Positions 1 to 64,000 of a stretch of 64,000 bases of DNA are shown here, in pieces. Below the pieces are notes generated by a model that was not told where the DNA came from, did no database searches, and worked only from the letters and a program-made list of their open reading frames with translations. Both the position numbers and the translations under genes were made by a program. Position 1 is the stretch's first letter. Each line of letters begins with the position of its first letter. The stretch spans positions 332,672 to 396,671 of the forward strand of contig DF236968.1 of assembly GCA_000708835.1 (NCBI GenBank), in the 5' to 3' direction. Origin of the DNA: Klebsormidium nitens. Taxonomy: Eukaryota > Plantae > Klebsormidiophyceae.

Positions 1-1267
1 CGCTGAAGCAGCTCAAGGTGAGCGGACGGAACGCGTTGAGCGGAAAAGCTCGGTCCAACATCCTCGCCTCTTCAGAATATAATACCCTGCATTTTCCCCT
101 CTTTTCACACGATTGGTGAAACGAGTAGTGACAATTGCTGAGCTGGCAATCTGCTGCCAAGCACCAGTCATTAAAGATTGTGTTCCCGTTCCGACCTATC
201 AAAGACCAGCCAAGTTTTTGGGGCTGCTCTTTCAGCACCTACTAGTCGTCGATATTATCTTCTTCAATTGCATCAGAATGTCGATAAAGGGCCTTTCAGT
301 TACCGTACTGCTTGAGCTGCGGGTAAGTTAACACAAGGGGTTTTGCAGTTACCGTTTTGAGCACGTCCCCCGAAGCTGAGAAACAACTCGATCTTGTCAG
401 TTTGCTTGTGAGTCGCGACGCATCGGACGTCAAACTTTGGACAAACTCACTTACTTTCTTATATTTTCTTTTCGTGAACAGTCAGCGGACCATCAGCTGC
501 ATTCCGGCCAACGGCCGCCGCGGTGCCTACCGGAACGGTTCCGAACGGAACCGGCAGATCTGGGCGCCAGCGAAGGGGATAGCGACTCCTACGCCGCTAC
601 GACGACGCCCGGATCGGAGGCCACGTCACCAACATGTGATGAAGTCACGCTGACGCCGTCCGCGTACCGTGGAGCAAAGCGGGCCTACGAGCCTGTCGTT
701 CTCGACGTGAGCGTCCTTTCCTTCTTGGCTCAACTTGGGTCAAAGTTATCTCCGAGGAATTTGAAAGCTAAGCAACCCCGTTCTGAGCCTTTTACCTTTC
801 ACCTGGTCCCCTCTTTGACCCCGTTTTCGCTGGCTGACATCGGAAGACTGGCTTAATCTGCATATGTGCATTGCCGCACGAGGGTCAACTCCACAAGCCA
901 AGGGGAACCAAAGTTGTTGTCCATTTCAAGCACGCAATCTTGTGAAGGTGAATGCTTTTCAGAGTAGCCTCTTTGCTATAAAATGTCGAGCAGGCTTTCT
1001 GCAACGGCATGTCTTCCGTTCTCTCAGAAAACGTAGAGCGTTTCTCTCGCGAATCCAATGACTCGTTCTGTCAGCAGAAGAGTGCAGAGAAACTCCGCTG
1101 ACGAATCCAATGGACATTGAGGGATACATGGAAGAAAAGGAAAGAAGGGGACTGAGAAGGAAATGGAACTTTCTGCTGCGCAGGACTGGGCAGCGAAAAT
1201 GGCCGAGCTCCAGCGGTCCCTCGACAAGCAGCGGTCGATCCTCTCGGACAACCGCCGCTGGTCGTGA
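1..1267 (+). CDS. 3' end of an unidentified multi-exon protein (low-complexity segment followed by a short coiled-coil-like C-terminus)
   Basis: Phase-0 GT-AG exons <1-17 (..LKQLK), 482-706 (SADHQLHSG...YEPVVLD) and 1184-1267 (DWAAKMAELQRSLDKQRSILSDNRRWS*). The splice sites and phases are consistent, but no family is recognised. Confidence 0.55.
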
Positions 1268-2430
1268 CGTCACGCGTGGCGTCAGCATCGCTCCACTCGG
1301 GCCGCCCACAGCCCGCCTCGCAGTCAGCATGAAAATCAAATGCAGGCAGCAAACATGCATAAATGGTATACGGTATATAGTATATGGTATAATAGGTAGA
1401 CTTTCGGATAAGAGATCGAACTCTGGGGACACAGGGACGATGATCATAGCGGGCAAAGGCGTTACGCTTCTACAGTAGCACTACCGAAGAAAAGACAGTC
1501 ACGGCGGTACGTTCGAAAGATGCACATGATGCTGGCGGCAAGACAGTCATAGAGGATCTGCGTTAGGCACAAATTAAGGTGCACGGACATGGATACGGAT
1601 CAATGCGTAGCATATATAACAGGCGACTTCTTTAAATAGACACTGTGGCACGGTTCTAATTGTAGCGTGGCGGCCGGGCAGAACTTCCAACGACCTTGTA
1701 CGTCTGATAGGTGGATGCTTTTTCGTTAAGGAAGGACTCGACAATACAGGGTGATCGACCGCGGACGCAGCATTGTTGCGAGCGACTTATACATGGGTGG
1801 TTAATGTGCAGAGACTTCTGATTGTCGGAACCCCCTGCATTTGCAGCTGCCACGCGCTTGCCGCATCGATTCTTAATATACCACGTTCTGACGGTAATTG
1901 AATCGATGCGGTACACCGTCATGCATCCTTAGATCTTGCATTGTCAAATCGCTGTGCATGACAAATGGCCTCGCATTCATGACGGTTAGGCCACAATCTT
2001 GACGGATCAGCAAGCACAACGCGGATCATCGGTAATACCTTTCGACTTACACCGTATTGTTTTCAAAAAAGTCGCGGTCTGTTCAGAGTCTGTTGCCAAA
2101 AACCCTTCTTCTCAAATCACCATGGGGATGTTTATGAAGTGGATGACGAGCGCTGACGCCCTTATTGCAAACAAAAATCGAGTTATCACTGTCTTCGTGC
2201 GTGTTTGTGAAGCAATTGCATGCGGGCAGCTCAGCCTTTGTGATCGACGTTCTAAAGGAGAACAGTTTACAGTTGTTCAACCGAGCGTAACTCTTTCCGG
2301 CGCGCGCTTCGCTTGTGTAGCGACGAGCTATAAAGGGATCTAAAACTCCCGGTACGAAGGTCGGTTGCAGTGTATTTCGAATGCAAAATTTTGCTGAGTC
2401 CAGGACGCTCTGCCGGCAACCGCAAGCCGA

Positions 2431-2762
2431 CCGGTAGAAGTCCCCGGCCTCCACCTGTAGCATCTACCCAGACCGGTAGAGTCCCCCGACCTAAACGGGA
2501 AGAACGCCCCTATACCGGTAAACTCCTTCGGCTTACAGGGATAGCACGTCCTTATACCGGTAGAGTCCCCCGACCTATATGGGGAGCATGACCTCAGAAC
2601 GGTAGAAACTCCCAGCCTACACGGGAAGCACGTAACCACACCGGTAGACTCCCCCTCCCCTATGCGAGAAGCATGTACCTACGACAGCAAGAATCCCCGA
2701 AGCATGTACCCATACCGGTAGAGTTCCCCGACCTACACCGGTAGCATGTATCCGTACCGGTC
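2431..2762. repeat. Diverged 42-bp tandem minisatellite (~8 units) overlapping the GT17 stop codon and 3' UTR
   Basis: Units start CCGGTAGA.. at 2431, 2473, 2515, 2557, 2599, 2641, (truncated 2683) and 2715; e.g. ccggtagagtcccccgacctaaacgggaagaacgcccctata. Confidence 0.9.
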
Positions 2763-5700
2763 CGCGTTTTCCACAATCCCTCGAGGTAACCCCTCGGTCG
2801 ACCGCATCCGGTACAGCACCCCGAACATACACGTGGCGGCCGTCTCGCGCACCACGTCATGGTCCCGGTAGTCGTTGCTGACTTCCGACGCGTGGCTGTA
2901 CTCGGAGACCTTGGTGACGTAGTGCTCGAGCGGGAGGCAAGAACTGCAGTGCAAAGATGACAATCCTGAGATCGCAGCTATCGTACGAGAGAAAGATGGA
3001 AAGCAAGAGAGCCGACGAATCGCCGGTTGTCTTTCTCGGGTTTCCATAATCAGGGCTTTGCGCGTGGATAGTAAGCTTAGAGCAGCCGGTTTGGATTAGG
3101 CTTGCTGTAAGTGGAAGCTGCTCGCCAGTAGCGCTTCCCATTGAGTTCTTGACGCTGGTTCGATGGCAGTTTCGGCGGCAAGACGGTATGGGAGAACGGA
3201 AGCGGAATGCGACTCTTCGCGGCTACAATTACCAATCATGTCCCTGGTCGTTTATCTATTGCTCGCTGCTGAATAAAGATTCCAGATTTGTCCAAAGCAT
3301 TGTGGTTTGCAGCAGAATTATCGGCCAGGCCGACCGCCAGCATTTAGATCGGAGCAGCTCGAACGCAAGGAAGGATGTGAAAAGTGGTAACACCATATGG
3401 AATCGATGCCCATCGTTTGGGTCGGAACTGTTCACCGAAGTCGCCACGTAAAGAAAAACTGGTCCTATGAGGACCGCTTCTCTTGCGCACGAAAAAATGG
3501 GATATCATACGCAAGGGAGGAGGAAACTTACTATGAGTGGCGGCCGAAATTGAGAATCTGCGCGAACCGTGCAGAATCGGACTCCCAACCATTTGTAATT
3601 TCTGGAATGAAAAGAAACTCTTACCTGCAGTGCCAGCCGCCGCAGTCGATGACGTGGTTCGACGGAATGTCCGTGGAGAACTTGTTGCGCAGCTTCGCGC
3701 GCACCGTGTTCCCGTCGGCGTGCAGCTGCGCCCAGTCGGTGTCCCAGTGGCCGCCGTGCGCGAACTTGCCTATCGTCACTGCGGACACGTGGCACGCGTA
3801 GATTGGTCAGAATTATGTCATCAGTCCTCCATGACGTGCACCTATGAGGACCTGCACTCTTAAGCGCTCATTACATCAGCCTGTATATGTGCACTACCGC
3901 AGATTGACCGATATTTAAGAAAGAGTACAGAGGGGGCATCTCTTGTGCGTCACTCGAGAGAACGGAGTTCGCCCTCGATCGACAGTGGAGGTGTGTTTTG
4001 GTGGGTCAAGATTGTGGGCTTGAGTGGCAACGGGTGAAACTTGGACTTTGATCAACAAGCACTCCGCAGGTGCATGTTGAAGCCATTTTTAAGATGGCCG
4101 CAATCCATGCAAAGAAGTTGAGAAAAGGGCGTCGATATCAGTCAGCCGAAGAGAACCTGTATTTCAAGATCACAACATGGTTATGACAGGGTGCGTCGAA
4201 TGACAAATCTGGCGTTGATAGCTGCATGTCGGCTTATGTCTGGGGCTTCGGTTTTGGGGTTCGCGGTACGTACCGACGGTCCCTGGCCACATCTGCTTGT
4301 CGTCCTTCCAGTCGCGGTCGATGCACGCGAAGGTGAAGCGCCACAATGGCATGCGCAGGATCACGGGGAAAGCCTTCGCGTCTCTCTGCTGACGTAGCGC
4401 GTGGACCACGTGGGCCTTGGGCAACTCATCGAGGTCGCCTGGAGCGAAGGAAAGATGGCCAATGAGATTTATCTGCTCTTGTATCCGGAGTTCGTCAATC
4501 TTCAGTTGCGCTCGTGTCTGAAACGAGTGCCTTTGTGACGAATACCTTTTTCCTGTGTTGTGTTTGGGAGTGACTTCGAAGAAAATTAGCAGCTACTTCG
4601 CTCGACTTTGGCCCGCCGCTCAAAGCCATACCGAATTTCAATAAACAAGTTGAACGGTGGGCAATCAAGCATGAGACGGTGACCTCTGTGCTCAACCTGG
4701 CTTTCAAGAAGAACCGTCCGAAAACATCGGGCCCAAACCGAACATGTCATCGAGCCGAAATGTTCTCCTCATTGACGTCTTACAAGTGATTGCAAACCCT
4801 CAAACGGGATGACCCAACAAGTATGAGCAGATCTTCGCCGGTAGCTTGAAACTGACCCTAGAATCCAGCTCAAACTGCCTCCCCAAAACTTCGACAGCAA
4901 CTAACCCACCAGTCATGACCAGGTCTTCACTGGTAACCCGCCCCTTAACCGCATCCCAAAGCACGTCGCGCATGTGTCTTTCCCGGTCCCACGCGCTCGG
5001 GGCGTCTTTCGGGAACGTTTCCAGATCGCAGTACGCGTTCTCGATCTGGGGCCACCAGCGCCGGAACCGCTCCAGCTTGGTGACGTCAGTCAGGGGCCGC
5101 TCGTGGTTCATAAACGTCAGCGGGCACTGCATCGGAAGGGTATCGACTTTTCAGTAATCATCGAGTCCCTCGCATATTAGGGTTCAATGAACGTCAGCTA
5201 CTGAGGTAACAAGAACCGGAACTTTCAGATGGATTCTAGCTTTCTAGAACGGTGTGCTAGTGGAGAATGTTGAGTGCTCCAAAACTTTCAGGTACGTCGA
5301 TCAGGAGGCGTTCGAGACATAAACATAGCTCGTATTCAGAAGATACAAAAACGATAAGATGTTAGTGAGCCGAAAACGTCCTGGATCGAGTCGGAGAAAA
5401 GGTCAGTTTCCAGAAAGTGGTTCTTGGGCACTGCAGCCAAAGCGGTTTGAAATCTTTACTAGATCTAAACAGCGAAACCGATATTTTTGGCCACTCTTCA
5501 AGATCAAAACCTTGAAATCGTAAAGGTCTAGTACCTTTAACCCTAAATTGGACGGTTGTACACTAACCTGGACGAGTACAAACTTGTGCACGACGTTCTC
5601 CAGTTCCATGAGGCGCATCTCCAGCAGGTCCAGCTCGTTCAGAAACAGCACCGCGTCGTACACTTTCCGGACAAAGGCCCCTGGGGCGATGGAGAGATCA

Positions 5701-6873
5701 GTGCTGCAAGGAGAAAGACCAGCTCTCTTTGTGGGGCGGGAAGATAGAACGAGCTTCCAAGGGTTCACCTCTGGGATGATCAATATTTGTCGTTTGGGTG
5801 TAAGCGTGTGGAGATAAGAACAATCTTTGGTGGTGTGGGTCACTGTACCGGTTGGGAAATTTGAGGCTTTCACAAGAACTACGTTAGAGAAAGGACAAGA
5901 TCCAGCAATTCAAGGGACCTGTGCAAGCAAGAAGCAGGCTCTAGCTAGAACCCCACGTCATACAAGTTGCTCAAAGGAACCAGTAGGCCAACGATATCCC
6001 GGTGGTCAAGTTGAGGAAGGTAATCAGGATTTTACCACAGATGAATTTGTGCAGTTTTGAGCTCTGGTCCTGCTTTGCAAAACAGAATTGCAAGGAACTG
6101 CACCTACACATTTCCCGGATTGCGATAACAAGTCTTTGCTCATATTACAACGAGCAGACTGTATAAGGGCACTGGCGCACTCCGGCCTCCGTGCTTAAGC
6201 CCATCTTCGAAACAAGGGACACACCTTCATTTTCAGATATCACTATTTCCATGACAAGAAGACGGATGTGACCGTGATGATTAGCTGGATTTCAAAATAG
6301 GGTCCTGACTACTGCAAACTTTCCATGACAAGACGACTGATGTGACCGTGATGAAGAGCCGGAGTAGAAAAAGAGGGTTCTAACTACTGGAGAAGGGATT
6401 GGAAAAGAATTACCAGGAAACTGTCTCTACCTTGGTGGGTTGTCAATGTCCCGCTGCTGGCAATACGGCGCTGCCGGCGCCTCGCTCTCCTCCCCAGTTG
6501 AAAACTTGACAAGTGGCGCTCCCAGCTTCTTCAACCGCTCCGCCAACAATTTCGCCCGGATCTTATACACATTCGTCCCATAGTAATGCTTATACTCTTT
6601 CAGCCACTGTTCCTCCGTCAAATTCGCAGCCGCCCGTGTGTTCGCAATGAAATCAAGTTCAGAGAAAGTGTCGTCCGTAGGGGATCCGTCCTGGCTGCCC
6701 TGGGTGAGGCTCTGGAGGATCTCGCGGGAAAGGATGAGCGTCGTGCAAAGAATACCCGCAGCGAGTATACCGAGAAGGGGACGGAATTTGGACTGGGGTA
6801 ATGTTTTGGAGACGAGAGTCTTCGCTGTGGGGCTGTCGGCGGCATCGAGCGCGCTGGACACTACTGACAACAT
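2733..6873 (-). CDS. Glycosyltransferase family 17 (beta-1,4-N-acetylglucosaminyltransferase, MGAT3-like), type II membrane protein
   Basis: Exons 6431-6873, 5568-5703, 4910-5126, 4274-4438, 3625-3778 and 2733-2943 join in phase. They give an N-terminal TM (LLGILAAGILCTTLIL) and the GT17 motifs RKVYDAVLFLNELDLLEMR, WDRERHMR, GDLDELP and GGWHCSSC...YSH. Confidence 0.88.
6246..6362. repeat. Imperfect direct repeat (2 x ~45 bp) in GT17 intron 1
   Basis: tttccatgacaagaagacggatgtgaccgtgatga occurs again as tttccatgacaagacgactgatgtgaccgtgatga about 72 bp downstream. Confidence 0.7.
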
Positions 6874-8704
6874 CTTTGCTGGATCACTCTACTCGCAAAG
6901 TACTTAAGGGAATGAGCAAAGGATTGGTGGTGGCTTTGTGCTCCAGCTGGGGAGCCTTTCTCTGATCTCCCAAGGCTCCACTTGTTGAATGGTCCAAGGT
7001 GCAGCTAGTTGCTAGAAACTCAGTGTTCTACAAACACAAGCTGGGGAGAAGCTACTACACTAAGATCAATAAGCAGAGCTGCAGCCTTGAGGCTTGCGTT
7101 GAAGTCAGTAGACAAAACTTTCTACGACGGGAGAAACCAGGCCAGCTAGCTCGCTGCTTGCGTAAGCGACACCTCAAGCCTGCTTCGCTGCTAAACAAAG
7201 TAAGCACCGCTCCCCTGCTGCTCCACTCGATAGTGGCAGCGCCGCTTACCCCGCAGCTTTTCTGAACTGAGTCAGGCTGCTAGGCTGAGTAGAACTTCTG
7301 AAAAACAAGCACTGCGGGCGGGGGGAAGAGTCTGGTGGTGGCTTGGTGAGAAGGAAAACTTGGAAGTGCTGCTGTGAAAGCAGCTGATTTGTTGGCCACT
7401 ATATTGCCTCTGTATCCTGGTCACATACCTATTCGCCGGAGTTTGGCGCCAAGGAAGTGCTTGATCAGTGCATAATTTCTTCATCCTTGCTTGCAGAGAC
7501 CCACCCTTTCTCAGATCTGCAGTCTGCCAACTTGGCAAGTTCGGGCTAGCTTGCATATGCGAGACGGCTTAACGACGAGGATTCCGGGATTTGACAGGGG
7601 GCACACTGTCTGGGGCACAGGCTTCGCTAGTCAGCTTCTTCCTCAATTCTCGTTGACAGTCAAGGCTGCATGCGAAAGGACGAAATATTCGGAGTCTCTT
7701 AGTGCGGCCCTGATCTTGACACACAGGGTCTTGCATAAGTTGCATGCATGCAGTGCCGCTATGTGTCACGGGCAGGCAAGCCATTGGCACCGCCTCCAGT
7801 CTGGAAGACTGTGTAGAAAGCAGTTATAGGGATATGGACCATTTCTTGTGTCAAAGGAATGGCTGAAAGGGTGTGTCAAGAAGGAAACACATCGTGCATT
7901 TCGGGTGTTGCTGATCAGCTGGCTGCTGCACCATCTGCGCTAAGCGCTGCCAATCATTGGTGTTGCCCGATGGGCCCAATCATTGGCAATATGCATGTGT
8001 AATATCGATCCACGTGCAGCAATATGCACTTGCCACGGCTGAGAATCCCGATAGGTATCGAGAAGTACAGAATCCCGGGCATTTCGGACGCGGGTCTCCA
8101 TCTCGATCATTGCGAGTCGGAAATGATGATGATATCAACTCTAGCTTTTGTCTCCTATCAATTTCAAATGGGGCTTGCCGCTTGTCCCTTTAATAAAGGA
8201 TATGTAGGATAAGAGCCCGGACACAAAAGACTCTATTACCAAAGAGCATTCCTGCTCCAAGCTACCTACACCCGACGTAACCACCAGACTATTATCCAAC
8301 TAATGCCCCGGGCTGTACCGGTACCCCATTAGAAGACAAGCCCCTATAGGACGAGTCGAAGACGAGAAAGTGGCCACGCTGCGGACCTACGGTAATCATT
8401 TGTATCTGCCGGAACTCCGTGACCCGTCCCCGGAATCCGTTGCCATGCTCTGCGGAAAGCCGAGTCAGTCACCAGGCTGGCCCGCCTCACCTCAGCGCAG
8501 CGGCAGACCGTAGACGCAGTGTTCACGTTGGATGTGCGTTGAAACTTGGAACTTATTAAAAGTTAAAGTGGACCTTGTGCCGCCACAAGCAAACTGCCCA
8601 TTGTTACCGGTAACCTACGAGCTCGGAGCTGGCTGTTTTCAGACTTTGCACCACAAGAAAAAAGACCCACAGGTTGTATCAATCAAGTGGCCTGTGCTCT
8701 CGCC

Positions 8705-11700
8705 ATGGCCGAGGGGTGCGGCTGCGAGAAGGACTCGTGCCAGATCAGCATCCAGAATCCGCTTGCGGCGGTTGGCACTCAGGAGCCCCTTTACGAGGCG
8801 ACCGAGCTGCGAACGGGGGCGGCCAATCCCCACTGGTCCCGCCGGCTTATACAACCATGCTTGCCCCAAAAGGTGGTCGCAGAAATGGTGGGAACTTTTG
8901 CGATCGTCTTCGCAGGTGAGGGGTTCGGTGAGAAAGTTAGGGTTTAGGGTTGTTGGGGTTGGTGTCGTGATGCAAGCGTAGGGCTTTGGATTGTGTGCAG
9001 GTGAAAGCAGACTCGCTCTTTGTGTGTTGAGAAGTCTGGCTGCGCCGCGCGATTTTTGAGATTTTAGCAAATGAGGATCCTGAGGTGGCATAAGAGTCTA
9101 GGCTTGGCAGCCTGATGGCGGATTGCTTAACAAAAAGTTATATGCTGAGCTATTACCATTTGATGCTCTGCCTTTGGCTTTTAGAAGACGTGCACCAAAA
9201 CAGTGGTGGGCAAGGGACGCTTTCTTGAATTACGTAGTCGTTATGGAGGCGTATGCTATCGTAGACGCTGCCACCATTCGTGTGTCTGTTTGAAAAAAGC
9301 GTGCACCAAGAGCGATGCTTTGTGCAAACATGCTCAAAGTTAAAAAGGTTCTCGCCGCACCTTAATCTGTGTTCGCAACAGACAGTCCCTTGTAGGACAA
9401 GCAAGGAACGCACATTTCATTGCATTTTTTGACTCTGACGGGATTTTCTCACTTCTCCAGGCTGTGGGGCAGTGGTGGTTAACGCCCGCTCCGACGGCGC
9501 GCTCGGTCACGTGGGCATCGCCGCTACTTTTGGGCTCGTAGTCATGGTTATGATCTATGCAGTGGGCCACATTTCGGGCGCCCACTTCAACCCCGCAGTC
9601 ACGCTGGCGTTCGCGTGCGGGCGGCACTTCAGCTGGAAAATGGTGAGCTCGGGGCTCGTCTTGTTCTGCAATTGAGTGATCTAGTGTTTGTCACCGTCAA
9701 GACCGAAAAAGGGGGATTCTAGTTTACCTTTACTGGAGTTGGGCCACAGTTCAAGTGTCCACTTTGACCCCGCAGTCACGGTGGCGTTTGCGTGCGGGCG
9801 GCACTTATGTTAAGAATTTGTGAGCTTGGACTTTATACATCTAAGACTTTTGCAATTAAGGGTGTTATTTTCGGTTTCTCCAAAGGGGGGGCCTTTAGGT
9901 CTTCCCAAAGAGTGGAATCCGGGTGCACCCCCTAAAGTAAAGTTAGCCGTGAAGGTGGTCTTTAAGCAGGCTATAGCACAGAATCTATGAAGACAGTCGA
10001 GTACGGGTCCCATGACGAGTCAGCATTCACTATCTTGCAGTCCCACCATGTACCTCCCGTATTGGGCCGTCATGGCATCCCCTCTTCGCAAATGGATCTC
10101 AGTGGGCAGACCGTCGCGCACCTCGCTTTCATCTTTGCAATTTCCTTCTTTCCCCCAATCTTGACTTGCTTCACCTTCTGTTGCGTCGCTTCAAAATCAA
10201 GGCTTATAATTTCCAAGCAATGAGACAGTCACTGATTCCAATGCCCCAGCGATAAGCAGCGATTGCCTTTTCCCCAGGTCCCTTTCTACTGGGCCGCCCA
10301 ATTCCTGTCTGCCACCGCCGGCGCAGCCTTGATTCGCGGGATTTTGGGCTCGGAAAAAGCGCTCGGGGCAACACTACCGAGCGGGACCGATTGGGAGTCG
10401 CTCCTGCTAGAGTTCGTCCTCACGTTCTTCCTCATGTTCGTGATTGCCGCCGTTGCAACAGACACGAGGGCAGTCGGAACAATGGCCGGAATTGCGGTAT
10501 GCTTAGCTCATCTAGTGCTCTCCCTCTCGATGAGTGCTGATATCAGTCCCTCCAGTACGTTCCTGAGGCATGCTTCAAAATATGCGTCATGCTTATGTGG
10601 TCCCAAACAATCTTGGTATGCTGCGTGGACGGTCTGTTTTCATCAATTGTTGCTTGTTCTTGTTAATTCTTTCAAGGGTTGTTATATGAGGAACGCTCCC
10701 CTTCGAGAATTTCCAAGCGTTGTTTCAACTGTGGTCGAAGCTCGAGAGTCCATGTTTTGTTCTATGGCGCCGCCAGTGAAAATCAGCATAGTGGGCGGAG
10801 AAAACGGCACTCGTTTTTCCTCATTCCTCATTGCTTCAATCCTAGTAGTTCTTGTCGCATACGTCGACGATTGAATTGATGATGCCTTCATCATACGGAC
10901 CTGTTTGGAATCGTTTGCGTGTTTCGATTAGCCACGAAAATATTCCTCATTGTGATGATACCCAACCCTTGTCTCAGTAGCCTGAATCTGGTGCGCTTCG
11001 CTCTCCTTTGTAAATCCATATTGTCGTCCGGTTTTATGCTGGAGACTGACTCGACAAGTTTGCCAAAACTCCTACCAATCTTCACTTAGTTGAGAGTGGT
11101 CTGCTCTTACCGTTATTCACTCAGTCAACTCCCATGCCGACAGATTGGCGGGACGGTTGCTCTGGATGCCTTGTTCGGAGGCCCTGTCAGCGGCGCCTCG
11201 ATGAACCCAGCCAGGTCGCTGGGCCCTGCGCTCATAGCTCTTGTAAGCAAACAGGGCCTTTTCCTCAAAAGTTCCTTCTGGCGAATTGCGGAGCCGCCGC
11301 CCCTTGCTGTTGGATTTTCTTTTACGCGTTGGCTTGTTTGAGGAAAGAGCTTTTTGTGAGGACATGAGACTCATTTCAGTAAAGCGTCACAGCGTTTGGC
11401 ATTGAAGAGAGCAGAATGCGAGAAGTTAGGAAAGGGATTGTAAAGAGCGAGTCGGACTGGGTTACAAGTGACTGGCAAACTAGACTTCCCGCAACTCCAT
11501 CCAAAACGAGTGGGAAAGGTTGGGTTTCGAGTGATAGCGGCAAAAGCTTAATCACGACCGGGTAACGGGTGTTGATGGGATGTAAAACCGTTTGCGAAGT
11601 GACGTCATTGCTTGTCAGCCCGTTGTGCATGTTTTACTAAGAGATGTTTTGCGCTTAGAAGCATCTTATTCATGGTTGTCCTGATTCCTTATTCGAGTAT

Positions 11701-12091
11701 GCAGTTCGACTCATCAATCAAGACCGTGACCCCGTCTTGATGACAGGATAGATCCTTTGTATTCGTTTCACGAAGGGGGAGCAAGCCCCAAGGCTCATTC
11801 GGAACGTTCTTCTGATGGTCCACTTCTCTACCCCCGGCGATGAGCTGCCAAACATTGCTTTCTTGGCAGAGTTTTCGATTTTCAAATGTCACTGCTTCCA
11901 TTTTCTTGCCTGTCAGATCTTAGGACATTCGATCTCTGAAGCTTTAATCTTCCGTTGAACAGGAGTTCCGGGGACTGTGGGTCTACTTCGTGGGCCCAGC
12001 CGCTGGTGCGGTGTCCGCTATCTTTGTCTACAAGTTCGTGCACGGGCCAACGCAAGAAGTGGCACGAGGAGCGCACGGATGCTGTGAATGA
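8705..12091 (+). CDS. NIP: NIP (nodulin-26-like) aquaporin/metalloid channel with F-A-A-R selectivity filter
   Basis: Exons 8705-8915, 9461-9642, 10278-10496, 11144-11242 and 11963-12091. Two NPA boxes ([13 protein letters not shown]; [14 protein letters not shown]), plus [28 protein letters not shown] and LWVYFVGP, which are typical NIP motifs. Confidence 0.95.
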
Positions 12092-13212
12092 AGGCTCTCG
12101 CTTCAGCCTATAACCAATCTCCATCTTCCTCAGCGAGGCAGTTCACATATTGTCAGAGATTTGAGATCCGCATCTTGTGGGTTTTTCTTTGGAGGAAACA
12201 AGACAGGAGGGTCTTTCTGACGCATAGCTGCGGCTAGGAAAGCAGGGTGAAAGGGCCGCTACAGACGAGCTGATTGAACTGAGCTCTTCAAGCAGAGTCG
12301 GCGTGCCAACGATGCTGTGGGCAGATTGCACTTTCAGTCGAAATGACTGAGAGCTTCCTGCCCTGAGTCAAAGGACAAAGTCCAAGATATCAAAGCGGAA
12401 CGCGGCAAGGTTCCTCTTTGATATGCACTTTCTGTACCATATTTAGGGACGGTGTTGATTATCTTGGTGCCCAATTGCATGGTCCCACCGGACATCTTGC
12501 TTACCTGTTGCATCCGATCAAATTATGCAACGTGTGATGTATTGTAAATACGATTTCAGTGCATGCATCTTAATTTGAACATACCCGGAATTCACACCGA
12601 ATTTCGGTGACCGTGTGCATGTAGGGTCCTGGAGCTTGAACCCATTAGTATATAAGGCATTCAGATTGTGCCAGATACATGCGCGATGCAATAATCAAAC
12701 AACAGTTCCATGCTACTAACATCCGACGCATTGGATCGTCATGCACATGAAGAGCCTGGGGTTATATTACCTCCGATCCTAAAATGCGTTTGCAACCTGC
12801 AAGCTGGCCCGCCCCATCATTGCATGTTACGTCCGGGCCGTCCCATGCACATGTTAGCCTCGGGTCACTTTGAAGCCTCGATTGGATCATTCGCGCAGCA
12901 ACGAGCGGATTGAGGACTCAGGAGGGTGTGAGATTGGAGGAGGAAAGGCGACGCCAAGTGATTGCGGCTTGTGCCAGCGAACATGGCCAATCCAGAGCGC
13001 GAGCTTGACTTGCGATGTGCACAGTGATCGAGTCCGCAAAAGAAATGCGTCACACTTTCAAAGCTGCCGAGGTTGCTGTCGCGAAGTTTTGGAAGGACTC
13101 AACTTGGCATGTCAGCAAAGAATCGAATACGATATGATCACCGGATGATACTCCACCTTCGAAAGCAGCAACGCGCATATTCGATTGGATTTGATAACAT
13201 GTCTTCCAAGAA

Positions 13213-15194
13213 TCAGCTGCCGGGGCGCAGCGGTAACTCTTCGTTTTCCAAAAGCCGAAGCTGTGTTACCTTCGAGTTCGCATAACTCAGGTAAGAGTTC
13301 CAAACAAGCCCCACGATGTTTGAATATAACACGCGCTCGGTCGGGGGCACCATGGTAAAGTTGAACATGTTGGCAACCGGCCAGAACACACACCTGCACA
13401 GGTCGGAAAACGGAAAGCGTAAGCTGCAGGCGACAGACACAAACATGAAGATGGATCCAAGACCAGACTATTGCAAACTGGCGGAAGCAGGGGAGCGATC
13501 GATTTGGGGGGCTAAAGAAGCTGTCGTCACCGTAGTTGGGTTGCTTCTGCTTTGAACGCAAAACCACCCGCATCTCTCAGCCGTCATGATGCAATACGAT
13601 TGTCGAAGCAACAGCCGCTTTCAAGCTCAGGGAGTGTTCCGTCAGCAAATCAGCATGAGAAGAAGGAGATTACAAGCCCTGTCAGCGGCAGACTTTCTAG
13701 TAGATGGATCGAAAGCAGATTCGGGCCAATATCTGCCACAGAAAGCACACTCGAATAGGCCCAAGTCCACAACAAGTCCGGAGTCAGTCCTAAATCTGTT
13801 ACCGAAGGACTTGAGACGATAAGAGCCTCGGCTCACCCGCTGGTGTATGTTGGCAGAAACCCCTGCTCCAGCTTCACCTTGCACTCCTGCCACGTCTTAC
13901 CCTCCAACTTCCCCATGTAAGTAAAGAAAGCACCGAGATACACTGGAAAGACGACCGCCTGTCATGCAACGAGAGAGCTTAACTCAGTCACGGATGAAAG
14001 AGCATCAAACAGGCGTACTTGCCTAGAATAGAGGAGACACTCGAGCCAATGAAGGACAGTGAAAAGGTCCTCCTTTGTAAAAACGTCAAGAGCCTTCGAG
14101 TTGATTGGTTGAACGTTCCAGTACTTGAGCGAGCACCTTGCTTCTCAACCTCGAACAAGCCTTGCTTGACCATCATCGGAAGATTAAATGATGACTAAGA
14201 CTGGACTAATACTGCGGTTACTGAAGAAAGGACGTCTCTCGATTGACACTGGTCATTAAGTGGTGGCTTGATAAAGTTTGGTGCGACGCTGAGTAGCATG
14301 AAGGTTACACTTCTTTGGAAGGCTTTTACAGACCTCCCAGACCTCCCAGACCGTGTCCCCCCTCTTTGCCTTTGTCTGCCCCTAAAGTATGTCGCTTTTA
14401 TGTCCTTGGTGATGAGATTGCATTCAGATCCACATCATGAGGTCTGTCACTGAGGGGGCTTGCAATTGTGTCCATTTCAAGAAGACCAAGATGACAGGAA
14501 TGACATCAACGGTGGCAGCCAACCAAGCAGCGAGTGGTACACTGAGGGGAAATGCAAAAGATTGCCCCATGACTGCCCAAACAGTGGCAGCGGCTTCAAC
14601 AAACAAACACCGTATTTCTAAATTGGAAAGGAGCCCCTAAGCAGGCTGATCGCACCCCTGAACCAATTCGCAATCGTCAAAGATGCCCTTGCACAGATCG
14701 GCAAGAAACGTGAATGGCCGAAGGCAGCTGTTCACCTGGCCCAGTGCCGTCTTGGCGACTGCAATTTGCAACGACTTGGACGGTCCGAAGGTGGCATCAA
14801 GCCACCTGAAACCATGAAGAAAGTAAGGGCCATGTAATGTCAGGCCAACGAAAGCAAACCGCAGCGTGCGCTGGAAGTCAAGATCCTGTACAAAGGAAAG
14901 CCACAGCTGCTCCACTGAATTGCTGTTTGGTTGAGGATCTGTGTCTGTCTGCGCCTGTAAGTGGTCTCTTGAGAATCCTGATCCTCTCCTTAGCTCAGAA
15001 TCTGAAGATGGAGGAGAACTGCTTGCTTCCGTGGTCAGAACTTTTGGTTTTTGAGAAGTCTTCTGCATGGTTTGGCAGATGACGTCCCCAACGCCCATGA
15101 TAACTCCGGAAGTAGCGCCCGCCCGCAGCTCCGGCCGACGGGCCAGACTACGGAGGCTGCCTATGAGGCGCTGGAGCGGGGCAGCATGGCTCAT
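13213..15194 (-). CDS. Mpv17/PMP22 family membrane protein
   Basis: Exons 14736-15194, 13837-13958 and 13213-13393. Motifs GVGDVICQ, DFQRTLRFAFVG...HGPY, KTALGQAVVFP, FWPVANMFNF.MVP and WNSYLSY. The exact C-terminus is less certain. Confidence 0.9.
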
Positions 15195-15347
15195 TGCGGA
15201 CTCAGACAAGCTTCGTGGTATGCGAATCGAACGCTGTGGTGGTCACTTGCTGCCACGGAATGTCGCATATTAACGCCCCCAAATGTCAATGCCTGTGAGG
15301 TGAGAGGGCGGGATTCCGAAAAGCTCAAGCAGCTGCACCCTATGATA

Positions 15348-15654
15348 GGGCGGTCACATATGAGTTCTCGGGGAAGTGGCGAGTGTTCCCTGAGGGAGCG
15401 CATGCTCCCCGAGAATTTGCTTTGGTCATATATTCCCCAGGGACCCGTCGCGCGAAAAGTTAAAATTTCCCGAATTATACGGCGAGGCAGACTCTCCAAG
15501 GAGTGACCGCCGACCGTCCCTTAGTATTTTTACCGGCGTCCCTGAGGGACGTACCGTCCCCCAGAATATCGAGTCGAAATTCTGGGGGACGAAATCATCG
15601 GTTTTCGGTCCCTGAGGGACGGTGCACCCCGAAAATGTTCATATGTGACTGCCC
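15348..15654. mobile_element. MITE-like non-autonomous DNA transposon (~307 bp, ~25-30 bp imperfect TIRs, flanking TA)
   Basis: Left end TA|GGGCGGTCACATATGAG..TCGGGG is the near reverse complement of right end CCCCGAAAATGTTCATATGTGACTGCCC|TA. Internal repeated palindromes (G)TCCCTGAGGGA(C) and a 13-bp hairpin CGTCCCCCAGAAT..ATTCTGGGGGACG. No transposase ORF. Confidence 0.7.
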
Positions 15655-16815
15655 TATTATGAGAAACATGCACTTGAGTTTTTAGGGTTTGCAAACGCAG
15701 TTAGTTTGAGTGGGTTTGGCCAGCCGTAAGTACTAAGAACAGAGGAAAGCTGGCGTTTCGGCTGCAGTTGGCCCCACAATCTGGGTCTAAACCCTTGAGG
15801 CTTGAGAAAAAGAGGAGAGCTTGGCAATCATCAGCCGCAATGCAATTTTGTCGTGACCAGTTCCCCTTGAAGTTGCAACTTCAAGCAGCTCTGTATTGTC
15901 GAGAAAAGAGATCCGTCTCCTCCTGAGCAGCAGCAGAGTGAAGAAGTCTTGCGGATTAGGTGCGGATTGATGCGGGGAAGGTCCAGGAAGGGTGCTACCG
16001 CCGCCCTGGTTGCTGTTGTCCTTTTAATCGGACAGGTGAGCTGCATAGGAGTGTTGCGTGGTCAGCTTGGGATTGCCGTCTCATGGCGCATCAACTTGGA
16101 ACAATGCTAGCGCGCCAATCAGCTTCATGATGCCGCCCCATGATTCAGGAAAGGGGCTTTGAATTTCATATTTGATTGATAGTTGTACGACGCTAGCAGC
16201 GAACAAGCTGTAGCCAAGCTTCTGCACTCCGCTTTGGCAATGCTTGCGGTAATGGTCTGTCAGCCACATTCATCGGGTATTTTCTGCACAATCTCTCCAA
16301 AAATTGCTCTTTGAAGCCACGCATATGATGCTTTCAATGTGTCGGTACTGTCTGTATCTACGAGCTTGGGCCGAGATTGCGGACATGTTGCACCTAACAA
16401 CTGGACTGGTGATGTTTTTGCAGGTCGACTTCTTGCAAACAGCTGAAACTGAGCTGTCATTGAGAGTCTGGTCAAATATAGGCTCGTTGTGGACTTTGAA
16501 GCGGCGCCAACAATTGTTCTGAGAAGACCATCCGCTTTTTCAATCCGGAGGCGCTAGTTAGCTTTACCAAGGGGTTTTGAAAGCAGAAGGCTTCTTCAAT
16601 CAGATGTAGTTCGCTGGTCCTGCGCAACGCCGGAAAACTAAGATAGATTGTTGGAAGTCGGCATCTTGTCGGCAGTGTTCCTTAGTATTGTTCGTTTCTA
16701 TTCCTAGAAGTGGTACACTAGTGCACCTTACCCCTAGTCATTCAGGGTTTTGGGTGGATAAGAACCAAAGCACTCGCCTAGGAAGGACCGCCGGAGCTTG
16801 GCTCAAGACGCAGCA

Positions 16816-18531
16816 ATGATTGCTCTCCGGCAGGCCTCTTCTCGGGGCCTTTTCACACCGCAATTGTGGCGTCCTGCATGGGCGTCAGTGGTGAACCCCG
16901 ACGCAGCGGCCGCCTTGGTTGCACCTGACCCTGCAGCTTCCGAAACCCCCTCACAGTCAACAGAAACCCCGGCCGCTGCGCCTGTCCTCGACTCTCTGCA
17001 AAGCAAACCCTCCCGACCACTGCCCTCCCGACACATGGCCTCCTTCCTTAGCTCGTCCTTCTCAGCCCCCCACCATAGGTCGGTAGCGCACTTCCACTGT
17101 ACAGCGTACGCTCGAGCAGAGGCCGCCGAGCAGCGGACGCCGCCGAGCGAACGGGTAGAGCGCATCGCGAACGACATTGTGCAGTTGAACCTTTTAGAGG
17201 TGGCGGACCTCTCGGAGCTGCTTCGGGCCAAGCTAAAGATTACGGAGATGCCGATGGCTGCGGGCATGATGGGGGGCGGAGGGGGTGCAGCGGGGCCCTC
17301 GGGGGGCGCCGCCGCGGCGGCACCGGAGGAAGCAAAGGAGGAGAAGTCGGTGTTTGATGTGAAACTGGAGAAGTTTGACGCGCCGAACAAGATCAAGATT
17401 ATCAAGGAGGTGGGTGATGGAAGCTTCTCTTAAAAACCATCAAAATGAGTTTTGGAACTTGCAGTCATGTTGGCTGATTAGCTGGATGCTTCGTCTGTTC
17501 GAATTGGTGGGGTAATCTCTGATAGGCACAGTCCTGCTTCGGTCTTTGGATTCGGTCTGGGAAGCAGTCAGACTATTGTCGATGTATGGGCAATCGTAAT
17601 GTTGCAGAATCAACCTTGCCGATTTGGCAACAAGTTGAGGTCCCCTGCGCGCAGAATAATGCAATCAAAGACCTGCGCTCAGTGAATCTTCTAGGGCGCT
17701 GATTTGAACTTTCTTTTCCAGTTCGCAAGTCTTCAATTCTCTTAGCGACAGAAATGGTGGCCCCTCTGAGTATCCAGAGTGGACTGCTTGGAGCTTTTTC
17801 AAAGGATTGTGCTCATTTCAAAGAGGTGCCACTTTGTTGCAAGAGCCAGCATATGCGCACAAGTGTCCGTATATACTATTTGTGCGTCCTGATCTTCTAA
17901 CCCTGCCAATTGCGCATGGGCCCACCCTTCGTTTCACATCCTGGATCAGAATGGAGCTTTGCGCTGCTTGCACTAAGCTTCAAGCAGCAGGGAAATAGCT
18001 GTTGCCTCGGATGCTGGGAAGGGCTTTGTCCACCACTTTGCCAAGTGCTCTGCTATCCATCTCTTTGGCCGTAACCTCTGAGTTGCTCTCTGTTGCTTGG
18101 ATCTGACTGGCATGCTCGAAAGCGTAAGCCCTGTCTCACCATGTAAGACTGTGCTAGCGTTGCCGGCTGCCCTGCAATGAAGGCAGTACTTCATGACCAT
18201 TTTTCTTGCATCAGTGGCTTCTTCACGTGCCCAGGCCACATCAGCATGCCACAAAGAGGCCGGAGTTTCAAGAATTGAGCCTTTCCAAGTCGACCAGAAT
18301 CTGAGCGGGACAGCTATGAGATCGTACGTTTCTCCCAGCTTTTCCTACTTTGTACCGATTTCTATCCGCATCTTTTGACAGGTACGGGGGATGACGAGCC
18401 TGGGGCTCAAGGAAGCGAAGGACCTGGTTGAGAAGGCGCCGGTCGTTATCAAGGCGGGTGTAAGTAAGGCGGAAGCAGAAGAGATCATCAAGAAGTTGCA
18501 AGCAGTTGGGGCCACGTCAAAGATGGAGTGA
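16816..18531 (+). CDS. rplL: Organellar (probably mitochondrial) ribosomal protein L7/L12
   Basis: Exons 16816-17409 and 18382-18531. Presequence-like N-terminus, [21 protein letters not shown], Gly/Ala hinge, and [43 protein letters not shown]. Confidence 0.95.
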
Positions 18532-19690
18532 TAGAGCCGTCAGTCGACCGCTGCCACATCTTAGACGCCCAAATCATCTTCAGTCGTCAGTCAATTTACA
18601 AGAGGGGATCCATTGAGCTCCAATTTATATCTGCAAGAAGATGCTTGCAAGCCGGAACCAATACCTGGTACATTAAAGCGCTCCTTCTATGCTGCGAGCT
18701 TGTCACGGGGCAGGTACGGCACTCAGTTATATGATACTTCAAACCAATGCTTTGCGCTGACTTCAAAGGCCGTATTCTTGGGACATGTGCATACAGACAT
18801 CCATCACACTAATGAGTGCTACGTCGGAGCTAGCTATGGTTATATGTACTAAACGCGCTCGGACTGAGCTGAGCCTGGGCAGCTCAGGACAATCATCATG
18901 GTGTAGAGCTACGGTGGCGGCCGCCCATGCATGCGTTCGTAGCTGAGACGGACGGCTGAACATTGCTCATGTGACGCGCACATTTTGGCGCGTGTATATA
19001 TATGAATGCGTATTATTTCTGCAGTCCATGGCGCGATCATGCAGTACCGGCCAATCGTTCATGGTTCGATGTGGCCGTCGCCTTGATATAACTGATCGAT
19101 CTTGGACACATGTCACATATGCAGCTCAGAATCGAATTTTCAGAGCTGGACATGAAGGCGTCATGGAGGGCCCATGTGAATTGCATGAACTTGGTATCGT
19201 GCAATCAAGCACCTTGCACGCAAGCCGCCATAGTTCGTTAACTGGGGATACATCATCTTACATGCTTGCAAGCCAAAATTGATATACTCTGCAAGCCCGG
19301 CCCAACATGCCACATACGCTTTCCACTTCTGAACACAACGATGCTAAATCCTAGGAGAGCTCTCGTTTACGTGAATCCAAATGTACACAGCCTCAATCGT
19401 CATCGAAAAGACCAACTTGTTCAACGCTTGATCCGTGCAAGGTGGTGCTAAACTTTCTTTTTTACTCTTTGTACATTTGAGTTCCTTGGAGGTCAAGGGG
19501 CAGAGCGCAAGCTATGAACATCTATGTACAGATGGAATAGGTCAGAGGCTGTTCGGGGCCATGAGCACTTCCAGCAACTCAATTCTCCACGTTGGCTTCC
19601 AGGCATTTGCCATTCTAAAGAAGCACAGCAGTTTCTCCCTTGACCGAGATACTCGCGTTTCGGGTTTCCATACACAAAGAAAACCCCTCG

Positions 19691-22600
19691 TCAGTACGCA
19701 ATGTGTTTGCTGAGTCCCTTTCCATCGTGTTTCAGGCTTTCCGTCAACCAGTATCCGTCTCGCACTCCCCCAAAGCGCTGCACGATCGGATGCAGGGCCA
19801 GTCAGATCATCCCGGTAGTTCCCGAATATCACATTCAGACACGTTTGAAGCATTCTTTTAGAATTACTTCAGTGTGCCAACCCCATCCGTAGGTCCACAA
19901 GGTCCACTTTGGAAGCAAACAATGCGTGTCGTCCTACGTTCTTATTACCAGTGCTCCGCCTCTCCGTTCCTGACCTTACAAGCCCACGTGCACATGTAGC
20001 GCTCACTGGCAAATCGCCCTCAAAAGTATCTCGGATGACAATCATCCAAAAACTTACCAGGCCTTTGAATCAAATGCAGGAAGGCATTGGCCACCAGCTG
20101 AATGGCGGAAACGAGCTGATACCACATCAGGACTTCATCGAAACTGTGTCTCTGGATCACGAAGCAAGCGGTCAGATACGTCTTCAACCAGCTCTATCAT
20201 AAAAACACCACGCTCTCTGGAACAAGAAACTACCTACCTGTGAGAGGGTGAACTCGAAGACCTCTTCTTCGCCGGGTCGATGGCCTCGTATCCAAACTCG
20301 CTGCTTGAACTCATGCTGCAGATGCGAAGAAATCATTTCAAAAGATTTCGGGATGCTCTTCGAAGGTCACAGCAATGTCCAGACATGAAGAATTGCATGC
20401 CAACCTCCGCAATCAAAGCTTCAGCAACTGCGAGGTGGGAAACGGATTCGTAAAAGTCGACGAATCAACATGGACGACCCACTCTTATCTGGCTCTTCTT
20501 CGGATGACAAGGTTTGTCCGTGTGCTCGCCAGATTTTGACGGCTTTTGATTACAAAAAGGACTCGGTGGGCGGTGCAGACTCTACAACATGGGATCCCGA
20601 AGAATCGACTCAAGGGAGTTATGAGTAGCGTAACTCCTGAGCATACTTTCCGGGAAGGGGGACTTACTTCGGAGGGGTGGAAGCTGCTCAGGATCTTGGA
20701 GTCGGTGTGCCCCAGGAGCACGCGGTAAACTCTGTCGTGAAACAGTCGTCGGAATCTTTCGAACTGCAAAACGAGCAGTTATTGATGTGATACCAGCGGC
20801 TAAAAGCACCAAGGCGAAGAGTTGTAGAGAAGACTTGTTTGATGCAACGAAAAGCGAGCGAGTTTGACAACGTCAGCGTAAGCGAGCATGAAGCTTTAAT
20901 CTAGTAGGGCAAGAGTTGGAAGGGTTGGCGAGTACAGAATAGACAGAGCGGGCCTAAGTGAACAATCTAGACAAGCCGTTCCATGTACTCGTGCAGGGGG
21001 TTACAGCCAGCGCCTGGTGACGGAAGCTGCTTACCTGACCAAGGTCCTTGACGGTACCAAAATAGGTTGAGAACGTGAATGGATCGAACGCGGCAAACTG
21101 CAAAAGACAAAGCGAAAGTAGAAAAACGATCGTGAAATGCATTATGATTAGACAAAACGAACAGAGCATTATAGGTTTCACACAAGCGACATTTGAGAAA
21201 TTTATTTTGGAGATCAAGCCGTAGTAACCAGACCCTGAGTTGCTTTCCCTGCCTGCAAACCACATGTCCCCCCTATCCAATCATGAAAACAAACTCTTTT
21301 GTTGTTGAGGCGAGCAGGTATCGGGGCTCATTGACAAGTTGCGTGGTGACTGCCAAGTAACAAACAAGGGTTCACCTGAACCACTGCCAAATGTTCTGAA
21401 CCTCACACCTGAAGGCCACCCACAGAATCGAGTCTAAAGATGTTCCATGCATGATGTCCATGTTCTCTCCACTTTCTGTATGAGTATTCTGTCGACAACA
21501 ATGGAAATAACTGTATTTTTCGTGGTATTGAAGCGTTATGGTTAGGCAAACAAAATTGTTGAAGTGATGCTCACCCTGTACATGACCTCAATTCCGTGAT
21601 CTGGATACGGATGGTCGTTGTCCTTGAGCGCCTCTAGTTGGCGCAAGATTGCTTCTTCCGCTGTCAACTGTACCACCAAACGCCCAACAAAAACGCATCA
21701 GCTTGCTGTCGGCGTCTCTCTTTGACTGGCAAAGCAAGCGAAGCTCTCACTTGTGTCAACCTTCCAAAGTCGAAGTACTCAGGATTGCTGGGGTTAAGTA
21801 TTGTCTGGAGCCTAGGTGTCATGGAGTAATTGATAAAAGCAACGAGGATTCTTGTTGATGACGTTCGCCTAGTGACCGACTTACCTCAAAGGCCGGCCCA
21901 AGAGGTCTTTGACTCCGTTCTTTCAACCTGCAGACGGGGATGTTGCTTAGCAAAGCTTACAAACAACGGCACGCATCCTTTGATTCTAATAGGTGAGCAA
22001 TACAACATCTACAAAGGAAGGTGTGCGTATCAGCAAAAAAGCCTTACATTCCGTTTAAGTGACGGCGCTTTGGTTGTGGAGCGAACAGTCTAGATTAAGT
22101 TCTATGGTCAGGTCTGGAAGCTGAATTCACCTCGCAAGGACTTGCAAGGACAATGCAGGTTCTCAAAGTTGATTGCATCATTGTTTTGCCCGCCTCCTCA
22201 AGAAACAAGCAAGATACTCAGTTCACAAAGTCTAGGAGCCACGACCCTTGGCTGTCTCAGGAGAGACCGCAGGTGCAAGTGACGCGTCAAGTCTTGGACA
22301 AATCACCAACTTGCTCCGAGGAGAAGGCAAGAAAGGGAAGGATAAACGAGGAAGGAGAAAGAAGGTATGGGGGGATGACTGCAGCGTTCAAGTGCAACTT
22401 TTTAGGGCTTACAAGGACGTTGGAAGAAAGTCAGGGACCTCCATTGCCATCCTCGTAGAGGAGTATGGGCGCCAAACTCGTGCAGGGGCTGATCGGGAGA
22501 GCCTTTTTGGCCTCAGAAAGTGTTGGTACTCATTCTGAAGGAATGATTTGCACAGATTGCATACCGCCACTGGACCACGCATTCTTCCAGAACTTCTGGA

Positions 22601-22750
22601 AACCAGCCGAACAGTGTCTGAGCGTTGCTTTTGTGGGGGCCAGGGTTGCTTTTGAGCTGGTCTACTAGAGGCACTTGTATGCTTTTGACTTGAAGTGTGG
22701 AAGTTTGCTATGCCCGTCAAACCCCTGTTCGAGACTAGTGACTTTGACAT
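19691..22750 (-). CDS. Conserved uncharacterised green-lineage protein, probably plastid-targeted
   Basis: Seven exons (about 22413-22750, 21882-21926, 21575-21667, 21038-21100, 20671-20763, 20238-20315, 19691-19766) give a Ser/Arg-rich transit peptide followed by EVPDFLP...RPLGP...AEEAILRQLEALKDNDHPYPDHGIEVMYRFAAFDPF...DLGQFERFRRLFH..YRVLLGH...FKQRVWI...EEEVFEFT..QRFGG..DGYWLTESL. I recognise this from land-plant unknown proteins. Confidence 0.8.
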
Positions 22751-22886
22751 ACTTGCCACAGAAACTTCCGGTCTGAAGTTACTCAGTCCTTTGAGACGAA
22801 CACCGACAAAACACCTTAAGTTCCAGTACTCTTCAAACAACAGCCAGCTTATCGGTTGGTGCTTTGGATTTCTTCCGTCAATCGTT

Positions 22887-23051
22887 TCATTCCTTGATTA
22901 GTCCCTCAGCCTCCAGCTCAACTGTCCTGCTCTCATCGTCCTCAACCTTAGACTTGCGCAGAGACTGCACAAATGATTTGAAGGCCAGAAAAGCGGAGGA
23001 TCCAACCGAAACGGAAAGTAGAGCCACAGCTAGCGGCAGAAGGAATGTCAT
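22887..23051 (-). CDS. Candidate 54-aa small membrane protein / uORF (OEP7-like architecture)
   Basis: MTFLLPLAVALLSVSVGSSAFLAFKSFVQSLRKSKVEDDESRTVELEAEGLIKE*: hydrophobic anchor, basic patch, acidic tail. It follows a good acceptor (ttttcttgcag). Not proven to be translated. Confidence 0.3.
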   Translation of the reverse strand: MTFLLPLAVALLSVSVGSSAFLAFKSFVQSLRKSKVEDDESRTVELEAEGLIKE

Positions 23052-23677
23052 GTCGAAGCGCGACTGCAAGAAAACGCCTTCCAGTGCCACATCGCCTCCA
23101 CAGCTTCCACTGCCAGAACTTCCAGTTCCTGCTCCAGTTCCAATGTGCCCCTGCTCAACGTATATCCTTCTGCCACATTTCTGTGAATTTCAGATTCTGC
23201 TCTGCTCAACATGAATTCAAACTTGACACCAACCATTGGGTTTTGACCGGCGGTCACGTACCGAGCGCTAGCAGGGAGACGGAACTGCATGTTCGGTCAC
23301 CGGCCAGTCCAGAAGATTATAGGAGGAGGTAGCCTCCGGAGGAAAGCCCCGGGTACTCGGCTGTACTGCCACTGGGCTGACGTGTGGGTCATGCGGAAAC
23401 AAATTTTCAGAAAATACATTGCTGGACTCTGCCTGAGCTGAGGTGGAGCCAGGTGGAGCATGCACATTCTGCACATTGCAGCTAGGGCAGCTGGCAAGTT
23501 GCATCATGGTGCAGGGAAAGTCTGCCAGCTAGAGCAATCCGTCTGGTGGTGGTGGGAGATGGTGGTGCTGTGCTGAACAACAAGAATGCGGTGAAAACCC
23601 ATGAAGAAATGATTTGAGGCTGGGGAATCACTTGGTTGCTGAGCACCTTTGATGTAATTGGGGCAGAGAGGTTCAGG

Positions 23678-26600
23678 ATGGCAAAGACGTGGCCGGCCAA
23701 TCTCTTCTCGACTTGGGACGCCCTTCTTGTTCTGGCTGTTCTTGTTCATGTAGTACTTGCCCCATTCACCAAGGTTGAAGAAAGTTTCAATGTTCAGGTA
23801 AGATTTCATTGCTGTCTTGTTGATGACTTTCGCTTCTCTCATAAGAGGTGACTTCCCTTTTATTCGACTGTGATTTGAAGGGACACGTTCAGTAGCCAAA
23901 CAACTTTTTGAGGGCACGCGACGAAATGTAATGCACCTGGAGCACGCTGGCAAAAGTGTAGGCAATGCTGCAGCACGACTCCATTTGCACGCATACTTTC
24001 TGAAGATATCCTACAACTTTTCAAAGGACTCATTTCACCTTATAATGGAAGAGCTCATAGCTGAGACTTTTCAGGGCCCGAACTTCAGAATTCATTCGCA
24101 AGTCTTGAATAAAGCCCATACTCACTGCAGGCAACCCATGATCTTCTATACCACCGGGGGAACTTGACTGAGGTTAGTCCCTTACTTTCGAACTGGACGA
24201 ATGGTTCGGCTTTGGGTTGTACTGATGCAGCCAGTTTAGCAAGTTCATGAAAGCCCTTCAACATGTAGATTGAGAAGGAAAGAGTAAACGAGCAAAGCAT
24301 ACTCATTCTTATGAAACTGGTCTGTCCACAAGCATCAGAACTCATAAGTGCCGCAAGAGCTTTCATGATCACTGACAGTACCATCGCTCTCGCTTGATCT
24401 GCAGTATGACCATCAAGAGTTCCCTGGTGTCGTGCCCCGCACTTTCCTTGGGGCAATCAGCTTGGCCGCTACCTCCTTCCCACTTGTGGCGTGGCTACAA
24501 ACGATCAATCTGCCCAAAGTTGGGGCACTCTATGTAGGTGCGCCTCATCTGATGCATGAACAGCAAGAAAAGTTTCTATGCTTTGGTGGGCTTGTATGTA
24601 TCTCGCAAAAGTTGGTTCAAGTTGTTTCAAGTATTCAGGAGTCAATTTGCATCCTCTTCCCAAGGGTGCTGTACGCTGTCAAGCTAGTGAAGAGTTTTGT
24701 GTTGTTTGTTGCAGGCTGGACACTATAGTCTCTCTTTGTACCCATGGCAAGGTCGATGTCCACCAGAAGTAATTGGAATGTATCAGTTTGCAAACAACCT
24801 TGTCAACAAAGGAGAACGTTATAGTGTGGTCTCACTAGAGGCAAGACATGATGGGCCAAACGAGGAGCCTAAAATCGGTTTTCTGAATGGAGGGAATCGC
24901 TGCCGGGGTCTCGTACCAAAATTTTCGAACCTTTGTCCTGCAGTACGAATCGTCCTTGGACTCGCCACCGCAAGCTCACTCATCGCTCTCAACCGCCAGG
25001 TACATGTCCAGGTCATGCTTCTTTCGTGAACCGAGTTGTCCTCTGCAGCAACTTTTGAGCTCCTCCGCTGAGAGGACTTCAAGTTTGGCACCTTAGAATT
25101 GCGCAACGCGTTCGAGAATCTTGGGAGGGGCCACCGTAGTTCCCACAAACGTTTCAGAATACAGGAGAAGAAGCATATACTGTCCCCAAGTCCCACTCTT
25201 CATCTCAATCGTCATCCGTACAATTGTTGCTGCCATTGCTCTGCCAACCAGAGTTCCACACGATCCCGATCATGGAGCAGTCTACTGCTTCTACGCAGTG
25301 GGCCTCTCGAAGACCACCTTTTCGTGCATGAAATGAAAGGCTCACCTTTGCCCTCTGCGTGTGCAGATCAGGTCAAGATTCGGTCCAAACGTTGGCAGGG
25401 CGTTCGCCCTCGTTTGCTGCTCGCAGTTCCACCTTCTCTTTTACGCCAGCAGACCGCTACCCAACATATTTGCGCTCGGGCTAGGTGAGAAAGAACGTCC
25501 GCAATACTTCTCCATATTGTTCCACCAAGAGCTTCGCTCCGGAGATTTTGGACTGAAAGGCTGATATTTTCGTGATGGCGACTTCTTGAAGAGCGAGTGC
25601 TTCCCACGGTCAGTGACCTGAAAACGAAGGCGGAGTAAGAACTTACAGTGAGACGGATCCAAGGAGACTGAAAAAGATCGACCAGGAAGAGGTTCTCCGC
25701 TTTCTGCCTTCAATCCCCTTCAAGTGCCTAGTGATCGATTGTAAGTCGGACAACGTTTTGAGCGAAGTGAACACGCATTTCTTTGCAGTGAGCTACGCAT
25801 ACGCAAGATGGTTGGAGGGGAGACCAGTGGCGATGCTTCGGTTCGTGGTAAGGCTGCTGGGTGTCTGACCTTAAAGCCTAGCCCGTTGATTGAGCTGATT
25901 GCGCATGGCTGATTGAACGACTGCCGTCCTTCTCTCGGGCCCCTTAAAACGCAGCTTTAACATGTTGTCTTCGACGGAGTGTTGACACTGTCTGGAAATG
26001 CATGGAATGACGTGTATCGTCGAAAACCACAAAGTTTGCACCTAATGCATCGCAGACTGGCGCTGCCACGTATTGAACCTGTGTTTTAAGGGGCCCGGGT
26101 CTGCGAGGTAGTGAACGAAGATGCGGTTCGTTCCTCGTCTGCTTGCCCAGGAATGAAGAATCTCGACCTTAGTAAGATCGTCTATCAGACGTTTTTGGAC
26201 TTTGTCAATACTAAGATTTCTTGGAACGCGGACGGTCTCTTTGAGAGACTCTGCTTTCGCCCGCCCGTGAACTGACCCCTCTTTCTTCAGGTCTTTGCTA
26301 TGGGCGTGTTCCGGTGCGATCTGGTTATACTACTTGGGCCGCTTGGGCTTCACCTACTCTTGGTAAGTCAAGATTTCTGTACATTTCCATAATTTCGTCT
26401 GCACGTTCTTGTGCAGATGTAGCCTCTTGAAAAAAGCCTGTCCGAACAGCTCTGTCGTGCTTGCACCGTGCTCGATCTGAAGAAGCAGTTCGTTCTGCTC
26501 GGGTGTTTTCAGAATCCCAGATTGCTTTCGGTATTTCGGGAATCTAGATCGTTGTTTATGACAACCAGGTGGATCTCCGTTCGTCCAGTCATGTATCCGT

Positions 26601-29600
26601 CCGCCTGAATGTTTCTGGAGATTCTGACGTTCGTCCGTTTTCACCCGTGGATCGCCCGCAGACCCGATCGATATCGTTCTGGGCCGCCTTCAGGTGCTGT
26701 TTCGTTGCTGCTGTTGCCAGCTTGGGTAAGCTTAAGACATATCCTTAGCACAATCACCTTGCGTGTGAAGTCAAAAGTATCTTCTTGATTGACGAGCTTC
26801 CTTCATGCGCACAGAGTCAAAGCACTTCCAGCGTATGGTTCATTGGTTACTCTCTTGTCGTCAGCTTGACACGGATCACAGCAACATAACCTTAGAACAT
26901 GTCTTGAAAGCTCGCTTGTCGATTCGATTCGTTCCCTTTGACTCCACATCTCAGCTCTTTCAGGTGCACTCTGCTTGCAGTGCTCGAGTTTCCGACTTTT
27001 CTGCCGGTTGTATTTCGACCTTCCCGAACTCGCTCGCTCCTCTCCCCTAATGTCTCGCCTCGGTCCATTGCCCCTTACTCTTCCACAAAACTTGAGAATG
27101 ATATTGATAAGCCACGATAATAATAAGCTCTGACTAACATCACAAACTTAAACCCACAAACCTGCCTGCTCCGCACCCATACCCACCCTAACTTCCAAAC
27201 TAACCCTACCCGTCCCAGTGCGGTCACCTTACTACACCTCGGTTTTTTCCAACATTTCTCTTGAGTGCCAGTAGTCTTCCCGCCTGTCTTCCACCAATCA
27301 CGCTCTCTTTCCCCGAACAGCTGTCACGGTGGCAGTCGACTCCATCGTCTTTCCTCCCTCTTCCACCGACCAATCGCCCTTCTGTTTGACAGCTGTCAGA
27401 GTGGCTGTCGACTCCTCCTTTGATCAACCAATTCCGTCCCCTTATTTCTGACAGCTGTCACTGTGGCAGTCGACTCCTTCTTCTGGGGCCGGTGGTTGTG
27501 GCCTGAGGGCGAGGTCCTGTGGTTCAACACTGTTCTAAACAAGAGCGCCGACTGGGGCGTCTCCCCGTGGCACTGGTACTTCACCTCGGCGCTGCCCCGG
27601 GCACTGCTCGGGGCATACCCCCTAGCACTGGTAAGTTACGCAACCAGGTTTTGGAAGAGTTCTCCAACGTTCTATATTTGCATCGTCAGACGTGATTGAA
27701 TCGTCCTTTCCGTACTGAAAGGACGAGGTCGCTTAGGAATCAATCGGTCAGAAACTTTATTGAAGCAAAGGGAACCGTGGCAAGGACCTCTCTATTTTTT
27801 TTTGAGGACTTCTTTATACTTTTTCGGTGCGGCGAACGAACCTAACCCTGCGGTGATGAACTAAACCTGCAGCTGGGTTGCGGTTTCTGAAATTTTGTGC
27901 ACAGCGGGCGCTAACTCTGTGTCATCCAACAAGAGTGTGCAGCTCACCGGACCATTCCCACCTAGACGAAACGAGCGCTAACCTGTGGTGTGAAAACCTC
28001 GGTTGCAGCTCGGCGCGTTCCTTGACCGGCGCGCGGGGAGCCTGCTGTGGCCGATCCTCTTGTTCGTGTCACTCTACTCGTATCTTCCACATAAGGTAAG
28101 ACTTGCTTAAACCAGATTTCGTAACTTGAAAATCAGGCACCAGGTATCTAGTAAGCCGCGTCGCTCCTCCCTGGACTGGGACACGGAGATGTCAGTACTC
28201 TGGATTTTACGATCAGCCGAGCTTTTATTGCGGAGCCTTTCTCGAGTTGATCAGGACCCCGGCACCTTGTTAAGGCAATTCTGGAACATCCGTAATCGCG
28301 TGAATTTGGGTCCGACCAAATGGACTTGTTTGTTCAGGTCTACGTGGAGAAAATTCGTCAGGCTGATTTAGTCAGCTCCGACTTGTCGTTGGATGGAAAC
28401 GGAGCTTGTATGATCAATCCAGATCAACTCTGCTTGCTTCCAAGCAATCCACATAAAATGGCTGCGAACTCTCAGAGCGTGAAGTAACCGGTTTTGAGAG
28501 ACGTGCTCGAAATGTTTGACCGGGCTTCGTTATTTCCACCAGGAGTTGCGGTTCATCTTCCCAGCTTTCCCGATCTTCAACACATCCGCCGCAGTCGCCA
28601 TCGAACGGATGTGAGAGCGCCCTCCTATTCAGCTCCATAATGAGATTCTTTTCTAAGGGAGTTTTCCTTCCCTTAAGGGAGTCTCCTTTCTTTCTTTCTC
28701 GGAAGGGATCGAGCAAGCGATAGGATCAGTCTCTTAGGCCTCCTGTATCTCGCGTTTCTGGGTGGAGACGCTCCTGAGCTCCATTATCCTTCGTTGTTCC
28801 TTTGAAGGTCTCCTTTTTGCTTCATTGGTTCTTATCATAGTCGTCTTTATTGTGAGTTCACCTTTTTTGCAGACGCATCAATTGGCATAAGTCCTGGTTA
28901 TGGAAGCTCCTGGGCTTAAGCTGCGCTGGGTTGCTTCTCGGCAGCCTGGCTGCTACTTGCGTTTTTACGGCAGCTTCGGCCGCTAACTACCCTGGGGGGG
29001 AGGCCCTGAGACTGCTGCACAAATTAGGTAAGCACCCTTAAGTAAAAATGAATTTAATGGGAACGCATTCGCAGGTTGGGATCCTTTGAGCATTGTGAGA
29101 ACGAAGTCGAGCATCGAAGCTTCGGTCCCGGTACCTGAGGACCTAACCGAGTGGCGAACACAATACAGAGACCCCATTTTTAAAAATATCGCCCACATCT
29201 TGATGTGTAGACCAAGTCTTGCTTAGTTCAATCTGGGCTGTAGGTCAAGGAAAGCGCTGAAGCACAGAAGAAATCGGGACTTGAACCGATTGCACTGCAT
29301 GATTAAAAAAGCGACGAATGAACATTTCCGGAAAACTAAACCCGCGTCTTTGCATTTTCGGACAGAGAGTGCAGTCACGTACAGCTGCTACTTTCTCAAG
29401 CCGGCCGCAAACGTCCGGAGTATTGTGACCTCAGGGAAAAGCAAGAGAAAGAAGCAAGATAAATCCCTCGGAAGACTGATTGTCGTACTTGCATTACTGT
29501 ACAGAGAGCTCGAAGCCGCATTTGGACGCTCCTCCGTACGTCCACGTGGACGTTTTGCCCGCCATGACCGGCGTCTCACGTTTTCTTGAGGAACCGGGCT

Positions 29601-30882
29601 GGAGGTACGGACCGGTTCAGAAGTGTACTGGGAACATTCCAATCCTTTTGATCGAAGACCCTGAACTCTCAACGCCTGGTTTTTTGAAACATGATACTTC
29701 GTAACCTTGAGACCCCAATTGATCTTAGACGGTCGATTATCAGCGTGCGCATCCTTTCCGTGCTCTTGTACCAGATTGGTTATTGCTGTTGTGCGCCAAG
29801 TCGCGCGAACGTTCTTTAGCTTCTGGCTGTCAGGTACTCGAAAGAGGAGGGCTTGGATCCGGAGGACTACGCCTCACGGAACTTCACGCACTTGCTCAGG
29901 TGAGTCCTTTTTCTTGTGAGAAGCGCTCACGGCCACCATTCGAAACTGACGCTTCTCCTTTTTGGTGAAAAAGCGGGTGATTTTAGAATCTGAAGCGTAT
30001 GCGCATCCTCACGATGAAACGCCGAGTCCAGCGCCAAAAGCATCCTTTCCTGCAGCCGCTTTCCCTCCCCATGTATCGGAAGAGGTATTTTCTTCAACGA
30101 ATTGTGCTCACTTAAAAGCCGTCGCTCAAGACGGTCACAAGAAGTACAAGCGACAGTGAGGACGTGCAAAACGGCCCAGGCTAAGAGAGCCCACGAAGGC
30201 TGTGTTTCTATTTTTCTTATCTCTTCGCCGATTGCCGGTGCCAGTCCTCGGTAGCAGGCGATCAGGGACCTGGAAGTCCGTTCCTCGATCCCGCGATTTA
30301 GTGTCGAACCACCCATGAACTTGCCTTTTCGATGAATCTTTGTCATCCAGCCGTTCCCGCTCATCTCCGAATCTTGACCGTCCGGTATCTGCAGTGGACG
30401 GTCCGATGTGCCCCACTTCAAGCTTCTGGCCGCGGTAGAAGGCTTCCACAGGGTGCGGTTGCGGCGTGCGCTTTGGCCCGTTTATCTGGTGAGTTGCACT
30501 CGTCTCAACTAGCCCCGCCGGCTTTCTTGCAAGCATCTGCGCTCAACACGGAAATCCTGCCCCTCCACCCTCCCCTCTGCCTGAACGAACGGAGGAACTT
30601 CCTGTCTCGTTCATGCTTGTGAAAATGCTTGTGAGCGTGAAGGGTAAAAAGTGTCTTGTCAAGATTTAGCTGACTTTCTTGAGACAGCGGAAGGAGCAGT
30701 GGGGCTTGACAAGCATTGCGGATGCATGCTCGGATGTTTGGGCTCGCATAACCCGGTAGTCACCAAGACTGGGAGTCATTGAAGACAGGTTCAAAGGTCT
30801 AGAAACTCATCACGGCTATCTCTTCGTACAGGAGAAGATACCGTCCACGTTCATACACGTCAGATCCGATGCCGGCCCCTAG
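23678..30882 (+). CDS. ALG12: Dol-P-Man:Man7GlcNAc2-PP-Dol alpha-1,6-mannosyltransferase (GT22)
   Basis: 16 exons (23678-23797, 24131-24172, 24405-24537, 24944-24999, 25367-25484, 25789-25847, 26291-26362, 26662-26725, 27455-27630, 28009-28095, 28543-28610, 28873-29027, 29505-29604, 29834-29899, 30395-30488, 30832-30882). Hallmarks [53 protein letters not shown]...SPWHWYF, YSYLPHKELRF, ANYPGG and WRYSKEE. Confidence 0.95.
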
Positions 30883-32135
30883 TGACTAGGACCTGAGACT
30901 CGAAGTGCTTAATCTCTGCCCGCTAACCAAACGATTCTTATTGGTGCTCCAACATGTTATGGAAGGATCTCCACCGCTGCCATAAAGAGCCGGTGCGCTT
31001 AGGCGGCACACAGTGCCATACTTTTACCGATTGCTGTACGGCGATGTGTAGAGTGCCTCCAAGGTACAATAGACCCAGAATGAATCCAATCCATAGTCAG
31101 TCACCGCGGTACAGAGCATGGGTAACCAATCTTTTTCGTCAAAAAGCATGTCTGGCAGGCTCACTGAGTTAAGTGGACAGCCGTCGCTAATGCACCGCCC
31201 CCGCTCTGCGTGTACGTGCAAAACCTCGACTTCCGGCGCCACGCATCGTTTGTGACACGCGAGTTTCTCGTGAGCTGTAAGCCCCGCAATGTTTGATCTG
31301 ATGTTGTTGAATTGCAACGAGTACATTTTGTAGACACGGTTTGATGATAATGATTCACCATGTAAACAATATAAGCGTACGTAATTGCAACATGATAGCT
31401 TGCATGGAATTGATTGACTATGAGCACCGTCACTGTCACTGCCCCACCTAGGGGGATCGGGAACGTATGCAACTACAGAGACTCCCGGGGCAGCGCTTAC
31501 GTGATATGATCACGAGCGTTCCTGGCGGGCTGCGTCGTCGCGTTATTCCTGTGAATTGAGGAAGAGTAACTACAGCTGCTAAATTAGCTAGCGCAGATCC
31601 AGCGGTATGCGGCCGGACATCAATCTATCAGTGTACATAAATGCGTACGCACAATCCATATTGAAACGTTCTTTCCGTTTGCATGACGCTCTTTCACATA
31701 AGCGCATATACTGACTCGCTCGCGGTAATGAAGCTGTGTGCTAAGATCGCAGGACGGCTTGTGCTGAAAGAGACACGTCTATTGAATCCCCTTCAAGCAG
31801 ATTCCCACGTTACAGAATGTATGCTCATATAAGTGACTTTCAAGTATTTGGATCTATACAGACTGGCGAGTAAGGTGCACCGAGGCACTTGACACTTCGA
31901 CACCAGGCTAAGCCGCTAGCTGGCAAATTAGCCAAGCGCTCTCGCAACGCCCAACAATGGTACTGAAGATGGGCCACAGCGTTGCAGGGCAAAAGGGTCT
32001 TGCGTTGACTCCACAAACAGTCAATGGCAGTTACAGTTGACGGCCTTCTCTGTAGAGTCCTTTCATCAAGTCTTTCTACATAGTCCATCCCCAAAGTCTC
32101 AACGCTTCTACATGCCGACTCTTCTTCCGTATACC

Positions 32136-35100
32136 CTAGAAAAATGGAGGGAAAATGACCCACCGCCTCGGATACTTGACTGTTCCGTCCTTGCCGTCGA
32201 AAGTCTGCAAACGTAAATGGCATCCGTTCACCACTTTGACTACGGACCGACTTGCAGCGTTGTTACAACATCATTTGTCGAAGCGGGCACAAGGTCTTCA
32301 CGACCAACTGTTGTCGAGAGTCTGGCCCAGATTGGCCAACGACTCATACGGATTTGTCTCAGTATTAAAGCACTTCTGATCGCGCATTCCTGGCCATCCC
32401 CGTTTCGACGTGGTCTTGAAACCCCTATGCATATCTACCAGTCTGGGCTCCCTGCAGAGCCTCAGCCAAACTGACAGTATGATAAGGGACCGGAGCCCAG
32501 ACTTCGTGATGGGATGATCGAACCGAAGACAAAATGGCAAGGGTGTGTCCTTGTAAAGTACAGCGGCATCAACACTTAAAAGTGCTGGGATCGAAACAGA
32601 AGCTCACCCGTCGCAGCCGCTTGTGCTTGCCAACCGCCCATATGGTCATTTGCGTTGCTCCGCCCACAATGAACACCCAGCCCATAAGCGTCTGCGTCGC
32701 AATGTTGAACCCAATCCAAGCCCAAATCTCCGTCGTGTAGTTTGCGCAAGTCACGTAGTTGAAAAGGAAACCCTGCAACAGGAATCAAAGCTCAGCGAAT
32801 TTTCAAAAGTAGAATGGTTGCAGTGGGGCTTGTCTCAGACAGCAAAGACGAATCCAACTCTGTTGACTTCAGGAAGGGAGCAAAACGGTTTCCCGAAGCC
32901 AATCACGCTTGAACCTGCAATTGTCAGTCATACTTGAAGGAGAAGAGGAACAACACTAGACTGGATAATCAGCGTCTCAATCCCAACATTCATCAATACC
33001 ATCTTTGAAATGTCAACGCTTGCTGACAAGCGTGCAGACCTGGTGATCTCTCACACATTGGGGAGCGGCGTCGTTGAGTCTGAGACCGACCCTTTAAAAC
33101 AACATGCGGCGTGCATCAGACAGAAATTGTCAGTACATCACACCAGGCCGACAATCTGACCCAGATTTTAGGTAGCTATCTCAGACTGTGTGGTTAATGC
33201 CAACTCGTCTTTGCAATCAGTGCTCAACCTTGTAGTAGCACAAACCCACCTTCGGAATGAAGTAGCCCTTGCTCCCCGGTGGCCGGATGTTTCTCAATAT
33301 GAGGTGCGTGTAAAAGTTGGACAGCTGCGCAACCGCAAAGATCCCAAACCCAACGAGCATCTGCGTCTCACTAACCGGGGTGTACAACGGGTTGTTAAGG
33401 AAGTAACTGATAACCAGCGCGAAACCCCAGTAGTATGTACAGTTCTTGAGCAGGAAGTAGTATCCGACCGTATCGTGACTGTACCGGTGCACGAAAAGCG
33501 TTTCCAAGATGCGCTTTGCGTAGTGGAACTCCCAGGCTAGCAGCGCGTAGAACTGGTAATCATGGCGGTTAGCGCTAATCTGGCTGTTAACGGCCCAGGG
33601 GTAGAGCGCTTGGGGGAAGAGGTAGAACAGCGGGTAGAGTAGGAGCGGGCCTAGGTATTCCATGACAAAGAGAGTGGTCCATGTGATCTGGGGGCCTAGG
33701 TCTTTGAACACGACAACGGGCTTGGAGGTTTTGGAGAAGTAGTCGGAGAGCTTTTTGGAGGACTCTAGGACGGTGGCCTTCTTCTGGTCGGGCCCGAGGG
33801 GTAGCGTGAGGCGCTGGCGGGACGGGTAGAACTTCTTGACTGCAGGAGGTTCAGCCGTAGGTTAGCGGCATAACGAGATTTTTGAGTTTGGCTAGTTGCC
33901 GTGATGTAGGGGCGCCCTGAGAGGGGTCGATTGCCTTGACTGGGGAAAAGGGGCGTCACGATTTGAAGTGGGCGAGTCAGATTGGGGGCATCGAGACTGA
34001 CAGTGTTATTCGTGGCCTGCGAAGGCTGAGGCACTAACATGGGAACAGGCACTCTTGTAAGAGAACCAAGGGAACAGGGATGAAAAGAGATACTCTTTCT
34101 TTCCAGAATGGAGATGGTCAGGTGGTGGCGAGAAGTGAAACAGTACATGAGCTCATTGCTGACAGTAGAAAAGCGGGGCTAGAAGCTTAAGCAAAGTAGC
34201 CATCTCAATGGCTACATCAAGATGGATGCAGATTTCAGAAGGGGACCTTTCTGCAAGATCTTACACAAGAAGAGCATAACGCACCTTTAATCGTTGCTCA
34301 TTGGAATAGAAGAAAGAGGAAGTCCCCGACGTTATCTCAACTCAGATGCATAAATTTAAAGAAGAAGCAACCGAAGCGTGGAACCAACAAACTGGTCTCC
34401 CGAGAAGAGTTAAGGAGGAAAAACACAACGGAGCGCCAGTTCAATTAAGGAGCTACAACGCATAAACGTTTTCGGTGACGAGCATTGTCAACAGCGCTCC
34501 CCAGACGAGGATTGAGTATCTGAGCAGATCTTTCAAGAGTAACGCAGCAAAATGGTGCACACCTCGTGCAGTCTCTATATACCACCATCGAGCGTCTGCT
34601 TTGATCTGTCCGAAGTGCATTTCAGTTCTGGAACATGGCACCAGGGGCATCAACAAAAAGAGATAAGCTACGGCCATTATCAACGGGGATTGCCACTGTC
34701 TACGAAGGTCATCAAGCGGCCCTGTCAAGGGCAGCGGTGAGCGGAGCGGTGGTTGTCATGAAATACATCGGTAGTGGTCCAAGTATGGATCACAGTTTTC
34801 GTCACTTACTTTTTGCATGAAAGGCCGCCTGCAGGTCCGCCACTGTCGCCTGCAAAAGTTACGCAAAAAGTCCTTCAAGCATCTGAGAGCGCTCCTTTCT
34901 GAGAAGCATGAAGATTTTGCCTGCCGTCCTGTTCAAGTGGTGACGCGCCTTCAGAACATCCTTTCCTTGACTGTTCGTGCGCAGATAGTCTGCTGAAAAG
35001 CACCTTCAAGAGTTGTTTTCCATTGACGGATCACGTTAAGATACTCGGCTAAGAGCTTTCCCAAGGTGCCGGCGCCACGCGCAGAAAAGACTGTGAATAA

Positions 35101-35565
35101 AAGAAGTCATTTTGATTCTCCAACGCTTGATCAGTATAAGCGCTAATGAAATGCAAGCAAAAGAGACAGCTCATTTCAATGCAGAATATCGAGGGTGTCT
35201 TTCTGACATCTAACTCAACATCAAGGTTATCATTCTTCCGAAGGCGTTACAAGCTTAATTGGCGCTTGCAAGAACCACTTAGCATCACAACAATCCAATG
35301 AGGCAGATCTGCATTCCTCTCCTGGCTTCTGAAGTTGGGGAGCAACGAACAAGCAAGATTTCAATTACATTGAGAACAACTTTCGAGATGGGTGCCGTAT
35401 TCCTGCTGCATACCAGCGTTTATGCGGATGCTAGCCGGCAGATTTGCGCTCCATCAGACAGTGTTCATAGTAATGCAAATGCATTGAAGTGCTTACATCA
35501 TCCGGCAGCTCGAGCCCCCCCTTGACGACTTCCCGCCCGCTGCGGGACTCGATGCGGATCTGCAT
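32136..35565 (-). CDS. ECR: Very-long-chain enoyl-CoA reductase (TSC13/CER10)
   Basis: Exons 35497-35565, 34810-34849, 33250-33839, 32608-32772 and 32136-32204. Sequence [69 protein letters not shown] and [12 protein letters not shown]. Confidence 0.96.
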
Positions 35566-35875
35566 GCTCGCCTGCAATTTGTCAAATGGCACTGCCTGAT
35601 CAAAGCACCACCAACTGTCTTCCGCAAGGACGTGTGCTGTCGCTGCTATCCTCTCTTTTTACGCAGGCGCTCGAGCATTTGTGCGGAGCTGTAACTAGAG
35701 CAGAGAACGCTGGGCACAGGGTCAGCTGAGTTCTCATACGTAGACACGTGTCACCCTTACAGAACGGGCCAACTAGACAAGTATCCAATCACGGATTGCC
35801 AAATCAGCACGCCCAAGGAATCCCTCTGGATTCCGAAGTTCCATGGAACCCCCACTCATTTCAATGTTGCTGCAG

Positions 35876-35914
35876 AGACTCAGGCTCAGAGTCAGAGTCA
35901 GAGTCAGAGTCAGA
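35876..35914. repeat. (CAGAGT)n hexanucleotide microsatellite in the ECR/GFA divergent spacer
   Basis: gagactcaggctcagagtcagagtcagagtcagagtcag. Confidence 0.8.
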
Positions 35915-36154
35915 AAGCATGGGAATCTCTGCAACAGCTGAGCAAGGAAGCGTACAAAGGATTCATGAGTCTTGGTGTCTCCTCTGGACGCAATTGGCAG
36001 CTCGCATTTGGGAGGCTGGCAGATGCCACGTTTGCAGGCCGGCAAACATATCAAACTTTTTTGGCCAAGGTCTAAGCCCTTCTGAAAGTATTAGGGCGGC
36101 TGGCTCCATTGAGCTGAAACATTGCGTAGTGGCCACCTGAACTCGTCAATTGTT

Positions 36155-38658
36155 ATGGCAGCGCCTGAGGGGAGGGCCATCCAGGGTCAATGTTTTTGCA
36201 CTGCTGTAAAGTTTGAGATCGCAGCTGGTGTAGAGCCTGCTTTTCAGGTGAGGTATGACTATTGATACAATGATAAGTTTGAGTTCGTAAAACTTATGCA
36301 TGTTGTTTAACTCTTAATATAGCGGTTCATTCGTAACCACTTTTTTGTCGGTGGGGTGTTTTGGCAACAAGATGACACACTGTGGTGGTGCGCATGATCT
36401 TCGAAATTGATCACAAGAAATCTTTGAGAAAAGGTGCCAGGTCTTATGCATAAGCTCAACTCTGCACTGTGCCAAGCTGAAAGGAAGCTCAACTCGAAGG
36501 TTGATGTAATCTCAAGAGCCCTTCCTCCTGCCCTTCCTTCCTTGCTCCTCAAACTGTTCAGAATGAAAGGCCATCAAGCACAAGCTCAATTTTGCACTGT
36601 GCCAAGGTGAAACACATCTTGACTCAAGTTGAATCGATCTCAAGAGGCTCCCTTCCTCAGTCCTTCAAGTGTCCGGAAAGAAAACCCCAAAAGTGTACAC
36701 TAATCCTATCGACGAAGGGCAGGAAAACCAAGCGCCTGAACTTAACAGTCTGCAAGACATTCTTTTGTCAGGCGTATTGCCACTGCCGTTCCTGCCAATG
36801 CTACCATTCTGCCCCCTTCATCGCCGTTGTGGGTTTCCCCATCAAGGTGGATCACGGCTTTGCTGACAAGGAGGGAAGGTGAGTAGTCACGCATCCTCTC
36901 AGATGCTCAGGTCGTGGAGCTTTGCTGTTGCTTGGTGTTATTGATGTTCGATTAGTGAGTGTTTCCTTAATGTCATGAATGCGCTTCTTAGGAAGCCGCA
37001 ATTGCCTGATGGCGCAAGAGAGAGGCTTCTCTGCTTGCATGCCATACTAGCGGGTTCTGCAAAGGTACAGGCATGCGGTTTGGGGAAGGATCAAAATTTA
37101 CTGCGACAAGATACGGGTACAACAGTGTGACTTTCAGTAGAAGGTGATTCTGTGTGAGTGTGACTTCCAGGTTGAAGTTCACGGAAGGCGCTGATCTGGT
37201 GACGTCGTACAATCACTCGCATCACGGCGCGCCCCGTAGGATGTTCTGTAAACGGTGAGTTCTGGGAGAAACGACGTTACTCCGCAAGGATGGTCTTTTA
37301 CAGATTGCGTTGAGTGGCTGAATAAGATTGCGTTTGAAACTATTGGGGTTGCCGGTTGGATAGAGGCCGTGATTTGTCTGAGAGTAGCATATATTGAACT
37401 AGACACAAGGTCTTGCTCGATCATCTAGATTGGAGCAAAAACTCTAGTTTGACTAGCTCATTGGTTCACAAATATGTCAGTCACGTATGCTGAACGCAAG
37501 AGCTTTACAGCTCCGCCACGTCCTGTGTACTTTGGCACGTTGAGAGCCGTTTCTTCCATCAGGAACAGAAAGGCGGGTGATGATAGTGACGAATTTGTTG
37601 CAGGATGTGGGCGGAAGCTGACTCCTTGTTTTCTGTGATCTAAGATGGATCGATAAGCTTACAAACCAAGAAGGTATTCGCTCGAAGCGGATACCAGACT
37701 AGGCAGGTGGCGAAATCACAAAGCCCACAGTACCCCAACAAACAAGCTGAAAAGCCAATAAATCTCGAAGAAGTCGAAGTTCACTCCCTAACTTCGGCGG
37801 ACGCCAAACCTCTTTGTAAGCTTGATGAATTCTTACGGACACCCGCCATACAGATGCAGCACGTCTTTCCATACAGAAGGCAGACCTTCCTTTTCTACAC
37901 ACAGGTGCGGTGCGGCCCTCGCAAACGTTCTCGACGAGGGCATCTTCGTCACCTTCCCCCGAGTCATTGCAAAGGGCGGCTTCACATTCAAGTGAGTTTC
38001 CGTCTTCCTTTGTAAAAAAAAGCTAAAACCTAGTAAAAAACGAACGCACTCACTCCCTATCGGGAGCCAAGAACCACTCTCCTTCGGGGAGTGGACTGAC
38101 TGCGTTAGTGGCTGACGTCATATGAAGGGGCGCGGAGGTGGGACTGGGGAAGGGGGTGATGGGGCCAACGTCATGCTTTTTTGCAAAGGTAAGGAAGAGG
38201 TGGTGTAGACCATACAAGCCCAGGCAAGACGTGTGCTGAGGGCAATCCGCTTTGCTGCCGCTGAGAATTGTCATCCCGGTTGTAGAGAGTCGTCTCTCGT
38301 CCTCGACAAGAGAACTCTTGTTCGTGTACTGTCCAGTAAGCACCTTATACAAGGCCTCTCGCTTGTGCTCTTTCTAGCTTGTTTTCTGACACACTGACCA
38401 TGCGCTTGTGCATGTGACCACTCGACAACTGCCGAACACTCTCCGCAAATGTATTAGATTGCCGAATTGTTCCGGCTGTTGAGCTCAAATGATGACGGTG
38501 CGCCCTTAACGTTGCAAGTGTCAGGCAGGCCCCAGTTTCATGGGTTTTATGGCGACACGGTGTTTCCATTTCCGGACGGCCTGCCAAAGTACAGCGGCTT
38601 TGGCAAGGGCGACCGACTGGACGAGGGCAGCCCCTCGAAGGAGTACAGGTTCGACTAA
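36155..38658 (+). CDS. GFA / Mss4-like (CENP-V/Gfa) zinc-binding protein
   Basis: Exons 36155-36247, 36772-36878, 37171-37254, 37905-37991 and 38529-38658 join in phase: GQCFCTAVKFE..AYCHCRSCQCYHSAPF..RMFCKRCG..PQFHGFY..DGLPKY. This is the CxC / CHCxxC / FCxxCG pattern of the GFA family. Confidence 0.88.
36453..36665. repeat. Imperfect direct repeat (2 x ~85 bp) in GFA intron 1
   Basis: aagctcaactctgcactgtgccaagctgaaa...atctcaagagcccttcctc versus aagctcaattttgcactgtgccaaggtgaaa...atctcaagaggctcccttcctc. Confidence 0.7.
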
Positions 38659-39899
38659 CTTGAAACAGGGACTTCAGGATGTTTCAGATAATCACATCCT
38701 TAGCTACCAAGCCTGCTTCCATGATCTGTACTCGATGTTGGATGTTGAGATTCAGTTGTAACGGCGACGTATAGGATTTGCTTTTAGTGAAAGTTAATTG
38801 ACGAGCTCTAGATCGGAGTCCCAGTGATAGCTTGCGGCATGCACTTGTTGCTCAGACTGATTTTAACGTTGCAAGGTAATCCACAAACATCGAGAGCGTA
38901 GAAAAGTAGCACGGGATCGCGGTCGATCGGATCTCCCGATGTTTTCAGAGCTAGCCTGCGGGATGCCCAGCCATCTGCGGTCGAGCGGAGGACACGCAGA
39001 AACGTGCTTTCTGCTTCAAATGACCATGGGAGCGCCTATAAGTTATTCAATTGCACTATTCCCATTGCATACGTGTACATTCTCAATCATGTGTGTACTG
39101 AATGGCAGGATCGCCGCGTCGAGTATCATAGATATCGATTCCAATATGGTTGTCCGCTGCTGATTAAGGTTGCCGCATGTGCCGCCATGCAATAACATGA
39201 TCTCAGATCTATATGAGCGCAAATGCAATTGTGCAAACTGGCGGCAGCGAAGGACCGCGAGGCCGCCTGGCTCTTCGATCAGAATCTAGACACAAGTCAG
39301 GATCCAAAGAGAATCCAACTGTAGAACGGTCAATCAAGTAGTACCGCCGTACTAGTTCGACCTTCAAAATAGGTAGTGCATGCATATGTGCTTGCAGTGA
39401 TGCATGTGATGCGCGTACATACACGCACCAAGATCGGATAGGTATACATGTCAATTATACAGTAGTCCCGCGCATGCGTGTCATGTGACATGTGTCGGGA
39501 GCTGAGATGCATATGTGCGGCGATGCGCCTCCGTGTACGAGCATCTCAAGGTGCATGAAAATCTAGCTATTTGAACGTGCCCGGGCCCCATACTACGATC
39601 TTCCAGCTCCGAACTGCAGACGGCAACGGCCGGCCTTTTACAGAATTTCTAGCTCGATGCAGAGGAGCTGCGGATTTTAGGTACTGACAGATTCGTGCGC
39701 AATGATCGTCTTACATGCGTTTCGAGAATCATCATGTTCAGGGTCTCTCTGATGTACAGCAGTGTGCGGCACAGACGCCCCTGCGTTTCACCGAGGCACG
39801 AACAGTGAAAATATCGGGCGATCTTAAGCTCGTCAGGCTATCAACGAGTGGAAGGTTGACTTCTGTGATCCAACAGAGGATCTGGAATCACTTTATCGT

Positions 39900-42800
39900 C
39901 TATCCGCCTTCATATGGAGCATCTAAATCAGAGAGTCCCGCATCTTCGAATGCTCGTCGCCGCTGCTTGCACTGCACACAAGCAGTTTAGCGTTGCCCAA
40001 TCAAAATTGACGCCTCGAACCCCCGCTGTACTGGTTCCATGACAAGCTGGAAGGACCAAGCTGACAAAACTGGGCCGCTAAGCACTTCAGCTTCAACAAG
40101 CCTGCCAAAGATCCGGGAGGTCATCATACACGGCCGTTGTCGGCTTGACAGCTCATCGATACATCCCACAATGTCAAGCGCACGAAGGTTTGGCTCGTGG
40201 GACAAGACAGGAGTCCATTGCTCCCTCCGAAATACCTTTCCGCAACGCGCAGAACGACACAGTTTCTGAATGACACTGGCAAAGCAATCCCTCGTAACTG
40301 GAGAAGAGCACGCCACCCGGAGCGTCCCGACCTCGCATGGCTGGCCACTGAAGTATACCAACAACCTTCCTTCTTTCGCAGGATGCACTATTCATAGAAG
40401 AGACATGCAATTGTTAGTTGAGAGACAGGCGGGAGCGGATTCGGCATTCTGAGTAGGTCCCAACCTCTAGACGGACCAGATTCTAACCTGAGAGCACCGT
40501 CCGCAATGCAGCGGCCGTCCGACCATGCAGCTGTAGGAGAGGCGGTACGGGACGCCCGACGAGGCGCCCGACCGGATGACGTCAGCTTTGCTCAGATGAC
40601 TGCGGCGTAAGGAGAGGAAGGTTTAAGCTTCTATTCGCTCGGAAACATTAGCAGAACTCGTTTTTGAGCCTACAAGGAGAAACTCTGCGTGTCTCTCCAC
40701 TGGGCACGGAAGTCGGTTGAGGGGCAACGTCAATAGTTTCCAGGCCCACAAACAGTCCATTGGGGTACTGCAAGGTTGGCCTTGCATCATTCGACCTGGG
40801 ACGATGACTTTGTCAAGCACCTCAAAAGCCCAAAACCTACGATCGAAACACGCGAATAATACTGAATAATACGCTGAACTCAATCCTTTCGTTTTGAATC
40901 TCATTGAGGTTCTGAGGTTCGCTTGAGATTTTGACCTCCTTTGAGGCCTTTTTGACCTTTAAATGACAGAACGAGATTTGCATGCTACAGTGCAAGGTGG
41001 AAGACGTTTCAGGGCCCTTCCAAACTTCACCGCGACAGAGGCGACTCATGAAGTGGTGACATTTCAAGTTAGTTGCAAAGATTATCAGATGCCGTATCAG
41101 GCGACAGACCCCTCTGATTGGGTGACACTAAAAAGACTGAGGGATCAGGATGAGGGTTACGAAAGTTGGGGAGCGGTTACTCACTCCAAGGGCGTCTCAA
41201 CGGATAGAGGGGGAGTCAGAGATGTGGTGAGCCGCCGGAAGTTGGTCAGAAAGTCCTCGGACGAGCTGAACAGGAGGAGGTCAATACGTCGTTACGTAAA
41301 GGGGTGAGGTCGATTCAGAAAGCTTGTCAAAACACATTCATCCACTTTGGGGAAGGTCCGATGTCACCTCTGAAGCCTTTGTAACCTGTCTGCGTCTAAA
41401 ATAAACGGACTGTAGGTGGTCTATTTCAACCCAAAAGCAGTGCTCCCTTACAACACATTTTGAATCTGTGTGTGGGAACCTCCTTTGCAGTACAACAAAC
41501 AGACTGCTGAGGCGGCAACTTTCTCAAGTGTCACAAAGCACAGCTGTGTACTTACCGGTCGAGGATGAGGCTTTCGCGTCGAGCAAGGCGGCTCCTAACA
41601 AGCATGTCCGCAGATGAGTCTCTGAATTGCAATATCCAAAACGATGACTCACCTCGAATAAGACCCGAGGTCCTCCTTGTTCAAGGCCAGCGCCAGAGTG
41701 GGACACCCAACCTGCCAAGTCCAGAGGAGCCCTGAAAAACGGTGTAAGCCCTTGTCCTTTCCAAGTTCGAAGTTGTTCAGCGAACCGACTCCTCTCGACT
41801 TCATGAAATATTCCATCCTTTACCGTTGAACTTGATGCAAAGAGCAAACCGTTGAACTTGATGCAAAAACTAAAGAGCGAGGTACTTCCTTGTATAAACC
41901 AGAGCTGTCTACTTGTCCAGACTCAATCGTGCAAGTGATCAATCGTATCGAGCTCTTGACTATCGTCCAGGCCGCGGGTAGCAGCTCGCCGGGGAGCTCA
42001 TCCAGAACATGGACGAACAGAGTCCTAGTCTTCTTGAGCGCTGACCTGGGTAGCATAGCTAGCTGCAAGGGAGAGCAGGGCCAAGTTCCGGTGAGGGAGA
42101 GGCACGTGCAGCCTGGCCGGAGCCTGGAGTGCTCTGAAGGCCTCCCCTACCTGTACCACGAGACCAGAGGCAATGAAAAGGGTCGAACGTGAACCTGATA
42201 CAACTAGACTACCTCTGATCAAGACTGACAAAGCTCCAAGCGGTGCGCAACACACACGGAACGGCCATCTGACAGAGCGCATTTCAAAGTTTCTTGCAAG
42301 CAGTTTCAGTGTTTGTTCTGAGGATCGCAACCTTGTCATCGAGTCTTGCTAGGGATGGTTATGAGGCAGGTGATCCCAACCTTCGAGATGTCTAACTCTG
42401 CCAGTGACTTCCCCACTGATTCCTAAAGCTGCTGACAGGCTTTCCGTTCCGCATCTGCCCCCTTCTGGCCATAGTCTATGTACCTTCGAAGATGGAGAAG
42501 GATTCATAAAGGAAACAAAAAGCTGGAAGAGCTTTTGACTAAACTAAGCACAGACTACAAACCAGGGGCAATCTCCACAGCACCACAGAACGATGGGGCA
42601 AGCTAACTTCTGTGTAGTGACTGTTTGTGCAACAGCAGGCTGGTTAATTTGATCTACGATTGGAAGCATCTTCCTGCTATACGGTTTGAAAGTACTTCCT
42701 GCTTCTAAACAGAAAAGATGGGGCAGCCTGAGCAACACTGCCCTGTTCTAGAGACCTTCAAAATCTCCTTCGACAGAAAGAAGGACCTTGCAGTTGCACA

Positions 42801-43158
42801 TATCCATGTTGAAGCAGGGAAACTCCGCCAGTACCCAGACAAGTCCCATTGAACTTAAGCTAGAGAGCGCTCACAGAGGCCAGATGGACTTGTCTTTCCA
42901 GAGATAGAGGAGAGTGGCGCTCTCCACACCACCACTTAGAAGCAACACTGACGACCCCTCAAGTGGTGCGCAACCTGTTTGCATTGCTCTGACAGCTGCG
43001 GGGGCACAGTGATCCTTGAAACGAGTCTTGTCTGACGTCCAGCGCTGTAGAGTTTTAAGAATACTGGAGAACAATCCATGCTTGGAAGGTGGTGCAAAGA
43101 GGGAGGTGTTCGTTATGAGTGGGCGCCAAGTTGAGAGTAAGTTTGTGGTCAACTGCAT
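39900..43158 (-). CDS. queC: QueC-like (7-cyano-7-deazaguanine synthase family, PP-loop) protein carrying one in-frame TAG (recoded, recent nonsense allele or sequence error)
   Basis: Exons 42875-43158 (in-frame ATGs also at 43323/43368/43371), 42381-42483, 42046-42150, 41653-41711, 41185-41265, 40488-40599 and 39900-39971, all GT-AG and phase-compatible. Protein: VLLLSGGVESATLL..PLYIDYGQ..ERKACQQL*ESVGKSLAELDIS..HVPLPHRNLALLSLAASYA..ETPLDHLSKADVI..GVPYRLSYSCMVGRPLHCGRCSQCKQRRRAF, i.e. PP-loop, YGQ, PxRN and C-x8-C-x2-C-x2-C. Confidence 0.88.
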
Positions 43159-43886
43159 CGTGGGGATAAATGTTGCTGATGATTGTGTGTGGTGATGTGA
43201 ATTTTGCACTGGAAGACCAGTAAAGTTAATTTGATGATGGTGTTCTCTTTCCAGCCATTTGCCAACTGGTGACAGAGGAAAAGCTTGGACCCGTTCAACG
43301 CTGTTGACCCCATACCGGTGCATTCTGTGAAGCGTCCTGCCTATCTGGGCTGCAATCTCTGCCAGCATCATAAGAGCGGCCTCAAGTAGAATGCTGAGGG
43401 CACTATCCAAATAAAGCCAGCTCTGCTAAGTTCTATCAAAAGAGTCCTTGCACAGACGAAGGAGAAACCCTCGCATGAATGGGCATTGGAAGAGTGATCC
43501 CCTGCATGGCTGGTGCACTGCACTCTCAAGGTGAAAAGCTCAGGAAGCATATATTGCATCTAAAACTGCTTGTATATTGGGTCAGGCGCAGAGTACAAAG
43601 CCCGCCGGAGAATGTATGTGCCGGTCAGTAATACATCTTGAAGGTAGTCCAGACATGTACCCGGTTTGCTTCAATATGCGTCGAGGTACGGGCACAATGA
43701 AGGGGCTGTTATATCAGAAACGTGAGAGCTGTGCACAAGATTTCCCCTTCAAGTTCCACATGATTCCAGGTGGTTTTGCACTTCTGCGCAAACTCTGCAA
43801 GGAAGAAGTAGCGCATTCTTGTAGTGGTGCTCAAGTCCTCCGCTTAGAGCCAGACTTGGAGCCTTCGTTCAATACCTAAAGCCGCC

Positions 43887-46800
43887 ATGGCTAGTGTGAG
43901 CCCCGGACCCGCTCCACCGCCTGGCGCCTGGGAGGAGGTGTGGCATTCCGCAGCAGAGGAGCTTGCTGCCTTGCGCAATCAAAGGGCGTTTCCACCGGTG
44001 CTGCAAGTTCTCCGTGTGAACCAGGCAAGCATGCGAAGTTCTGGCGAGTGGTGATAGGAATGGTGAATGAAAGCGCTTCATCAAGTTTACAGGCAGCTTG
44101 TATGTTTGAGCAGATTCTTGTGTGTTGATCCACAAAATGCGCACGGCTCGTTGAGTTCGTAATATCAGCTCCAGAGGGAAGAATGCCCTTTCTTTGTATG
44201 GCTCTTCTGCTTTGACGTGCACCACCACGCGGTTTTACAAGCAGATGCCTACTGTGGACTTATTCCTACTATGTCAAAATTCATCAGTTCGTCCTGTGCT
44301 GGTCAGTTCGTAGCGTTGCGGCTCTTTGTGCTGAGCCTTTGTGCAATACAAGAGGCTACAGCACTGGGTTTAAAGGCGCTTGCGACGTTACTGGTGTCCC
44401 TAGATATATTATTTTTCACCATTTAACAATCTGAAGTCCTCCTAAAGGCTCAGTAAACATATGTTACAGGAGGATACTTCTGCTGAAGACTTTCAATCCT
44501 CCAGTAGAGTCGTAAATGCATTCTGAAGCCCCTGTTCAAAGCTTCTCACCAACATCAAGACCAAAGTTTCAAGCATGCCCCATCAACCTGTGCCTCATCT
44601 ATGTCAGTTTCTTGCATGCTGCGATGCCCCTAGAGATGACAACCCCGTGTACTTAACTCCTGATCATGCCTTCTAAACCGGAAGCTAAGAACCTCAACCT
44701 CATCAGCTTTTCATCACTTTCGTGCACCCAGCTCCTGACCACTTTTCCAACCCGAAAATTCAGAGTCCCAACCTAACCCGGTTCTGACCCTCTCCAGGTG
44801 GACGCCTAGTGCTTGAACGTTGGGTTGACGCGCATGCTATGCGAACCACCTGTTGAAGGTATTCAGCTCCTACGGGCATGTGTAAGCCGAACATCAAAGC
44901 CCCAATCTGACCCGCTTACTTACCCCCCCCCAGGTTTAACAAGAACTGAGTCCAACCTGACCCGGTTTCTGACCCTCTCCAGGTGGACGCCCAACGTTTG
45001 GACGTTGAGATGACGGGCATGCTTCGGGAGCAGTTGGTGAAGGTCTTCAGCTTTCTGCGACCGGGCATTCTGTCGAGATACGAGCCGGAGCTGAACCTGG
45101 TTCTGGAGGCGCTTGTGTTCCGGTTCTCGATCTGGGTCGACCGGCCGACCCCAGGCAACGCGCTTATGAACCTCCGGTACAGGTGAGGTGGTTTGTGGTA
45201 CTCTGGGCGGCCGTGAGGAAAGCGGTCTGTTTCGCCCTCAGAGTTTGTCCTCTAACATCACTGAGCCTGGTCAAAAAACTCTCTGGAAGAAATTTCTCAT
45301 GCCGATGTTGTCCAACTTCTTAAATTCTGACATGGTCGTCAAACAGGCATCAAAAACGTTCTGAGTGGTTGGTCTCTCGGGCTTACTTGAGAAGGGTCGA
45401 ATGTTGTTGGAAAGGCCATTGAAGTGTCTTCGAGGGCTCCAAGCAATCAAGTTCGGTGTTTAACAACCGCTGATCCGGGAAAAGCATCCTGTGGAATCTG
45501 TATCACCTTTATCATTGTTTGTCCTTTTCTCCATTCAGTTCCGTACATTATTCCAGGTTTCTCTGAAAGGCAGGGAAACGTTAGCAAATGCAAACCCCAT
45601 ACTCTCATGAAAAGTGCCAGTCTTTCTCTGATTAAGGCTTCCTGTTTGCTTCAGTGTCTTCTCTTCTCAAAATCTTTGCCAAGGTTTCCTGGTCGATTTC
45701 TCACTCGCAGCTGCTTAATAGCCGACATTGCTGCGATTCTCGTCTTTTTCCATCGGGAACGAGCACGCTGTCAGGCGAGGCACGGTCGCTCTTTACTTCG
45801 CACAGGCCTAGAAGGCCCAGGCCTCACCCGCTTGAGCAGTTTAAGACAAGAAGGAAGAAGTTTAGAAGTATATTCCGCTCACCCCATCTTTCCTTGATGT
45901 GCATCGAACGGTCTGTCGACAGAATCCTCCTGTTCTTGTACCAGGAAGGAGCATGCTGCCAGGAGAGGAGAGGTCAGGCCCGTTCGCACTGACCCTGAAG
46001 GGCCACGCCTTATCCTGTCGAGTAGATTGAAATGAAAGGAGCGGAGTTCGGGGCTTCATTGTGCCCATTCCTTCGTCCCTTTGAATGCCAATCAACCTGT
46101 TCACAAAATTTCACTGTTCAGGAACGAGCATGCTGTCAGGAGAGGAGAGGTCGGCCCCGTTCGCACCGGCCTAGAAGGCCCAGGTCTCACCCGCTCGCAA
46201 AAGGTGCTGTATGCGGCGGCGCTCATAGGGGGCCGCTACGCCTGGCTCCGACTCAACAGTACTTCCGCGCTGCAGCGATGGGGCGACAGAGACAGGGTAC
46301 TCCTTTCAAATTCAAAGATTTGCAATTGCTTGGACTCAAAGTTGGAGACGCCGGAAGTTGGGGACAGCGTTCTTTAATTTCGTTTGACGTATGAGGTTGC
46401 GGTTCAGCGAACTGAGGGTCTGCCAAGGCACAGTCAACATCTGTAATCATACATACTTTTTATTGAAAGCGGTGGCGAAGCTTGGTTTCTTGAGGCCGTC
46501 AGTGTTTAGCCGAGCCCTAGGCCAATTGCGTGCCTCTTGGATCTTGACACCATTCTGAGGCGTTCCCGCGGATGACTGATCCCGTTTACTCGAAAGTTTA
46601 TCTCCTCGGTTGTTATGACCGACTTAAGGCGGTCTGGAGAAAATGTATCCCCTTGCACAGTCTGCTCTTCTTTTCTCTGTGAGAACTTTTTCTTTTGACT
46701 GGAGGCACTGACGGCTCAGTACCCGAACCTCCCTCAGCTCAAAAGTGTAGGCCCCGTGCACTAAGTCGAATTGTAAAGTCTGGGAGACGAGGTCTTATTG

Positions 46801-48575
46801 TATTCCGGAAATGGGAAGGGGACGCATGACACGCCTTTCGTTCACGGCTGCTCGGCAGGCCGTTCCTCAGCCGGTCGGATAGGACGGAGCTCTGTTAGCG
46901 GAGAAGTGGTCAACCTTCAGAGCGAACCCGTCAACTTTGATGCCCTATCCGATTGGTGTCTCGTTTGTTGCCACAGAGTCCGAGCCCCTTTCTAGCAAAA
47001 GCAAGCTCCTACACTAACACTGAATACCTAGCCCACAGAATCACCTGCTCCGCACCCGAACCCACCCTAATACCCCAAAGCAACCCCATCCGTCCGAGGC
47101 TGGTCAGCTTACCTCTGCTAAATTGAAGCTTCGTCCGAGCCCCGACTCTCAGTGGAAGGAGTCATCTGCTCTCTCTGACAGCAGAAACGTTTTTGCAGAC
47201 GACGTGGGCCAACCGCGGGTGGCGCCTGCTTCTGTGGGTCGAGAAGTCGTACCGGCTGCTAGCCTTTCTGAACCTGCTGCACTTTTTGCGCACCGGCAAG
47301 TACCGCAACCCGGTAGAGGCCGTCCTGGGGACGCGTCTCGTCTACGACCGGCCAACCATGAGCCGCCAGGTGGGCGCACTCACGAACCGTTTCATTTGGT
47401 TTGATGTGGTCAGGTTCCGTTTGATCTAATCGGTTCGGTTTACCTGGTTTGTTTTGGTTTGACTGGTTTGGGCTGCTTAGATCTGCATTGCGCTTTATAC
47501 GGAACTTCAAGTCCATAAGCCGCCAGATGGGTGCACTTGCGACCCATTTGGTTTGGTTTGATGTGGTTTGCTTTGGTTTCCTTTGATTGGTTTCTTTTTC
47601 GGTTTGATTGGTGTCGTCCGCTTTGTGAACACTCGCGGTTTGAACTTTCGCGGTTTGAACAGAGGTTGGAGTCCTCAAACCTTTCTCGGGGCAATAGGGG
47701 GGTCTCCGGCTGCAAGAAACCGGCTCTTCTGCCGCAGAAAGGTCGAGTATGGGTCTCGGCGGTTTGCGATACGGTTTGGGATTATGATCATGGATTCTGG
47801 GCCTGAGGTCTACTTATGAAGGCTTCTCAGCTGTTTTAAAGAACGGACCTGCCGTTTTAGGGTTTGCATGTTTCTCGAGAAAAGAATATTGAGTTGAATT
47901 GGGGGTGTCTTGCTCTGCCCACTCCCTTCCTTTTTTACATATGCTGCGTGCCGACCACCGTTGAAGGTGTACGTTCCTGTCCGTTCGGATGCTCGATTGG
48001 ATTTGCCTCGTTGAATACAGGTCAGACGAGTAGTCAAAGACATGGTATTGCAACTACCCTTCTGAATCGGAGTATGCTAAATTCTCAGTTGACAGGAGTT
48101 CCTTACCAGCCTTGGAGTTCCTCAATACCTCAACACTCCAACAATCGGGGCTGCCTTCCGTTGAGCTGGGTTCTGTGTGATTCTTGGTCCTTTGGGGTTG
48201 CTTCTGACCATTTCCCTGTGACTGCAGGTCAGCTTCGAGTACATGAACCGACAACTAGTGTGGCACGAGTTCTCGGAGCTGCTCCTTCTACTGCTGCCGC
48301 TGCTCAGCCTGTCGTCGATCAAGTCGACGCTCCTCGCGCCCTTCCAATCCAGCGGCCAGAATTCGGCCACGTCGTTGCCGCAGGAAAGCTGCGCGATATG
48401 TAGGACGAGTACAATAGCAGTCCCGTATACAGCTGTACCGTGTAACCATATGTTCTGCTATTATTGCTTGAGCACGCATGCGGCAGCTCAGGCGAACTAC
48501 AAGTGCCCACGGTGCTTGACGGAAGTAGAGGCGATGCAAAGACACCAACCAAAAGGACTGCTAAGCGACAAGTAG
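43887..48575 (+). CDS. PEX2: Peroxin-2, RING-finger peroxisome biogenesis protein
   Basis: Exons 43887-44024 (GC donor), 44983-45182, 46122-46296, 47200-47368 and 48229-48575. Motifs LRVNQVDAQRLDVEM..LREQL, YEPEL, FSIWVDRPTPGNALMNLRYR, GPGLTRSQK, VSFEYMNRQLVWHEFSE and the RING CAIC..CNHMFCYYC..CPRC. Confidence 0.96.
47390..47612. repeat. Degenerate (GGTTT)n-rich low-complexity tract in PEX2 intron 4
   Basis: tttggtttgatgtggt..cggttcggtttacctggtttgttttggtttgactggtttggg..tttggtttggtttgatgtggtttgctttggttt. Confidence 0.7.
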
Positions 48576-49727
48576 TTGATAAGGATAGAAAGTAAAGGTA
48601 GGGATGGGTGTCACGTTCACGCAGTTGCTTCACTGGTAAAAGCGCCGCGCAGAAAGCAGGTCGATCACGACCAGGTTTGCGGCTGACTTGGGGCAGGCTT
48701 AGAGTGCTTGATCATGACGGTTAGGTAGGAATGCAGATTACTTCAATATCTGCGTCTCGGAGAGGACCTCGTTCCGAATCTCCATGAGGCGCAACGAAAA
48801 CCACCGCCGCATAAATCTCTTTGCACGAGCATGGATTATTATCGCCAAGGCCACTTTGATCATGGCCCGGCTGCAGGTATCTGCATCAAGGAATCAAGTT
48901 GGGTGGCTTGCGACACCCCAGCACTCGATGACGCGCCGGCTATCAGATCCGTATGATCATTGATCGTGCTTAGTTTCAAGTTGCATGCTAGCTCTCGCGC
49001 GCGGCCGGACTCGAACGCGGTCATGTATAGCCGATCGGTATATATAACGATCCGCACAGGAATTTTAGGCGGCCTGCCTTAATAGCCCGCGTGCCCGGAT
49101 GGCAGTCCACATATATGTGCCGCGATATTTAACTTAATTGCTCGTACTGTACTGAGCTTGATCGAAATTAAATGGATCCAGCATGAATTTTAACTTATTA
49201 GTAACTGATTAGTAATGGCACGCGCAGCTATAGCCAACCGGCCAAATCAAAGTACATACATACCATAAGCCATAGACTCCACCATATAGGCATGTCGGCC
49301 CCGTTCAGTTTCTTAATCAAAACTAGCCATGAACAAGCATGGAGTGCATGAATGAGGTCTAAAATCAAGACGGTACTGCACGGGGCATTCAATTTTCAGA
49401 TCGGATGAAACTCAGTGCACCATGCTGACGTTATTGATGGCCGCCCCAGCGCCGCGCACGATTTGTCATTATCGTCATCTCTCTGTCACTCTTCTACAAC
49501 ATCAAGTGTCGTAAGGTTCAAACCTATGGAGTATGCTGGCTCGAGATCAAGTATACTGTATAATATCGGTGCTCGCACGCTAAGCTTGCCGTCAATGGCT
49601 ACCGAGTTCGATTGCTCAAGCCATGAAAGTCCTTGACAGCAAATCCCAACCCACTGTGTAGAAGGAGCGTGCAAGCTAGGAGTCAACTCAGGAGAGGCAT
49701 ATAATATACATCGAAAAGGCCGGCCAA

Positions 49728-52700
49728 TCAGCTGCTTTGCACGCCGTTCTCGGCCAACGGGGTCGTTAGATAGGCATCTTGTCCATACTCAGCGTACGGA
49801 GAATGCTCCAGAGCGTTCTTTGCGATGCGGCCGTCTTCGCGTATTCTCTTGACAAGAGCATCCAGCGAGGGAAAGTTCGCCTGCAAACAGAAATACGCCT
49901 CTCGTCTCTCATGTTTGAAGCGCAGCGATTATAGCGCGAGAACCACTTGCAAAAGCGGAAAGCAAACAGGAAGCCCAAGTCGAGGAACGAACACGCAGAA
50001 TACTACAGGCCCCGACTACGCGCAAATAAATTTTCAATGGAGTGCTCCTTCGGCCCCGCAGCAAATCCTGCGAACGTTTCAGCAAGCAAGCCCTTGATAG
50101 AGCATGTCAAATGTTCACCTCTGGTCGGATGTACCCCACAACCACTAGCCGCAACTCCTCGTCGTAAAAGTCGTCCTCGAACTCGTGCAACAGCCACGGC
50201 TCCTGCGCAAGCGACTTCCGCCTCAGAAGGGACACACGCTTGTCCGGTGACGTCAGCAAGCGCAGATGACGTCAGAGGCCTCTCGTGACGCCAGCAGGAC
50301 CTTGCCTGGGCAACGACGCGTACCGGGGCCGACTTGTCATTACTCGCCTGAGCCTAGAAGTGATAGGCAAACTTCCCGTTTCCGGGCCCTGGAAACCGTA
50401 ACTCTGAACCAAGTCGCTCCTCAGTCCACACGCAAACCTTCAAGCTAACCATGCCCGTCCCGTTCCCAGAGTGCATTCCGCCATTGGTGTAAGTCGGAAG
50501 ACTTATTGCAGGGGAATGTTACGGAACACTCACGACTGTCTTGGAGTCGTTGTCGAAGTACGGGTTCCAGCCAACGCTCATGACCATCTTGTAGACCTTG
50601 CCACGAAGGCCGGCCCAGCCCAAGTAAATGCCGCACGTGTGCTCCGCCATCTTGTCCTGGAACGATGACGTCGGCAAATTCGCTGCGGATCAAGTGGTGG
50701 GAAAGTCGGGTTCTCGTGGGATAGGGTTGAGGGAGGAGGCATGTGAGAGAGTCAGATTCGTTCCAGGACAAAACGGGACGAATAGTTTCTCACAGCACTC
50801 GTACTAGACACTGCATGAAATCTGGAGCGAGCACGACGCGGCAATGTTGCTACACGTCGGCAGCGTCGTCGGGCAGACAAATAAGCAACCAAGGACACTT
50901 CCTAACGAATCTACTTCTACAAAATCACAGAAGACGCATAGCAGGGGAACAAGTCTCTTGGGCTCGGCCACGGAGTTTAGGAAGCAGAAGTTTTAAACGT
51001 GTCCTCAGTCAGACGTGAAAGAAACATCTCATCCGGACTCAGACGAGAAGCTTAATAGTTCCCGCAGGGTCGATGCGGAAAGGTCAGAAAATTCCTTGGC
51101 GAACATCTGCACCGTTGAGTGCCCCAGGCGTTCATGAGAACTAGTCGCTGCAGAGTGGAGGCGATTCAATGGGTGCCTAGCACTTAGAATGGTGTCGAAA
51201 GTGAATTGAATCTTAGAAGATGCTTCCGAAAAGGAGAAGCAAATTGATCGATAAAGTTGACCGAGCAAACCCCCAGCAAATGACCCAACACAAGCGCGGA
51301 ATGGCAATTGGAGCCTTACCTGTCGGGATGCCCAACACTTTGGAGCCGCGCCCGAAACCCTTGATGACCGGGCCTCCCAGGTACCACGGCTCGATAGGCA
51401 ACGCGTCGCAAATGTCTGAAACAGGACACGTGGCAATCAGCTGATGGCCAGATCGCGTTCTGCTGAGAAGCGCCAGTTCGGAGGCTGCGTCAAATGGTGT
51501 CGTCCCGTAAAACGCAACAAGTGCCTTCGACAGGCCTGAAGCTGAAAGATCGATGCAACCGGCGAGCAGCCAAGATCGAGGTATATGCTCTTGTCGAGAT
51601 GAAAATGACCGTGCAGGAGATGTTTGTTTGACAGAAGGGAATCCACCTCTACTTGCTGACATGAATTGATGAGCGGCTGTGCGGAAACGTTTACATTGGA
51701 TGGAAATTATCAATCGACGTTAACGACGTCCGATCTCTGACAATCAGGATATTCAAGGGCAATGTCGAAACCGTGCACATTCTTTCACATTGCACGGTCG
51801 TACTAAGTACAACCTAGTTGACGTGCTCGATTCTGCATCAACTCGTGATTCCAGAAGAAGCTTGAGGAGCAGAATACTGAGCCCTTGAACTCCGAGAGCA
51901 CTGGACCCGCACGCTATAAAGACGACACAAGGTAATGTCCCGTCTTTTGCCGCGGCAACTGACACTCACAATCGTCAAACGGTGGTAGCCCGAACTCTTC
52001 CGGGCGGAAGTCGAGGAGCGAGGCCACGATCGCATCCGCTGCCTCGTACAACGGCCGGTGTTTCTTCTTGGGTAGCGACGGGACCGCGAGCACGACCATC
52101 CCTGCTGCTTTTCCCGCTTGCACCCCGGCACTGCGTCGCAGGAATCGGACGATTCAGACGAGCTTCATAAGTCATTTCTCGAAAGCAATCTGCAGAGGTA
52201 AAAGCCTTTGCGAAAGAGGGATGGAAGGCTAGCTTGCACACGAGAAATGGAAGATGGAGTGACTTGGAGACAGAAGGAAGCGCACAAAGCGGTACTGAGA
52301 AGATAAGCGGAGAGAGCCTGAAAATAAAGCAATCCACGGTTATTTGAACGGGAAAAATCTTCAGAAGAAACGCGTTGTTGTGCTCAGACTGATGCAAAGT
52401 CAAACTCGAAATGGACACGAATTGCGAAAGCAGAGTCCTTCGTCGAAGAACGGGAAGGTCCTTACGCCTTCATCTCACGAGGAGTTTTCAAAGGTGGGCT
52501 GATGGACCCAGCCTACACCGAAGGGCTGCGTCGCATGACATTTGCAATAGACGTGACAACACTAAAAGAGGCACTAAGTACGAGGGAAAGGAACTCACGG
52601 CGCATCTTCGATAACGAGGCAGGACTCCGGCGGAGCCTTCAGCAACTCGGCGGCTTTTAAGAAACTGCAGCCAGGGATTGGTCAGTGGACAATCACAACC

Positions 52701-54997
52701 GAGCCACACAAAGCACAGGTTCATGACCACAACGTGTAATCTGCAGATCGACGAACTGCTTCATAAACAACTTGTTAACGCAGACAAATTCAGCCCCAGC
52801 CCAGACAACGAGAAGCGCAACCTTTTGTAACGTATTTCTCTCCCGTTGATACTCGCCAATCCATCGCCGGGAAGCATCAAACCTCGTCTTCGACTTACAC
52901 TTGCCAGCTGAACCCTACGACCTCTCTAAGCAGTTGCCGACTGTAAAAGGACTATATCCCATGGAAGATGGTGACCTCACATGTCGGGCGCTGGTTTTCC
53001 GTTGACGACCTCCTCCCCTGCAACACTGACGGCAAGGATTTCCGGCCAGCCTGCATCAAAATTGACAACCTCAGGGATGTCGACGAAAGGATTAGGTGAC
53101 CGTCTCTAGTCCGTGAAGATATAATGTGTCGACATAGAAGGTACACCGATCGCTCCAATGCTGTCGCGACACTATCCCTCAAATGAGACCTCTGAACTCG
53201 AGCACTATCAATTGACCTCTTTCGAACCTGCAACACGACACTCTTTGTTCGCACTGGCCTGATCTCAAAGGCCTGCTCCCAGAGTCGAAGCATACCAGAC
53301 GATACTTTGACCATTCCGCCAACCGAAAAGACTGCCTCATCTCAACCAAGACACTAACCAGGAACAAGTCATGACCCCTTACCTTCGTGAGCCCCCACTT
53401 TCAACTGCATACTCATTCTCAAAGAGGAGCTCGCCAGAGCCACAGGTATCCGGTGCCGCTTTATGTAAGTTAGTAACCGGCCTGCCCCAGGGAGCTGCGG
53501 GATCGAGGGGTACCTGCCCCGAACAACAGAAGACTCGGGTTATGATCTCATTGTTTCAGACGCCTACAATCTCATTGTTTCAGACGCCTACTTCCATCCT
53601 ATTTGTCTCTTGATCGGCAGACTCTAGGCGCTTCCTGAGTTTGCAGCGATCCCGGTACGATGAGAGTCAGAAACCAGACAAGAATCGTGTGATACCCATT
53701 GGACAAGGCCCCTGCAAAGCTCAGCGAAGCGGCATCCCAGAGTAGCAAGTCCGCCTTGCTCAAGACAAGTTCAGGAGTAATGCAAGTACTGTACTTTTCC
53801 AAAGGGACTCTACTGGGGGATTTGCCACCCTCTCTGAAGCACTCCCCAAATGTGGGGCAGAAAGGGCCAGATACAACAACTAATCATCAAAACGAAACAC
53901 TATTTGGCCATTTGCTCTGACACATACCTTTGCTTCATCATCGGTATCGTCTTGTCCATGAACTCCTGTGCCGTGCAGGGCAAGCCATAGTCGTCCACAA
54001 CGTGTTGGTAGCCCTCGATTGGCCGCAGTCCCAGTCTCTTCTCCACACCCGCTGGATCGTACTCCTTCCTATAGTCTCTTTCCAAGATCTCTTTCACCAC
54101 TTGTTGCACCACGGCCTCTGTAAAAGTGACAAGCACACTGTGAGTTTTGTGAAATATTTCTTAAAGGCCATTGTATTCCTGTGCCGCAATTGTCCGACCA
54201 GCTTGCCAGACACTCTGATTTTTTATCAGATGCAATCTCAGTGCACAGCTTCTTCAAGTACAGCTTGTTATCCTTCTGAGACAGACTTCTAATTTGTGAG
54301 AGGGAGAAAGCCTCAAAGAAGCGCATCTCAAACTGCATCTCAAGCAAAACTATAATGGACACAAACCACTTGTGAAGTTCCTCATAACCTTCCATCATGG
54401 TCTGTGATCTAATGTCTGCCAGTCAAAACGTGAACCAACAGACTTATGAAAGCTGAATTGTGTCTCTTATCCACATGGTTCAAACGAGACAGACTAAATC
54501 AAAACAAACCCTGCAATCACAAACACAGAGTAGTCTACTCAGAGTGCACCAATGAGAAGCTCAGAGTAGCCTTGATTGAACCGGAAAGCGGTGTGGCCAC
54601 AATGCTGTGAGTAAGCAGTCTTTGCAACAATCTTGTGACTATCCAATTCAACATGAAGGCTGCCTACCCCAGTGATTAAGCATTTGCAAGGTGGTCATGG
54701 AATCAGAACACAACTGCCTACTGGGGCAAGTTTGTGGTTGTAAAATTCCATTCACTTGGAGATTGAAAGGTTCAATCGAACTTCAGGACACTCGGATGCA
54801 CAATGAGCATCCACCACTCCCATCAGCAAGGGGTGCAACCACTTTCTTCTCAGGCGCAGTCGGTGCTCACCTGTATCGAGTAGCGTGCCATCAAGGTCCA
54901 GGATAATGTGCGTGATCTTCCTTGAGCTCCGTACTCCGTCAATCACATTGATTCCCGCCGGCACACTCCCGCCAGGCGCAGAATCAGAGCTGTCCAT
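49728..54997 (-). CDS. FMN/FHY: Bifunctional HAD-family FMN hydrolase / riboflavin kinase
   Basis: Ten exons (54871-54997, 53928-54117, 53383-53513, 52981-53050, 52601-52664, 51970-52130, 51320-51415, 50534-50682, 50119-50202, 49728-49880). HAD motifs DLDGTLLDT, ALASSS, GKPAPDIF and VIEDA; RFK motifs GPVIKGFGRGSKVLGIPTAN, MSVGWNPYF, EPWLLHEF and GYIRPEANF. Confidence 0.96.
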
Positions 54998-55810
54998 CAG
55001 AGTTCCTTCTCAACGAGTTGCACAAGAAGAAGGGCCTGCGGAATGCAGGCGTCCTGATACTGTCCTCCTTCCACTTTGAATGCAACTTTTGAGTGATGCA
55101 GGGGCAAATCAAACCCACTCTTCACCACTCGTCACCCACTACGTGAAGCTGCTGTAATAGCATAAGCGTTTGTATCATGTCATTATAAGTATACGGTACA
55201 CATAGTAGCTTATGTATCAGGTTTAGGTCAGGATTTCAAGCCTGCTTTTAGGGTTTTATGAGCAGACCTAGGGTCACCTGGAGGCTGGAGAAGTAGTCGG
55301 TCCCACTCAGATAGGGACATGGACATAAAATCCGCCGTTTTGATTGGGCCGCGTGTCAAATAGACCACGTGTCGATCATAGACCAGGGTCCGAGTCCCCG
55401 GAGACAGAATTTGATGCAACGTCATTTGTTCGTCACTTAGTGACTTTATAGATATCGGATGGTCAAAGTGACTCAATAAGTGTATCAAACGGCCAGCTGG
55501 GGGCCATTCCATTTTCCTGATTCCTCTTATGAAAGCGGTCATACGCTCCCTTATATCTTTCTTTTTCCTCTTTTCTTCTATTTCATCTCATTTTCCCCCT
55601 CTATCTCTAAGTTGGCTGTGAGTGGGGCCCCACCTGTGATTCAGCTGGGCCAACTTAGCTTGCAGAAACACGAAGAAAGGGGCGAGCATCCTTCAAGAAG
55701 CTCCTTGTAACTTTCGTGTAGCTGAACCTCCTCACGATGGGCTGCTTCGCATGGTGCTAAGTGGAGCACTTTTATTTCTCGGTTCTCTGCGCAGCCGCTA
55801 GTTCGCAAAC

Positions 55811-58800
55811 ATGGCGGTCCGGGCTGTTATGTCTACACGCGCTCTCCTGTTTCTATGCAGTCTCTCCTTAGCTGCCGCCGTTCAAGTCACTGACTTCTTG
55901 CCGCTTCTTCCGCATCCATACAATCTACAGGCTTTGCAGGCAACTAGTCTCGGGGACCCCATTTCAATCCTACCAAAGTACGTCGGTTCCCTGATCCCTG
56001 GAAAGGAGGTGGCATGGAACGGGTCATGCTTTAAGAGCACCACAGCATTCATCAACCTCACGGAGCCTGTCAAGAACGGAAGTCTGGGGGGTGGCGTGGT
56101 CCATGTCATTGTGAGTGATCAGCGTGTTTCATAAAAGCATTTGCCTTTTTGAGAGTTGATGAAAAGGTGTTGGTTATTTTAGTTAGGACAAAGTAGTGGG
56201 TGACTCAGTGGCTGTGCCATCTGGCTCCCGGTTCAGCCAACGGTGTCGGTGTTCATCATCGTCCCAATCACCCTTTTCGCCTTTATAATCCTTTTCGTCG
56301 AGCACGCATGAGAGCTGCTTTTGGGTTTTCTTTGCTCTTTGAAACATGTCTCTCTGACGTCAGCGACATGAGACTACGCTGTTTGGTTCTTGGGTTTCTA
56401 AAGAAATTGTTAACCGGACAGAGTTATGGATGGGTTTGAATTAGATGTCGTGTGGTCTAAGTCCTGGTGGTCATGTCTAGTGAGCCCTTAATGTTGGCAC
56501 TTGTTACAATTTGCACTCTTCATTTGTACCATCAAGGGTTTGAGTGACGGCTTCTGCAGACAAGACAGCATTCAAGATGAGGCAGTTTCGTTGGTCCACT
56601 CAACCAATGATGCACTCACTCAAGCCCGCAGGCATCGTCTCCTTTGCAAGCACGCTTCAATGCCTTCAAACACCCTGTACTGGCTTATGGTCGGACTATT
56701 ATGGTTCTGCCAGCTGATCAATATCCGCCCTCCCCAATAGTCACTTTCTGCTTTCCCTAACCATCCTCTGTTAATCCGCGTGCTGAGAGCCTCAACAGCG
56801 ATTTGTACTATTGAGCCCTCTAGCGGTCCTACATAACCAGTATTTCTGGCCAAATACTTCAACCCTTCAAATTCTTGTTGGCCTCTGCTCGATTCTCACC
56901 TAACCCGCTACTTGCTTCTTCCCTTACCCGCTACTCTCGTTCTCTCTAACCTGCTACTTATCTTTCCCTAACCCGCCACTCTTTTGTCCCCTAACCCGCC
57001 ACTCTTTTCTTCCCTAACCCACTACTTTTTTCTTACCCAACCCGCTACTCTATTCCCACTTAACCCGCTCCTCTCGTTTCCCTGACTCGCTACTCGTTTC
57101 CTCCTGACCCGCTACTCTTTTCCCACCTAACCTGCAATCCTCTTCCCCTAAACCCGCAGGTGGAAGGCCCAAAGAGCTACACGTGCATCGACATCTACGT
57201 CTTCGGCACCCCGTACCGTCTCATGTGGGACTGGTATTTTCTGGGGCGCCATCACACGGAAACCGTGAGCGAATGGCACGAGGGCGAGCGGGAGTTTGTC
57301 GAGACGCGGGGGCTGTCAGTGTTTTTGATGCCGGCCGGGATGCTCGGGACGCTCAAGTCGATGTGGGACGTCTTCCCGCTCTTTGCAAACACGGGTGAGG
57401 AGCCCGTCCTTGCTTCTCCTCTTTCGTCTGTTCTCCGTTTCCTCAGCTATCGTGTGCAGTCACACGAGGCGAGTGCCTTTTGGCAGTTCAATCTGATTCC
57501 AACAAGCTGCACGTGCAGGGAGGAGCCTGAAACCCTGGGCATGCTGGTTGAAGGAACGGATCAGCCCCTCTGCCAAAACACACCCTGGAGTCCCATGAGC
57601 ACAGTTCATTGACGTGGCTTTTCACTAGGTCTCTTTGTCCTGCTCTCAGTTGGGAAGCCTTAAGGCAACGGTCAGGGGGCCTTTTGATTATGTACATTGA
57701 AAGTTTGGAGCAACTATTCCGGCCATCACCAATCGTGCCTTCTATCTACTGCAGGCTTTGGTGAGAGTGCCAATATTGCTTTCCTTGAGCGCCGCATGGG
57801 CACGCCTTTCGTGAAACGCACGCCCCCCCTCTCGCCCGCAATTAACGCGAGCGACATCCGCTCAGGCGACTTTCTGGCGCTGTCCAAGATTCGCGGCCGG
57901 TGGGGGGGTTTCGAAACGCTGCAGAAGTGGGTTACGGGAGCGTATGCGGGACACACAGCGGTGGCGCTGAGAGATGACAAGGATGACTTGTGGGTGATCG
58001 AGGGGGGGCAGCCAGACGAACAGGTGAGGGGGGGGATTGTTTTCTCTTTGAGAGAACGCTTGGGTGAACGATGTCATTTTTTGGTAGGTTTGCTTACTTG
58101 AAAGGTGAGTTGCCTGTTGTTTCGATCGATACGAAAGTCGGTCTGTTTGAAGGTGAGTAGTCTAAGGGACGAGAAGGGAAAAAATCCGGTGAACAGAAAA
58201 GGCCATTGGATGGAACCAGGAAGGGAGTGTTTGCTTTTCGTTGCTGTTCTAAGGTGAGCTTGTTGTAATGCCGTGCTTTGGTTAGCGGCTGAACTGGCGC
58301 CTTATTTGACATCCAGGTCTCTGGGATTTGTGGAGCAAAAGCCATTGGTCCCAATGACCTTTTGAGTGCTCGAGAGGGCAGCCTAAGTTGCAGGGAGGGA
58401 ACGGTTCTTTTTCCGTAGCTTTCTGCGCTTTCAGTTTGAGGTAGACGACGGAATACTTCCTCGTCTTAGGAAAGACGAACTTCGAGGTAATTGGAGTTCG
58501 TCTATCTCGGGCCAACCTTTTCGTCCTGTTGGAATTCTAATGTTAAGGCTATCTATGTCTTGTATTCTTTGGCGAATTTTCCAACTTCTTTAGGTCGTTC
58601 TTCTCGCTGAATCTAAGTCTGCACTACTGTGCAGAAGTTGCGTTTGTCTTTCAATCGACGTTACCCTGCCGTTCCCGGGTGAGGGCGTCGTCCTGCGATA
58701 CAAAGGGGACAGAAAGTAATTTCTCAAGCACCGTCAAAGTTACTCAAAGGTGAAATAGCAACAAATTCATTTTGACAATGCTAAACACGTTCTCTGCAGG

Positions 58801-60852
58801 GCAAGGAAATCATCGTCTCCTGGAAGTGGGACGACTGGTGGCAAATGAACCTCAAGGACCCCTCAGACCCGCATGTCGCTCTACTGCCCCTCCGGAGTGA
58901 TCTGCGGGCCACTTTCAATGAGACGGCCGCCTGGTGAGTCGAGCATACTCCGGTTGACCAAAGGTTTGCGGATGCTTGAGGCAAGGTTGGTGAATGTTTA
59001 GCACACCGCCTGCCATCTGTTCGAAAAGGAGGGCTTTTTTGTGAGAATGGAGAATTGCTGTATTTTGCCAGGTTCAAGAGACGGCTGCCTGGCAAGTCGA
59101 GCATATAGGGTACTCTTAGATGACCTCGGGGTAACACACGCTTGGGCCTATCGCCTCCATCTTGAGAAGGAGGAATGCAAACCTGTGTGATGCAAGAATG
59201 TTGTGCCCCGCCAGATCTATGAGAGGGCCGCTTGGAACGTAGAGTCGCGTCGTTCACGAACCGCCCATGCACACCCCTCTTAAGTACAACTGTGCCAACC
59301 ACTTGAGCTGCAATGAGAAGTATCTCTGCCTGAACGCCCGCTGACAATCCTATCACGAATCATCGAAGACGCTCCTTTTCCACAACTGCTGTCCAATCCG
59401 TTTTCTCCGACTGTTCATACCTCAGTCTTGCTTCTCGGCGGATACGTCCGCTCGATGCTCGGGCTTCCGTACGGCTACCACAATATGTGTTCCAGCGGGA
59501 TCGGGCTCTTCCAAGATGCCCCTGTTCACACCGTCTATTCACACCGTCTCTTCCTCGTATTCACACCGTGTCTCTCGGCTCAGGGAGTACGTCCGTTCGA
59601 TGCTCGGACGTCCATACGGCTTCCACAACATGATCTTCAGTTGGATCGACACCGAACGCGACAACTACCCAACGCCGATGGACGCACACCTAGTTGCGTC
59701 CTTCATCACCATGTGGGAGCGGATCCAACCCGACTACGTGGCAAACATGTGGAACGAGGCACTAAATAAGCGCCTCGGAACGGACGGCCTGGATCTGCCG
59801 GAGATCCTGGTGGAGTGCGTGCGGCGGGGGATGAGTTTCGGCGCCTTGCTGGCGCTCCCGGAGGATGACACGTGGCTGTACAGCGACGGGCCGAGCGTCA
59901 CGTGCGACGTGCTGGTGCTGATGATGTATAAGCGGGCGGGCGTGTTTGGGGAGCTGGCGGATAAGATCATGGTGAGGGGGGCCGCTTATGGGAAGCGCAG
60001 GCAGCTTGGATTGCATGCGCGAGTCTTCGTCTTGGATCAACTTTGTGCTTGCGCCTGCTGCTTGCGAGGTGATTGTCAGAAGGAACGACTCGTACTCCAT
60101 AACGAAGTCAACGAAGCTAGAAGAAGCAAGCGGGCCAAACTCTCGAGAAGCGTTTTTGGAAATCCCATTGCTGGCAAGACGGACTGATTGGATGCCGCCA
60201 TCGAAAAGCAAACGGAGAGGTTAGCTTGGCGCTGCGGAAGAAAAGAATTTGCATTTGCGTGCACCGAGGGCCTCGAACGTTGGTCGACACTTGGAATCTT
60301 CCTTCGAACCTGTGATCTGACCTTCAGATTCCAGTGTCATCTGCTCTTGTCTGTATTTGGGTCCAACATTGTGTCGGGGCTCTGTGTAATGGTTCGGTGA
60401 AATCCATTTGTACTCATATTCACGTGGTGCATAAGCACTTTAGCACACGGCTTTTCGAGATCAAGGGTCACGGCGCTCTTCAAAGAATTTTCGGCTGCAG
60501 TTAGACAGGGAGTAAAACCGCAGGAGGCAGAAGTGAGAGTTTCGTCATTTGTCGTTCTGGATAGGATTCTGTGACTCGAACCTGTTCGACTGACGCTTCT
60601 CTACTTGTGTTTCTCTCGCAGGCGACGGAATTCCAAGTACGGGACACGTACATGCTCAAGATCTACGAAGAGGACGAGACGTTGTTACCATCGTGGTGTC
60701 GTGGAACTGATGACCCGCCGTTCCCCTATTGCCAGCTGCTAGGAAAGTATAGATTAGATCTGCCTCTGTTCAATACGATCGCCCCGTACGCGCACATGAA
60801 TGAGCGGTGCCCTAGCATGGCTCCGCTGTACGACCGACCAACCGGTTGCTGA
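55811..60852 (+). CDS. Conserved secreted plant-type uncharacterised protein; contains a permuted NlpC/P60 (YiiX/YaeF-like) papain-fold signature
   Basis: Exons 55811-56110, 57160-57394, 57755-58023, 58800-58933, 59584-59971 and 60622-60852. Signal peptide, then TCIDIYVFGTPYR, GMLGTL..WDVFPLFANTG, SGDFLALSKIRGRWGGFETL, YAGHTAV, PYGFHNMIFSWIDT, NMWNEALNKRLGT and GKYRLDLP..MNERCPS. Confidence 0.9.
56895..57159 (+). repeat. Tandem array (~12 units, ~21-23 bp) of CCTAACCCGCTACTC-pyrimidine units ending at a 3' splice site
   Basis: cctaacccgctacttgcttcttcc/cttacccgctactctcg.../cctaacccgccactctttt.../...ctaaacccgcag|GTGGAA. Confidence 0.85.
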
Positions 60853-61743
60853 CGGGGCTCTTTTTGTGAGTAGCTCGGGTCGTCGTCGAAGCTGATTGAG
60901 GTGTACATAACCGGTGCTCGAAGGTGATTCTTTAGGTTTGCTCGACGTAGAAAGATGGTGTCGACACTAAGTTTGTATCCCAGTTTGAGCTATCTGCACG
61001 CCTGTAGTATAGCTTTAGCATGTACCAGCTACAACTTGGTATTGATTGTTTGTTCACATTCCAGTTATTGCGTGCACAGTAAGTGTGTGGTCGGATGATT
61101 ATGTCTCGATCGCCTTTACTAAGGGTCCAAGCATCCGACGGACTCACGGTTGATCTAGTAAGCCAGCGCATGCGATCGATCCAGCAGTGACGGCGGCGAA
61201 ACTTATTGCACATGCAATCAAAGCGCTGCTCGGCACGAAATTTAGTAATTATCTGCTTTAAATACTCGAGCTCTATTCCGGGGCGGCCGCATATATGCAC
61301 GCCTTCAATGAATTCAAGTGAGCTGCTTAAGTGAGCTGCTCTAGACTTATACTCGCGCTATCATTGCATTAGCTTAATCGGATATACATGACAAGATTCT
61401 ATTCTGCAAACCGCACGCAATTCTTAAGCATTAGTACATGACTGATCGAGCATGCAGCTAGCTATGTGTTCATTCATTGGCTAGCGGAGCTGGGCCATAG
61501 ATCAACCAATCAATTGCAACAATGACATATGGATCGCTCTTGAAGTATTGTCTTGATCGTGCACATGCAACATTCAAGGCCGCCCTTCCCTATCGCAGAC
61601 GCTACAGCAGATGATCTTGATTCATCTTTGTGTGACTAGATGGATCTTTGAAGTTGATCGAAGGTGCAATCTCTGACGCTATGTTTTCAGTCGACTTTCG
61701 TCAAGGCAACTCCCCAAACTCGCTCACCTTCATTCTGACAAGT

Positions 61744-63709
61744 TCAATCGAATCCTGCTTTTTTGGAAAGCTCCAAATACCGGTTGTATGCATAATCTGC
61801 CAGTTCATCGTCATCAGATTCATCATCCTCGTAATCTGATTCTTCGTAAGGGCTCTCATCATCTTCTCCATCCTCGATCTGCTCTGCTAAGCCCCGCAGA
61901 ATAAAGTGCTCGCCGGAGCCATAACCATAGTGCTCTGTGATATCGCTCTTCTCAACAGCATATTTGATGTTTGCCCACTTGTCTGTGAGAGCCATCTTTT
62001 TCAAGGCTGCCTCCTTTTCGTCGTTCCACCAATCTAGAGAAGAGAGACATTGATTGGGGCTCTTTTGAGTCTTACAGGAAGAATATCAGCTTAGAAGAAA
62101 AATAACGGTAGGGCTGCAGCGAATTGTGGAAAAATCTTTTACCAAAATTGGCACATCAACCCCGCCATGGATGGATGTACTCTGGAGTGAAGAGGAAACA
62201 CAAGAGGTTGCCTTTGCAGTGTCCTTAATTGCAGCGCGACGCTAGTGCTTCACAGATGCCAAGTATGCCCAAGATCAGACTCGAAGCTTATGGCACTGCT
62301 AGTCATGGCGCCAAAGATGCCAATCCAACAGCCAAGTTGCTTCCCGAAGCTCATATGCCAGCTACCTGCATGGCCTTTGACGGACTTTCTAGGGCTCCCG
62401 CTAGAATGCCTTACTTGGGAACTGTGGTTAAAACCTCTTTTGCAAAGAGCGGGGTCCTGATTGAATTCATGATTTGACCTTAGTAAGCCTCTAAGAGAAT
62501 GCAGTCTCACTGTCGGCCCAGTTTCAGCCTTGTTACAATGTCACAAGCAAATCAATCCCCTTATTGACCTCCTTTCAGTTTTGCACCCTCACCTGGCATC
62601 AGATCCTTCCTTCTCGCTTTCCGCAAAAACCGTAAGAACGAGGGGAGGGGGTCCTCCCCTCCGTACAGCCCCGATGCATCCCCCCTCATCGTGTAGTCAT
62701 CTTCAATCCTCAGCCGATAGCTGTCGATGAAGCGCTTGTAAGCGCGCTTCTCGCTCAGGCCCTTGCACCAGCTTTTAGGCTCGTCGTTAGATTGGAGGAA
62801 TGGCGGCAAACCGCTAGAGGCAAAGGCGCCGGGAGGGGCAGCAAAAGTTGGGGCAGGGGGTGTCTTACCGACAACCCCTGCTTTGCAGGCCTGCAAAGAG
62901 GGAGAGCGGACGTGAGCAACCTATTGTTTGAGAAGATGATACAGGATGCTGTGGACGCTTTAGCAGTAGCTCACTATTACGCAAATGGGATTGTCAGAAT
63001 AAGGACGCCAGGCAAACGCGCTTCGATATCAGGCTGGTTATTACTTCAAGGAGGAGAAATTGAATATATGCAGTGGAGTCTTTGCAGACAGCCATGCTTC
63101 CAATGCGGTAGGTACTACTTGTGCCATTCATAAAACGGCCTTGGACAAATACACAATCTGCATTCTGGACTAGCTTCAACATGACACCTGCCGCGGGCAG
63201 TCCGTGAGGGCAACAACAAGCTCACAGGGAAATATGTTCTAGGAACAGGCCAGCATTAGTCTAAATAGATTCAGAAAGAGAAGGACAGCATTGAACACAG
63301 GGGGGGAAACTCATTCCTTGCAACTTCCTGAGTCTGTATCGAGCTTATACCAGCAGGTGCTTATGCAGCGCATTCTACATATAACTGCATCAAGTAAGTC
63401 CAAAAGTTCCAAATTGCTCACAAATGTCTCACTGACCTCCTTATGCCCCTTGTAGTCTTTCCGCTGGCAGTCCCTACCACAGTACCACACCGCAATGCCG
63501 TTCTCCTTGCACCGCCCACACTGCATTGTGGCCGCCTCGCCACACTCCTGATTTCTGCACAGATCGCGGCCATCTGCCTGGAGTTGATTCCGTGCCTCGA
63601 CCACATTGGCCAAGCGCATAAGCTTTTTCATGTGATCAGCGTCGGCATTGGTGGTTTCTACATAGCCCAGGTCTTGCAGCATGAGGTGGAAGGCCGCTCG
63701 GCTACCCAT
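61744..63709 (-). CDS. MYND zinc-finger protein with conserved C-terminal helical domain and acidic tail
   Basis: Exons 63437-63709 (start uncertain), 62593-62890 and 61744-62033. MYND pattern CRNQEC..CGRC..WYCGRDCQ..HKEAC, then IDSYRLRIEDDY..F..FL..A...LMPDWW..EK..W..I..AVEKSDITEHYG..LRGLAEQI. Confidence 0.85.
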
Positions 63710-64000
63710 GTTGCTAGCTTGCAAACGATGCAATATTGACGGTGCTTCCCCAAGTTATGCGTTTGCTGAGTCACCAATCACCCGTACTCTTGGGTCTGTC
63801 TTTGATTCCTTCTCTGGAACACGACCGAGTCGAAGGTCAGCTGACCATTGGAGGCAAGAAGCATTAGGTAGGTAGAACTCCTTGCAAAGCGTACCGGTAG
63901 CTGTTTCAATCATGGAAAAATTTCAGGGAAAGGCCTGATGACCAGGCTGCCCGGTGAGCCCTCTTCTTCTGCCTCCTCCCTCAATCAAGAAGCCTTGGCC

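Follow-up and report, generated by a model that had tools for sequence, protein, structure and literature searches.

Canonical QueC (E. coli b0444; B. subtilis, PDB code 3BL5; TIGR00364) catalyzes the CDG-to-preQ0 conversion, and its signature residues, including the essential Tyr189, were defined by a 2026 mutagenesis study of the E. coli enzyme in which the Y189A variant was inactive (PMC13329287). R99 of the VPxRN motif is essential. Linkage of canonical QueC to queD/queE is found at 33% and 26% (PMC13329287, Table S2). The same 2026 survey of the QueC family regards authentic QueC as absent from Eukarya and explains the eukaryotic sequences in its canonical cluster by contamination or recent transfer; plants are missing from its table of eukaryotic sequences analysed (PMC13329287). 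Related systems are Cap9, the QueC-like protein ligase of type IV CBASS (PDB code 9NTO), which adjoins a CD-NTase, and QatC of the Qat defence system, a protein of ~400 amino acids with extensions and motifs of its own. A further group, cluster 4 of the survey of PF06508, is proteobacterial, slightly shorter than QueC and carries a YGQ(x)6E-type motif, features in which it resembles the clade described here; it has SGGxDS, CH(x)5CxxCxGCxK and a PfkB neighbour in 89%, whereas the clade has a C-x7-C-x2-C-x2-C zinc site and other neighbours (PMC13329287).

KFL_000190610 of Klebsormidium nitens is a seven-exon nuclear gene on the minus strand at positions 39900-43371 of the window, the whole 64-kb stretch of DNA that was analysed. 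Its features are as follows.

42875..43371, minus strand: exon 1, coding part, from the conserved start ATG 43371; an extension of ~139 amino acids and then the PP-loop, ending ...LWKDKSIWP + CT (phase 2)
42936-42919, minus strand: PP-loop SGGVES, in exon 1
42484..42874, minus strand: intron 1, 391 nt, phase 2; donor CT|GTGAGC, acceptor TTCGAAG|G
42381..42483, minus strand: exon 2, (L)YIDYGQKGADAERKACQQL, stop codon, ESVGKSLAELDISK; DYGQ motif; downstream donor supported by RNA
42423..42425, minus strand: in-frame amber TAG within exon 2, a Cys position in relatives
42151..42380, minus strand: intron 2, 230 nt, phase 0; RNA joint at depths of 61 and 25.5
42046..42150, minus strand: exon 3, VGEAFRALQAPARLHVPLPHRNLALLSLAASYATQ; VP(L)PHRN motif (VPLPHRN)
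41712..42045, minus strand: intron 3, phase 0, delimited by homology; in RNA contigs it stops at 41732
41653..41711, minus strand: exon 4, in-frame form, VGCPTLALALNKEDLGSYS + 2 nt; form in RNA contigs 41731..41653
41266..41652, minus strand: intron 4, 387 nt, phase 2; seen in RNA contigs
41185..41265, minus strand: exon 5, (S)SSEDFLTNFRRLTTSLTPPLSVETPL + 2 nt; Y.SSS where canonical QueC has YPDC
40600..41184, minus strand: intron 5, 585 nt, phase 2; seen in RNA contigs
40488..40599, minus strand: exon 6, (D)HLSKADVIRSGASSGVPYRLSYSCMVGRPLHCGRCSQ; conserved Lys and zinc cysteines 1-3
39972..40487, minus strand: intron 6, 516 nt, phase 0; seen in RNA contigs
39900..39971, minus strand: exon 7, coding part, CKQRRRAFEDAGLSDLDAPYEGG; fourth zinc Cys; stop TAG 39902-39900

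Five of the six introns, all GT..AG, are spliced in RNA contigs of four public runs. The Physcomitrium patens orthologue has all six at the same positions and in the same phases. The zinc cysteine cluster straddles exons 6 and 7, and a minor alternative acceptor of intron 6 at 40101, which X1 alone of the runs shows, cuts the protein short at ...CSQ-AC and a stop codon. The 3' UTR reaches ~39595-39656, while transcript contigs extend 5' to about 43483-43499, a region with short upstream ATGs at 43486 and 43476. The public gene model of KFL_000190610 has exon 2 in the wrong frame and thereby hides the stop codon.

The ATG at 43158 (MQLTT), from which a sequence-only reading of this DNA had begun the protein and its putative organellar presequence, is replaced by a Thr codon in the sister species; the conserved start is the upstream ATG 43371, which gives a leader of ~139 amino acids. 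The exon 1 open reading frame has the same length in the sister species (L002), with a leader dN/dS of about 0.49. N-terminal extensions of the algal members are basic, Ser/Thr/Ala-rich and acid-poor, as in targeting peptides, and land-plant members carry no such extension. The extension itself is a part of the earlier proposal that stands, and by its composition it resembles a targeting peptide.

The assignment to the QueC family, for which a PF06508 search had been proposed, is borne out. The public model P0002 (KFL_000190610) and intact homologues stood in for the spliced protein in the searches, the window gene itself being queried exon by exon. P0002 matches Pfam PF06508 with 96.5 bits and an E-value of 2e-27 (gathering threshold 22 bits) and relatives reach E-values down to 1e-48, so the match lies far beyond chance; the exons taken singly are too short and give one weak QueC match of 14.4 bits. 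Scores against TIGR00364 are 76.5 bits for P0002 and 105-116 bits for the intact homologues P0004, P0007, P0008 and P0009, with an equivalog cut-off of 150.3. An ESM Atlas feature search returned generic QueC clusters only. The intron-bearing eukaryotic member of the QueC family that had been proposed, with its descent from bacteria, is supported as a real gene, and it is expressed.

For the moss orthologue P0007, AF2 predicts (pLDDT 95.8) a QueC-type Rossmann fold with a zinc ribbon at the C terminus, the top PDB matches being 3bl5 (TM 0.77-0.83), 9nto (Cap9) and 2pg3. A profile of the clade matches QueC 2pg3 at 1.4e-39 and 3bl5 at 2.7e-38, Cap9 at 1.4e-27 and QatC at 1.4e-5. The clade shares with canonical QueC the fold (TM about 0.8), the size (about 205-230 amino acids) and the position of the PP-loop. 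Residue mapping onto E. coli QueC shows that Tyr35, Gln37, Glu42, Arg99-Asn100, Tyr131, Lys165 and the four zinc cysteines are retained; the YGQ...E and (V)P.RN motifs and Phe138 are likewise common to both.

Differences occur around these positions. In the YxQxHxxE motif (E. coli 35-42) the Tyr, Gln and Glu are kept, whereas all clade members examined carry Gly or Ala in place of His39. The YPDC motif (131-134) keeps Tyr131, with Asp133 and Cys134 replaced by Ser, Ala, Thr or Gly, so that canonical YPDC reads Y(S/P)S(A/S), and Tyr189, which adjoins the first zinc Cys, is Met or Leu in all members examined. VPLPHRN aligns with VPxRN (96-100) at Pro, Arg and Asn with one inserted residue, and in the profile alignment a loop of ~13 residues preceding the motif is deleted. 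The SGGVES, DYGQ and PxRN motifs reported earlier are present; the zinc site, CMVGRPLHCGRCSQC, has a spacing of x7 and not the x8 then given, which is that of canonical C(x)8CxxCxxC. The Glu of the PP-loop, where canonical QueC has Asp13, had also been noticed and is genuine, SGG[IV]ES being a trait of the clade common to its bacterial relatives. Glu predominates, Glu and Asp alternate within the clade (Asp for example in P0016, P0040 and P0071), and the exchange is probably tolerated.

Proteins of the clade are ~205 amino acids long, and its diagnostic motif set is SGG[IV][ED]S, YGQ[RK][AG], VP[LIV]PHRN, Y.S[AS]S and SC[LM].G. The carriers are chlorophytes, Klebsormidium, mosses, Marchantia, a lycophyte and haptophytes, with homologues in Ceratodon, Sphagnum, Marchantia, Diphasiastrum, Botryococcus, Micractinium and Prymnesium; the Micractinium and Prymnesium genes contain introns of their own, and the homology searches found no seed-plant homologue. 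On the bacterial side the nearest carriers, which are the bacterial members of the clade, are Polyangiaceae together with sulfur- and iron-oxidising Gamma- and Betaproteobacteria; complete genomes with a member include those of Thermithiobacillus tepidarius, Sulfuriferula sp. GW1 and Sorangium cellulosum. In trees from quick searches, with support by SH-aLRT only, the green clade, whose branching agrees with the species tree, has support of 94-98 and is joined to Polyangiaceae as its sister (support 94). The clade is of bacterial origin, its entry into eukaryotes was ancient, and within the streptophytes it has been inherited vertically, since the seven-exon structure is identical in Klebsormidium and moss; presence and vertical inheritance in plants and algae set it apart from canonical QueC. 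The domesticated bacterial PP-loop enzyme of the sequence-only reading is thus right as to ancestry but is no one-off. Its homologues are widespread in the green lineage and in haptophytes, a spread that speaks in part against that reading by the test it had set itself, but they are uncharacterised. No paper on the clade emerged from a literature search that paired QueC or queuosine with moss, Klebsormidium or green algae, and its source records are automatically named 7-cyano-7-deazaguanine synthase.

Open reading frames of the GC-rich bacterial loci were called with GC3 weighting and anchored on tblastn. A QueD or QueE match lies within 7 kb at none of 76 clade loci, and at three of the four loci (L083, L087, L089) of a neighbouring non-family clade. 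Next to the bacterial genes one most often finds an ABC exporter, a hydrolase, housekeeping genes or a small 2Fe-2S-thioredoxin-like protein; the frequent neighbour clusters annotated at bacterial clade loci include neither CD-NTase nor QatABD. In the 64-kb window, tblastn with the E. coli proteins found no QueD or QueE homologue, in agreement with the earlier inspection.

The reading frame of the K. nitens copy is interrupted. The TAG at 42425-42423 stands where both relatives (L001, L002) have TGC, so that the stop is derived; Cys occupies this position in land plants and in most bacterial members, being not invariant in the latter. RNA contigs of X1, X9 and X20 cover the codon with zero differing letters. 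A non-standard genetic code is opposed by the other exons, by the relatives and by the normal TAG terminator of the gene itself. The dominant transcripts also retain intron 1, contigs of X1 (42379-43483, depth 55.9, at exon level) and X9 (42379-43499) running through it unbroken, and the four runs, drawn from at least three studies, show no intron 1 joint in their RNA contigs. The 166-residue open reading frame that arises from this retention has no match in the contig index. The RNA-supported acceptor of exon 4, 41732|41731, lies 20 nt upstream of the in-frame, homology-supported acceptor 41712|41711 and yields an exon (41731..41653) with a frame shift and an internal TGA; at the same exon 3/4 junction the moss, liverwort and P0004 proteins run on as ...Q|VG.., matching the in-frame acceptor. 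With an amber codon at a conserved Cys, intron 1 kept and a frame-shifting acceptor, the dominant mRNAs cannot encode the full protein, and the K. nitens copy probably yields little or no full-length enzyme. Rare isoforms drop out of contigs, and a spliced intron 1 form, or use of the in-frame acceptor, at up to ~1/5 of transcripts is compatible with the data, so that a small productive mRNA pool may exist.

Comparison with the sister species gives dS 0.64, dN 0.05 and omega 0.08 over 103 codons, and not the dN/dS near 1 that would have indicated relaxed selection; any inactivation is therefore recent or conditional. The introns are only 50-56% identical between the two species, whereas the exon 3 protein is 100% identical, with 11 synonymous and 0 non-synonymous differences. 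The K. nitens branch accounts for three amino acid changes and the L002 branch for seven, with no excess on the former.

The reading favoured here, at a probability of roughly 0.6, is that the K. nitens gene belongs to a distinct, undescribed clade of the QueC family with probably altered chemistry and that the window copy lost its function very recently or at the level of the strain. Intact members, judged from sequence and model, would be small zinc-binding PP-loop ATP pyrophosphatases of the QueC fold that adenylate the carboxylate of a small substrate for transfer to an amine or ammonia. Given the loss of His39, Asp133-Cys134, Tyr189 and the 13-residue active-site loop and the lack of queD/queE linkage, a difference from CDG-to-preQ0 is most likely, either in the substrate or in the nitrile-forming second step. 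The window copy was under strong purifying selection until very recently and now carries the amber codon at the conserved Cys.

A gene that is functional but gated, with intron 1 detained and spliced under some conditions and the UAG read through, is an unlikely alternative. The lack of excess amino acid change on the K. nitens branch and the intact intron 1 sites, whose donor and acceptor are conserved in L001 and L002 at a position common to the moss gene, also fit a functional, conditionally expressed gene, as do the transcription at exon depths of 50-90 in run X1, the omega of 0.08 and the variability in bacteria of the Cys at the TAG position. Set against this are the derived nature of the stop, the frame-shifting acceptor as a third, independent defect in the dominant mRNA, and a productive joint in 0 of 4 runs; the context UAG-GAA-UCA is not known as a read-through signal.

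It is doubtful that the clade is a true preQ0 synthase making 7-deazaguanines de novo (for tRNA, as Q or archaeosine-like bases, or for DNA modification) in green algae, bryophytes and lycophytes, possibly in an algal organelle. QueC is the best match by sequence and fold, the automatic name agrees, and most residues of the ATP and substrate pocket are kept, so that CDG or a close analogue could remain the substrate; if the bacterial carriers have no canonical queC, the clade may simply be their QueC. All TIGR00364 scores given above nevertheless fall under the equivalog cut-off, the window has neither QueD nor QueE, and the substrate of eukaryotic TGT is queuine. Tyr189, essential in E. coli, is replaced, His39 and Asp133-Cys134 are gone, and the absence of queD/queE linkage compares with 33% and 26% for canonical QueC (PMC13329287). 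On these sequence features the clade is probably no canonical preQ0 synthase, and the deazaguanine chemistry put forward in the sequence-only reading is reduced from an inference to a possibility. Equally tentative is an ancient, vertically kept QueC-type amidoligase doing 7-deazapurine or related carboxylate-amide chemistry in green algae, bryophytes, lycophytes and haptophytes, located in algae in an organelle, for which the amber codon and detained intron of K. nitens would be a conditional switch and no lesion.

A Cap9- or QatC-like function, in which a deazaguanine-type carboxylate would be joined to the N terminus of a partner protein in immune-type signalling, with no free metabolite, is very improbable. 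Cap9 is the second-best match by fold and profile, has a short QueC core like that of the clade and, like it, lacks a Tyr after the first zinc Cys (PMC13329287 for Cap9), and QatC shares the PP-loop and a distant QueC core. Cap9 however retains YxDC, which the clade lacks, and adjoins a CD-NTase, whereas the frequent annotated neighbours of the clade are other genes. The PADLOC QueC model does not discriminate, placing canonical QueC (99 bits) over the clade (68-89 bits), and the QatC models (NF041925, cut-off 280 bits) give the clade, at about 205 amino acids, a marginal 13-23 bits. A bacterial contaminant or a chance assembly of motifs, favoured by nothing but the bacterial affinity of the family, is refuted by the GT..AG introns spliced in RNA contigs and the intron positions common to the moss chromosome gene; the strong homology also speaks against it, and its probability is negligible.

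A QueC-fold enzyme is thus a bona fide nuclear gene, with intron positions conserved from Klebsormidium to mosses and a range from chlorophytes to lycophytes and the haptophytes. For K. nitens, the public model of KFL_000190610 is corrected in the frame of exon 2 and its hidden stop. What the field gains is a defined clade, uncharacterised but recognisable by its diagnostic motifs, for which Physcomitrium and Marchantia are tractable models for finding the substrate. Were the amidoligase reading true, eukaryotic enzymes of the QueC type could no longer be viewed as contaminants or symbiont genes only.

The QueC-like gene lies on the minus strand of the window, where six-frame translation shows the motifs listed by the sequence-only reading: the PP-loop SGGVES, YIDYGQ, HVPLPHRN and ...SYSCMVGRPLHCGRCSQ^CKQRR.... 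(splice joints are marked ^). A word search seeded with the PP-loop exon retrieves the public K. nitens model KFL_000190610 (P0002, 205 amino acids, PF06508) and two relatives whose called ORFs end at an identical '...WPL'. The searches used single exons, with P0002 and intact homologues as proxies for the whole product; the PF06508 profile check places the gene in the QueC family as proposed (P0002 against Pfam QueC, E 2e-27). The earlier observation of a QueC-like gene is confirmed with corrections, and its interpretation is partly supported. The Asp of DYGQ is not invariant because the sister species L002 has IAYGQ (L002:1399-1512) in place of the I[DN]YGQ of K. nitens, the relative L001 and most other members.

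Contigs of four public RNA runs mapped to 39500-43700 contain minus-strand GT..AG joints, and the four runs therefore hold cDNA. The features of the gene are as follows.

43371, minus, conserved start ATG (comparison with L002)
42936-42919, minus, PP-loop SGGVES (six-frame translation)
42874-42484, minus, intron 1, donor CT^GTGAGC, acceptor ..AAG^G
42380-42151, minus, intron (RNA contigs)
42045-41732, minus, intron 3 in its RNA form (RNA contigs)
41652-41266, minus, intron (RNA contigs)
41184-40600, minus, intron (RNA contigs)
40487-39972, minus, last intron (RNA contigs)
40101, minus, minor alternative acceptor of the last intron (run X1 only, depth 15.5 compared with 56.5)

Use of the acceptor at 40101 would give a protein ending ...HCGRCSQ-AC and a stop, without the normal fourth zinc Cys. 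The Physcomitrium patens orthologue has six introns, defined by chromosome DNA compared with a spliced transcript contig, and their positions and phases were transferred to K. nitens through the protein alignment. Introns 1-3 fall at PL^Y (phase 2), S(K/A)^VG (phase 0) and Q^VG (phase 0), and introns 4-6 at GSYS plus 2 nt, PL plus 2 nt and Q^C (phase 0). The K. nitens introns are the identical six in position and phase, so the 7-exon model put forward from sequence matches the moss gene and represents the ancestral streptophyte structure. The intron 1 donor and acceptor are kept in K. nitens and both relatives, and in L001 each of the seven exons is open and bordered by GT..AG. Coding exon 6 contains a palindrome, TGACGTCA, at 40577-40584 (codons K-A-D-V-I), the L001 counterpart of which is GCGGAGGTCATT.

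The K. nitens copy carries three local anomalies. Codon 42425-42423 in exon 2 is TAG, covered by RNA contigs of three runs with zero differences, and is TGC in both L001 (a JGI metagenome contig) and L002 (a Logan contig) and Cys in land plants and most bacterial members. Spliced intron 1 is not seen in contigs of any of the four RNA runs; contigs lose rare variants, so minor productive isoforms could have escaped. Run X1 gives a single unbroken contig, 42379-43483, across intron 1 at exon-level depth (55.9), and run X9 a contig with intron 2 removed that is then unbroken up to 43499. With intron 1 kept, the ORF terminates at a TGA within the GTGAG donor. The intron 3 joint in RNA uses the acceptor 41732/41731, which leads to a TGA inside the exon and lies 20 nt upstream of 41712/41711 (...Q^VGCPT), the acceptor that keeps the frame and agrees with all homologues. 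The public model begins at an internal Met, and its residues about 38-63 (window 42352-42543, minus) read exon 2 in the wrong frame as LWPEGGRCGTESLSAALGISGEVTGR; these 26 residues arise from splice sites absent from the RNA contigs, and DYGQ is thereby lost and the in-frame TAG hidden.

Comparison of K. nitens with L002 over 103 core codons gives dS 0.64, dN 0.05 and omega 0.08, with 11 synonymous and 0 non-synonymous differences in exon 3 and only 50-56% identity in the introns. Polarised with L001, the amino-acid changes number 3 on the K. nitens branch (including the Cys to stop) and 7 on the L002 branch. These comparisons indicate strong constraint until very recently; the lesions are young, strain-level or tolerated through some conditional mechanism. 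The copy in the window is probably freshly disabled, or at best conditionally expressed.

Upstream of the core, K. nitens and L002 share an open frame of 131 codons that does not differ in length between them (omega about 0.49). The start Met originally assigned (ATG 43158) is Thr in L002 and is replaced here by the ATG at 43371, which is preceded in the transcript by two short upstream ORFs of 16 codons each (ATG 43486 and 43476; region 43476-43499, minus). All algal members compared (K. nitens, L001, L002, the homologues P0004 and P0102, Botryococcus and Micractinium) have basic, Ser/Thr/Ala-rich N-terminal extensions of 26-139 amino acids with few acidic residues. Some resemble classic presequences, and a putative targeting role is plausible. 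Land-plant and Prymnesium proteins begin 4-6 residues ahead of the PP-loop strand.

Family searches with P0002 and the moss protein match land plants (mosses, Marchantia and the lycophyte Diphasiastrum), the chlorophytes Botryococcus and Micractinium, the haptophyte Prymnesium, and about a hundred further proteins of 198-235 amino acids that are bacterial or lack an organism name. Across 185,579 prokaryotic species, one genome each, 176 relatives are confirmed, carried mainly by Thioalkalivibrio, Acidihalobacter, Thermithiobacillus, Sulfuriferula, Sideroxydans, Burkholderiales MAGs and Sorangium/Polyangiaceae. In quick-search trees with SH-aLRT support the clade is split from canonical QueC (99-100), and the green sequences form a single group (94-98) branching as the species tree, joined by the haptophyte group (87) with Polyangiaceae as sister (94). 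The Micractinium and Prymnesium genes have introns and are thus nuclear too, with the introns at other positions; shared positions are confined to streptophytes. The domesticated bacterial enzyme first proposed is no one-off, as its homologues are plant-wide. A 2026 survey of PF06508 reports authentic QueC as absent from Eukarya, analyses a set of eukaryotic entries that includes no plants, has as its only related entry a Haptolina sequence with a best match to P. patens, and describes no cluster with the motif set of this clade (PMC13329287). A full-text literature search found no paper on these plant and algal genes. The gene adds a new and plant-wide variant to the QueC family.

For the moss protein, the AF2 model (pLDDT 95.8) has QueC 3bl5 as its top fold match, followed by Cap9, and the clade profile matches QueC at 1e-39, Cap9 at 1e-27 and QatC at 1e-5. 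Residues were placed on E. coli QueC and compared with the mutagenesis-defined signature (PMC13329287). The clade keeps Y35, Q37, E42, P97, R99, N100, Y131, F138, K165 and the four Cys, whereas D13 is mostly E and variable inside the clade, H39 is G/A, D133 and C134 are S/A/T/G, and Y189 is M/L; in E. coli QueC the Y189A substitution yields an inactive enzyme (PMC13329287). The clade also lacks a roughly 13-residue loop found ahead of VPxRN in canonical QueC, and its NCBIfam scores fall below the QueC equivalog cut-off.

Among 84 bacterial loci scanned overall, QueD or QueE occurs within 7 kb at none of the 76 belonging to the clade, compared with 3 of 4 loci of a neighbouring non-family clade serving as internal control. 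The commonest neighbour, at up to 29 loci, is a divergently transcribed module of a 102-aa 2Fe-2S-thioredoxin-like protein, a 200-aa alpha/beta hydrolase, a NodI-like ABC ATPase and an ABC-2 permease, to which a MazG-like gene is added in some cases; it occurs in many Beta- and Gammaproteobacteria (L003:3965-7992, L006:2000-4985 and some 27 further bacterial loci). The pairing could reflect shared synteny or a functional link, and loci without the module have housekeeping genes as neighbours. At loci of the Thioalkalivibrio/Acidihalobacter type, the QueC-like gene is followed in the same orientation by a small gene of 82-97 aa that belongs to no Pfam family and either overlaps it or lies within 380 nt (L012:7572-7865, L005:8575-8868, L017:7660-7935). 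From the fold, the residue changes, the sub-cut-off scores and the lack of queD/queE linkage, we infer that the clade is an ATP-dependent, zinc-containing, carboxylate-adenylating amidoligase whose substrate or second step differs from the canonical CDG-to-preQ0 reaction.
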